The translations under genes and the position numbers were made by a program. Positions 1 to 64,000 of a stretch of 64,000 bases of DNA are shown piece after piece (positions within the stretch are counted from its first letter, which is position 1; each line of letters begins with the position of its first letter). The stretch is from Neodothiora populina. Its lineage: Eukaryota. The DNA is taken from positions 1,860,001-1,924,000 of the forward strand of contig NW_027191404.1 of assembly GCF_041146345.1 (NCBI RefSeq), in the 5' to 3' direction. The notes beneath the pieces are model-generated. The model worked only from the letters and a program-made list of their open reading frames with translations, was not told where the DNA came from and searched no databases.

Positions 1-1134
1 GAGCTCATCGAGAAGCCGTCTGGATATCATGTCTATCGTGACCCGTTCGGCTCTCTCAAGCACACCGAGGAACTCTTTGCCGCGTTTCCCAATCTCGCAA
101 AGCACGCGCGTCGGCTGTGGTTTAATGGTTTCTATACAGCAAGCACTGATCGCCTGATTCTCTCGGTATTGCGCTCTTGCCGTAAGCTCACTTCCGTCAG
201 CATCCCATGGGCGCTTCTTCGCCACGGCACGGCCGACGAGTGGGCCCATCTCCTCGGCGTTGCTGTACCGGAGGACCCGGCTCTGCAAACCCTCGAGCTG
301 CAAGCCATCGACCTCTCTGCGGTCCAGGAACGTGATTACAACGAGTTGACAATCACAAAACCATTACTCGACCCGCGCGTTGACTTTTCGAACATCAAGC
401 GACTCAAGCTCGTCGGAGACACTACCTGGATGCCCATCACCGATGTCGACCTCATTGCCATGGCATGTACCGCAACAAACCTCGAGGAGCTTCTCGTGAC
501 AAACATGTCGACTGTCACCATCGAGGGTGTCATGGCTTTGATCAAAGCCTCTCAGTCGAGCATTCGCATAATTGAGCATTCGCCACTCAGCAACGACGGC
601 TTCTTCCGCCCCCACCCAGGTGTTACCGCCTCAGGCGAACACATCTGTGAGACTTTGACTCAGAGTCCCAAACTTCGGGATCTGTCTATCAGCGTCCCCA
701 GTGCCTGTGAATGTCTCTTTGCACACGAAGATGTCGCTTGGGAAGGTGAATGCCAAGTGCGTGCCTCCGCACTCTGCGGCACCCCCTGCGAACGACCCAA
801 CAGCGCAGAGACCCAACGTGCCAGAGCTGCTGCCCTGCGCGATATGCTTGATCGCGGTCGCTCTCTCATTTCTGGTCGTGCTCGTCAACGACGTGCACTC
901 GACATTGAGTTCTTCTTTGCCGAGTGCATCTTCGACCTGCGCGATTGCGTTGTCCACGGCGACTTTGCGCTTGCCGAGATCTCGTCTGGTGGCAGATGGC
1001 CACTTCTCAAGACCTCGTCCCCCAAAGGGCCCTACGGAACCACTGGTCTCTACGGCAAGGACGAAGGCACCTGGGACATCATTTCCGAGGCCGAGTTCTT
1101 CACTGCAGTCGAGAAGGGCTGGTTGAGGATTTGA
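1..1134 (+). CDS. Conserved fungal RNI-like/leucine-rich-repeat (F-box-associated type) protein, 5' end outside window
   Basis: Frame 1 is open from base 1 (ELIEKPSGYHVY...RRLWFNGFY) to TGA 1134. It has LRR/RNI-like Leu patterns (LQTLELQAIDL, IKRLKL, NLEELLV, KLRDLSI) and coding-like codon usage. Confidence 0.7.
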   Translation, partial: ELIEKPSGYHVYRDPFGSLKHTEELFAAFPNLAKHARRLWFNGFYTASTDRLILSVLRSCRKLTSVSIPWALLRHGTADEWAHLLGVAVPEDPALQTLELQAIDLSAVQERDYNELTITKPLLDPRVDFSNIKRLKLVGDTTWMPITDVDLIAMACTATNLEELLVTNMSTVTIEGVMALIKASQSSIRIIEHSPLSNDGFFRPHPGVTASGEHICETLTQSPKLRDLSISVPSACECLFAHEDVAWEGECQVRASALCGTPCERPNSAETQRARAAALRDMLDRGRSLISGRARQRRALDIEFFFAECIFDLRDCVVHGDFALAEISSGGRWPLLKTSSPKGPYGTTGLYGKDEGTWDIISEAEFFTAVEKGWLRI

Positions 1135-2395
1135 TGTCGCCTATCTGGCTGCACTCAATCCTCAATGCTCGCTCTTGCTCAGTCCTCGGCGCTACCTGCT
1201 ATTTCCTTCTTTCTTTCTATGTTTAATCTCAACGAACAACGACCCACAACGCCGTCGACGGAAGAAAGATTTTCTTCTTTTGCCCGTCCAACAGACGACG
1301 GCTAACGACAAAAAGCTGTACTCATTATACGAAACACACATGACTGCACCAACATCATCTTCCTAGCGTTCAAGCATTTCTTGAGAAGATTTCAGCGAAT
1401 GGGGAGGACACATTTGATCCATACAAAAAAAAGTCGAGCTTTTTCTTTGGTCTTGCTGCATCTGCATCTGCTGCTTGCAGCTCCGATACCTTTTTTTCCT
1501 GCTTGTCTTTTTCTGATTACTCGTTTCCATGCATCTGTATTATGCTCCCAGTCATCGTATCTGTTGCTGTTGCTTCTTGTTCTTTTCTCCTCCTTTTTCA
1601 AGCGCGGATATCCCAGCGACGGAGAATCATTTTACGGAGCCCTTTTCTTTCTATCATCTGGTTGCTATTATTGTGATTGTTATCATCTCTCATCTCTTGT
1701 TTCTTGCTTTGCTCACTGTTAATGCATGGCGTTCTTGGAGGGGATGATTCTCGTGCGAGCTTGATCCCCTGTATGTTTGTTTCTTGTCATTTTCTGGGTT
1801 ATTGTCCTGCGCGTTCTTTTGTCGCTGCTACTTTGCGTGTGTAGCTAGCTGTTCAGCAGGAGGAAGGGGTTTTCCAATCTTTGCCTATGCAGCGCTAGGC
1901 ATGCAGATACAGACTCGGCCCCTTTCGGTCAGAAACGAAAATATCACAAGATTTGAAAAACAAACAAGACGATTCGTGAGACTCATGTGGAGATGATCTC
2001 GAGTTTCTTTTCTCGTGGTGAATGTGATGGTTTTCATGTCATGTGGTAGGTGGCTATGAGTTCTGCGCCATCGCTGGCTTGCTTGGTCTGCTACTGCTTT
2101 TAGGATTGGTCTTGAGGATATAAATTTGCATCAATCAATGTACGTGGATACTCTTTTTCCTGCTTTGTCCTTGCTGTTATCTCATATTATGGGTATGCTT
2201 TCCTTTTTCTTTTTCTTTTTCTCGTTTTGTTCTATGGAGCGAGCTCGTTGGATTCCAAAATGACATGCTCGGGATCTGTATAATGCTCTCGTGATAAGAG
2301 CCATTCGTCCAGAAGCCCAGAAATGACAACATCTCTCTTGCTCCCCAAATCGACAGCCAAATCCAGCTGAAGGTTGGAATTGCTTTGATGAAAAA

Positions 2396-3264
2396 TCAAG
2401 TCTCCTTCTTAGCAGCAGCCAAATGCCACTCAAAGACCTTCCTGAAGATGCCCTTGCCACCCTGCTCTATGACCTCTCCATGGCAAGGGATCAAACGATC
2501 AAAGTCCCAAGCGTCGATTCTGGCAATACTCTTGTTGAAGGCAGCTCTATCGCCCGAACTGACACCATACCACAAGAAGCGCTTCTGCCACGTCGCGCTG
2601 CCCTGCGTGCTGCCGATGGCATTGAACATCTTCGTCAAGAAGCCCGTGGTAGGCGACTCGTCCGTCTTGGACATTTGCTCGTGCGCAGGCAGATTGAACA
2701 GCAGATCGGCCTCGATCAGCGTGCGCGAAGGGCGGTGATTAAACACCAGCTCCTTGTTCTGATGCGCATGGACGTACTCTGCGTCGAACTCGTTGTCGAA
2801 GGCGTCGTCGATTTCCAGGCTTGCGGCATCGTTCGTCTTGAACAGGTTCGTCCACGGCAGCGGTTTGCCTTGCTTTTCGCGCTTGGCTTTGAGCTCCTCG
2901 GGTCCGATGAGTCGCGCTTCAGGGAACGCCTTGTGCCAGTCATCCATGAAGATGTGGTGTTCGGCGTCGTTGGCGCATATGTATTTCACCGTGCCCATTG
3001 CTGAGATGGTCTTGTGCACCTCTGGGGTCAGGGCCACGGGCGAGAAGCACGCTACTGTTCCGTTTTGGAGGCGCACTGTGGATTGATGGTCAGTAGATGA
3101 TGGTGATGCGGAGGTGGGTTTCTCGTCTTACCCAATGTCGCTCTTCCTCCAAACTTGATCCTGCCGAATCGCAGAAAGGGCACTGATAGAGTGACAATCT
3201 CAGGTGTCACATTGCGAATTACCATGACCTTGTCAGGGTTCGCGGGGATGAGTTTCGACGACAT
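2396..3264 (-). CDS. DUF4336-family metallo-beta-lactamase-like hydrolase (2 exons, intron 3076-3131)
   Basis: MSSKLIPANPDKVMVIR...GGRATL|VRLQNG joined by a GT..CAG intron. Motifs NDAEHHIF, LIEADLLFNLP and WDFDRLIPCHGEVI. Confidence 0.8.
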
Positions 3265-4156
3265 GTCTTCGTCTTGATCGTTGAGCTTAGCGTTTCGATC
3301 GAGTGGATGTCCAGAAAACAAAAAGCGATAAAAGCAACCGTGTGGAAGTTGAGTTGTCAAAGTTATTGGCAGCAGGCAGCATATATAGCTGTGGTGATGA
3401 CGTCGATAAGCGTTTCCCCCTCACCAGACTATTTCGCATGGGACAAGGCAAGGTACAGGTATATACAGTAAGCCAATAATTCGACCGTGACCTTCAGACT
3501 CTATGAAAGATTGCAACGTTATTTCGGCAACTCGGAATGCCGTGACTAGACAGGACACCGAAGGGCTATCCTCGAAAGGGTCCCTCCGACTTCGAAACAA
3601 ACACACGTCTCCAGTATTTGTAATCGCATTCTCTCACACTCTCACAGTACAGCACTTCGCAAGCTCTACCAGAAATAATAAAAGCATCCGACCCTTGAAA
3701 AGCGCGCTAAGGCTGATCTGACGGGCACTAAAATCTGCTCACGATTCATGGCTTTCCCCAGATATTACTGTATCTCGCAATCCAGAATATTCGGGGATTG
3801 GCTTGCGAGCAATAATCATATCACAAAGCTTCGAAGGAGCATTAATTCGGAAGTCATTGCATCCGAGCCCGGTAGCAGAGGTCATGGTTTCTCGCGGAGA
3901 CATGGCGGATTTCACTTTTGATCTGTGTGGATAGATGGTACTAACAATGGCACTAATGGCGTGCTTCCAGCTTCTTAGCATTTGCAACATAAATCTGCGA
4001 CTGATCTATGCTGCGATTTGCGACCATATATGGCATATCCTAGCTTGGTGGCATCGGTACCGAATCTCTGCGCACGCGTTCCTGATGTCCTGTATCAACA
4101 GCCTTGCAAGGCGCATGGCTGTACACCGCTGTGCAGTGTATCTTCAATCTCATCAA

Positions 4157-6325
4157 TCAAGACATGACAGCGACCGGGGCTATATTTTCCTTCGTGCTAG
4201 CCCGACAACTGCGACATCGCCATCCGGGCTTTCGTTTCGACAGCCCCATGCATTGAAGATGAAATTCACTACGAGGGCAGTTGATGTTGGCACAATAGAT
4301 GATCGCTCTGGCTACGGTGCAAGGCTTGCCGCATATACATAGGCCAACGCGTAGGCGGGACGGCTGGGGCGCTCCAGCAGCCCTTTTCTTGCTTTCGCTT
4401 GTAGCACTGTTACGAGGACCTTGCGGTGCTCTTGCCTGCTCTGTAATTCTTGTATCTTGAAATGTACCATCTGAATGAAGCAGGGTGTCTTCAGACAATA
4501 GATTCAGCATGACCACACATTTGTTCTTCCATTCCGATGAGATTTGACCACCGAGTTCCAAATGATGCAGCTTGGTCTCGAAAGCTGCACGCATGTCTGG
4601 TCGACAGAGAACATTGGCACGCTTGCGAATGAAGCGCACGATTGCGTGAGGCAGGTAGCGATCTCCGAGGGGAACCTCCGACTTCATGTGTGCATTATAC
4701 ATCAGCATGATGCGCCTGGCAGCGGTAGATCCGAGTGACATAGGTCGATTGGCAATTCGCCGATCGAGCCAGGAGTCGTCGATGTCGTCGTCGCTCTCCT
4801 CGAGCATCTCGTCGGGCTCAACGTATCTTTTTGATGATGCCCGGAAGAATGTCACACCTGGAACGTCTGGTACTTTGAAAGCCTTTCTGCGCTTCACTGG
4901 CAGATCTGGGACATGAAGGGTCAGCTCGGCCACATCGATCGGCATAGGAGTCGTGGACGCGTCTGGTGTTGGGTATAAGTCAGCGGCGCTAGCATCATCC
5001 TGCGAGGGCTCTGGACTCGGCTTTTTCGGCACTAGCGACGTGGTCTTGACCCATGATCTATTTCCCTCATCCAGATATTTTCTCATATCAAAGGGATTTG
5101 TCGGTGCGATCCATTCGAATTCTTGCTCATCCAAGAACTGGTCCTGCTTCTGCTCGGCTGAAGGATCCGCAACGTCAATCTTAATGACCTTCTGGATCAT
5201 GCCATCCGTCTGCGGAACCCCATGCATGACAGTGTAATGAAAATGTTCATGATGTGTGAGATAGTGAAAGCGTAGATGGTCGAACGATGACAGAGGATAG
5301 GTGGATTGGCAGAAAGTGCATCTGAAACCGCGCTCGGTCTTGCTTCTCATCTGAGAGGTGTCGCCCGTGTAAATATAGTTGATTGAATATCCTGGTTCGA
5401 TCCCTGTAGTCGACTCTGACTTGTCGTCCACTTCCATGCTTGATTCATTGTTAACAGGATCTGTTGCTCCATGGACTCGCTGTAGTGCACTCAGGACTGG
5501 TAAGGACCAGAAAAAGTCCGCTCGGAGTCTCCATTTCTCGAGAGGCTGACGGTCACGACCTCTGCAAAACGACACGTTCATAAGGTAGTCGACATCAGGA
5601 CAGTCTGGCAGCTTCTTCCACGTCGCACATAGCTCGAGGTGGTTTAATTGTGGGCGGGAAGTGTCATCGCCGTCCCTGATTTCGGCTTCGAACTCCTCAG
5701 CGTGCTCTATTTTGTCGAAGGTATATGTGAGCTCAAGCACGTTAGCCGCGAAATCGCCATCCTTCCGCTTCCTGCCCGCATAGAACTTGTCCGCGTCGAA
5801 ATGGAATGGGGCATCAATATACGACTCGAACCTCACTTGGCCCTCAATGTCGATTATTCTTGTCAATTTGCCATCATGTGTTCTCTGGTAAGGCATGAAT
5901 TCTTCACTTCGCTCGGTTGAATAGATCCTACAATTCACCGAGCAAGGAAACACTGTTCTTCCAGGCACTGGTAGCCATTTCGGATCTGGAACTTCAACAA
6001 CCCCCTCGGCTGCATAGCTAACGTCTCTCCTCTCCAAGGCTTTCGGTAGGACTTCTAGACGTATAGGAGCTGATTGCTCAATGGCTTTCTCGAGCTGCCC
6101 CTCGTCCGGCGCGTTGAAGGTCGATCGCCGCCTCCGTCGCGTTCCCGATGCTGGAAGCGAAGGTCTCCGGGAACCTTCCGTGGTTATTTCCTGCAGATAG
6201 CTTGCATGGCTGTCAAGGGCTTGTCGAATATTCCTTTGCAAGAACGAGACGCGCCCATTGTCGCGGATGGACTTGTAGAGCGATATTGAGTCGGCGTAGC
6301 GTCGGAAATCATCCGGTGAGTTCAT
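4157..6325 (-). CDS. suz12: Polycomb PRC2 subunit Su(z)12-like protein (C2H2 finger + VEFS box) with C-terminal PHD-type finger
   Basis: N-terminal FLQRNI motif, C2H2 finger CTFC..FDHLRFHYLTHH, VEFS-box FFRASSKR...EESDDDIDDSWL, and C-terminal CIC..C..C..H..C..W.C..C. The start ATG is uncertain. Confidence 0.75.
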   Translation of the reverse strand: MNSPDDFRRYADSISLYKSIRDNGRVSFLQRNIRQALDSHASYLQEITTEGSRRPSLPASGTRRRRRSTFNAPDEGQLEKAIEQSAPIRLEVLPKALERRDVSYAAEGVVEVPDPKWLPVPGRTVFPCSVNCRIYSTERSEEFMPYQRTHDGKLTRIIDIEGQVRFESYIDAPFHFDADKFYAGRKRKDGDFAANVLELTYTFDKIEHAEEFEAEIRDGDDTSRPQLNHLELCATWKKLPDCPDVDYLMNVSFCRGRDRQPLEKWRLRADFFWSLPVLSALQRVHGATDPVNNESSMEVDDKSESTTGIEPGYSINYIYTGDTSQMRSKTERGFRCTFCQSTYPLSSFDHLRFHYLTHHEHFHYTVMHGVPQTDGMIQKVIKIDVADPSAEQKQDQFLDEQEFEWIAPTNPFDMRKYLDEGNRSWVKTTSLVPKKPSPEPSQDDASAADLYPTPDASTTPMPIDVAELTLHVPDLPVKRRKAFKVPDVPGVTFFRASSKRYVEPDEMLEESDDDIDDSWLDRRIANRPMSLGSTAARRIMLMYNAHMKSEVPLGDRYLPHAIVRFIRKRANVLCRPDMRAAFETKLHHLELGGQISSEWKNKCVVMLNLLSEDTLLHSDGTFQDTRITEQARAPQGPRNSATSESKKRAAGAPQPSRLRVGLCICGKPCTVARAIIYCANINCPRSEFHLQCMGLSKRKPGWRCRSCRASTKENIAPVAVMS

Positions 6326-6666
6326 GTTATCCAAAGACCCCGTTGTCTTATTCAAGTGAGTTACAATCGCTCAGCGATGATGAAACATGCATGTAGTTCT
6401 CACTGCTGACAGAGCCTCAAATTCATGGTTGCACTTGATTTTGATCTTTCAAGACAACCGACACATTAGAATTAGACTCCTTGCGACAGCAGCACTATAA
6501 CCATGACGTCTGGCAGGCCGCCGTCTTACGTGTGATGTCTCTATCGTAAGATATAAAGTCAATACCTCGCAGATGTTTTGCCGTGTAGACGCACACTACC
6601 CATGGGAATCACCTGCACTACGATCTCGACTGTATACACGTTGAATAGTCCTAGGTAAGGTAAGCG

Positions 6667-6683
6667 ACGCGTAGTGAACGCGA
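6667..6683. promoter_or_regulatory. MCB-like elements (ACGCGT + ACGCGA) upstream of suz12
   Basis: ACGCGT at 6667-6672 and ACGCGA at 6678-6683, about 340 nt upstream of the putative start. Confidence 0.3.
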
Positions 6684-7163
6684 CATGAATATGTGGTCTG
6701 TGCACAAAAATATTTTGACCAAATACAGTACAGCACCAACAGTATTGCACTAGGCAAGGTACGCTGTATAATGCAGTAAATCCATTCCTTATCATGGTCT
6801 CTATGATCCGAACTAAGGACGAATCACATATCATGCGCGAGTGTTTGACTAGGATGACTTGTTTCATGATGTAGTATATTGGAATATTTCAGCTAGTTTT
6901 GACTGTACTAGTGAAATATATGGAAGCATAGAAAGTGCTGCACTTCTTCTGTACTGTCAAAGGAGATAGGCACTCGATCACTAGTCGTCGCCACAAGCCC
7001 TGAATCGAAAGGACGAGAAGCCACATCTGTATGATACGTTCTGAGTACTCTTATGCCTGGACTTTCCCACCCTCATGATCGATACAAACCATCAGAGGAT
7101 AAGTTGTCTACATGAGTTACGCTTGTTGCGTCGTGAATCGTATATACAGTCCAGTGAGAATAC

Positions 7164-7607
7164 TCAGCTTGCGCCCGTATCGATTGATCGTCTCAATTGG
7201 TAAACAGTCTCAGGCGTCAAGGGAGGGGCAATGCCCTGTCGTGTCATGTGCTGGTAATTCGCCATGACGAAGTTCATCAGATCGATCGGCTGGAAACAGC
7301 GAAGTATTTGCAGATTGATTTCTGGTGGAAATGGCAGAAGCTGAAAGTGTGTCGGTATTCTCGTTTGTCTCACGAGATAGGAGATCCGGGCCGACGACAG
7401 CGTCGGCGCCAGGCCGTATGCACGAAGAAGCGGATAATTCGCGAAGACAAAGTTGATGAAAGCGTCTGTACCAAGGTTAGCACGGTGTGCGAAAGGGTAC
7501 GACATGATTCAGCTACCTGGAGGCAACATATCAACAATGTCAAGAACTAACTCGGCAGGTAAGGTGTAGAAGGGATGGAGAAACACCTGTACGTCAGGTC
7601 CGCTCAT
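7164..7607 (-). CDS. Small (130 aa) protein made of two tandem F-box-like repeats (intron 7466-7516)
   Basis: A GTAGCT..GCTAAC..CAG intron joins MSGPD..FYTLPAELVLDIVDMLPP to DAFINFVFANY. Second repeat: LLPFPPEINLQILRCFQPIDLMNFVMANY. Confidence 0.7.
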
Positions 7608-7711
7608 GTTCTCATCTGCCAGATCACGATGGTAATGGCAAGATGAGACTTTGTAGAACACGCCTAAGACAGCGCTGTCGGGGGCGTATCGATGCACAAG
7701 CAGAAATGGTC

Positions 7712-8517
7712 TCACTCGATGTGCTTCTTGCGCTGAGAGACGCCTTCCAAGATTCTCCAGATGTATTGGGATATGAGCGAAGCGCCTACGGCTAGTACGG
7801 CTATATAGCCTGCCGTAGGTAGGAGTGATTGGGGGAAGATGTTGAAAAGATAGGGATCCAAGACTAGCGAGAGATTAGTCGGTGACCAGTCATTATCGTC
7901 CGAGTATCTTACTGATATCGACTTTCACGGGAGGAGGGTTCTGCATCAATTGTTGATCGGCAGCGTAAAAGTCGGCAGCAGACCAGACACGAAGGAGCAG
8001 AGCTGATTGCGTGGTAGCGGAATCTTGCACGGCCGGATCCGAGGCTCTGCTCAGTAGATCCTCTTGACGGTCTTCTACGTATGCGGCGAGATCTTGCAGC
8101 AGAGACGGAGTCTCAAGAACATGAATGATACTATATGTCTCTAGCCAGAATTCGGTAGGTGACTAAGAATGCATCAGCGGAGCATCAAAGAAGAGCATCG
8201 GGCAGGGAATGCAACAAACTTACAGTAGCAGGCCAGCATACGCGGACTTCGTACCGTTGCCCTTCCTGTAGTGATTGAAGTAGATACCACGATTGTGGAC
8301 CACGGGGGTTCTCATCGGTAGGAAAGGCTACGGGTAGCAGAACTTGCTGAACAAGGTGCGTCGGAGTGATTGTATCAAGTGACAGATCTAGCAGGCCAGG
8401 ACGGGCATCTCCCAGAGTGATATTCCGGGGAGCAGTGAAGATGACTTTCTCTGTGTTTGCTGTGGCGGATGCTGACAAGAAAGCAATGGCTAGCAGACAT
8501 GTGCGTAGAAGCATCAT
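7712..8517 (-). CDS. PGA1: GPI mannosyltransferase II co-activator Pga1-like protein (3 exons)
   Basis: Signal peptide, then NTEKVIF, WYLL..L..GQRYEVRVCWPAT|SPTEF, DFY, VKVDI|LDPYLFNIFP and a C-terminal TM segment. Two canonical GTAAG..TAG introns; stop TGA at 7712-7714. Confidence 0.75.
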
Positions 8518-8933
8518 CGACAGGTGTGTTGGTTCATCAGATCAAGAAGGTTGCTCTTCACGTAAATCACATGCTTGACCAGGTGGTGGGAGTTGAAGAT
8601 TGAGGTTGGACTGGAAGAATTAGAACCAGTGAGGATTACTTGTACCACACGGCGGACAACAAGGTATCTAGACTGGCGATCATGCAAGGGACATACAGAA
8701 GTGATGGACAGACTTGCGGCACATGAGAATTGAAGACTACAGTCGTGTGCTTGTGCACGGTATTACTGTACAGTATACTAAGATACTGTAGTATCTAGAG
8801 TGCAGCAAGGTAAGGTAGGTAGGCTTGCTTGGCGTTGGTCTATTATGATTAGCCGGCCTGGCCCTAGCCTTATTGTTGTTGTGAAGTGGAGGGGCAAAGC
8901 GAGAGCAAAGCAGCTGTGCAGCACAGAAATCAG

Positions 8934-8968
8934 ACAATCAAACAATCAAACAATCAAACAATCAAACA
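8934..8968. repeat. (CAATCAAA)x4 tandem repeat upstream of alpha-tubulin
   Basis: Read directly from the sequence. Confidence 0.9.
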
Positions 8969-9195
8969 GGGGCAAGCGCAGACAACGCCAAGAGCGCGAG
9001 CACAGGCCGTCTAAACAACAGGCCCACACTTGCAAACAACAAGCGTGAAGCCCATCTTCGCTCCCTTCCTTGACCCAGCAGAGACCGTTTCGATTCGACA
9101 ATCAGGCCGACCTGTTACCACCGACTCTCTAATTGATCCGTCTTCTCCTTCTCTTCTATTACAGAAAGCATATCTCGGTTCCAGGTCCATTCAAG

Positions 9196-11038
9196 ATGCG
9201 TGAAGTCATTAGTTTGAACGGTATGTTAACCTGTCCACGGCCATGTTGATGTGTGCTCGACGCGCTTGACCGCTGCCGTCCCCCTTCATGCGCAATCATT
9301 TGTTGACAGCATCGAATGCTGACATTTCACGCGTACAGTCGGTCAGGCCGGTTGCCAGATCGCCAACTCGTGCTGGGAGGTGAGCAATACCACATGGAAA
9401 AGAGCTTGACCAGCGGCAGTCTGCTATCCTGCTGCCTCGGGGAAAGCTTTAAGGGGCTAGACTGACATTTCGAGCTATAGCTCTACTGCCTCGAGCACGG
9501 CATCCAGGTAAGTCAATGGCAACCCTCTGTCATATATGATCCAGTAATTCTCTTCTGACACGACCCCACAGCCCGATGGATACCTCACCGAGGAGCGCAA
9601 GAACGCAGACGATGACCATGGATTCTCCACTTTCTTCTCCGAGACTGGTACGATGACCCCAGGCCGACTCATCCATCCATCCCCTTTCGCTCACTGTCTC
9701 TCGCCTTGCTAACCTGCTGTGCCAACCATCAGGCAACGGCAAGTACGTGCCCCGCACCATCTACGCCGATCTCGAGCCCAACGTCGTCGACGAGGTCCGC
9801 ACCGGTGCCTACCGCAGCCTTTTCCACCCCGAGCAGATGATCACTGGCAAGGAGGATGCCTCAAACAACTATGCTCGTGGCCACTACACCGTCGGCAAGG
9901 AGCTCATCGACCAGGTCCTTGACAAGGTCCGGAGAGTCGCAGACAACTGCTCCGGTCTCCAGGGGTTCCTCGTCTTCCACTCCTTCGGTGGTGGTACCGG
10001 TTCTGGATTCGGTGCCCTTCTCATGGAGCGCCTCTCCGTCGACTACGGCAAGAAGAGCAAGCTTGAGTTCTGTGTCTACCCTGCTCCTCAGGTCGCCACC
10101 TCCGTCGTCGAGCCTTACAACTCCATCCTCACCACCCACACCACCCTCGAGCACTCCGACTGCTCCTTCATGGTCGACAACGAGGCCATCTACGACATCT
10201 GCCGCCGCAACCTCGGCATCGAGAGACCCAACTACGAGAACTTGAACAGACTCATCGCCCAGGGTATGTACTGATCCCGGCCCTGGACGGCTTGACAAGC
10301 ATGTTACTGTACTGACAATTTCCGCAGTCGTCTCTTCCATCACTGCATCTCTCCGTTTCGATGGTTCCCTCAACGTCGATCTCAACGAGTTCCAGACCAA
10401 CCTCGTGCCTTACCCCCGTATCCACTTCCCTCTCGTCGCATACGCTCCCGTTGTGTCAGCCGCCAAGTCTGCACACGAGGCCAACTCGGTCCAGGAGATC
10501 ACCATGTCGTGCTTCGAGCCTAACAACCAGATGGTCAAGTGTGACCCCCGCAACGGCAAGTACATGGCCACTTGCCTGCTCTACCGCGGTGACGTCGTCC
10601 CCAAGGACGTCCACAGCGCCGTCGCCACCCTCAAGACCAAGCGTACCATCCAATTCGTCGACTGGTGCCCTACTGGTTTCAAGATTGGTATCTGCTACCA
10701 GCCTCCCCAGAACGTGCCCAACGGAGATCTCGCCAAGGTCAACCGTGCCGTGTAAGTCTTTGATTGTCGTACCGAAAGTCTTTGGAACACTGCTAATTCT
10801 CTGGTCCAGCTGCATGCTCTCAAACACCACCGCCATCGCCGAGGCATGGTCTGCTCTTAGTCACAAGTTCGACCTCATGTACTCCAAGCGCGCTTTCGTC
10901 CACTGGTATGTTGGTGAGGGTATGGAGGAGGGTGAGTTCTCTGAGGCTCGCGAGGACCTTGCTGCCCTCGAGCGCGACTACGAGGAGGTCGCCGCCGACT
11001 CGGTCGAGGGCGAGGAGGGCATCGAGGCCGAGTACTAA
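9196..11038 (+). CDS. tubA: Alpha-tubulin (7 exons)
   Basis: [41 protein letters not shown] signature and C-terminal EEGIEAEY. Six canonical introns. Confidence 0.98.
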
Positions 11039-12178
11039 GCGGTCTGAGGCGTATTGGCCGATTCGGGGCCGGGCAGTGGCTGCCGCCTTTTCGTATTGTC
11101 TTCTGAACGTCACAGCGGTCTTGAGGACCTTTTCTTCTCCCAAGACTTGTCAGACCATTAGAGCCGACCGCTCATGCCGAAATGCTTGTGTCTTTGATGA
11201 GCGTTCCAAAGCTATGCTTTTTATTGGGGAGTAATTCAAACGTGTTTTTGTTCTTGTTCAATATTTCTACGACACTGCGGGTTTTCCACTTGTGAGAGCA
11301 TGTTTTGAGTCATGTTTCGAGAAGTAAGAGTTGCTCGTAGTGGCACGCTTTGTAGTATATTTTGATGTAAAGCACTGCACTGCGAGAGTGTCGTGTAGAC
11401 GTGACCGTTTGAAGAACGGCGACTACCACCTCCTGAAACTCGAGGACACTACAAACACTCGTTGCCCCAATGAGACGCATCCTTGAGAGTTGTACAACGG
11501 CAATCCACGCACAGCTGCGGTACGTACCCGCATAGTCCCAGCTACTGTACCTTACCTTACTGTGTGGTGAGGCACTGCACGAGGTGTGCTACGGTAGGGT
11601 ATGGTACGGTATCACAGCCTGATCAACCCGAGTTGAAGAGTAAGGTAAGTGTGGGCCGCCGACTTTGTTGCCCGAGTCAGCGCGGGCAACACCCGTACAC
11701 GTATATAGTACACGGTGACAGCAGCGCCAGCGAGAAGGCGATACGTCACTGCACGAGTGGGCTTTTGTGATGGCGCAGCGACATGACCTGAAGCAGCAAA
11801 GCCACAACGTGAGGCATCGGTGAAAGCAGGTGACTAAAAGCACTAACGGTATGGTCGTCTTTGGATATCAACTGTTACAAGTACTCGGTGAAGGGTCCCA
11901 GCTCCTTGGTCTCTAGTTCTTTGTTCTTTTTCTTAATCACATGTAACTGTACACCACATCTTCTCTCGAGGAATATTGTACCTCACCGCACGCTCAGCCT
12001 CCTTCTTCCCCCCACTCCAACAAAGCTGACGGCACTGCTATTTCGCCGTTCACTGCGTGAATCCGCCGAGCACTCTCTTCTACCTTCGGTCTCGGGCTCA
12101 TTCGTATACCTGACAAGCTCAAATCACAACCGCCCAAGAGCAGAGAGTCCTGTCTTGTACTGATCTCGAAGCGCAATA

Positions 12179-13646
12179 ATGGAACCAGACGCAGGACCGG
12201 ACAAGTCACCCCCTAGCCTGCCAACAGGATGGTACGCCTCCTTGAAACCACTCCCCAAAATTATACTTATTCAGCGGCTTGGCATTGACGCATCGGATTC
12301 AGGATAGCACAGTGGGATGCAAGGTATGACGATGCCTCTTGTCACCACAAACGGCCCGTCAAGGTTCCAACTGACCAACATCTCTCTCCTCAAGTTCACG
12401 TAAATACTACTTTGTCCAGATCAGCACCGGAGTGTCAACTTGGGAAACCCCTACAGAGCCAGCACCCACAGTCCCAACCCCGGGAAGTACACCAGCACAG
12501 CCTCAAGGACCTTTTGCGACGCCAATGTCGGGCAATCACAACCAAGACGAGGGCACGAGAGGCATGAACGGTGATGGTCAGGAAGGCGAGCGTGGACTCG
12601 GTGTAAGCTTATTCTCTGAGAGTTGTCTGTTGTGGACAGAGAGCGGCTAACAAACGCGATGCAGAGCATGGCCCTGAACGCCATGATGAGCGGCAACAAG
12701 CCCCAACAGCAAGGTCATCAATCCGGACTTGCTGGCCTGGCCTCGAGTTTCCTCGGCGGCGGTTCCAGCCATGGCAACAGCTCGGGTTCACACAACAGCA
12801 GCGGTGGCGGCGGCGGCGGCGGTGGCGGTCTTGTCGGCCAGCTCGCCGGTAGCCTCCTGGGGGGAGGATCACACAACAAGCCGCAACACCAGCAGCAATC
12901 GACAACCTCCTCGTCCGGCTCTGGTGGCCTGGGTGGCATGGTCGGCAGTCTTTTGGGCGGCGGACACGGCTCGGTCAGTCAAAAAGCAAAAATGGCGAAC
13001 GTCAACGTCTAGCGGCCACTCGAGCTAACACATGCTATAGCAGGGCCAGCACCAGCAATCAGGATATGGCTACAGCTCTAACGGCGGACAGAGTCAGGGA
13101 GGCACCTACACGGGACAGCCACCCCCATCGTCTTATTCCGGAGCGCAAGCTCAACACTCGTCAACACACACGGCACACTCGACGCCTAGCTCGTACGGTC
13201 CATCAAGCGGTGCTTATAACCCTCAGTATGGCGCGCACCAGCAACCAAGCCCTTCATACGGTTCCACACCGGCGGGGGGATACGGCGGTCAGTCGACCCA
13301 TACACCAGGCGGATACGGCCAACACGACCAATACTCCCAGCATCAACACAACCAGTACGGCAGCCCTTCACACGCACCCGTGCAAGACCAGTACAGCCAA
13401 AACCAGCACGGGGCCTATCCCGGTGGTCAGGGACCCCCAAGTGGTCACGCAGGAGGTTATGGTCAATACCCTTCACCACCTGGCATGGGCGCGCATGGCG
13501 GCTCGCAATACGGACAACCTCCATCATTCGGCGGTCCCCCACAAGACCAATACAATCAGCACCAACACAATCAATATGGTGGAGCATCGCATCACGGCGC
13601 AGGCGGTGGCGGTGGCTACAATGGACCTCCTCCGGCATGGCGCTGA
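12179..13646 (+). CDS. WW-domain protein with Gly/Gln/Ser/Tyr/Pro-rich low-complexity tail (Wwm1-like; 5 exons)
   Basis: Spliced WW domain LPTGWIAQWDASSRKYYFVQISTGVSTWETP, including a 21-nt micro-exon at 12303-12323. G/Q/Y/P-rich tail ends PPPAWR. Confidence 0.8.
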
Positions 13647-14269
13647 GCGCGTTGGTCTGAATACAGACGTGGCACGAGAAATCCGAATAGAACGTGGATG
13701 GGAACTGCGGTTGCAGGGCGGGGTTCATATGTTATCTACTCTTATTGCATATAGCGCGCGTGTGGATTGAATGCAGCACCTGGTCAGGATACCTTATGCA
13801 CTTGCAGTTTGTAACTTCTAAACTCGAGCCTTTTTTCCCCTGTGATTCTCGGTATGTATCGCAGATATACACCTCTACCTTCTTTATCGCATACATTCCT
13901 GATCAAGTGTCTCACTTCAGAGACCAGGACAGTTAGCTTGAAGGATGGTCGAGCAGCAGACCAAGTCACGTGCGAGATTTTGCCAAGGCGGTGTAGGTGA
14001 CCCTGAGCCAACTGGGCGGGCCCCCGTCGTCACCTGCGGACTGCACCTGAGGAACCACGTTGAAAGACAACACGCTGATATCCAATCCACCCATTTCTGT
14101 CCATCGCTGCTGGCTTCTTATCTCTGCCCAGTGATTCCGCCTCTTCATCTCGTCTCTTCTTCACAATCTCTGCCCTTCCTCTGATCATCGTCGAGTAACA
14201 GAAGCTCTCTGCAACCTTCGATACCGCTCCAATACACAATCGGCGCAGGTCGACCTTCACATATCCAAG

Positions 14270-15227
14270 ATGAACCCAGAGTAGTATGTGCATCGATAAT
14301 GCATTGTGCACGAGGAGCCGTTGTCGATAGCAGTGCTGACAGGGACCTTTGCAGAGTCATACATGTCTACACGGGACACTTTTTCCCATTACAAGGACCC
14401 CTATACAAGTCGGAATGATGAAACTCACACAACATGCCTGTTATACAGATACGACTACCTCTTCAAGCTGTTGCTGATCGGTGACTCCGGTGTCGGGAAG
14501 TCATGTCTTTTGCTGCGATTCGCCGATGACACCTACACTGAATCTTACATTTCCACCATTGGTGTCGACTTTGTAGGTCCATTCGCCTTCTTATCCGGCC
14601 AATCAGGCACCAGCCGCGCTGACACAGATCTCCCTAGAAAATCAGAACTATCGAGCTCGACGGTAAGACGGTGAAGCTTCAAATTGTAAGTCGTTGGCAT
14701 GATTGTTGTTTCACGGATCATGGCTGATTCGGGTGTCGTCGTGAAAAAAAATAGTGGGATACCGCCGGACAAGAGCGCTTCCGTACCATCACCTCATCCT
14801 ACTACCGTGGAGCTCACGGCATCTGCGTCGTCTACGATGTCACCGATATGGACAGTTTCAACAATGTCAAGCAGTGGCTGCAGGAAATTGACCGCTACGC
14901 AACCGAGGGCGTCAACAAGCTTCTGGTCGGCAACAAGAGCGATATGACGGACAAGAAGGTCGTCGAGTACACTGTGGCGAAGGTATCTGGGTCTCGCGTG
15001 CTAGCTGTGATACATTCGACTGACAAACACAGGAATTCGCCGATTCCCTCGGCATTCCATTCCTCGAGACCTCGGCCAAGAACGCCTCCAATGTCGAGCA
15101 AGCTTTCTTGACCATGGCCCGCCAAATCAAGGAGCGCATGGGCAACACCACTGTCAACAACAAACCCACCGTCAACGTAGGACAGGGACAGAGCGTCAAC
15201 CAGGGCAGCGCAGGCGGCTGCTGTTAA
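14270..15227 (+). CDS. YPT1: Rab1/Ypt1 small GTPase
   Basis: [38 protein letters not shown] and C-terminal GGCC prenylation motif. The first intron is complex (see findings). Confidence 0.97.
14281..14448 (+). other. Spliceosomal twin intron (stwintron, D3,4 type) in ypt1
   Basis: GTA|GTATGT..GCTGAC..GCAG|AGT. Removing 14284-14354 creates GTAAGT; the outer intron has ACTCAC..TACAG (14448). Confidence 0.8.
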
Positions 15228-16489
15228 GAGACAAGAGAGAGAAAGAGATTGAGCGCGCTGCAACGCAAAACCACAAGAGATTCCCCCTAATCAACCAACC
15301 AACCGACCCCCTTCCGTTCCGAGCCTTGTTTTTTTTCCTCCTCCCAACCTCTTTGGCTCCTTTTATTTCCCGTTTTCTGGTCCTTTTTCCATTTCCTTTT
15401 CATTCCGACTCTTTATAGCAGAAAGGCGGGTTAATGATGCGAAATCCGTTTGTTTTTGCTCGCATGGATTGGAGACGAAAACGCCACTTCATAAGGGGAG
15501 GTTTTTGTTGTCCATTCGACTACTCTATGCATGCATGGCAAACGTGTTGTTGAGAAATCCAATGGGCTGGGGGGGTTTTTGGTGGCAAAGAGAGACGAGA
15601 GAGAAACCGAACCGAACCGAACCCTTAGTCCATTCCGAAGACCAAATGAAATTCTGCATCTTCCTCCACATTTGATCGATATATGAATTTGATCTATGTA
15701 TGTTTGGTGTTGGCGCTCATAGCCAAGTTCTTGCTCCCGTGGCCTTGAATCTTGCCTTGCTTTACATTACTTCACCTTGGCCTGCTTTGCAGTACCCTGC
15801 CTTGCCCTGCCTACTCTATCCATGAACATAGATATGTACACGAGTACGGATACACGCGTATCGATCGACTCCTTCAAAGTCAAGGAAAGACGAGTGTCTT
15901 CTATCCTGCTCTGAGAGCCACTCATGCTCTCGGTACACGTGCTCTGAGAGACCAGATAGAAGGCAGAAAATAATCAAAGAACAAAGCGTCGAGGAACTTG
16001 GCAGAGTTGTGAACACTGCAATTATGATCCGAGTTCGATCTTTGATTGAGACTTTTGCTGGATTTCATGTTATGTTATCGATTGCATGGTACCTTTGATG
16101 TTTGTTCCGTTGTTGTGGAATACTCGGTTGGAGAAAAATAGGCAGAAAAAAAAAGAAGAAAAAAGAGAAGCGTGGTCGTCATGGCTGTTGAAAAGTGGTA
16201 TAATGCCATGCTGCTGCCTGCTCATGCTTCTTCATAGTACTCCTGCCCCCATGCTGATGCGCCTGCTCGTTCTTATATATATCCCATCCGTGGTTTGAAC
16301 AAAAATCAGAAGACGCCCGATCGATGCAACCGTTTCCCCCTTCGCATAACGCCCTGTCCATATCCCATACCCATTGTCCATTGCCATTACGCCGTCGCCG
16401 TCCCAAATGCAAAGCTCCACAACCCGAGATGACTACCTAAGCTCATCGGATTGCAAACCGTTAGTAATGGTCCTTTCTCCTTGTCTCCC

Positions 16490-17994
16490 TCATACAGCCA
16501 GATCTTCGTCGAACAGAGGCTCTGCTTCTTCATCGTCTTCTGATTCGCGCACCTCCCAACACAGCAGTTTCCAGTTCAGCTCTGGACGCCAAAACAGCCC
16601 GTAGCCGAGTCCGTCGTCAGCCACCATGGCACCGGTCTTGGGCATGCGCTGACCGAAAATGCAACGGGCGAAGCGCGAGTGGAGAATGGCCATGGAACAC
16701 ATCATGCACGGCTCGTGTGTAAGGTAAACCTCTAGTTCGACACAGAGGTAGCCATTTGCAACGATGTTGTCTTGCTCAAAGGCATTGCTCTCGAGTGGAG
16801 TCAGAGGATAGTCTAGTAGTGCCTCGGGGACACTCTTGGGCGCATCTGGTGCAGGCGCTTTCGCAGGCTTGTTCAGGTCCAGAGCAGCCATATTATCGTC
16901 CAGCTCTTCGGGCTTCTTGGCCGCGATTCGGACTCGCTTGCGGGCGACCATTCCGATTGCACGCATGACGGCGTGAGACATGACATTCGGATGGACATAA
17001 TCGGCGCCGTTTGGTGCTTTATACCTGGCATCTCCAGCCACAGCGACGATTTCGGGCGCCTTGCCGGCAGGGCGCTCAATAATTATACATCCCATCTGTT
17101 CTCCGCATCCTATGGCTTTGGTCTCGGCAGCAACTCGCTTAGCAAGACCCATAGCACGAGGGATATTATCGCTGGCTTTGAGCTCTTCTTCGGCTTTACT
17201 GACAATCGAAGGATGAGGTCCGAAAGGATTGGTCTTGCGATACATGGTGGGCCAGTATTTCTGAGACCAGAGTTCCGACTGCTCGGGAGAAGTAGGCGCC
17301 AGCAAGGGAACTTCGACCTCCCTCAGGACGAGAGGATAGGTAGCCTCCCAGAACGGAGAGACTTCTTCCAGCAGTTTGCTCAGCTGAGGTTTGTCGATGA
17401 ATCGTGTAGGACAGATGAGCATGTGAAGCGTCGCGGGTCCACTATTCCTGCGACGGCGGTTTGATCTCGACCTTGAAGACGCCGTTGTCTGGGGAGCGTC
17501 GCCATTGTTTCCTCCAGTACTTGGACTTCGAGACTGGGAGCGTTCTGGAAGCAGATGGGCAGGCAGAAAGCGAGCCTTTGCAAAGCGACGAAGATGCTGG
17601 AGGTCAATTGAGTCCTGGTCCTTGATGTTCTCCTTGAGGAAACTGCGCATCACGTGTTAGCGAACCTGCATTTCACCTCTCGATTTAATGTTCCATCTTC
17701 TCTGCATCTTGTTGGTAGCGATACGAAATCCACATTGCGCCAGAAAGATGAAGTGGAAAAGAAGAAGACCGATCAATCCAGAGATACATACTTCAGCGCA
17801 TGGTTGGCCGCCTTCGCTGGGAGTTCGAGCGTCCACACTTGGATAGTATCCGTTTGCGCACGATTCTCTGCCCTCGTCTTCAGATGGAGTAAGCCCGCGG
17901 GCGGCATCGTTGCATGGGATGGATGATTGTCATGGGGTGATGGGACCGAAGTCTTCTCACCCCGAGGAGAACGAGATCTGCCTCTGCTTTCCAT
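16490..17994 (-). CDS. TAD3: tRNA-specific adenosine-34 deaminase non-catalytic subunit Tad3 (1 intron, ~17643-17790)
   Basis: DLQHLRRF, WSQKYWP, HAVMRAI (Val in place of the catalytic Glu), YLC..L.VYLTHEPCMMCSMAILHSRF and LNW. Confidence 0.9.
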
Positions 17995-18263
17995 TATTGC
18001 ATGCTTTGGTCTCGCAGAAGGAAGTTGCTCGGTCGGTCTCTGTGTTGCGACTTCCCCAAGTAAAGAAACAACGATGATGCATCCGTCAGGTACAAATGTT
18101 TACATCAAAAAAGTTATAATTATGCACAATTTACCGTCTGCCTGCTTTAACCCCACGTTCCGGCGCGCATAAGTCCCTTGGCGTGCATCAAGCGCGTAGC
18201 ATCGCATTCGCCAGGACCCTGACATTCGTTTTGTATATCAACAATGTCCTCTTCGCGATCGCA

Positions 18264-19727
18264 ATGGGTTTACCAGTTTCTGCGATTGGCAGCTCAATGA
18301 ACCTTGGCGAGAAATGGCCCTGTAGAGACTCTCAGATCCGTCGAGTATCGGCTCTGCTTTCTGTATGTTGAATTCCTGTCTTGCAATAAAGGCTACGGAC
18401 TGATCAGACCAAGCCCACTTTGCCCAGTCCTCCGACTGTAGTCTGCCATGGCCCAGAAGCTACCGGCAAGACTGGTTTGTTGAGTGCATATCTTCAAGGC
18501 TCGGGTATAAAACATGCACGCATCTCGTGTGTGGAGTGCATCACTGGTCGTTATCTTCTCGAACGCACTCTGGCAGCATGTAGCGATGCTGTTCATTCGT
18601 CCCAAGATGCAAATTCAGAAAGCACGGTGCCAACGAAATGTGAAAGTATAAGCTCGCTGGCGAGCGCTTTGGAGCAGCTGTTCGACGGTCTAGATAAATT
18701 CGTCCTTGTTCTAGATGGCATCGACGAGCAGAGGGAGGCCCCTCCTACCATGCTACCTGCCTTGACTCGTCTGGGCATGATGATACCGGCACTCACAATT
18801 GTCCTGGTAGTCACACATCCACATCCGCGACTTCTGCATTCTCCTGGGCTGCCTCACGTGTACTTTTCGTCCTACAATCGAGAGGAGTCTGTGCAGATTC
18901 TTGCTATTGAGCCACGCAAGATCTTCCTGGAACCTCCGTCCATGGAGAGGTATACAGAGGAGCAGCAAGCAGAAGACGATGTCTGGGTCTGGACGCGTTT
19001 CTGTGCTGCCGTATGGGACTCACTCGCCGGTGGAGCGGCTCGAGATCTCGTGAGCTTCAGATCAATTGCAGACAAGCTATGGCGACCTTTTGTGCAGCCC
19101 ATTGTCGATGGCAACTACGGTACCAGAGACTTCAGTAAGCTGCTAGTCTCGCAACGGAGGCTCTTCCAAAGCGAGAACGTACTGCTCGACAATGTCATTG
19201 AAGACTCGGTCGACGATGATGCAACCATTCAGGACGGTATGTTGACTATAGTTCTGACAAAAAAATGCTTGCCACTGACACACTTAGCTACACATGAACT
19301 ACCACTGTGCTCAAAATGGCTTCTTTGCGCCGCCTATTTGGCTTCGTTCAATCCTGCCCGTCAGGACCCCGTTCACTTTATGAAGATGAGTGAACGGAAA
19401 CGAAGAAAGAGGGGCGGCGGTACGGCTGTGCGAAGGGAAAGCAAAGCAAGGAAAATCCCTCGTCACTTGTTGTCAGCCACTCCCTTCCCAATCGACCGTC
19501 TGTTTGCGATTCTACATGCAATATTACCGCACGACCTTATACCGACTATCGATGTCTACACTCAACTTGCCACTCTGAACTCGCTGCGATTACTTCTCCG
19601 GACTGCAATCATCGGCGGCAATATACTTGAACCGGGAGGCAAGTGGAAGGTCAACTTCGGGCGTGATTATGTGGTGAAGCTGGCTAGGGATGTTGGACTA
19701 GATCTTCTGGATTACGAGGCTGAGTAG
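18264..19727 (+). CDS. ORC5: Origin recognition complex subunit 5
   Basis: WPCRDSQI, Walker A GPEATGKT, VLVLDGID, LLCAAYLASFNPARQD..F and PFPIDRLFAI. Introns at ~18363-18413 and 19237-19287. Confidence 0.92.
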
Positions 19728-20360
19728 AGCACCTCGAGCCCTTGATAGATAGAGCATGGCTTATGAACATTAATATTATGAACGATCAACGCAAGCAATC
19801 AAACGGAGAAACATCAGGAGTATTGACCAGACCCAATGGACAGGGTCACTATGCAAGCGTCGCGAGATATGACGTGCGACGGATAAGGGTAACAGAACAC
19901 ATCCGAAAGCCACCTTGATGAAGCTGTTGGTGCACAAGCTCCAGCTGCACAGGTGGAACGAATGCATGCTCTCCTCACAAGCCATGCTCGTATGACAGAA
20001 GTGAATCTCGATACCTGACAAGCATCAAGTCACCTAGTAACACGGAAGATCTGTGAATGCTCCAATTGCGAGCTGTGAAATTGAGAAGATGTGCTCGTAT
20101 TGGCCCGACAGAGAAACATCACTAAGCACACAATGCAGCTGTGCCCCGCCAATCCTGCCGTATCGTGACCATCAATTTGCACTACAGAGTGGTCCATGGT
20201 CCCGCTTCTCGAACCCCCACCTTTGTGTTTGTCATCAGTGAAAAGAACACCCTTGCCTTGTCAAGTCTTGTTCTTGTTCTCCTGTCACAGAAAGTTCCTT
20301 GAGCTTTCATCCTAGATATCACATTTATCGAATAGTCGAACAAAGCAAAAGAAAGCAATC

Positions 20361-21611
20361 ATGGCAAACATCCACACCCCGATTCCCAACCTCAAGCTGA
20401 GAGATGGCAACTCGATTCCTATGGTACGGAGTCACTTATGCTGCCAATTCATACCCGAGACCTACCTATGCAAGGCTCTTCTGGATAGTCAGTGACTGAC
20501 AAGTAATCAATGTGAAACAGCTGGGTTACGGTACCGGCACCGCATGGTACAAGACTGGCGACGAGAGCCAGATCGACCAAACATGCATTGACGCCACCAA
20601 GATGGCCGTGGGACTCGGCTACCACCTCCTCGATGGAGCAGAGGTGTACAAGACCGAGCCCGAGCTAGGCACTGCTATCAAGTACGAACCCTCTTCCGGA
20701 TTGGGATGTTTAATGTTGTTGCAAGGGATCTCGGACTGACTTGTCATAGGGAGTGCGGCGTCGATCGCTCGAAGCTGTTCGTCACTACCAAAGTCATGCT
20801 CAACATGAGTGATATCAAAGGGTCGTTGCAGTCGAGCTTGAAGAAGCTACAGCTCGACTATGTCGATCTGTGAGTTCCATTAATCCTTCGTCTCCCTGAT
20901 CAAGCAACAGCAACAACCGCTGCAGCAGCCATATATATCCGCACATGTACAAGACTAACCAAACACCACCTAAAAGCTACCTGATCCACTCCCCATTCTT
21001 CGCCACGACCCCAGCCGAGCACCAAAAGGCATGGAAGGAAATGGAAGAGATCAAAGCCGCGGGTCTGGCCAAGTCGATCGGCGTGTCCAACTACCTGCCC
21101 GAAGACCTCAAGTCGATTCTCGCCACGGCACAGGACCCGCCAGCGATCAACCAGATCGAGTTCCACGCCTACCTACAGCATCCCGACTTGCTCAAGTTCC
21201 ACAAGGAGAACGTAAGTGGTTCCCTGTCCATACTAACAGCTGAACCCCAACATCAAAAGAAAGAAAAGAAAAGAATACTGACGATGAACAAACACGCAGA
21301 ACATCGCAACTCAAGCCTACTCGCCCCTGACACCCATAACCAAGGGCTCGCCCGGCCCCGTCGACGACTACCTCGCCGCGCTGAGCAAGAAGTATGCCGT
21401 GAGCCCCGGCGAGATCCTGCTGCGCTGGTGCGTGGACCAGGACGTGGCCGTCGTGACGACAAGCAGCAAGGAGCAGCGTCTGAGCGACTACCTGCGCGCC
21501 ATGACGTTCAAGCTGACGCCCAAGGAAATCAGCGAGATCAACGAGCTGGGCTCGCAGAAGCATTATCGCCAGTACTGGACTGACAAGTATGATGCTAGCG
21601 ATAGACGCTAG
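20361..21611 (+). CDS. Aldo-keto reductase (5 exons)
   Basis: [41 protein letters not shown] and NQIEFH. Confidence 0.93.
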
Positions 21612-21826
21612 ATTGTTCTTTTCTTCATATGCGAGAAGAGAAAGGAGAGAGTTGGGGGAATGTAAAAGCCAGACCTACTCTTTTGCTAGGGTACGAAGTC
21701 AAAATGAAACACATATTACTTGGCTCCTGGTCAAGACAAGACATACATATGAATCGTCAACAAAGGGTGATGAAACGCAACCTCGAACATAAGCTGTATA
21801 TTCTGATTCTCTTCTTTCCTCTGCTT

Positions 21827-21919
<93 letters not shown>
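21827..21919. repeat. (CT/AG)n microsatellite, ~90 bp, between convergent 3' ends
   Basis: Read directly from the sequence; one interruption (TA) near 21848. Confidence 0.97.
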
Positions 21920-21920
<1 letters not shown>

Positions 21921-22057
21921 AAAAGGGGTCATCATGAGGACGTTATATATAAGCTCCCAGCATGCCGCTGCGCCTTAGTATCAATCAAAGATAACAAAAA
22001 CAAAGCGAGACAAAAAGTAAAGCACACAAACGCCTGACCTGAACCCCCCTTGGCCCT

Positions 22058-23430
22058 TTAATGCTTAGCGGTGACCTTCTCGCCAGTGGCCTTCTCGACC
22101 CACTCCTTGGCGATGTCACCGAGGGCAACCATGCAGACCGTCTGCCAAACCCCCAACCCAATGCGGGGAGTGACACCCCTGTAAAGACCCTTGACTCCGT
22201 TGTTTTGATAAATGTACTTGAAAGCCGAGCTCACAGTCATGTTCTTGGGACGGTTGGGGTCGACCGTCTTGCTCTGCATCTCGACGCGAACGACCTCGAT
22301 GGGCTGGTTCCAAGCAGACAGTCCACCACCGAGAGCAGATGCTGTGATCTTCTCCACGACGCTGAGGCTCTCGCCGTGCTCCTTGTTGGTCATCCTACGG
22401 ATGCCAGTCTCGGCGACACGGGAGAGACCGAAGCGGGAACCCCAGTTGGTGACCTGACGGACAGCAACGGCGTTGACACCCTTGTTGATGCCACGGATGC
22501 CCTCCTTGCGGTAGATGTCCATGAAGGTCGCCATGGTGCCTGGAGGCTTGATCCCCGCTGCCGCCACCTTGTGTTTGGTGATCTCGACCGTCTTCATGCA
22601 GGTGCAGAAGCCCATCGTCGCGTAAGCCTGGGCGAGGCCGCCGACCATACCGCCAGTGATTCCACTGACGAAGTTGGGTGCGCCAGCCGCGCGGGCGTAG
22701 AACTCGGCTTCGGATGCGACGAAGAGGAGAACGGCTCCCTTGGTGGAGGCTTCGATCCAAGCCCAGGGGATGAGACCTTGGTAGACTGCGTAGATTGCTA
22801 AAGTCAGTTCCAGGGCACTTCACAGGCGGCTCATGCTCTCGCTCGTCGAGGTCGAGACACGGGATATACGGTAGAAGTTACTTACAGCCAAGGGCACCAC
22901 CACGACCCCAAATGCGGGAGATGGCACCAGCCATACCGTCGCTACGGTTGGCTGCCATGGTCGTTTTGACGACCTCAAGAGGCTACGTTACACGGTCAGT
23001 ACAACTGCGAAAGTGGCTTTGCAACAGAGACAATCATGAGATGTTGCTTACCTGACCAAGAGTAGTGACCTCGAACAAGTTCAAGCCAGCGCCCACTGTG
23101 AAGCTCGAGTCAGCAAACGTAGCCACTATAGTATTCATGCGCCAAAGAGGACCACTGTGTCTCTGAAGTGATCCCGCTCGTATAATTGAGCGCGTGACCG
23201 TACATGTTCTCTCCTTTTGACACGCAACTACCGTGCTTGTCGCGTGCCTTCCCCATTGTGTGGGAGCGACGCACGCATACAAGTTTCTCCCTATCTTTCT
23301 ACCCTCGCTATATGCCAGAAACAAACAGAAGACGCTTACACAAAAGGTTGCTGAACTTGACAGGCTTCTTCTCGAGCTTAGGGGGACTCGCGGTTCCAGC
23401 CATAGCGGCGGCAGGCGTGGTGGTGCTCAT
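22058..23430 (-). CDS. YHM2: Mitochondrial citrate/2-oxoglutarate carrier Yhm2 (YhmA), 4 exons
   Basis: [61 protein letters not shown] and NQPIEVVRVEMQ. Confidence 0.93.
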
Positions 23431-24591
23431 GCTTCTTACAGTGGTGGTAACGGGGAAAAGGCCTGACCAAGGCAATAGGGCGCTTCTTCGCTGGGGATAG
23501 AAGGCAAGGAAGGCTCTCGAGGGAGTTGTACTAACAGTGTTGGGAGAGAGAGAAGAGAGAAGGGGGAAAGATGGTTGGAAGGATTCTTGTAGAGAAGCAG
23601 GGGAAACCAGCTGGTCAGTAATAAATGGTAAGAGGTAAATGGCTAAACGCGAGGGTAGGGTGCAGTTAGGGTGAGCTCGGAGGCCGTTGAGCACGGCTGC
23701 GTTTGCTGAGAGCTTTCCCCGGACAATTGAATTGTAGGTTCATTTCCATGTTTTTTTGTTGGATTCCTACCGTACCTCTTTAATTACGTGTCTAGGTTGT
23801 CCTTGTACAGTACATGGATCTTCATAGTTCAGTCATTGAATGTCCGAAGACCTCGAGTGTATAATTAGACACGTGTAGCAAAGTCTGAAAGGCATACAGT
23901 GAGGAATGGAAGGGACAGATCGAATGACAACATTCACGGTTACGGCAGGAGCTCATTGCTACCACCAAACAGTCGTTCCCTCGGACTTCCCACCCGAGTC
24001 ATTCAATATCCGATCGGACTCGTGCTGACCACACATCTTACCCGTATCGGGGAAATAAGAGTCTAGTCTCTTTCTCGCCGACTCTGACCCTGAGGCACAA
24101 TAAAGTGGTACAGTAAAGTGCCTACTGCACATCACTGTAATGTCAGCTCAGCAAGGTAAGGGTATTGCGAACGGACCGTGCATACACACAAGAAGCCGAC
24201 CGAGGGAACGTCCGAGAACTGGGGGCTTTTGTTGTCCAAAATTGGAGAACAGCGAACCATCATCTCGTTGGGGATCCGACGTCTTGTATGACCTGCCACA
24301 CTTCCGGCAGACCAAGTCCTCATCTGCATAATTTCTGAAACCGGGTAAGGCTGGTTACCTGCCTTAGGCAACCGCGGGCGCTCGACTTCTAGTAGGACCA
24401 TAATTCACTCTCATCAAAACATCACAAATGCACAAGACACAGTAACCGCGAATTTTCAGGTGAAGAGTCTCGTAACATTGATCACTCCCAAGCCTGGGGC
24501 ATGGTATTGCAAAAACGACGCCGCTGCCCTTAATGTACAAATGAAGAGCCCCCCGAATCCTGCGCCTCTACACATTTTAACATCGACTGAT

Positions 24592-26375
24592 TTACAACTT
24601 GGCTCCAACAATCTTGGCCCAGGCCTCGGTGGAGAAGGACTTAGGGCGCTCGATGGGGGCACCGACGGCGCGGTCAATGATGAGCTGGGGAAGCACACCA
24701 ATGGCACGGGACACACCGAAGAGGACGGTGTAGAAGTTCTGTTCCGTGAGGCCGTAGTATTGGAGGAGGACACCGGAGTGCTGTTTGGTCTTTTGTTAGC
24801 CTGCCTTTCTCGTGATAAGTTTGCATTACTGATTATACGTACGGCGTCGACATTGGGGTAGGGGTTCTTGGTCTTTCCGTGCTCGGTAAGAACGCCAGGG
24901 GCGATCTTATAGACCTGGCTGACGAGCTTGAACATGGGGTCGTCAGGAAGGTGACGCTGAGCGAACTCGCGCTGGGAGATGTAGCGAGGGTCGGTCTTGC
25001 GGAGGACGGCGTGGCCGTAACCGGGAACGACACGACCAGCCTTGAGGGTGGACCAAAGGTAGGACTTGATGTTCTCGTCGCTGAGGTCAGAGCCGACCTC
25101 GGCCTTCATCTCCTGGAGCCACTTAAGCACCTCCTGGTTGGCAAGACCGTGAAGAGGACCGGCGAGACCGTTGAGACCGGCAGCGAGCGAAAGGAAAGGC
25201 GAGCTGAGGGCGGAACCGACAAGGTGAGTAGTGTGGGCAGAGACGTTGCCACCCTCGTGGTCGGTGTGGATGGTGAGGTAGAGTCTCATGAGCTCAACGA
25301 AGTCGCTGTTCTCGGAGAAACCGAGCTGGTTGGCCAAGTTCCATGAGTAGTCCTTGTCCTTCTGGACAGCGGGGACCTTGCCGTCCTTAAAGACGTTGCG
25401 GTAGATGCGAGCGGCAATGGTGGGAAGCTTTGCAATGAGGTCCATGGAGTCCTCGAAAGTGTGCTCCCAGTACTCGGCCTTCTTCATGCCCTTGGCGTAA
25501 GCCTTAGCGAAGGCAGACTCGTGCTCAAGAGCGGTGACGGCAAGAGAGAATTGAGCCATAGGGTGGAGGTCGGTGGGGCAGCGGTCGATGAGCTCCTCAA
25601 CGAATTTGGGGAGGTCGGAGCGGGCAGCCCACTCAGCGGAGAGGTCGCGGACCTGCTGCTCGGAGGGAACCTCACCAGTGAGGAGAAGCCAGAAGAGACC
25701 TAAAGCAGGAGTCAGTCTCTGTCAATCGTGATTTCGCTGTGTCCGGATCTTGATGGGTGTCTTGTCTTACCCTCAGGAAGAGGCTCCTCACCACCAGGGG
25801 CCTTGGGAAGGACCTGCTGGCACTCGGGGATCTGTGAGGTTGTAAGTCAAAGCTGTTCGCCTCGAATAGTTGTCAGTTCTGTGAATGCTTACGGTCTTGC
25901 CACGGAAACGGATACCCTCCTCAGCATCGAGGACTGAACCCTGTTTTTATGTGAGCGCGGATCTCAACGCATCGGACCCAGTGTGCGCATACCTCCCAGA
26001 CAAGGGACTTGATACCACGGGCACCACCGTAGACCTGGTCAAGAGTGACCTCGCCGACGACCGTGGAGCCGTAGTCCCTGTGATGCAAATGTAAGCTGCA
26101 TGTTTCACCTTTTTCGTCACAGCAATAGAGGCACGACTGACTTGCGGAGCTTCTTGATCTTCTCAACCTCGCGGGGGATCTGAGCAGCGAAGGTCTCCTT
26201 GAGCGACTATATTACAAGCATTGTAAGTAAGTGACCATAAACATTGGCAAAGGCGCGCGCCGATGTCACTTACGGCAGACTTGGAAGAGTATGCACGGGC
26301 AGCCTGCTTGAGCGAGGCCGAGGCGTTCATTGACGCGCGCAGCGCAGAGCTGCTGACTCTAAGAGAAGAGGCCAT
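24592..26375 (-). CDS. cit1: Citrate synthase, mitochondrial (7 exons), C-terminal -AKL
   Basis: Arg/Ser/Ala-rich presequence, [36 protein letters not shown] and PNVDA|HSG. Ends [15 protein letters not shown]. Confidence 0.97.
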
Positions 26376-26541
26376 TGTGTGTAATGGAAAGGTATGAAGA
26401 TGAATGGGAGGAGGGAAAGTGGGTATGTGGAGATGGGAGAGAAGAAGGGAATAACAAGGTGGAAAAAGCAGAAGAGAGAGAGACCGAGAGCGATACGGAG
26501 CTTCAGTGCTTGTTGCTTCGACGCTACGCTATCCACACTTC

Positions 26542-26588
26542 CACACACACACACACACACACACACAAGACTCGCTCTCTCTCTCTCT
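26542..26588. repeat. Compound (CA)n-(CT)n microsatellite upstream of cit1
   Basis: Read directly from the sequence. Confidence 0.9.
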
Positions 26589-27919
26589 TCCACCACTTCT
26601 GTGCTTCTTCTCTTCCTCTGCCCGCACGCCGCATGCCGCTTCACATCCGTGACGTCTGTGCGTGAAGCTCTCATCTCTCTTGGTGCTAGTCCTCTCTAGT
26701 CCTGCCTAGTCCCACACTCCAGGGCTTTGCTTGCATTTCAAGCGGGAGTCTACGTTGGGGAAGCAAGGCTGCAGATCCACATCGGAATGCTACGCACCGC
26801 TTCTGCATCGCTCCCGATGGTCTCGTTTACTGCACGGAAGTACTCTACCTTACCTAAGGTATGTTACTGTGTGGACGACTACACTACTGCAGTGTTCCCC
26901 ATTCATTTGCGTTGTACTCCAATCTACTCCTAAATTAATCGAGGTCAACTGACAGTGTAGTTCGCCTCTGTGAAGACGTACGTCACCTGGAGATTTCTCT
27001 TTCTCGTAATTAAGGTACATTCAAGTACGTATTAACCTCGGTCTCGAGTAGCCGTGCTGCCTTTCATCCATTGATCAAGTTACGGCTCTACCAAATATCC
27101 ACAGTGCCTTTCTGCATACTCTAATGGTAAGTGACTGCAGCAATTATTGCATCTTATACGCATCTCCGAACTACATCGTGCCTAAGTAAAGCAACCCGGA
27201 GACGAGTCAGCTTACGACTTACCGCAAGTGTTCGCACAATAAATATCTACGATCCCGATGCGCGATGCGATTGTCATGCACAACGCTTACCCTCCAGCAC
27301 CGTATCTTACGTGCACGTGCAGCTGACCTTTACTTGCCGAAACCCGGCCCGAAAAATCTATTCATTGTCTCTTCGCAAGCTGTGCGTTTCCCGCATTCTC
27401 CGCCTCACTCTTGCTCTTCCTCCTTCAACCTCTAATCCACACGAATTTCATCAATTAGCCATCTCTAAAAACATCCTTCACTTGACCGGATCTCCTTCGC
27501 CAACAGTACGCCTGCGCCGGGACTTAGCTGTGACGCTGACTGCCTGTCTGCTTGCTTGCCATTCGTGCTCGTGTGACTTTTCTTTCACCGTAGAGCTGAG
27601 TTACACAATAGCTGTAGACTACCTAGACTACTTCACATACTTCCAGTCCTAGTATAAGACGCGCCCTGCCTCGTGTGCGCGTTTCCGTCGACGGAAGTCT
27701 CTTTGGGAAGGCATCCGGGTGTATAGAGCGACAGGTCGACTTGATCAATCACGGCCAAGTCTCCGTTTCTTGTCTTCTCGGCCAACTTTCAAGTCGGTCG
27801 CGATAGTCCCTCAGTAAAATTGCGCTGCTCAAAAGAAGCAAAAAGAAAACTCGTCTTCTTTCCCGGACCGTGTATCCAATCGTCTTAAGGATCTCAGGTA
27901 CTGTAGTAGGACAGTAGTC

Positions 27920-30424
27920 ATGGCCAAAATTGATCAGCTCGAGCCCTTGCTCCAATCACTGCAGGCTCTAAAGCCGCCAGGCGCGTCAAAGACAAAGATC
28001 GCCGCCATCACCACTCTGTGTGTGGAAAATGTTCAGGTATATCCACTCGTCTTGCAAGCGCCTCCTGCTTCCGATCCAGCTCACATCTCGCCAGTCCGAA
28101 TCCGTAATTGCGCAACGTCTATATAGACATCTTAAGAGAACACCCGGGACCCACAAACTAGGAGTTCTTTACGTCGTAGACTCGGTGACGCGCCAATGGC
28201 TTGATAAGGCACATTCAGCCAAACAAGACGTGTCGGGGAGCTCTGCCCCTGATGGTACTTTTGCGTCTGGTGTTCACAAGATTACAGAACTCCTGCCAGC
28301 CTTGATAGATGACTTGTTGCAAAACGCCCCTCCAGACCACAAGGTATGTCTCACTATAGCACCAGGAACTCTGTCGTTCATATCTGTCTCGTTTCATGTC
28401 TTGATTGCCACTATGTGCCTATCCGACACGAAGTCGGCCCACGGACTTGTCACCTTGCCATCTTGTTGCCGACCCGAAACCGACCGGACACTTCAACTTA
28501 CGTTATGCAATAGGCAAAGGTAGAGAATTTGATACAGATTTGGGAGCGTGGTAACACATTCCCTGCGAAGGTGCTTGCAGACCTCAAGAAGAAGCTGGCT
28601 GAACCAGCTTCGGCTCTTCGTAAGACGCCTCCATTGCCTTTTCTTTCATTTGTCTGTCCTGACCCGACGAATCCAGATGTTCCTTCGTCCACACCTCCTG
28701 GTAGTCCTTCGATGAATACTTTAGTATCACTTGGGTTGAAGCAACCGCTAAAGCAGACGACAGCATCACAACCCGCCGCCGTCGCTGCTCCTACGCAGAC
28801 GCCGGCATCAGCGCCAGCGCAGCCCGATGCCTCGAGCATCCTAGCAGCGCTCGCAGGACTGCAGCCCATGCCTGCCGCCGTCACGCCTGTCCAACAGCCA
28901 GCCCAGCGCATGGCCCCCATCTCTCAACCTCCTCCTCCGCCCGCCCCTCCTGCAAATACAACCGCTGCATCTGGCGCGCCAGATTTAGCAGCGCTCTTGG
29001 CTGGCATCGCCCAACCTCAGCAGACGCCTCAGCCTGCGCCCGCTGCCCAATTTGCTCCACCGCCTCAGCAGATGTATCAACAGCCCTACCAAGCTGCCGC
29101 TCCTGCTAATCTACCAGCTCCGATCGTCCCTCGTCAACAATTCCAACCCTACTATCAGCCTCCGACTCCGGTCCAGACTCAGGCATCTGCTGCGCCAGGT
29201 CCTCTGGATGCACTCGCCTCGCTCTTACCGCCGCATGTTCTCAGTAATCCCACCATCCTCAACCAGGTCCTGAGTCTGCTTCAAGGATTGCAGCAGGAGG
29301 GTATACCACAAGAGCAGTGGGGTGCAGTTATTGTTGCTTTGTTTCCACCTCCTCAGAACACACCTGTCGCCGCATCCACTCCTGCGACTTGGGGAGCTGC
29401 TGCGCAAGACAACTATGCTGGAAATACTACAAATCCTTATGGTGGATACAGAGAACGATCGAGAGAGCGCGGACGCGGTCGCAGCAGATCCCCGGACAGC
29501 CGAGCGCCAAAAAGCGCCAATCGCCGCCCAAGTCCTGTCTATGGCACATACGATGCATCTATCGCAAACGCCCAGAGCGAAGACTTGGCGTCGCATTCAG
29601 CAGACAAGAGAGGCAGAGGCCGCGGAGGTCGTAACTATCGCCAGCGCACTCCTCCGGGCGCCCGCAATGGCTTCCAAGATGTGCCCCAGGCTGCAGCTGT
29701 TCCTGGTCCAAAGTGGACCGATATTGATCCCACTTTGCCTCCTGGGCATCTCAAAGTGCTGAGCAGAACACTCTTTGTGGGAGGCGCAACAGGCACTGAA
29801 GCCGAGCTCCGTGCCATCTTTGCTCGCTTTGGCCAGGTCCAGACTTGTATTGCAAACGAGGACAAGCGTCACGCATTTGTCAAGATGGCTACACGCAACG
29901 ATGCTGTTGCTGCAAAGTCTGCAATGGAAACTATGCGAGATCCTGATGTCTTGTCAAAGGCACGCCAGACTAAGTGGGGCGTCGGTTTTGGTCCTCGCGA
30001 ATGCTGCGACTATGCCACAGGTATCAGCGTAATCCCTATCGACACATTGACGGATGCAGATCACAAGTGGATGTTGACTGCAGAGTTTGGTGGTACCGGT
30101 GGCAGACCTATCGAGAGTGGACTTGTGGTTGAAGAGCCAGACATTGAGATAGGTGCTGGTGTCTCATCCAAAGGTATGTTCAATCCCTTACGACTGCGAA
30201 TGAGCAATGTGCTGATTGCAAGTATAGCTATGAGTCGTCGCGTTGGACCTGACGGAGGAAATCGACGCGCTCGTGGAGGCGGTGGTGGCGGTCAAGGTCG
30301 CTTTCGTCAACCCGAACCTGCCCGCGAGTCCCCGCGTCCTGATCCCGTCACTATTCCGCCGCCTCCTCCAGTGCCTGGGTTCGGCTTCAACTTTGCAATG
30401 CCGGGTATGCCTCAATTCCCGTGA
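27920..30424 (+). CDS. NRD1: Nrd1/Seb1-type RNA-binding protein (CID + RRM)
   Basis: CID: LKPPGASKTKI..HKLGVLYVVDSVTRQW. RS-rich patch. RRM: KVLSRTLFVGG..KRHAFVKM..WGVGFGPRECCDY. Confidence 0.93.
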
Positions 30425-31001
30425 ACCCTGGGCAGCATGTTTTCATCAGGTTCGATATTACTCAATACGATTTTTTAGTTTAAGGAGGTTTATGGAAACA
30501 AAAGTTGGCTTTTGGGTTACTTCTTGGTTGCAGAACTTTTGGGTTTCACAGGTTTGCGGCGGATTGATTATTGTCCACAGCGCGCTATCTATAGGTGGTG
30601 GTGGCGGCAGCATGGCGTGGGCATTGATACCTCTTCTCCTTTCTATAGCGTCACCCTGTACTTGTATCGAATCAGACGGACTCCTGACGACCTCGAGTCA
30701 TTTTTCCTCCTCCATTGCAATACTCTGTCTATGGTCTTGTGACGGCGCCTGCATTGTACTACTATACATAATTACACCAATATATATGACTCGCCAAATC
30801 TTCTAGACTGGGGTCACAGATTATAGGGGACATACAACCAAAGATCAACATGATGTGGTCACTAGAGGAAAGTACAGATGTAGTGCATGACATAAGTTGG
30901 TGTACCTCAAGAAACTTTTCGGGGCCCTGCTGATGATACTTATCTTCGTACTGCTGGTAACAAAACGCGAAGACTCAAAATGTAGGGATCGCTCATGTAC
31001 T

Positions 31002-32279
31002 TCATTCCTCATCAACAACAACACCCCACTCATGACTCTCCTGGCCAAACATGATATCCGACAACCAACCCTTTATCTTCTTTGCGTAGACTCCAGTCGT
31101 GCCTTCGGCGAGCGGAATCCGCAGTTCTTGAGTCTTATAACCAATCAAACCGACAGGGGCGACAAAAAAGGCAGTACCAGCCGCGAAGGCCTCGACAGTT
31201 CTGCCTTCATTGACAGCATCTACCACTTCACTCATGGTGAATTTCCTTTCTACAACCTCCACTTCGGATCCAAGTCGTTCTCTGGCGAGATCGAGGACGG
31301 AAGCTCGAGTGACGCCTTCGAGAATGATCTGATCCTCCAGAGGCGCAGTGACGAGCTGCAATTTACCTTCGCCCTTGCTTTTCCACACGATGAAGAAATT
31401 GCTTGCGCCAGCCTCGGTCACGTCGGCATCCGGTCCAAACAACCAAAGGATCTGATCATAACCCTTCAGTCGAGCTTCGCCCTGAGCTACAAGGCTGGGC
31501 CCGTAATTGGCGCCCAATTTGGCGAAACCGAAGCCGCCAGGCCATGCGCGAATCATGTCCTCATTGCTAGCCAGCAGTTTCAGCCCCTTTGCGTTGCGGA
31601 CTGTTTCACTCAGGTCGGGGTTGACGTAGGGAGCAGGCGGTAGGTTACGCGGGTCAGACCAATCCGGGAAACAGGCAATCATGATATAAAGCAGAGCTTC
31701 CTTGGGCACCTGAACACCCAGTCCCGGATCCGTACCGATGAACGTCGGCCTCAGATACAAGAACGAGCCCGCGCGAGACTTGGGAAGCCATTTGTCGCCG
31801 TCGATCGCACAGAGTTTCTTGATCAGCTTCTCCAGCTCTGCGGGCTCGAAGTCCGGCAGCGAGATCCTGTTGGCGCTCTTGCGCATGCGCGCTGCGTTTC
31901 TGCCAACGCGGAAAAGTCGTAGTTTGCCGTCATATCCGCGGTAGAGCTTTAGGCCTTCGAAGCACTCTGTCGCATAATGAAGACATGAGGCCGTGGGCAT
32001 AAGAGACAAGGGCCCATAAGGGATCAATTGGGGTGCTTCCCATCCGTCTGTGACGGTCCATTTGCAGGTGATCATGTGGTCAGTACATGTTCGCATTGCG
32101 CGTAATTCTTCATTTCCCGGCTCTGGGACATCGCGAGGGGACGTGGTCAGGGAGATCTGAAGCCTAGAGGCTTCCAGAGGTGCCTTTTTGACGGCGTGCG
32201 ATATGCCTGCGTCTGTCAATGATGAAGTTGTGGGCGTCGCTGTGCCGGACGCTGGCGGTGTGAGTGTCGTCGACGCCAT
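31002..32279 (-). CDS. Branched-chain amino acid aminotransferase (class IV PLP), intronless
   Basis: LHYATECFEGLK, LYLRP, PLP lysine in AKLGANYG, EAGASN, ILEGVTR and EAFAAGTA. Confidence 0.95.
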   Translation of the reverse strand: MASTTLTPPASGTATPTTSSLTDAGISHAVKKAPLEASRLQISLTTSPRDVPEPGNEELRAMRTCTDHMITCKWTVTDGWEAPQLIPYGPLSLMPTASCLHYATECFEGLKLYRGYDGKLRLFRVGRNAARMRKSANRISLPDFEPAELEKLIKKLCAIDGDKWLPKSRAGSFLYLRPTFIGTDPGLGVQVPKEALLYIMIACFPDWSDPRNLPPAPYVNPDLSETVRNAKGLKLLASNEDMIRAWPGGFGFAKLGANYGPSLVAQGEARLKGYDQILWLFGPDADVTEAGASNFFIVWKSKGEGKLQLVTAPLEDQIILEGVTRASVLDLARERLGSEVEVVERKFTMSEVVDAVNEGRTVEAFAAGTAFFVAPVGLIGYKTQELRIPLAEGTTGVYAKKIKGWLSDIMFGQESHEWGVVVDEE

Positions 32280-32507
32280 ATTTATCTTGTTGTAAATTCT
32301 AGTACAGCTACACTATCTCAAGTCTAAAAAGTAATCTTCAATTGGGACAATTTCAAATGAAGACGAGAGCAATTCAATGGCTATATATACAGGAGTGATC
32401 TATAGCCCACCTTATGGCAAGAATGATTCATCCTTGCGCCCTACCGTTTCCCTTGCCTCCTTCCCTAGCGGCGGATATAAAGCGCATGCAAAGGGAAAGA
32501 GTGTGAA

Positions 32508-32514
32508 TGAGTCA
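32508..32514. promoter_or_regulatory. Gcn4/CpcA-type site TGACTCA upstream of BCAT (second copy at 33085-33091)
   Basis: Exact TGAGTCA on the + strand ~230 nt and ~810 nt upstream of the BCAT ATG. TATATA near 32383. Confidence 0.55.
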
Positions 32515-33270
32515 AACCCTCCGCTAACCACACACACTCTATCTTAACCCGATCCTACGAGACGGAACAGGTACCATATGGAACTCCCAACCGACACAGA
32601 GGGCAAAAGATGCAGTACCTTGCATGAATTGCAAAAAATATCGATCCCTGCCAGATATCCGCCAACAGGTGAATCCAATTTCTTAAGCCGAAAGAGATCT
32701 TCCTTGTCAAAAGTCTCATAAATCAATCAATTACCCCTCGTTGCGATAAATTTTATTTGGTTTTCTTACACCGAAACTCTGGTCATTGGTCGATATCATA
32801 ATATCCGTCATACACTGAATTTTCCTCTCGAGCAATCTCGAATATAACGAGAAAGAGCAATCGAGTCGTGAGGGTCATCCATAATACCTTAGCAATTGTT
32901 GATCTGGAGGGTTGAGGTACGAGTACCTTATGCCGTCTACCGCCTCTAACCGCAATGCAACTGCACCTGGGGCGGATAGAGGATACGAGCTCCGAACATC
33001 GGAAAAGTATCAGAGCCGGTGCTAGCCGGCAATTTTTAAAGTACAGTACTTGCTCTCGGATATACCATGAATACATAAATCATTTGAGTCAAAAGATTAA
33101 TGTAAAGTAGTGGTTCAAGTGAGTGGAATGAGTGAGCTGATGATTTCGAGCCCATCTCGACAATATAAAACTAAATAAAAAAGTGATTTATCGTAACGTC
33201 TCCAATTCAAGTCATTGTCGGGCGTCTGACCCTCTCTTCAAAGTCGCGACAATGCTATCTCTCTTTCTTT

Positions 33271-35322
33271 TCATGAATCGTATTTTGTTTGGTATTCGTT
33301 GATGGCGGCTCCCTTGGCATCGTAATCGACGTTATCGTATACCATGCCCACATTTCCAGCAGGCTTGCCTTCAAGGCTCTCGGGAATGCTGGTGCCGTCG
33401 GGTGCAATGAGGAGTGCGTCCGCCATGGCCTCAAAGCTGAGCGTCATTTCCTTGACTTGCTTCTGGTTCTGTGTGGGCCACACGTAGCAGATCGCTATAT
33501 AGACGAAGAAACTGACGAAGAAACTCAAGAGCCATCCAAGATGTCCGAGGTTCATGCCAGTTTCGCTCACGTGAGCACCAAGTGTGCCAACAAAACCCGG
33601 GAAGGGCAGAGCAATGCCGCAAAGGTAAGCAATGACGGCTTGAATGTTCCAGCCCTTCTTGTAGTAGTAATGTGGGTTGGTGCGCGCGCCGTCATAGCAG
33701 TAAGCAACGAACATGTTGCCTTTGTTGATGATCCAGTAATCGGCGACCATGATTGCCACGACGGAGGCCATGAAGAGACCATCTGTACACAAGATCAGCA
33801 CTCATAATCGAATTAGCCAGAGAGGGAAGCACCTACAGCCAGATAGGAACTCCGTGAAAATTGCAGCACTCGCCATGATCTTCCAAGGGCAGATTGCGAA
33901 GCCCAAAAACTCGACCACCATCTGACCACGGGGAATGGTGATATAACGAGGGAACAACATAGACGAATCAGCGCCAAACGGAATCATGCTGTACAGAAAC
34001 AGTTAGTACAATCTGCCTGTCGGCTCGAGCAGCGAACGACTTACTTGGCGGCGATGTTAGTGCCGAAAATGGAGATGGTCCAGCATGCAGCGCAGAGGAA
34101 AACTGCGAAGCGTGCACCCGAACTCCAATAGTGATCCATGATAGCGTCAAGAAGATCCCACTGGTTCCAGAGCTCTAGTCCCCATTTGTTGTTCATCGCG
34201 GCGGTAGCCAATATACCCAACGACGCGGCCAAAGTCACGGCTAGAGGCTGCGTGAACAGCTGACTGTACATTGCGCCGGTCTTGGTCTTGCTCCATCTTG
34301 CCAAATCAGGCTGATTGGTGATGAGGGTCGCCGTGTTTCCCATGCCCACATTGATTGCCCAAAGCCAGAACCAACCACCCTGTGCTCCACTCGCCGGCGC
34401 GATGTGAGTGAGACCAACTTGGCCCTTGGTGTTCACCATACAGAAGATGAATAGACCCCAGACAGCAGGAATCATGACCGCAGTCTTGAACCAGAAGAAG
34501 CCGGCGAGTTGGTAGGGTCTGAAGAAGGTAAAGGGAAGATGGCACAACCAGAAAAGGAAGAAGGCCAGCATGCCCGCTGAGGTAATGCCCATGGACTCGG
34601 GGATATGGTTAGGTATCTCTGTGTAGTAATGTCCGAAGACAGCGCGGAGCATGTTCGCGACAAGGGAGGCACCTGAGTACACTAATAACGGTTAGCAGAC
34701 GCCATGGTGGCGATTTCGTGCCTTTTTGACTTACACTGCACACCATACCTGTATGAAATCAGTAACCATCATATAGAAACAGAACACCGGAGACTTACCA
34801 AATAATCGCCAAAACCGCTCTTGCGCCGACGAAGTAATAGGAGCCGTACATGCCAAAGACGGACCTGGCAACAATGGGATATCCGACATGATACACGGAC
34901 GCGCATCGCGAGTTGAACAACATGGCAGCAGAACTGATGACTTGCGATACGAAAATGACCACAATCGATTGCCAGACGTTGAGTCCGACACCGATCATGC
35001 TACTGCCAAGTGTCCAATTGCCAAAGGACAGGGCGAAGTAGAAGGCACAGTAGTCATACCAGTTCCATGTCCGCTTCTCCGGAGGTGTAGGATCCAAGTC
35101 TTCATTCGACCAAGTGGTGCCCTTTAGTTATGGTCAGAAAAGCATGCGGAAACAGCGCGCGACTCTTCATACTGCAGCGTGTCCATGGGCATCCAAGACT
35201 GTGTCTTGCACCTGTATCCACTGTTTGAAGGCTCCCCAGCTAGTAAAAGCTCGTCGAGCGTTCACTTTCTTCTCAGCGGCCGCAGCCTTGAACTCCTGCA
35301 CTCTCGCGGATAGGTCCCTCAT
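33271..35322 (-). CDS. NCS1-family nucleobase (uracil/allantoin/uridine) permease, multi-exon
   Basis: WSNEDLDPTPPEKRTW, ARSVFGMYG, NQPDLARW, NIAAN, ICPW and ADYW. Includes a 14-nt micro-exon at 34735-34748. Confidence 0.92.
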
Positions 35323-35613
35323 TTTTGGAGATTATCCGGATACGTGAACGCTGCGATATTAGGCGTGAGTGGAAGACAGGACACCAATATATACGGTTGA
35401 CAAAGGTTTTTCTTATCTTCGGTACTGAGCCGAAAAGTAACGTGAGGTCAGAGACGGCTTATCATGTGGAGACAACGCCATTCGACCAACAACGTAATGC
35501 CTATCACTGACAACCCTCTATAACACTCGCCTATCTGGAGTGCATGTACTAGCACTCGTAGCCCATATTAGCACATACGCGAAGGAATTGTAGTTATAGT
35601 GCGCAGTCTAGAC

Positions 35614-35651
35614 TCGAGATCATAAAATCTCGTCGAGATCATAAAATCTCG
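35614..35651. repeat. Perfect tandem duplication of 19-bp TCGAGATCATAAAATCTCG
   Basis: Units at 35614-35632 and 35633-35651; each contains the inverted repeat CGAGAT/ATCTCG. Confidence 0.9.
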
Positions 35652-36099
35652 AGAGCCATCATTTGATGCTACGATAGCGTCAGACCATAACACAAGAGAG
35701 ATTCAAGGTTTGCCTCGCGGATAAAGCCCTACATATCGAGGGTTAAGTGGCCTTATGCGGAAAATTGTCACACGAGAACGATATTCAGTTGGCCCGAGCA
35801 AATGCCCAGACCCTGAGCGCCAAGGAGACCCTCACCGCGGTAAATCTGCACACACACTAGGCAGGTCCAAGGTCAGCCTCTTGGGGATTACTCTTATCTC
35901 TACAGAAAGTCCGAGGTGGCGGTTCGCACCGATGCACTGCACGTCATATCCAAATCCTGCTGTGCATACCAATCTGCCTTATACTGCATATCGTAATGCT
36001 TAAGGGTTACACTCATCCTCCACCAAGACTTCTTATCGTAGCTGTCTCATTACCAAGCACAGTACAAGTATTTGTATCAAGGACGCCCAAATAGAGACG

Positions 36100-37006
36100 A
36101 TGGATTCCCGCAAAACAGTCCTTATCACGGGATGTAGCAGCGGCATTGGGCACGCTCTCGCGCGTGAGTTCTCATCCAAAGGACTCAGAGTCTTTGCCAC
36201 GGCTCGTCAGAGTTCGAGCCTGAGTGACCTCGAGCAAAACGGCATCGAGACTTTCTCTCTCGAAGTCACAAACGCTGAAAGCATCAGCAATCTTAAAAAG
36301 GAGATTTCTTCGAGGACAAATGGAAAATTAGACATGCTAGTGAACAACGCTGGAAGGAACTACACCGTACCCGCTCTAGACATCGACTTTGACGAAGTTC
36401 AGTCGACATTTGAAGTCAACGTCATCGCCGTGATGCGCATGTGCAAAGAGTTCTCCCCTCTTCTGATTGAGTCGAAGGGGACCATCGTGCAGCTTGGCTC
36501 CCTTGCTGGTCTCATGCCCTATGTTAGTCGTTCCATAGTCCGCTCCAATCGCCCCCATTCTTCTGCTGATATCCGAGCAGGTATTCGGAAGTGTCTACAA
36601 CGCCTCCAAAGCAGCTCTGCACGCTTACTCGGACACCCTCCGTGTGGAGCTCGCTCCGTTTGGGGTGAAGGTTGTCACGGTTGTCACCGGTGGCGTCAAA
36701 AGCAATATTGCTCGTGTCGACCGCGTCTTGCCCGAAGATTCGATCTATCTGCCCATCAACTCCGACTATCTTCGTCGCACCAAGCATTCACAGGAGGTAG
36801 GAATGGTAACGGAAGAGTATGCCAAGAGCGTCGTCTCCCAGCTGCTGCATTCGCCACAAAAGAAAGTCATATGGGAAGGTTCGAAGAGTTGGTTGGTCTG
36901 GTTTGCGTCTTCTTTCTTGCCCAAGAGTGTGCTTGAGTTTTACATGTCGCGCACGTTCAGCCTGTGGAAATTGACATCGCCAGAGGCTACCAAGAAGCTG
37001 GCATAG
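36100..37006 (+). CDS. AYR1: Short-chain dehydrogenase/reductase, Ayr1-like 1-acyl-DHAP reductase (intron 36523-36580)
   Basis: TGCSSGIG, LVNNAG, YNASK and ELAPFGVKV; C-terminal KKLA dilysine. Confidence 0.85.
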
Positions 37007-37670
37007 ACAAGGATCTCCTTCCCCTTCAAGGCTGGGTTGGTGAGGTCGATAATGCCGGCACATATGCGATAGCAAGAGTCTAGTTTTCGGATGTCGCCGG
37101 TTTATATAACCTGCTTATCTACCATCTTATCGCTACTTTGTTAAATCCAAGACAAGTAAGTCAGTGCTGTGAAGAAAGTGACTGTGTAGATAGGATCACC
37201 TACAGATAATGCTTCTTATCCACACACACACACAGACACACACACACACATATAACAACGTCAGAAAGTTCTGCATGAGATGTGTGAAGGGAGGATTCGC
37301 AATCTCACAGGAGATGAGAATCAGAAACGGAATGCTGCTGTTGTGATAGAAGTACAGGGGACAAACATAGCATAAAAGCACCTCTAGCATAAGCCATGGA
37401 GCCACTTGATCGCTCAATCGTCCTAAGACTTTCCAATAACATTCAAGCAAGGGGATGGTGCCCCAATAAATTCTTGTGAGACATTATAGCAACAACTAAG
37501 CAAGGGCAAGTACGAGTGTAACGCGTGCACAATACATAGGCTCATGATGGCAATAATAAGGAGAGGTCGAAGCAAGATGCTATATGGTAGACACAGATAT
37601 CACAACATTTCTTCTTCAGAGCCCAGTCGATGACCAAGTAACCAATGAAAAAAAGGATGAGAAGCCCTTC

Positions 37671-37859
37671 GCATCAGCTCGAAATAGTGCAATACGAGCG
37701 ACACTGTGGTCTCAAGAGTTGAGCACAGCCCAGAGCTCCTGAAGACCTATTTCCAAAGATAGGTTTAATCAATAATTGCTTCCGTAGAAGCCTTTCAGTG
37801 ATTAAGCCGAAAAGAACAGATACTACACATGATCTAAGCCGGAAGGCAAGAGACATAGT
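37671..37859 (-). ncRNA. U2: U2 spliceosomal snRNA (~189 nt)
   Basis: TCTCTTGCCTTCCGGCTTAGATCATGTGTAGTATCTGTTCTTTTC with branch-site-pairing GTAGTA (37821-37826). Stems IIa and IIb (GCTTC-TACG-GAAGC), IIc complement TTAATC/GATTAA, stem III, and stem-loop IV with ATTGCAC. TATA box 37887-37894. Confidence 0.95.
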
Positions 37860-37968
37860 TGAGGAAGAAGGTGTGGGAGAAGGAGGTATATATACCTCTG
37901 TATATGTGCAAACACATGAGAGTGTTTGATAGCTTTGTCTGCTGACCGACAGCGCATAGGCGGGCGCT

Positions 37969-38014
37969 AGGCAGCAGTGTAGGCAGCAGTGTAGGCAGCA
38001 GTGTAGGCAGCAGT
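37969..38014. repeat. 12-bp tandem repeat (AGGCAGCAGTGT) x~3.8 upstream of U2
   Basis: Read directly from the sequence. Confidence 0.9.
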
Positions 38015-39120
38015 CATCTGATCTGATAGTGCTATACTCTGTTGTAATGAGCGAGGCAGCAACCCGCCGACTTTTGAACTTTTTATCTTTCGCAATGAAT
38101 CATTATTGACTACCTATTTATTCGCTTCTAATCCAAGCTACTCGCAAACTTTCCAGAATGCTGCGATGGAATTTAAAGCTGTGATGTGAGGGTTACATGT
38201 CGCAATCAGACACGCTGCTGCGGCGCATGAAAACTCTCACCAGCCACGAGCCTCCAGTTCAACTCTAAGATGCTCCAACCTTTTTAGGAAAGAGTACTGT
38301 GCAAATGAACATGGTATAGCAAATAATCTTCGCATTCCTACTAGATATACTCAAAGCATGCTTCATGTACGATGCATCTGTACCAAGCAAACTCAACGGT
38401 AGCTTGGGTGTGGGTCTATTACTTCATCTATACTCCATGCTCCGCAGCTCCATGCTCCAGTCATTTAGCGTCCTAATAGTCCCGCCGACGTTTGGCAACC
38501 CCAGCTACTTCTATTTGACCGCGAAGACTAAAGGAGGATGGAACGACGACCGACTTGTCGCCAAGATGCACTGTGAGAACGTCTAGATAGCACGTTTTCT
38601 TCTCCGTCGCCGCTTCAGTCAAGACAAGGGTCGCACACACCCTGTACTTGACCTCACCGTTAACATATATCCTTGTCTTGCGCTGCAAGCAAAGCAATAG
38701 TCACAGATAGCCTTTGCGAAACTCGCCTATGGGACAATTTGAATATGCACGAACGATACGGCCGTGTCCCTTTCTCGCGCATAGCCAAAAACAAAAAGAG
38801 GACAAGACACTTGCCATCGTGAACTGATGAAGAAGGGCGCTAGAAACCGCGACGCACATGATCGACACATGCAAGGCCGCTAGGCCACCTTTAAGGTACT
38901 TCCCTGTAGTGCAGTCCAGTAGACCCGCGGTACAAAAGTACAGTACAGTAATACAGTGCAGCTTTCATGCAGTGTCCGTAAGTAGGTACAGTATCTATTT
39001 GAACTTTCCTGTCCTTCCCGTCGCAGGTACAGTGCCGGCGAGTGAAAGACATGTCGCAATGTCACTTGTACTCCTCTGGACTACTTGCCATGTGCCGTCC
39101 CTACCTTATCCTTTCGAGAA

Positions 39121-39397
39121 ACTGTAGTAGTGGGCGGGAACACACTGATGCTTTTCCCAGGTCCGTGGAAGTCGGAGGCTGGTAATCGACTAGCTGTGTG
39201 AAAGTGCCGACGTTGCCTTCCTGGATCAGTCCCCCGCGGGTGTACTGTAATGGTAAAACATGCTTTTGCGGGTTGTCCTTCCGGACTTGACGTTTGCAGG
39301 GATCGGAAACCAGGAGAGTGGAGCTGATTGCTCTATTGTTGCTGAGCACGTCTTTAGTCTTAAAGCCTGAAAGACAACGATTTCACCACCTACTTTT
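39121..39397 (+). ncRNA. Structured ncRNA candidate, SRP RNA (7SL)-like
   Basis: 5' CTGTAG (UGUNR Alu-type motif), many nested helices with G-U pairs, long-range pairing of 39198-39215 with 39375-39386, and end CACCACCTAC-TTTT (Pol III terminator-like). Confidence 0.5.
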
Positions 39398-39643
39398 GTC
39401 GATTGATTGCGAGCTCAGGGGAAAGATGTAAGGGTCGGAACGTGGCATTTTTGGCTAGAGATGAATGCCCGATTTAACTCTTCGAATGCTAAATACTTGT
39501 AGAATAATCATAATGAACAAAGTGGTATCCCGCTAGAACTTCTTAATAGAGAAGACAACATAAAAAAAAAAGACAAGTAGAACAAAAGAAATTCATAGTA
39601 CATGATCACATTCATTACACAGTCGTAATCAGCTTGGACGTCA

Positions 39644-42008
39644 CTATTGTGACACCAAGAGTGAGAAGTCGACTGGGTGTCCATTCTCGTCCAGCCATGG
39701 ACCCTTTTCTTCCTCGGTAGCCCCATGGAGACCTTCCGCTCGTCGCAGGGTCTGCACATCGAGGTCGGTCACCCACCGTCTACCATCTCCACCAGGAAGA
39801 GTCACTCTGACTTCGTGGTTGGCGTCGAGCATCATGTCGTCCTTCCATAGTCTCCTCGGTCCGTCGAAGACGCACATGACACGCTTCTTCATGCGCATCT
39901 TCTCAGGCGCTGCTCCCCAGCTGACAGGGTAGTTCTTGCGTCTCTTACCTCCCTTGCCAGTCTTGTTGAGTGCGACGCCTCCTTTCGAGTGCGTCATGCC
40001 TTGGCGAGCGTTTCTATCGGATGAGTTGTGTTGGCATGGCTTCATAGGAGCACCAGGGGCGCTCTTCGATCGAGTCAGCTCTGATCCCTCTTCGTCGTCA
40101 TCATCTTCGTCCTCCTGGTCAAAGCTCATGGGTGCCGAGAGATCAAGCGCTGTTGATAACATGTGTCTCTCCATGGTCTTCTGGACGGCGTCATCATCGG
40201 CCATAGACGTGAGAAGCTGCTCGTTGATGGCTTCCGTGGGGCTTCCTTGCTGTACAACTCGCAAGACACAGTCATCAAGATGCTCGTAGAAGTCTTGAGC
40301 GTTGGCGAAGACAACACCACAAGTTGAGCATGTGCCGGGGGTCTCTCTCGTGCCATAACCTGACTTGCTCCTGCTATCACCAGGACTCTTCCTTCGTGAA
40401 TTGGGCGCTGTTTGTTCGACTCCGTGGACTGAAGTCAGGTGGCGCTTGAAGACGTCCGCTCGATTGAAGCTTTTCTCGGAGGGGCTACCACTCCCCGGGC
40501 AGAACCCGCAAACCATGGTACCTTTGTAGTGGGTCAAAGTATGTCGGTTCTTGTCGTACTTTCGGGCGAAACCCTTAATGTGATATTCGCATGATGCGAT
40601 AGGACACTTCTCGGGACGCTCATTCTTATGGGTGAGAAGGTGGGCTTTCAAGTCCTTGATATGTCTGCCACAGGTAGGGATGGGGCATATTCCCTTACCC
40701 TCCCCTGACGAATCCAATGAAGATTGGCTGACGCGTGAGTGCTGAGATCTGTTTGACCCTGTGGATGACACGGACGGACGTCTTGCGATAGGTTGCACCG
40801 GATAGGGGTTCCAGGCTGCGGGTGAAGTCGCACGATTGTTTCTCAACGGCATTGATGAGGGTCGGCCGCTACCAGGGTTCGAAATGCTGGACGGAGCGGG
40901 TGAAGGTGGGGCGAAGAAGAATGATTGATCGCATTGTAGGTTTTGAAAGTCAGGAAACTGTGCAGATTGGTACAAGTTCGGTGACGTGGGCTGTATAAGC
41001 GATGGATCTACGAGGGAGAAGACGGTCAGCGTGAACGTTACACTTTGGTGTACAATTCGAGGATAGAAATAACGGACAAGATAATTCCAATGGCGCGCCA
41101 TAAAGGCCAGAGGACTGAGAGAAGAAAGGAGAACGAGGCACAGAATCCGCTCGTGTTTTCAGAGCACGCGCAACAGGGGAAGAAGCAACAGAATTTGACG
41201 CCCTTGGTTTTGAGGCGGGAAGGAGCGGTGATTTGAAGAGTTCGTCCTCAAACCGAGAAACTGCAGATTGGCTGCAAATGGCAGACGTGTTCACCTCGCA
41301 GGTCGAATCGCGACCTTCCTCGTGGTTCACTTGGTGACTCGATCCCGCTCCAGCAAGCGCTCGTGATTGTACAGGAGAAGAACGAGTAGAGAGAACAGGT
41401 TTTGAAAAAGAATGTGCGCTAATAGTAGGAGACGATGAAATTTGTGGTGACTCACCAACACAGCCTCGATGTTTTGATGTCATAGATGAGTCGTAATCGA
41501 AGCCAGAGGATGAATATGTATCGTTCACAAAGTTTTCATGGTGCACAATACTCGGCACAGGGTTAGACATCGCATTCCACTCTCGCTGGTAATTGGCATC
41601 CAAAGAGGGAGAACCAATAGCTGAAGACATGTTGCTCTGAATCGAGGCGCCAGAGTCGGATGTGGAAGACAAGACTGGTGCGTGTGTGTCGAAGGAATTG
41701 GCTGAAGAATGAGTGGGAGAATGTGCTGGGCTGCGAAGATGCGAGATTGGCTGGACTGGTTGGACAGAAAGCTGATGATTTATGCTATCCGTGTCCAGAA
41801 CAAAGTCTTGATGTGTTTTGCCAGGATAGGCTTGATGAGCGGTGCGGTATGGATCGTATCCTGTATGCACAGGCTGAGAGTGCGGTGGGTAATTTGAGAA
41901 ATCAGAATTCGACATCCCCTGGTATGGATATGCCTGATATGTGCTGCCCTGTACTTGGGCGCCATAGGAGTAGCTGTGTTCAGTGAAGGAAGACATGTCG
42001 ATAGTCAT
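39644..42008 (-). CDS. Fungal C2H2 zinc-finger transcription factor (intron 41008-41455 or 41008-41077)
   Basis: Fingers CPIPTC..LKAHLLTH, CPIASCEYH..FARKYDKNRHTLTH and CGFC..FNRADVFKRHLTSVH. Ser-rich N-terminus spliced via GTGAGT..TAG to DPSLIQ. Confidence 0.88.
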
Positions 42009-45000
42009 CCGATTATATGGACCTTGAGTTGCCTCCTATCGAGAGTCATGCAACACTGTGAACAGTCAAAGACTTCTGAACAGTAGAGCTTTGAGGAGGC
42101 AACAGATGATAGATAAAAGAATTCCTAGATCCCGGAAAGGGACAATGGGTTCACTCGTCCAGGATCAACCATATAAGATGGATAGCGGTACCGATCAGGA
42201 AAGTAGCCGATGGAGAAGGCACTAAGGCACCGAGTGGGGAATATATGGCTTGAGTTTCGTCCTAGAAAGTCTAATTGCGCAAAGGGGAAAGCTAACTAGT
42301 CGATTAACGGATCGGCGGGTTCAGCAAACTGTGCAAGTGCGTGCTTGTTTTTTCTAGACCAACGGGTCGAGGCAAGCCTACAATGTTAGACACCAGCTGA
42401 AGGCTGTAACGGACAAAGTGAACAAGAGATCTCTGAGTCAACGAGGACCGTGGCGAGGACCAGATTAGTGCTTTCATATATAAGCTGTCAGCACACAGTG
42501 GAGTTATCTGGCGCCCCCGAGTAGCGGGATCCACACCCACGAAGCACGTCAACCAATCCGAGAAACAAAACACTAGATGGACCTGTGGACCCTGTTCCAA
42601 GGGTGTGCCCGCCCTTTGGTTCTACCCTGCGGCATGTGGCTTCACCGCTGCTGGGTTCCTGAAGGCGCAAGGTATTACCCCTGTGAGGAAGTCGCCTTGT
42701 TCCTATCTTGGGGTTGTCCGCCTTTCCACACCTGTCTAGTATGGCTCCCGTCAGAACTCGCTTATAAACGAGACGGTGTGCGCAAGGAATGTAGCGTATG
42801 CGAACATTTTCTTGCTCCGTGAGACTTGCTGGCTGTTGCACCCAATGGCAGACGCGAATAGCTAGACGCTTCCCGGCTCTCTGGTCTCGGGAACATGTCT
42901 AGCTCGCAACGTAGAGTTCGAGCTTAACCTGATTGATATTTTGACGAGAGCAATAAGAAGAGACGGCCCACAGCACTGGAGAGGCATTCGACCAATCGGG
43001 ACCGTTGGTGCTACGAGACACGCTCATCTCCGGAACGTGGCGCCCTCTGGCGAGTAGAAAGCATGGCCGCCCCGAGCAGCCAAGGAACGATGCGTGCACG
43101 AGGCCCGAAGCATGAGCTTGGGTCTCCGCATTTGGTTGTTTTGTACTAAAATAGTCGAAATCTCCCTCTACAAGGTCAGACCGGATTGGGAAGATCTGCC
43201 GGGATGTGTCGTGGAGATGAGCGACGAAAACAAGTTAAAATGCACTTCACCCTCACAGCGCATCATAGAGGCATGCACAGCAGGTAGTGGACTGGGAGAT
43301 CACTGTCCGAAGTAGGCATCGCAACGTCATGTAATTCTCAAGCGAGCGCCTCAACTCTCTTTCTGCCTTACCTGGATTTAGCGTTATGACAACAGGTAAG
43401 CACATGCAACGAACACAAGAATGTGCCCGACCTCTTTCAGTTTCGGGTTTAGCGCATGTCAAAAGCCATGCCTTACCCTTTTGCTTGTACAGTAAAGCAG
43501 GGGAAACGTCCAGAGCAGCATATCGATGTCGCTTCATACAAAGTCTACTCTGGCGAATCAGCTGCTGCACATCACCCATTGACTTTCACCTTACTGACCT
43601 CACAGCAGAATGAACGTTTGACAAACACTTTCCGAAGATGCCTGCCGACCGTTCATAGCTGGCTGAGAGACTAAATCGAGTCGCAGCGGTCTCAGCAGGC
43701 CCCACCTATAGCATAAATATATTGCTGTTCAGCTCAACTCTTTAGAGATATGGCAATACGGCACTTTCCGTCGGTCGCTCGAATTATTCAGGTACCTATA
43801 CACTTGTTGTTGGACATGTCAGGAGCCTTAGCCGTATGTCTTGGAAAGCCAAGTGTCGAGGCACGGTCGTAACACCATCACCAAGATGAGACAAACCCCA
43901 CGCTGCTCGCTCGTACCAGTGCTCTATGTACAGGTGTTGTAAGGCTATCCCCATGAAGTAATATTGGTAGCGCAGCAGAGCTTCCGAATACTAGTGGAAG
44001 TGCGAGAATAAAATCTTATTCTTGTCTTCGTACCACTTCGCTTGTCGTTGATGTTTTATGCCCCTGCTGCTCATATCTCCCATTACGCGGCCTGCGGCTT
44101 TATGGGTTGGATCACATGGACGCTGCCAGGGTCGCCCCACCACACGAAATTCTTCAACAATGATGTGGGTATAGCATGTTGTGGCCTGCCACCGCTACTC
44201 GGCTTAGGCGACAGCATGCAACTTCCATAGCACACAACGAGAGTATTGGTAGAATGAGACAATGCGCCACACCGTCCAGGTGTGGTTCTACAGCCGCATG
44301 GACATGAATCCTAGCATAGTCTCGAAGTCTTTGCGCGCCACGAAGCTGCTTCCTCAAATAACGTCCAAGATTTGTGCCAGCAGCCCGTGGTAGTGAACTC
44401 AAGCAATTTTGAAGTCAGCACTCTGCTCGAGATCTGAGATTGTTGTGCATGTGCGGAATGATACAGGGATCTAATAATGGTTCATGGCTTAGCATGCACG
44501 ATATCGCACTGGATGCATCTATCAATAGAGCTGCCATAGTTGACAGGTAGCACAGCAGAAAGTTGATGACCACGATTCACATGCTTCCAAGCATACCTTA
44601 CCTTCATGATGTGATGACTGGCATGAAAACACTGAGGATCGGTGCATGCTCGCGATCGGGCCAGAGAAGGCAAGGCAAAGTAAGGTACCTCAAGGCGATG
44701 CCTTTTCTCTCACACCCAGAGCAAGCATTGTCGGCGAAAGGTATCTCCGCGCCGATGAACGAGAGAACGATCAATGCTTCACAGCTTAGGAGCTTACCTA
44801 CTGTAAGAGGATCGGTAGCAGTGATTAGGTGAGCAGGAGATTGCTAGAGGCGCTGGAGACGCGGTGGCACGCAACGCCGCGCAGACAAACGCGACTCCAT
44901 CTTTGACATTGATTCGGCGAAAGTGCTGCTTCACTTACTCTACGTCCGATCTGCAATTTCACCACCTTTTCTCCGTCAACAATTTCCTTCTCCATCACCT

Positions 45001-45159
45001 TATCAGTCATCAGCGCCTCAGTTTCACATAATTTATCAAGCAAACACAGGCTTGTTTCCGTCTTTCACTTGCCTCGTTTCGTCAGCAGGCTCGCAACCTG
45101 CAAAGCACGTCAAGTGCGCAAGGCAGCAAGTAGAACCACTCGATATACCCAGGAACAAA

Positions 45160-47012
45160 ATGTAAGCTACTGTCCAGACGATCCACAGGTTGTCCAGCTG
45201 ATCTAATCTTTCTCGTAATAGGGAGACCTTTGATGGTGTATACCTTGATCTTTCCAAGCAGTCTGGAAAGTGTCGTTTCGCAGAGTCTGGCATGGGATGG
45301 AAACCTTCTGGTGGCGGCGACACCTTCACTCTTGACAGAGCCGAGGTACTCTCAGCACAGTGGGGAAGAGCAGCAAAGGGATACGAGGTCAAAATCCATT
45401 CGAGAAGTAAAGGAGTCATCCAGCTCGATGGCTTTCACGAAGATGTAAGCTGGTCGCAAATGTGGTTTCCGACCTCGCGCTTGGTGCTGACTTAGCCAAA
45501 GGATTATGACCGCGTTTCCAAATGCTTCAAGATCTGGTACAGCGTCAATCTCGAGCAGAAGGAGCATGCTCTCCGTGGTTGGAACTGGGGCAAGGCCGAG
45601 CTCGCCCGCGATGAGCTTGCCTTCAATGTGCGCAACCAACCTGCTTTCGAGATCCCTTACTCGGAAATCTCAAACACCAATCTGGCTGGCAAGAACGAGG
45701 TCTCTGTCGAATTTTCCTTGCCTGCAGATGGCGAAGAAACAGGCACCAACGGTGCGCTTGGAGGTGCAAGAGCCAGGGGCATGAAATCGGGAGGTGCTGT
45801 TGACCAGCTAGTAGAGATGCGCTTCTACATACCTGGTACTGTTGCACGCAAATCCGAAAAAGAGGACGAGGAAAATGGATCCGAAGTCGAGGCTGAGGAT
45901 GACTTGAATGCTGCGAGTTTGTTCTACGAGCAGCTGATGAACAGAGCCGAAATTGGCGAGGTCGCTGGAGACACGATCGCCATTTTCAAGGATGTATTGC
46001 ACCTCACTCCCCGTGGCCGTTTCGAGATCGATCTTTACGACAAGTCATTCCGTCTCCGCGGTAAGACTTATGACTACAAGATTCAATACGAATCCATCAA
46101 GAAGTTCTTCTTGCTACCAAAGCCCGACGACATGCATCAACTTATTACGATCGGTCTAGACCCGCCACTTCGCCAGGGCCAGACGAGATATCCATTCCTG
46201 GTCATGCAGTTCAAGCGCGACGAGGACATCGTCATCGATCTCAACCTGACCGAAGAAGACCTGCAGGCGAAGTACCAGGGCAAGCTCCAGTCCAGATACG
46301 AGGGCTCTATAGCGACGATCATCTCCAAGATCTTCCTAGGCTTGACCGGAAAGAAGGTCCTACAACCCGCCAAGGATTTCAACTCTCATCACCAACAGTC
46401 TGGAGTGAAGTGTTCGGTCAAGGCGAACGAGGGTCATCTCTTCTGTCTCGAGCGTGCATTCCTCTTCGTTCCTAAACCTGCCACTTACATTTCATTTGAC
46501 AACATCGCTGTCATCACCATGTCACGAATTGGTGGTGCAGTCAGCGCTTCACGAACATTCGACATCAACATTTCCCTGAAAGGTGGTGGCGAACATCAAT
46601 TCCTCAACATCAATCGCGAAGAGCAAAAGTCTTTGGAGAGTTTTTTCCAAGTCAAGGGATTGAAGACGAAGAACGAGATGGAGGACGAGGTACGTACAAG
46701 GCACCATTCAGTGCATTGCCAATCACTAACAAAGATAAGGGTCTTGTTACAAACATGCTTGATCCCGATCTTGCTTCGTCTGACGACGAAGTCGTACAAG
46801 CCGCCAGGGGCTCAGCTGACGAAGATGATGAATCCGTGGATGAAGACTTCCAGGCCGACTCCGAATCGGACGTTGCAGAAGAGTACGATAGTGAGCACGA
46901 GAGCAGTGGAGCCGGCAGTGACGATGAAATGGCGGATGCCGATGGCGATGCGGACAGTGACACCGCAGACAAGGTAGAGAGGCCGAAGAAGAAGGCCAGA
47001 ACGGGCAAGTGA
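45160..47012 (+). CDS. POB3: FACT complex subunit Pob3/SSRP1 (4 exons; ATG split by intron 45162-45221)
   Basis: METFDGVYLDLSKQSGKC, GWNWGK, EMRFYIP, LTPRGRF, LDPPLRQGQTRYP, acidic tail and PKKKARTGK NLS. Confidence 0.96.
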
Positions 47013-47823
47013 ACCTGACTAGGCGACTTGATCAAGTACAGCCGTTATTCCTCTACTGGCCATGTGCCACGGGGGCACGTGTCGTCTCGATTATCGGGGT
47101 GTCGTGGGGAGGAACTTGATGAATTATCACTTCTACGAAAGCAATTGATGGGACGACATGCGAAATACTCGTTGGCAAAGGACATGCCGCTATCTTTTGA
47201 TCTCGACCAAGCATCAGACTTTTGAATAAAAGCCCAATGATGTGAAGTGAGTCAACCTTGGGCAGGGCGCGAGTCCTTACATCGACCGAACAGTTTATTC
47301 CCTGTTGGATCGGGGCCTAACCGTCTATATCCTCGGACAGAAAAGCTTGCCCGGAAATACATAAACTCTGATCGCCCACGGGCATAGAAAATGCAGTCCA
47401 CATTTGGCGCTTTTACCAAAAGTTTAGAAGGCAGTCGTGACCGTGTAGAGCTAAGTTCATGGACTCTGTCTGTGATCTTGAAGGGGTTACTGATGGCGAA
47501 GCTACAGTCCCTTACTGTATCTTGGTTCATAAATGAATATTTTTTGCGACAATACGACTGATATACCTTGGCTTACCCCACCCACAATTACAGTAAGCTG
47601 TAGCGCGGGGTTGCTCCTACATCGGCTTGTACAGTAAAGTGTCCAAATATACTTCGCATGCCCATCAGATCCGGTACCTCAACCATGCATTTCGCAGATC
47701 GCTTGATAACCCTTACAGAGCTCGTCCCATACTAGGGTTCGACACCGTAAATGTGTCGGTCCATGTTCCATGTATGACAGTCCACATGTCGCCGGAAAGT
47801 GTTCGTAATCGATCTCCTCAAGT

Positions 47824-50392
47824 ATGAGATCAAGGACCGGTTGGTGAGTCGTGCACATTCGCAGTCGCTGATACACCGGCTCATGCCTCGCTAAACCTGC
47901 CTCTAATGACATTCAATGTAGTTTAACATGCCGCAACCGCAAGGTGTGTCGACACGATCAGCCGTATCCGACTTTGACTCATGATTGACGTGTACAGCTC
48001 AAATGCGATGAACAAAAGCCCGTCTGTGGACAATGTACCAAGGCAAATCGAAATTGTGTCGCGAGTCCGGGTGTCATATTTCGACATCAGCAGAACGCAT
48101 CTCTGAATGGGGAGTCCGAGAGCGCAACCCTGTCCACGCTCAGAAACTTCTATGGTTACAAGGAGACATTCGGCAAAGATAACATCTGGGTAGCTGTGCC
48201 GAAGCAACGTGAGAGAAATGGAACGTCAAGTGATATACCTCTGTGTTGATCTAATAATTTGCCCTAGTGACATTTGTAAACACTACAAATCCATACAAAG
48301 ACCCAGGGTCTCCGATACCAAACTCGCCCCGTTATGCGACGCAGGCTGAACCGCCAGACCCATCTCATGAGTACGTAGCTTGGAGAGCAGAAGCAGGAAA
48401 TGGCGCCTACAGCACAGCTCAAGGGGCCACAACTGGCCTGGAGGCATTGTCTGCAGCCGCCTCAGGTGATTCATATCTTGACACGATGCGTGAGTCCAAT
48501 CGACCATCCTTGACGCCGCGGATTGCAGCAACCCAGGCGACGACACATCTAGCATCTGCTGGTGACTTATCACCACTTATTGACCCACAATTCCACGATT
48601 CTATCAATAATCCACTCCGTCAATCGCACAGCACTGCGATCTCATTGCTTGATGATCAAACTGCTCTAGAGGACTTCAAGCACGATGACGATGTGCCCTT
48701 ACTGCTCAGGTTCTTCTCCGAAGGACCAGGCGCATGGATGGACCTTTTCGACCAGCACTCGTACTTCTCGGTACATCTACCTGTCAAGGCGACGTCTTGT
48801 CCTATGCTGTTGTATGCCGCAATCGCACTGTCAGCGAAAGCACTCGCATACACACGAGTCTCCGCTCATTATGTCCGGCTTCCCGCTACTAAGCACACTC
48901 CCTCGAAATGGCTACACAAGGCACGCCTTTTCTATAATCGAGCCATTGGTCTGTTGAGGCATGCTTTAGACCATGGAACCGTGCCCGGGATGCCGGAAGG
49001 GTCTGCTGTTCGCACTTCTGATCAGCAAGATGCATGTCCGATCACAATTGTCGCAACTAACAGCATTGGGCAAAGTCACCTTGACCCTGACCTAGACACG
49101 CAAACAAATGGTGGGGATTGTTTGTTTCCGAGGACCGATTCAAATGAGCTCCTAGCAACAACGGCTGTCTTATGTGTCTACGAGTTCCTTGATGCGTCTA
49201 GTGTAGAGTGGTCCCGTCACCTTGATGGCGCCAAAAGTCTGTTCGAAATCGCGACTGATGGTGCCCTACCCCTGATGGTTGCTCTACCAGAGCAGATAAC
49301 ATATGAATCATCTTCTAGCAGAGCCAGAAGGGCTATATTCTGGAATATATGTAGACAAGAGATGATCGATGCGTGTAAGCGACAAACATGAGCCTATCCT
49401 AACAATTTCCCTACTAACACTAGATACTGTAGTCATTAGCAACAAATCTACACGTCTGGATACGTCGGACATTACGATCTGGCAGGCCGCCGGTCTACAT
49501 ATATCGTCATCGGGCTACGTCCTTCCTTCGAACCGGCCTGACGTATGCAAGCCAATGGAAGACGACATGGTTGCGAACGCGCTGATCTGGCTGATCATGA
49601 AGCTTGTCAACTTCATTGCTGCTGGCGATGAGTTCCCGCACGAACTTGGCCTTGGGATAAGACAGAAACAGCTGCTCGACTATTGGGAGGATCTAGAGAA
49701 GCAATTAGATGCTTGGCACGAAGGACTTCCGGATAGCTTCCGACCAACGTCGACGGTTTGGCCTAGAGACAGCAAGGTAGGTTTCCGGATATAGACGAAT
49801 CCTAATAACGATGTGGGGACGGACTGACACTGCGACGCAGAACGAGCTCTGTAGCCCCATAAACATTCCAAAGCAATGGTATGCGCGACCGTTGTGCGCA
49901 TCCGCGATGCAGTCATTCCATTTTGCGAAGATACAGTTATGGGCGAACAAACCCCATCTGTCGACTGGACTTCCATACACCGGGTCGCCGAGCACGAGTC
50001 AGAGAGGGTCGTCGTCGGCTGGCGTGACTCCCTCGTCGTTGGCGCAGCGGCATGCGTCGTATATGACTATACTACGAGAAAGCAAAAGACACGCCGAAGA
50101 CATTGTCGGCATCAGTCTAGCACTCACGAGCGACAGTGCTCGAGTACACAGTGTACAGCCACTATTCACCGCAGGTCAAGTCCTCGGCAACGAGGCAAAC
50201 GAGGGCGAGTCGAAAGCCGTGGACGAGATCAGAAGATGCATTCTCGATCTTCTACAGGGCGTACAGCGGGAAACAGGGTGGGCGACAGAGTATCGCATGC
50301 GAAACCTGCTTGAGATTTGGCATTGGCCTGGTGGAGAAAGAGCACGTGCAGATCCGAGTATCAGTAGTGATAGTAGTGTGGATCACCCGTGA
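47824..50392 (+). CDS. Zn2Cys6 binuclear cluster transcription factor (at least 6 exons)
   Basis: Spliced MRSRTGC|LTCRNRK|LKCDEQKPVCGQCTKANRNC, plus a fungal TF domain (GPGAWMDLFD, LCVYEFL, WSRHLDG, AIFWN). The true start may lie in an upstream exon. Confidence 0.85.
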
Positions 50393-52840
50393 CGGGAACG
50401 TGTATTTGCAAGCAAGCACTCTTGACGGCACACAAACAGTAGTTCAGAAGAGCGCCTCCACTCACTCGCTCGCTCGACTCGCGCGCCAAGTCCTGTCAGC
50501 TAGATAAGCGGGACAGCGGGTATTTCAGTAAACATTGCCAATAATAAACGGGCGAGTCAGAGAGAAACGCATATCGTGTCCAAATGTCCATGTAAGAAAA
50601 GACCGTAATTCCCGAAATGGCGTTCTCTGTCTACCGTAATCACTGTACGCTTGTAAGAGTAGTGAGTAGCGCAAGGTCCTGTGGTTCACCACCTCATGCT
50701 GGCGAGAAGGGAAAAGCGCCACGGATAATCCTAGTGGCAGCGGCACAACACGACAGTACTATAGATGTCACTCTTAAAGTAGACAAAGGCAGGGCTTCAA
50801 TAATGTCAAAGGGTCAGAACAGGCCTGATAAGTCCCGGGACTTAGTGAGCCAAATGCGATAGGCTTTTGCGGCTCCCTCCCCATCGACATAAATCTTGGT
50901 CACCACAGCCAAAGAAGTCGGCCCGCACAAAGAGGTTCAAGAAGGCTGTGTCCATCAATTACTAGAGGCTTATGGCCGGCTGCTCGGCCGCCCACGGGTC
51001 AATGTGTCTTTTTCCATGTCCCGTTTTGTACAGAGCAGGGATACACTATGATGCGACATGGCGCCCGCAGGGGTGGAAGGGGATCCCCGTGTGTGGGATT
51101 TGACACGGCGGGTTACAGAAGCAAAACGTTGGATGGCTTTATGTACAGTGGGTTCTTCCCAGTGTCTCGTTTTTAAGCAGAGAAGCTATCGTGAGAGATT
51201 TGCAAAGGGGTCGGAAACTGTTTCATTAGCAGTTCTATGGAAATGTTGCGTGTTTGTGTCTCTGTATGTGGGGGCGTGGAGAGACAAGAAATGGGCGCGG
51301 AGGAAATGTGGGTAGGTCGGTGGATTGCCTTGATGAGGAGCGAATAAGGGCTCGACTGAGGGCAGAGACGAGAGATGAGAGAACGAGAGTCTCATGTACC
51401 CCACTTCATATGGGTTATTTGGTTAGTCGCGCATGTAACTTCGATCCCAGGAATCACTCTCGAGCAGGGAAAATTAAATTGCCGGAAGGATAATGCAGGA
51501 CCCATATGAAATACCGACGGCAGGATAATGTGTGCGGGAAAAGTCTCGTCAACCAGGAGATTCGCGAATTATCTTCATTGTGCTTCATGGGCATACATCT
51601 GATTTCCTCGATTCCTGGTTGAGCAAGCAGTCGAGTCAGGCTGTTGCGCGGAGAGACAGTGTAGTCAGTAGATGAACGACCGTTACAAGATCCATCGTGC
51701 ATCGAGAGTAAGATGCCAACGTCTTGAATTTACCCTAGGCTGCTCTGACCCTATCGTGGTTCTGTCCCACGTACCTACCTTGCTGTACCTTGCCGTCTAC
51801 AGCATCACCTTATCAGTTGGTCCACGTCCTTGTCGACAGGGATCGTCGAGAGTTGGGACAAATACAGTATGCGCCTGCTGTACTTGTATATGCATGCCAC
51901 TTGACGACATTCAACGTTTGGCTGTTTGGACGGGACGATTGAATATCAGTCGTTTTCTGGACGAACTCGTCGAGGGGCCCGATGATTTGACTACCTAATT
52001 ACGGTAGCCTCAGTTCACTCCCATACTGTTATATTTTAAGGTACTCCGGAGATGTGAGATGACAACGATGATGATTGGATTCGTGCAATAGTGTTGGTCT
52101 GTGCGGCAAGGTCTCGAGCATAGACTCGAATGTTGCACGAGAGGACCTCGTGTAGGGTTTGCAGGGCGGGTGTACCTAGCCTACCGTACCTACAGTACCT
52201 TACCTATCTGTTCCAACTCGTACATGCGTGGTGGGTAGGATAGGCTTAGGTCGGGGAGGGGAAGGTGGAAAAAGATGATGTGCTGACTCCGCTTTGGATT
52301 GCCAATACTGTACAGTACATAAGGTATCCAGACGGCGGTCGCACCCGTGGCTGGTCATGGATCGATCCTTGCCCACCCATTGACAGGTTGAATCATACAG
52401 TATGGTGGCGTGTCGTCTTCCATTTCCTTGACTGCCTTTTGCCCTCGCATGACAACAAAGAATTGGTGGAGTTCTCTGCGCAAGACTGGAGAACAGACAG
52501 AAAAGAAAAAAGGTCTCATGACAATCACCATACATACGCGCTGTGACAGTCATACAAGATACATATGAACAAGAGAGGATCCGGCCCTTCTTGCTGAGCT
52601 TGCCTCTCATCATCACCCGCTTTCGTTCAGTGCTGTGTGGGAAAAGCACTGGCCCGGCAAAGTGCCTCGAGGCTTGCAAAACTCGGGAGCATCTCGAACG
52701 ATTGAATTAGCACAAAGCTAAATTGAATCTCTCCACACGCAATCACGTACAGCTAGACGCTTGTGCACGCCGCTTACAAGTCGCCTTTCAGCGTGAGAAA
52801 GGACGACTTCCTTGGGTGGGTAAGCGCATACCGCCGAGAA

Positions 52841-52950
52841 GAGAGAGAGAGAGAGAGAGACTTTTGGACTTACAGTCCAGACGTTGTCACGCACTGTACT
52901 CGCACTCGCACTCGCACTCGCAGTTCTTGGTTCTTGGTTCTTGGTTCCTG
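52841..52950. repeat. Compound simple repeats (GA)10, (ACTCGC)4 and (GTTCTTG)3-4 upstream of the Spt23/Mga2-like gene
   Basis: Read directly from the sequence. Confidence 0.9.
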
Positions 52951-53551
52951 TTCTTACTCGAAAGTCTGCACCCACACACCCACATTCTGCGGTCTTGCAA
53001 GCTCCGCCCGCCATACTGTGTTGTCCCACAAACACTCTTCTCCTCTCCACCACTCCTTAGCACTTCTGTCTTCCTCTCTTCGTAGCTTCCCCATTCAATT
53101 CGACTCTCGACCCCGACACCTGCCAATAAATTGCCATTCGCCCCTTGCGCTTGCGTGCAATTATGGATACATGATGCGAGAGAGCACGACCGCCGACCTT
53201 GCACCACCCTCCGCCCAGAAGTGTATCTGATCGCGCTCGGCGACGAAATCCCCGCAAGCCCGCCGCCGCCGCAATTCGAGCCACCTCCACTCCCCCCTCA
53301 GCCTGAGCCTGCATATCAAGCATTAAAGCACTAAACTACTCGGTGTGCGCTTTCCAAGTGCTCCGGAGACGTCACGGTGCGACACAACTCGCCCCTTCCA
53401 CCGCACAAAACCCCGTAGTGTTGCGGTTTTCGTCCTCTTGCTTCGCCCCCAGACGACGAGCGAGAGTAGGTAGTCGGAGTGAGCGTGCGTCCATCGTCAC
53501 TTATTCACCCACTCTTTCTTAAATTCGCCTCATTCCACCTCTCTCTTCACC

Positions 53552-56500
53552 ATGGCGTCAGACTCCAATCCCCATGTGGTGCAGGACGCCGACATGTCCA
53601 TGTGGGACGACCCCTCGTTCACAAATCTATACGACAATTTCGGCGCAGCATCCGCCGAGTCTCCTTTCGATGGCAGTCGCCTTTTCGACATTAACGCTGC
53701 TGGTGCCGCCGACAGTCCTGGCTTTGCGGTCAGAAACACCCTCGAAGACGATGCCGCAAAGCCTAACCACAGCACGCAACCTTTCCACACTCGTTCCCTC
53801 GTGTCGTCGCGGTCGGCCGAGAGTTCATCACAGGACTCAGCCTCGGAGACGAGTACGCGGAAGCGCCAGAACACCTCTGCCACCTCCGAGTCACCGCCGG
53901 CTGCGCATTTCCCCATCATCAAGGGAGAGTTTGATGGCAAGCAGTTCTCGACCAACGGTGCAGACGGTGGCAACAATCCGGCATTCATCCAGAACTTTGG
54001 CCGTTCCATGCACAACCTGTCTCTCGAGCCCGACTTTGTCAATGGCAACACATCGCAGACAATGGCTTCGACGCATTTTGATTTTGACAGCGCCGCCAGC
54101 AGCCCCGGCGGGGGCAACATGGAAATGTCCGACGCCATGTACACCGCTCAGATCCAGGCGCAAATGAGGAAGCCACGAAACATCGACAGCCGCCACCAGA
54201 ATGATCCTGCTGTGAGTTGGACAAGTCCGATAGGATGGTGTCACTGTTGCAGTGTAGGGAATCGTCTCGCTAACAAGAAATGCCACAGATGGGTACGGTG
54301 GAGCCCTCACAATTCTTCTTCAATTCCAGCACCGCTTCGCCTGCCTCGGTCAAGGCGCCTCAGACCCAAGACGCCTCTCCCAGCGCCATCTTCTCTAACC
54401 CCACTCCTTCATCTGGAGGTGACGACCTCTTCAGCAGCAACCAGCTGTGGAACAACAATGGACAGAACCCAGCATGGACCAACGACTATTCAAGTGCATT
54501 CGCTTCTCCCGGTGGTGCCCTTGGCTTGACACCCTCCCCTGTCATGAACAACGCCACCAAAGCCAGCGTGACAAAGTCTTCGCCTGCTGACGGCAGAATC
54601 CCCCTGCACATTGCTCCCATACCCGCAAAGTCACGAGTCGAGACACAGATCAACATCCGCCTCACGTTAGACTGGGTGCCTCCTGGAGTCAAGAACCTAC
54701 ATCTACCCACGCATACGATCGCAAAGGCAAAGCTACTTGCAAAAGACGCCGTGCCATCTGATGACACACTGGAGCTGCACACGATGCTCGTATGCACGAG
54801 TGCGATGAGCCAATCTCACCTACGCCAGCGAGCTCTGGAGACTGCGGCCGCACAGGACAACGCCGAAATCCAAGCCCGTGGCCAGAGCGGCGCCTTGAAA
54901 AAGGAGGAAGAAGAGGAGCAGGAGGACGACAAGCCCGCCAACGGTGGCGAGGTCCGGATCTGCACGAATTGCATCAACCGAGAGAGAAAGCGCGCTGCAC
55001 GCAAGAAGCTCAAGAAAGAAGAAGAGCAGGCGCACTGGGAGAAGTACGAGACGGAGCGTGTCATCGTCTTCAACACGAACGAGTACAAGTCGTGGCAGGA
55101 GTGGCAGCAATCTCCAGCACCAAAGGAGAACAACAACATGCAGGCGAATGACTATTACCGCCCGCCGGATACTGCTGTGCAGGTCGTCGCTCCGATGCGT
55201 ATAGCCTGCTATTGCCGGCACCAGAACGAAAAGGACGGCTTCCAGTGAGTTGATGCGCCAGAGGCTCCATCTGTCTCTCGGTGATATCCTGCGTCATGTC
55301 AGCTAATCTGTTTGTTCAGGGTCATCTTCACCATCAAGGACCACCAGGGCAACGTTGTCGCCCAAGAGATGTCGGATTCCATTCTGATCACCGACGACCA
55401 CAAGACGCACCCTCTGACGACGGTCGGTGGCCAAGTGTGGTATGACGGTCAATTTCCCCCTCAGGCGGCTGCTCCATATGCTTCACATTCAATGGTCGAC
55501 ATGCACTCGCACGCTCAGGCGTTGCAACAGTCAAAGTCGACTTCGAATCTACCGAGCTACAATCTCATGGGCGGCCAGCCCTTCCATGCGCCAAACAACA
55601 TACATCCGATGACCAATCTGCCATCCCAGCCCGCCTCGGCCTCCATGACGCCACGCAACCTCTCTCGTCCTGCTTCGCCTACGAACGTCAACCAGTGTGG
55701 CCCGAGCAAGAAGCGCAAGTCATCGTCGGCGCATAGAAGGGTGCCTAGCACTCTGACCATGACGCGTGTGGACACAAACCAGTCATTGCCTGGGGCGCCA
55801 ATGTCAGCATCTGCACCTTTCTCACCAACCAGCGCGGGCTTTGTCGGTGATGCGTCGTCTTATGTGTCCATGCCGCATTCTGGTGTGTCGTCTGCTAGAT
55901 CGTCCAGCATTTGCCTCGCAATGCTAACAGGTGACCCAGCTTCACGGGCACAGTTCCACACGGGGCCATCTACTCCGATTGATCAGAACGGCGCATTCGC
56001 ATTTGCTCCTCTGAATCGAACGAATAGCATGGACAGCACCTACGCCTTCTACTCGGCGCCGAGTTCTGCTCATCAAAGCCGTGCGCCGAGCCCGGTCCTT
56101 GTCGGCCCTAACATCGCCGCCTTCCAGAGACAGCAAGCACATGGCGGCGCCAATGCCCTGCCGACGAGGCCAAACCCTTTCAGCATGCCCAGTCAAACCC
56201 TCACCAACACGCTGGGCGACCCGGATCGTCCGCCGCCCATGATCAACAAGATCAATCCAGCCGAGGGTCCCTTGTCTGGCGGCATAGAGGTGTCGATATA
56301 CGGTAGCGGCTTCACTCCCAGCATGACGGTGCTTTTTGGTGATCAAGAGGCCGTGACCACAACTTTCTGGGGCGAGAAGGCACTCGTTGCGCTTTTGCCG
56401 GCAAGTGCCCAGACTGGCAACGTCTCAGTCACCATCGGATCCGGACAACGACAGTTCCCGTCGCCACCAGCGGGACAAGCCCCCGTCTTCAAATATGTCA

Positions 56501-56715
56501 ATAAGGGGCCTGATCTACAGACCATGGAGTTGGCGCTACGCTTCTATAGTCAGAAAGAGACCGGACGGGAAGATCAGTGGCAAGCACTGGCACAATCCGC
56601 TGCGAATGCCTGGATGTCCCAAGGAGGACCCATGGGTTCTGGATCCGCCAATTTCGGCGGGCAACAAAACGTCTTCACAGAGCAAGCCAATGACATGCGA
56701 TTTGCCCAACGATGA
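53552..56715 (+). CDS. SPT23: Spt23/Mga2-like transcription factor with IPT/TIG domain, apparently without ankyrin/TM region (~984 aa)
   Basis: KSRVETQI, LHLPTHTIAK, ICTNCINRERKRAARKK, RIACYCRHQNEK.GF, ILITDDHKT and IPT domain INKINPAEGPLSGGIEVSIYG. Introns 54212-54288, 55245-55319 and probably 55883-55939. Confidence 0.88.
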
Positions 56716-59099
56716 AAGACGAACCGGATGGGTTCTTGTTTCAGGCGCCTGTTTGACTCGCCAACTGTGGCACGTCCACGGGGAGTCCAGGGCAAAACGC
56801 TTCATCGGGAACATGCCAATTGATCTGCGTCATTGCGATTGCGACATGGCTCAGTCTTGAATTGTGCTCGTGAAAACCCTCATCTCAGTCGATCCTTGCA
56901 CTGTACATTTGAGCAAGATTGACGTCCCTAAACTAACCTTCTCGACACTCGCTGTTACCCAACTTTTAAACCATAGAAACCGACAGGCACACTACACTGG
57001 TCGGGATATTTGTAGATCTTCGCCAAAAGGGCATAATACATGACAGACACGAATCATCAACAATATCATCATCACCATCATCAGCGAAACAACCACCACT
57101 TCTATCACCATCCATACAGGGTGCGTGGTAATTCAACGAAACAAATGACGAAAACATTTCCTTATCTTCTTCGCTCCACGTGAAAAGGTCTTGCGATGGT
57201 CTAGCGGCAACCCGTGGCGGGACTTTCTCGTCTTTGGCGGACAAGTATCAAACCTTTCCGCAAAACATACTCGTCCTCATCCTGACACGTCCTTGCGTAC
57301 CATCAACAAGCCTGTCCGTCATTCCTGTTCTTATCTTTGTTCCTCTTTTTGCTTCACACAACATATGACTTGGGGCCTTTTGGTCTTGGCGTCTGCTGTC
57401 TTTTTGTTTTTTGGTTCTGCCTTTTGTTCATGCATGGATACGGTCATATACTCAATGCCTCCTAATTAGGAGTGGCTGGACAGGCAATGCATTTTTTGTC
57501 ATTTTTCGAGTGGCTCACGAATGCACTAGCGTGCGTGTAAGGGAGCGAGGAGACGGGGAAATTGACAGATGATACGCCTTCTCGAGATGGGCTATAGCTC
57601 TGTTCCTTCGTACTCTTCCTGGCCTTTCGTCGCTATCGGAAGACTGCACACACTTACGCTACCCACGTGCATTCGTGGAATAGTCCACATATGATGAGAA
57701 AAGGGCTCAATAGGTCAATAGTAGACCGAAAGGGCACACAGACAAGGTTTAATATTCGCAAAAGAGAGAAGAGAAAAGAAGGCCACGGGAGGATGTACAT
57801 AGCGAAAGACAGGGCACCCTTTGCTATAGCTAGCTAGCTAGATAATCAGCCAGTCCTTGAGGAAGGCGCCTTCTCACCTCCTTCTGTGAATATCTTGCTC
57901 TCTTCCCCCTTCCAAGTCCATCCGATCTCTGGCCCTATCTCTCTCTGATTATCCTCGCTTACTCGGAATCACATGTTCCCTATAGTAGAAGACGAACTTC
58001 AAAAGTGAGGACCAGAATGAATCCTCGACATCCTACAGTAGATAAACGGAATCAAAAAAGAAAAGTGCAGAAGTGCAGAAGTGCTTGTCATTACACACCA
58101 GTCTCCTGATACTGAACTCCCTTGTTTTTGTACAGAATCCACAAATTAACTACAAAACAGTAAAGTACATTACACCGAACTACCGTATCACAACCGCAGC
58201 GCCACGCCATTCCACGCCTCGCTATTACTATGACACGTCCCTATTCTCTCTATACTGACACAAGTAAACGGTACCGAGCTTACCTTGCTCATCCTCTTTT
58301 ACCTCTCTGCTGCGCAGGGTCCCGAGCTAACTGGCTACGGACTATGTGTTATGTGCAGGGAAAAAGAAAAGGCCATTCTGTTTCCCCTTGCTCTTATCAC
58401 GTCACCCTCTCCGGCTTTTTCGTTCTCTCCCTTTCGCTGGGTGCGTATCTACGGCTGTTTATGGCTTCTTAGGCCACGTCGTTGCTGCTGGGTATGTTTT
58501 TTTGATTTTATGTTTTTAAGGCTGGCCCTTCTTTCTTTGTTGGATCAGATGACAGACGGGGATGGGGAGTGTTTCTCAATTCTTTTTCATTCTGTTCATG
58601 TTTAGCCATCTTTTCTTGGACGCATTATTGCCGTCGGCATGGTTTCTGAAAATTTGTTCCTTGGCTGGCTTTTCTTTCTTTTGTCAACAATCGGATGATA
58701 GACGCACGGGGGAATAGGAGGCGTTCTCGGTCTTTATGTTTCTTACCCGTTGTTGTGCCGTCAGTGAGGCATGGGTCTATTTCCTGGTTTGAGGCTTTGC
58801 TCTCGTGATTGGTGAGCATTTTCTTCTGTGGATTAGAACTTTTCCTGCTTTTGGAATGAAGGTGAATGTACAGATTTTTGTTCGATTGTATCTTCTGCGC
58901 AATGTGGGAATTTCATTCAATCTTATTTTCGGCGCAAAAACAGGGGAAAGGTTCACTCTTTGGCCCTGGAGCTTTTAGAGACGCAAGATCAGGGGGAAAA
59001 ATAGTTATGCGAGTTATTTATTGAGACAGCCAGGTAATTATAGGCATGTTCGCGCGATTTTCGAGGTGAAAAAGTGTAAAAGAAATTAGAGCTGGGGAG

Positions 59100-59400
59100 A
59101 GAGATTCAGAGATCAAAAAGTGGAGAAGACGAATAGAAGAACTAGTCTATTGAGATTGGAAGGAGAAGAATAGAAGAAGAAGAGAAGAAGAACGGAAGAA
59201 GAACAAGAACAAAAAGGAGAAGAAAATGATAGAAGAAATGGCGAAAATGGCGAAATGGAGTAGAAGAAATGTAGAAGAAGTAAAGAGATCGACCGGAAAA
59301 TCAAGGAAATAAAAAGAAGAACAACCTTAGAACGCCCGAAGAACTAAAGAACAGACAATATATATGGAAAAGAACGATAGAATAAAGACAACGTATATTA
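59100..59400. repeat. Purine-rich (GAA/AGA) low-complexity tract
   Basis: Strong A/G strand bias with imperfect GAAGAA repeats. Confidence 0.75.
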
Positions 59401-62400
59401 CCAATCAATTTCATTTACTGCTCATAGATACAATATTGCATGCTTGCATTGATATTGCTCTTACGTCGACTTGATATTCTCCACACTGATGATAAAGGCA
59501 TCGGGTCTCGCAGAGAACGTCAACAATCTAATAGCAGCCACAATCGACGTATTCGGTGGGGTATGCGGTCTACTATCCTCGCAGTATGCAGCTGTGATAA
59601 ACGAGCATTCGCTTCTCGTGGCGTTGTGCGCGCATGCGTGCTTGCTGCTTCCTCGACACTACCGTGCGAGCGAAATGCAGAAGGGAGTGAACGGGGCGGT
59701 GTGGGTAAGTATAGCATGCTGTACCAGGTCATGCGGCCAAGAAAATGGGATCGCAACACGCGCTGCAGAGATGCAATCAACACCCTAGGAGGTTGCGGAA
59801 GTGGTTGCCTTTTTACTGTTTGTGGCCATGTTCACTCTGGCTATGCGTAAAAGAGCCATGACACGACAATCAAGGACGAAGGTTTGTAGAACCAGGTGAA
59901 GACTGTGCAGCTGGGGAATGCTTAGCTTAGCTATCAGGCGAAATCGCTCCTTCAATCGGGGCTGTAGCTTGTAATCGACTCCTCCTATAGAAATGTCGCG
60001 TACAAGGATAGATATGATTAGACGACAACGCGAAAATGTTTTCTGAACGTGAAACCAAGGCTATCACAGCCTAGGTCACCGTAGTTGATTTGATCATTTT
60101 TCAGTATATCAGTCGGAAGCACAAAGTACGACGGCTGTACTTTCCTGTGGTACAATATCGGGTCTTTGTACTTTCTCGATCATGTGGCACAGCCACCTGC
60201 CTCTGATATCGGATTGATTGGTCGACCTTGTATGTTTGTTGAGCAGGGGGTGGCTTGACCGTACAAAGACTGGATGAAACTACGCATGACTGAAATCATA
60301 TTGCTTGATCGTGACGTTGGTTCGGTTGTTGTCTTGTCTTTTAGTACTTGAGGGAAACTTGGGTCTACGCAGCAGTGATCCTGCGTGGTCGTCTACTTCG
60401 AGTTGGCTCCGATGCTGTATACGCATGGTGAGGAACGATATGAATTCCGCAAGTAGTGTCCAATGTGGTCAGGAGGAAAAAAGGGGAAGTTCTTATAGAC
60501 GAAGCACTCATAGGCTACGCAACGGGGAGCGATTATCGAATGACATGACAGACCAGCTGCGTGTATTGCTACAACCAATACAACGAGCTTGAGCACCGCC
60601 AATCCGTGGTCAGATGAAAATTCGTTAGAAACATTATCACAGGTACTACACCATTAGGGCGACTCTCAGTGGCAGTGTGGTGCGGTCGTTCTAATGTTAT
60701 CGCCAGTTGAATCGCCGATGTCAATCCTTGATAGATGCGTCGTCACCGGAAGATTCGCCGGAGGTGTGTTTGCTTGCATGGTCAAGTCAAGGGTCATGCC
60801 AGGAAGAGCCTGCATACCTGTGTGCAGCAATATGTCGGAGAGGTAAAGATCTTGTGTGTACAGTGTTATCATGACCTATACACAACTTGATACCCATTTG
60901 CTTGAACCACCGCACTACTGGCTGTACAGCAAGTTGTGCGCGCGCGGCGATGTTCTCGGACACAACGTTGACACTAGAGATGGTTGGTGTTTCGCACTGT
61001 CCCGTTTATCCGGATGGAAAACCGCCCACTGGTGACAATCTAAAGCTACGGGGTTACTGCCCTAGATTAAGGTTGGAACCTCGAGCGACGTATCTTTTCA
61101 TGTTAACGCAATGACAATGATTTCACACCGTCGAGCGCCCGGTCGCATCATGGCACCTTTATCCGTACATTCCAATCAATATTCAATTAGGCTTGAACGG
61201 ATCACAAGTACTTTACTGCATAACACTCTCTGACAGGTCTCATCATCATCTCGGAATCCTATAGCCATCGATGTCGTCAAAGGCACTGAGCCAACTGGCA
61301 CAATGTCTCTCGGTCCACCGTTGCCTTCCTTCGAACGACGACGGCGGCGACTTAAAAAGATCCCGAGGACAGGGGCTTGATTCGCCAACCGAGATGTCAA
61401 GACATGCGCTGCTAGAGCTTGATGGGACCTATGCATGACTCGGTGAGAATGGGCATACCGGGCGTTTGTCCCTCTCCTCTCACTAGCACTCTCCCGATCG
61501 TCCTACGAACCCCATAATTTCGTCGTTGGCGCTCCAAGACTTGAAGCATGGAAGCGATGATCGGAGGGTCTCAGTGAGCCACAGAACTGTTCGCGGACCC
61601 ATAAATCCAGCGCCAACAAGCCCCAACCGCACGTTCCAAGTCTCCAGACCGCCAATGACCTGGCGAGTGGTGTTTCCACACTCTGCACGGCTTTGGCAGT
61701 CTCGAGTACAGTTGCTGCGCTGAGACATCAATCGACAACGTTGCAATTGCTCCCACTCCATAGGGAGCTTCACATAAGGTACGGTGCTTACAGCACATTA
61801 GAGTGCGCTAGTGGAGGCCGGTGAGAGACAGATGTTCGTATTACCTGCCGAATAGCTTTCTGTATAGCGACAAGAATGCATCCAGGTAATATGATACATC
61901 TCATTCTCGAGCGGATCCGTTCCTATACCTCAGCACGACTCGTCTCGAGGTCACATACTGAATTGTCCTCTTGCAGGCCACCAGTTTCCAGTTATAATTT
62001 CGCAGACGCGCGACCTTTATACAAGTGGGGAGATTAAAGCCTGTTGATCTTTCTAGCAATGCGGAGACCATTTGGGCTTGCTAATTGTGAAGCAATACCA
62101 GACAGAGTAGCATATCCACCAGGACGGGCGTGCAGAGCACAGTACCGAAGGGGCTTTGCAGATCTTATTGAAGCTGAGGTCAGCACCAGACCCTATTTGT
62201 TGAAGAGGGCGAATGGCAGCAACTTCCAGAGGCCTTGTCTTGCGCATAAGCGAGATGACATGGCACTGCGAGACATTCGGCCTTAATCCACGTACGCTAC
62301 CCAGTGCATTACAAAGTCTATCCCAAGATTTACAATGCCATGGCCGGCGGCAACTCCGGACACGACGTCGAATATTACAGTATGGCGTGGTCGACGTGAT

Positions 62401-64000
62401 CGGGGAGCCCCATCGCATATCCTCGAAATGTAGGGAGTTGGGTACTTTACTCACACGAGCGCACTACCGGCCCTAGCCGATTAGCACATGCAGCAATTCA
62501 CGTTAACATACTAGCAGCCACGTTTTCGACCGTCAAACTCGTGTTTTGCCAATGCAGTACGGTTGGAGCGAGGTTCATATCTAGGAGGACGTGCTATGAT
62601 GCAGCTCGATGGATCCGTACCCGCGAGAGGCTCTCAGAAGAGCAGCAGCGACGTTAGACTGGGCAACCCCACATATTCCCGGTGCGAGAACGAGTGTCGC
62701 TTGGGTTGGGTCGGGAAGGGTTACAACCCAATTGCCGCACAGGCACTTTTCGGTGCGTTCGGAGGGGAGGTGCGTGCTCAGATGGCGCACACGGCCAATA
62801 GTGGCCAAACGGCGTTGTTTCAGACGACGCGGACTGAAAACTGGCTTGGATGGCGTGCATACAAGTACAGGGGGAAGCAGAGGGCAATCCAGAGAACTCG
62901 AGAACGGATAGATATGTAGGATAGTAGCAATCTCGGCAAAATAGTTGTCTCAATTTGTAATATAGAGCAACGCGCAACAGTGGCTAATGAGGCGTCGAGA
63001 GATGTGTCGGACCAGAGAGCACGATCCTCCTGATGGACGAATATCCGTCGATCTCTCTCGTCTGGGTGGAGCAGCGGGAACGGAACGGTACATGTCTTAG
63101 CCTCAAAGGTGGAGAGTACGGAAATGCTCTGCCCCGGTGCTCGACCAGGATGATTGACCACCAAGAAACCTCGGGCCTGACGTTCTTTCCAAAGCCCGTT
63201 GCGCCCAGCCACACGTGTACGCAGGAGAAGATTCCCTGGAGGCACTAAATCTACATTGACTTCAAGATGGTCGGACAGATTTACAGCACAATTGGAACTT
63301 GTTGTAGTTTCGAGATGACGTGGGTCACTCAGCTCAGCTATTTTCAGCCCACAGCATGAGACCGTCCACCCTCGCTCGACGCGGCAGTGAAAGACCGAGT
63401 CGCACATGATCGGGGCTGGCTGGGTTGGACTAGGACAGTCAAGTTCGCGAAGCGCAAGGTAACATATATGCGACATACCTTACTGTAGGTATCACGTACC
63501 ATAACAGTGACATGTGAAGTGTGCAGGGCACAAGGGGAGGGCGCCTGACTCAGACGGCGCCTCGGTTGCAGACAGGGAGAGTACAGTACGTTGCGAGAAC
63601 CTTGCGAGTACCTTGACTAGTGGTGGAGCAGATTCACCAGAATCAGTCATGGCGTCAGCCCACACTCTATCTCAAAGGCGGACCGCAACCTTGCTATTAT
63701 AGCCCCACAACCGGGCGTAGTGGGTGGTCTGGTTGGCTCGTTACCGTTGGCTTGTCCAGGCCCTTGGCTCAGGATACCAAAGTTACCAAAGACTCTCTGA
63801 CATGTACATACTACTAGAACCCGCCCGCCCAATCCTCGCGGCGTTCTAGCTCCTGGTTCTCTTTCTCTTCCACAGTTTTCTTCCTTGGAATAATAGGGTC
63901 AAAGGTCCTTGCTTCGTCGGCTCCTAGTACGCCAGTTGATTCTGTTCTCGTCTGCGGGGAGTATTCTGAGCAGCAAATCTGGAAGGAGAAATATAGAAGA

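Follow-up and report, generated by a model that had tools for sequence, protein, structure and literature searches.

Stwintrons are complex introns of a known but uncommon kind, and two other arrangements share features with the one considered here, which occupies the first intron position of ypt1 in the window—the whole 64-kb stretch of DNA that was analysed. The ratchet points used when long animal introns are spliced recursively are AG/GT sites (here and below, a slash marks a splice junction), at which a complete donor is attached to the upstream exon; the ypt1 element is similar in that its 5′ splice site would be regenerated by the first reaction, but it would unite two halves of a donor through the removal of a nested intron. 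GYNGYN tandem donors, described in animals and plants along with shifted U1 registers, yield a pair of in-frame isoforms that share one acceptor, without the need for an inner 3′ splice site. They have two GT dinucleotides three bases apart at the 5′ end in common with ypt1, whereas an inner 3′ module, not required by them, is conserved in ypt1, and the downstream GT of the window, when paired with the final acceptor, leads not to a second in-frame product but to Met-Asn-Pro-Glu followed by a stop (MNPE-stop).

Concerning the stwintrons themselves—the articles being cited here from parts of their text—the types demonstrated as of 2020 were only [D1,2], [D2,3], [D5,6] and [A2,3] (PMC7138796), and in 2025 types other than [D1,2] were described as rarely met (PMC12403724). 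The type [D3,4], proposed here for ypt1 with a predicted intermediate, is missing from the published lists of demonstrated types that were examined. The [D2,3] stwintron of the biotin gene bioDA, present in Sordariomycetes and Botryosphaeriales, resembles the ypt1 element in having an inner U2 intron inside the outer donor, in being kept across whole taxa at an old position, and in that a correct mRNA needs two consecutive reactions (PMC5639578). Its donor is, however, split after nucleotide 2, that of ypt1 after nucleotide 3, and its intermediate has been seen by RT-PCR (PMC5639578), whereas that of ypt1 is a predicted one. Class [D] and the inside-out logic of intron definition are shared also by the [D1,2] stwintron of the putative lipase gene lipS in three classes of Leotiomyceta (PMC5639578) and by the [D1,2] sister stwintrons of Hypoxylaceae/Xylariaceae (PMC12403724). 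The [D1,2] type, however, starts with GGT and can often be re-read as [A2,3], whereas the ypt1 element is without an alternative parse, and the sister copies have spread to new positions, whereas ypt1 represents one orthologous locus; similarity between copies and terminal inverted repeats, both marks of the mobile family of Xylariales [D1,2] stwintrons, are absent from it. The [D5,6] stwintron of the reticulon-like gene rtnA in Aspergillus is likewise a donor-split nested intron (PMC7138796, PMC6616335), although split at a different position, and it joins in exon skipping, nothing of which is seen at ypt1.

A full-text literature search found no stwintron in ypt1, in agreement with the initial annotation, which knew of no such report; it should be noted that '[D3,4]' is not a searchable string and that the founding predictions of 2013 as well as supplements lay outside the scope. 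Within the text portions covered, stwintron combined with GTPase retrieved nothing beyond a general 2014 review, and the literature search for the first ypt1 intron of fungi, or for Ncypt1, srgB, rabO or yptA, yielded nothing on this intron.

Anatomy of the first ypt1 intervening sequence

The coding sequence begins with ATG AAC CCA GA, the ATG lying at 14270 and exon 1 ending with the GA at 14279–14280, and resumes at A 14449, where exon 2 reads A TAC GAC TAC CTC TTC AAG. The elements of the gene are as follows:

14270–14280, plus strand: coding part of exon 1 (Met-Asn-Pro and two bases of Glu), with the motif ATGAAYCCNGA
14281–14448, plus strand: first intervening sequence in full (168 nt), interpreted as a [D3,4] stwintron
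14281–14283, plus strand: GTA, first three bases of the split outer donor
14284–14354, plus strand: inner intron, 71 nt, with donor, branch element and acceptor all its own
14284–14289, plus strand: inner donor GTATGT, 8.88 bits
14335–14340, plus strand: inner branch element GCTGAC, branch A at 14339, 15 nt 5′ of the acceptor
14352–14354, plus strand: inner acceptor CAG
14355–14357, plus strand: AGT, last three bases of the split outer donor, giving GTAAGT together with 14281–14283
14423–14428, plus strand: ACTCAC, likely outer branch element, one base off the consensus, its A (14427) 21 nt 5′ of the acceptor
14446–14448, plus strand: outer acceptor CAG, part of the pattern used to search for relatives
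14449–14572, plus strand: exon 2, A and 41 protein letters
14573–14637, plus strand: intron 2, 65 nt, GTAGGT...TAG
14638–14685, plus strand: exon 3, 16 protein letters
14686–14754, plus strand: intron 3, 69 nt, GTAAGT...TAG
14755–14982, plus strand: exon 4, 76 codons, WDTAGQERF...EYTVAK
14983–15032, plus strand: intron 4, 50 nt, GTATCT...CAG, the donor being without G at +5
15033–15227, plus strand: exon 5, ending ...GSAGGCC, to the stop TAA at 15225–15227

On re-reading the sequence, the coordinates that the initial annotation had assigned to the first intervening sequence proved right to the base. The following traits of a class [D] stwintron are present in the window: the inner unit is a canonical U2 intron complete with donor, branch element and acceptor; the outer donor exists only after the inner unit has been excised (GTA and AGT joining to GTAAGT); both units, 71 nt and 3 + 94 = 97 nt in a total of 168 nt, are of normal fungal intron size (ordinary introns 46 to 121 nt); and the reading frame is restored when both are removed. 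The outer acceptor CAG of the window is clear, but its best branch candidate, ACTCAC, breaks DYTRAY at one base, and a CTCAC or CTCAT form is found before the final acceptor also in several orthologues, e.g. L001, L004, L036, L045 and L065.

In the scripted translation, joining 14280 to 14449 gives MNPEYDYLFK and an open frame of 606 nt; the predicted 201-aa Ypt1 is identical to a Hortaea Ypt1 model at 192 of 201 positions. Among the pairings of the four splice sites, 14280^14449 is the only one that gives the open 201-aa protein, the others stopping early. The inner donor joined to the outer acceptor reads GAG TAA, and excision of the inner intron alone also results in the MNPE-stop, as the initial annotation stated for the GTATGT donor with either acceptor; the 5′-most GT joined to the inner acceptor leads to a stop after 24 codons. 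Several candidate parses have been rejected: an [A]-type parse, for which no GT/AG pair yields the frame; a micro-exon or a recursive AG/GT site, neither being present in the intervening sequence; and an N-terminal extension from ATG 14363, which is at chance level and unconserved. The intervening sequence displays no excess of RNA folding over its shuffles (z 0.35), and no Rfam family reaches the threshold within 13800–15600. As for the surroundings, a Tad3-like deaminase ORF lies near ypt1 on the minus strand (16490–17653); it is 100% identical to a Neodothiora populina protein, with Aureobasidium following as the next named relative at 60%, and the window therefore belongs to a fungus of the Dothideales. 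One sequencing run that was compared with the region represents DNA: a 251-nt contig of it spans exon 2 together with parts of the outer intron and of intron 2, and contains no joints.

A semi-strict [D3,4] pattern—GTR-GTRNGY, 25–120 nt, DYTRAY, 4–24 nt and HAG-WGY as the first half, then 25–120 nt, NYTNAY, 4–24 nt and HAG as the second—has a single fit, at 14281, in the 64 kb on both strands, this being one of the 12 GTRGTRNGY sites of the window. Shuffled windows contain a mean of 0.34 fits and a maximum of 2. Taken by itself, the fit would be a weak argument against chance, its strength lying in the position within the frame and in the relatives; given the comparative data, a chance origin of the nested design appears untenable.

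The nested design among related loci

A metagenome collection was scanned with a pattern (AG-R-TAYGAYTAY...) tied solely to exon 2 and the acceptor in front of it, with the donor side left free, and at least 111 loci were obtained; the pattern needs an intron at the same position, lineages having lost or moved it falling outside. Among the matches listed, ATGAAYCCNGA is present within 700 nt 5′ of the same intron in 94 of the 111 loci, these and the window making up 95 intervening sequences, 83 of them distinct; the other 17 comprise 10 that are too short for the 5′ end of the intron and 7 that are readable. It should be pointed out that orthologous loci share descent, the counts given below not being independent trials. 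A comparison with the first ypt1 introns of relatives had been proposed as a check, and it bears out the nested design: among the matches listed, the same design is found in all 101 loci with a visible 5′ intron end, and a plain donor at the first ypt1 intron in none of the 101. In contrast, the bioDA stwintron has disappeared or turned into a plain intron in several lineages, according to the sections of that study used here (PMC5639578).

Concerning the 5′ end, all 83 distinct sequences among the matches listed have GT at nucleotides 1–2, followed at nucleotide 3 by A (51), G (26), C (5) or T (1), and nucleotides 4–9 form a second donor in 81 of the 83, i.e. the arrangement is GTN plus donor. 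The second donors among the matches listed fit GTRNGY in 78 of 81 cases, the rest being GTACGA (two) and GTTCGT; they include GTACGT (19), GTGAGT (13), GTGCGT (11), GTATGT (9), GTAAGT (9), GTAAGC (7), GTACGC (5), GTAGGT (4) and a few others. Among the same listed matches, the donor is split after nucleotide 3 in 81 of the 83 sequences, after nucleotide 2 in one and after nucleotide 5 in one. These last two, the most telling of the set, both rebuild GTATGT, L067 from GT, a 75-nt inner intron and ATGT (i.e. [D2,3]), and L091 from GTATG, a 79-nt inner intron and T (i.e. [D5,6]), and in both the inner intron has shifted inside the donor with the two-step logic preserved; different nested designs at one position are also seen in the complex introns of rtnA and Lipomyces (PMC7138796, PMC6616335). 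Among the matches listed, only this insertion point of the inner intron varies, the outer intron occupying the same phase-2 position in 111 of 111 loci, a position that the search pattern demanded. The idea that the element records a shift of intron position is left unsupported by that constancy, even though it is one imposed by the search pattern.

GTR followed by a donor is found in seven further loci (L018, L026, L048, L052, L095, L061 and L071), and an inner YAG/AGT is visible in L018, L026, L048, L052, L061 and L071. The N-termini read MQPE in L026, MASQE in L048, MVTPE in L052 and L095, and MNSE in L061, the contigs of L018 and L071 being cut at the start of the exon or intron.

The inner 3′ end was located by a blind rule, in which the branch element is the first CTRAY lying 30 nt or more beyond the inner donor and the acceptor is the first AG to follow its branch A by 7 nt or more, so that the acceptor is chosen without regard to the bases downstream. 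Among the matches listed, the acceptor chosen in this way is followed by AGT in 52 of the 83 sequences, by AGC in 12, TGT in 5, CGT in 3 and GGT in 3; the general form NGY is found in 76 of the 83, including TGC in L042, where the rule halts at an earlier AG. The remaining AG sites of these sequences provide a comparison, with AGT after 9 of 649 and NGY after 76 of 649 (among the matches listed). In 200 dinucleotide shuffles, the number of sequences with AGT after the blind acceptor averaged 0.55 and never exceeded 4, about 36 of the 83 shuffled sequences being without any CTRAY. The misses of the rule include L033, L102 and L042, with CAG/AGT at the next AG, and L053 and L093, with AG/AGA, while L045 has AG/TCC, giving GTATCC, which resembles the GTATCT donor of intron 4 in the window. 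The rebuilt donor is unusual in 3 of the 83 among the matches listed, namely GTATCC in L045, GTAAGA in L053 and GTTAGA in L093.

The module DYTRAY-N4-24-HAG-WGY is present in 71 of the 83 orthologues among the matches listed, against a mean of 2.0 in shuffles, and a second CTRAY lies 8–45 nt before the final acceptor in 63 of the 83. A strict literature-style pattern adapted to [D3,4] is passed by 16 of the 83 (among the matches listed) and failed by the window; it is too narrow for these fungi, since their donors often have C at +4 and their branch elements often read CTCAC, the window failing it because its outer branch element ACTCAC departs from DYTRAY. A relaxed [D3,4] pattern is passed by 70 of the 83 among the matches listed. 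Apart from the splice signals, the intervening sequences resemble one another no more than shuffled sequences do, the median pairwise identity being 0.57 versus 0.55 for shuffled pairs, with 0.6% of pairs above 80%. When one representative is taken from each of the 65 clusters formed at >75% identity, AGT follows the blind acceptor in 44 of the 65, among the matches listed.

In order to compare signal strengths, a donor matrix was built from a reference set of 227 distinct ordinary introns—introns 2–4 of the same loci, among the matches listed—with a median length of 59 nt, a 95th percentile of 98 nt and none reaching 145 nt; their donors have G at +5 in 211 of 227 and R at +3 in 214 of 227. 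The unspliced 5′ hexamers of the ypt1 intervening sequences have a median of −1.92 bits, a value as low as which is found in none of the 227 ordinary donors; the GTAGTA of the window also scores −1.92 bits, below all 227. The inner donors reach a median of 8.12 bits (8.88 in the window) and the rebuilt outer donors 6.90 bits (8.54 for GTAAGT of the window), the median of ordinary donors, among the matches listed, being 7.52 bits; rebuilt donors thus score like normal donors. The 83 distinct intervening sequences among the matches listed measure 145–541 nt, and the blind rule divides them into inner and outer parts with medians of 85 and 102 nt, respectively. Introns of A. nidulans average 73 nt, canonical ones above 160 nt being rare, according to the portion of the article consulted (PMC6616335).

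With regard to taxonomic breadth, C-terminal tails were read from 56 loci and compared with named proteins, identity over a short tail being a weak classifier. Tails identical to those of Dothideomycetes were found for Aureobasidium (L001), Hortaea (several loci) and Curvularia (L042, L063, L070 and L074), and further identical tails for Rhypophila (L012; Sordariomycetes), Cudoniella (L010 and L068; Leotiomycetes) and Gyalolechia/Lecanoromycetidae (many loci; Lecanoromycetes), the tail of L064 being 98% identical to Aspergillus (Eurotiomycetes). These matches point to five classes of Pezizomycotina carrying the nested ypt1 intron, with the caution due to a weak classifier. Named database models bear traces of the element independently: the Curvularia model starts with MNPEWYV, the read-through of GA-GTG-GTA-YGT; the Aureobasidium and Cudoniella models start with MNPEV, as would result from the 5′-most GT being spliced to an inner acceptor that is itself followed by AGT, as in the window; and many other named models read ...RYDYLFK, the read-through of AG/R. 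The same ...RYDYLFK stands in the models of Yarrowia, Sugiyamaella and Saitoella, and the intron position is therefore old. One AT-rich locus, L061, in which the remainder of the gene is a single exon, reads GA/GTA/GTAAGT...TAG/AGTATA with an inner unit of about 401 nt (counted by eye); its best named match is Sugiyamaella with 84%, and it seems to be a yeast-like (Saccharomycotina-like) gene, a single best match being again a weak classifier. If L061 does come from a yeast of the Saccharomycotina, the design is either older than their separation from Pezizomycotina or arose twice. On the whole, the nested design appears to be ancient and widespread and not a recent slip.

Proposed order of splicing and rival readings

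Based on the above results, ypt1 14281–14448 is very probably a donor-disrupted spliceosomal twin intron of type [D3,4], spliced inner-then-outer. This is the structure that the initial annotation had read from the window, and the conservation among orthologues together with the donor scoring argues strongly for it. According to the stwintron rule, as stated in the excerpts used, the nearest splice sites pair by intron definition and the inner intron leaves first (PMC7138796, PMC5639578, PMC6616335); the inner intron would come first because U1 and U2 pair the nearest good sites. The spliceosome would thus first bring the strong GTATGT at 14284 together with GCTGAC...CAG, the closest branch site and acceptor (last base 14354), and take out the 71-nt inner intron by intron definition. 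GTA (14281–14283) would then meet AGT (14355–14357) and form the GTAAGT donor, absent before, the intermediate without 14284–14354 being expected to read ...CCAGAGTA/AGTCAT... A further reaction would remove the 97-nt outer intron up to the CAG at 14448, and GA would join A-TAC, the message reading MNPEYDYLFK. The anatomy of the sequence, its conservation among orthologues and the strength of the donors before and after joining are observed, whereas the intermediate (14283^14355) is inferred, as is the sequence of reactions, the latter by analogy with the described stwintrons.

It is very unlikely that the element is instead a single 168-nt intron removed in one step from the weak 5′-most GT (GTAGTA), the inner branch site, acceptor and AGT being incidental. 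In such a case U1 might dock on GTATGT with cleavage set 3 nt upstream, in a GYNGYN-like manner, and two GT dinucleotides 3 nt apart are indeed present; the conservation of branch, YAG and AGT/NGY (76 of 83 against 76 of 649 among the matches listed) would, however, be left unexplained, as would the moved inner donors of L067 and L091 and their common outcome, GTATGT. Moreover, every one of the 227 ordinary donors scores higher than the 5′ hexamer, and none of the corresponding introns reaches 145 nt. It is hardly credible that the gene model is wrong and translation starts elsewhere, e.g. at ATG 14363, which shares the frame of exon 2, with 14270–14448 then being a leader. That ATG is open for 29 codons into exon 2, and many database models of relatives have N-terminal extensions of this kind, but by our own estimate a 29-codon open run is expected by chance in about one case in four, and the extensions of different species are without common sequence. 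On the other hand, ATGAAYCCNGA stands directly before the GT in 94 of 111 loci among the matches listed, and two transcript-like database entries (P0038 and P0101) read ...MNPEYDYLFK across the junction.

The two-step pathway itself could, moreover, serve as a dosage valve, a regulated share of transcripts pairing the inner donor with the outer acceptor and being sent to decay through the MNPE-stop; such a role is considered improbable. In its favour, this pairing gives an immediate stop (GAG-TAA) in the window and would do so, among the matches listed, in 77 of the 83 orthologues, those starting with GTA or GTG, and exon 2 opens with A in 90 of its 91 distinct sequences, other Glu codons of the same genes being GAG in 264 cases versus GAA in 82. 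It is this A that makes both TAA and TGA, and almost whole stwintrons are occasionally excised as one intron, as mentioned in the part of the work available (PMC12403724). However, R at donor +3 is to be expected anyway (214 of 227 ordinary donors), and because it is normal for donors, the immediate stop needs no special selection. The A is kept also in the GTA class, where G would equally give a stop, and six orthologues among the matches listed (with GTC or GTT) would give no stop at all.

Persistence and meaning of the probable ypt1 stwintron

The nested ypt1 intron is most likely kept since losing any inner signal would wreck an essential gene; the authors of the bioDA study, in the text available from it, likewise argue that the loss of any inner signal blocks the removal of the whole stwintron (PMC5639578). 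A dedicated regulatory job is thus not needed for explaining the persistence of the [D3,4] element. A more far-reaching proposal may be put forward as a tentative and rather unlikely one, to be taken as a whole: that the ypt1 stwintron is more than a frozen accident and represents an ancient checkpoint of splicing, dating from before filamentous ascomycetes and the relatives of budding yeasts diverged, in which the strong inner donor would be contested by the inner acceptor (productive) and the outer one (immediate TAA or TGA), the stop being secured by the almost invariant A that opens exon 2, and the productive share setting the dose of the Rab1 GTPase. If this were true, that dose would bear on ER-to-Golgi traffic and autophagy.

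A [D3,4] stwintron in a single-copy, essential and highly conserved gene would be notable, and the ypt1 case would rank among the oldest and most widely kept stwintrons, being present, as it seems, in five classes and a yeast-like relative. There is also a practical side, standard gene finders being unable to model a nested intron, and the N-termini of many deposited fungal Ypt1 proteins being wrong. The ypt1 stwintron would be a good model for the origin and persistence of nested introns and for asking if two-step splicing is of any use.

The ypt1 gene and its neighbours

Besides the intervening sequence that interrupts the beginning of ypt1, the gene and its surroundings contain the following features (window coordinates):

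14983-15032, within ypt1 (plus strand): ypt1 intron 4, donor GTATCT, with C and not G at position +5
16490-17653, minus strand: ORF of 387 aa, resembling the tRNA adenosine deaminase Tad3 and containing a CMP/dCMP deaminase domain
12623-13770, plus strand, upstream of ypt1: several ORFs that overlap one another and have a high content of Gly, Gln, His and Ser, e.g. 12623-13012 and 13380-13646

The donor type of intron 4 is rare in the family, a base other than G being found at +5 in 16 of the 227 donors of ordinary ypt1 introns among the matches listed. Across 99% of the Tad3-like ORF, the identity to a 422-aa protein of Neodothiora populina is 100%, and the gene therefore probably possesses a further 5' exon. 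The ORFs upstream of ypt1 probably belong to a gene for a low-complexity protein, itself containing introns.

Variation of the intervening sequence among metagenome loci

In the motifs below, the vertical bars mark the edges of the inner intron, except that a bar after a leading GA marks the end of exon 1. The locus L075 encodes a Ypt1 C-terminal tail identical to that of the window, and its intervening sequence is 210 nt long and starts with GTA|GTGCGT; outside the splice signals, the sequences differ freely even among close relatives. The design is also present in two other genes. The first one, from L061, is AT-rich and yeast-like, with the N-terminus MNSE, a top named protein match from Sugiyamaella (84%) and the remainder of the gene in one exon; its intervening sequence, found some 460 nt ahead of exon 2, has 458 nt and reads GTA|GTAAGT...ACACTAAC...TAG|AGTATA...AACTAAC...TAG. 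The second one, from L048, is a divergent Rab1-like gene (N-terminus MASQE, 37% G+C) with GA|GTG|GTAAGT...CAG|AGT, which represents either an orthologue from a distant lineage or a paralogue.

In two further orthologues the inner intron splits the outer donor elsewhere, after its second nucleotide in L067 (GT|75 nt|ATGT, [D2,3]) and after its fifth in L091 (GTATG|79 nt|T, [D5,6]). The C-terminal tail of L067 is divergent, and there seems to be an extra intron in its last exon.

N-termini of the deposited Ypt1 models

Many fungal Ypt1 models in the databases have wrong N-termini, such as MNPEV..., MNPEW... or ...RYDYLFK, and lengths of 206-290 aa, about 201-203 being expected (P0059, P0073, P0081, P0084, P0098, P0102, P0115, P0245, P0252, P0253 and others). 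These odd N-termini are read-throughs or false splices of the intervening sequence. The listing of models is biased towards odd lengths, so that the share of wrong ones in it is no measure of an error rate. Within the outer intron of the window, the ATG at 14363 lies in frame with exon 2 over 29 codons (region 14363-14572), about what chance would provide. An ATG of this sort is the kind of false start chosen by gene finders.

The first base of exon 2

Exon 2 opens, at window position 14449, with the third and synonymous base of the Glu codon that the intervening sequence splits. This base is A in 90 of the 91 distinct exon-2 sequences among the matches listed for L001-L111, both A and G having been permitted there by the search pattern; elsewhere in exons 2 and 4 of these genes, again among the matches listed, Glu is encoded 264 times by GAG and 82 times by GAA. 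The context of the acceptor could be one source of this bias; alternatively, the A could serve as a guarantee of TAA or TGA upon mis-splicing.
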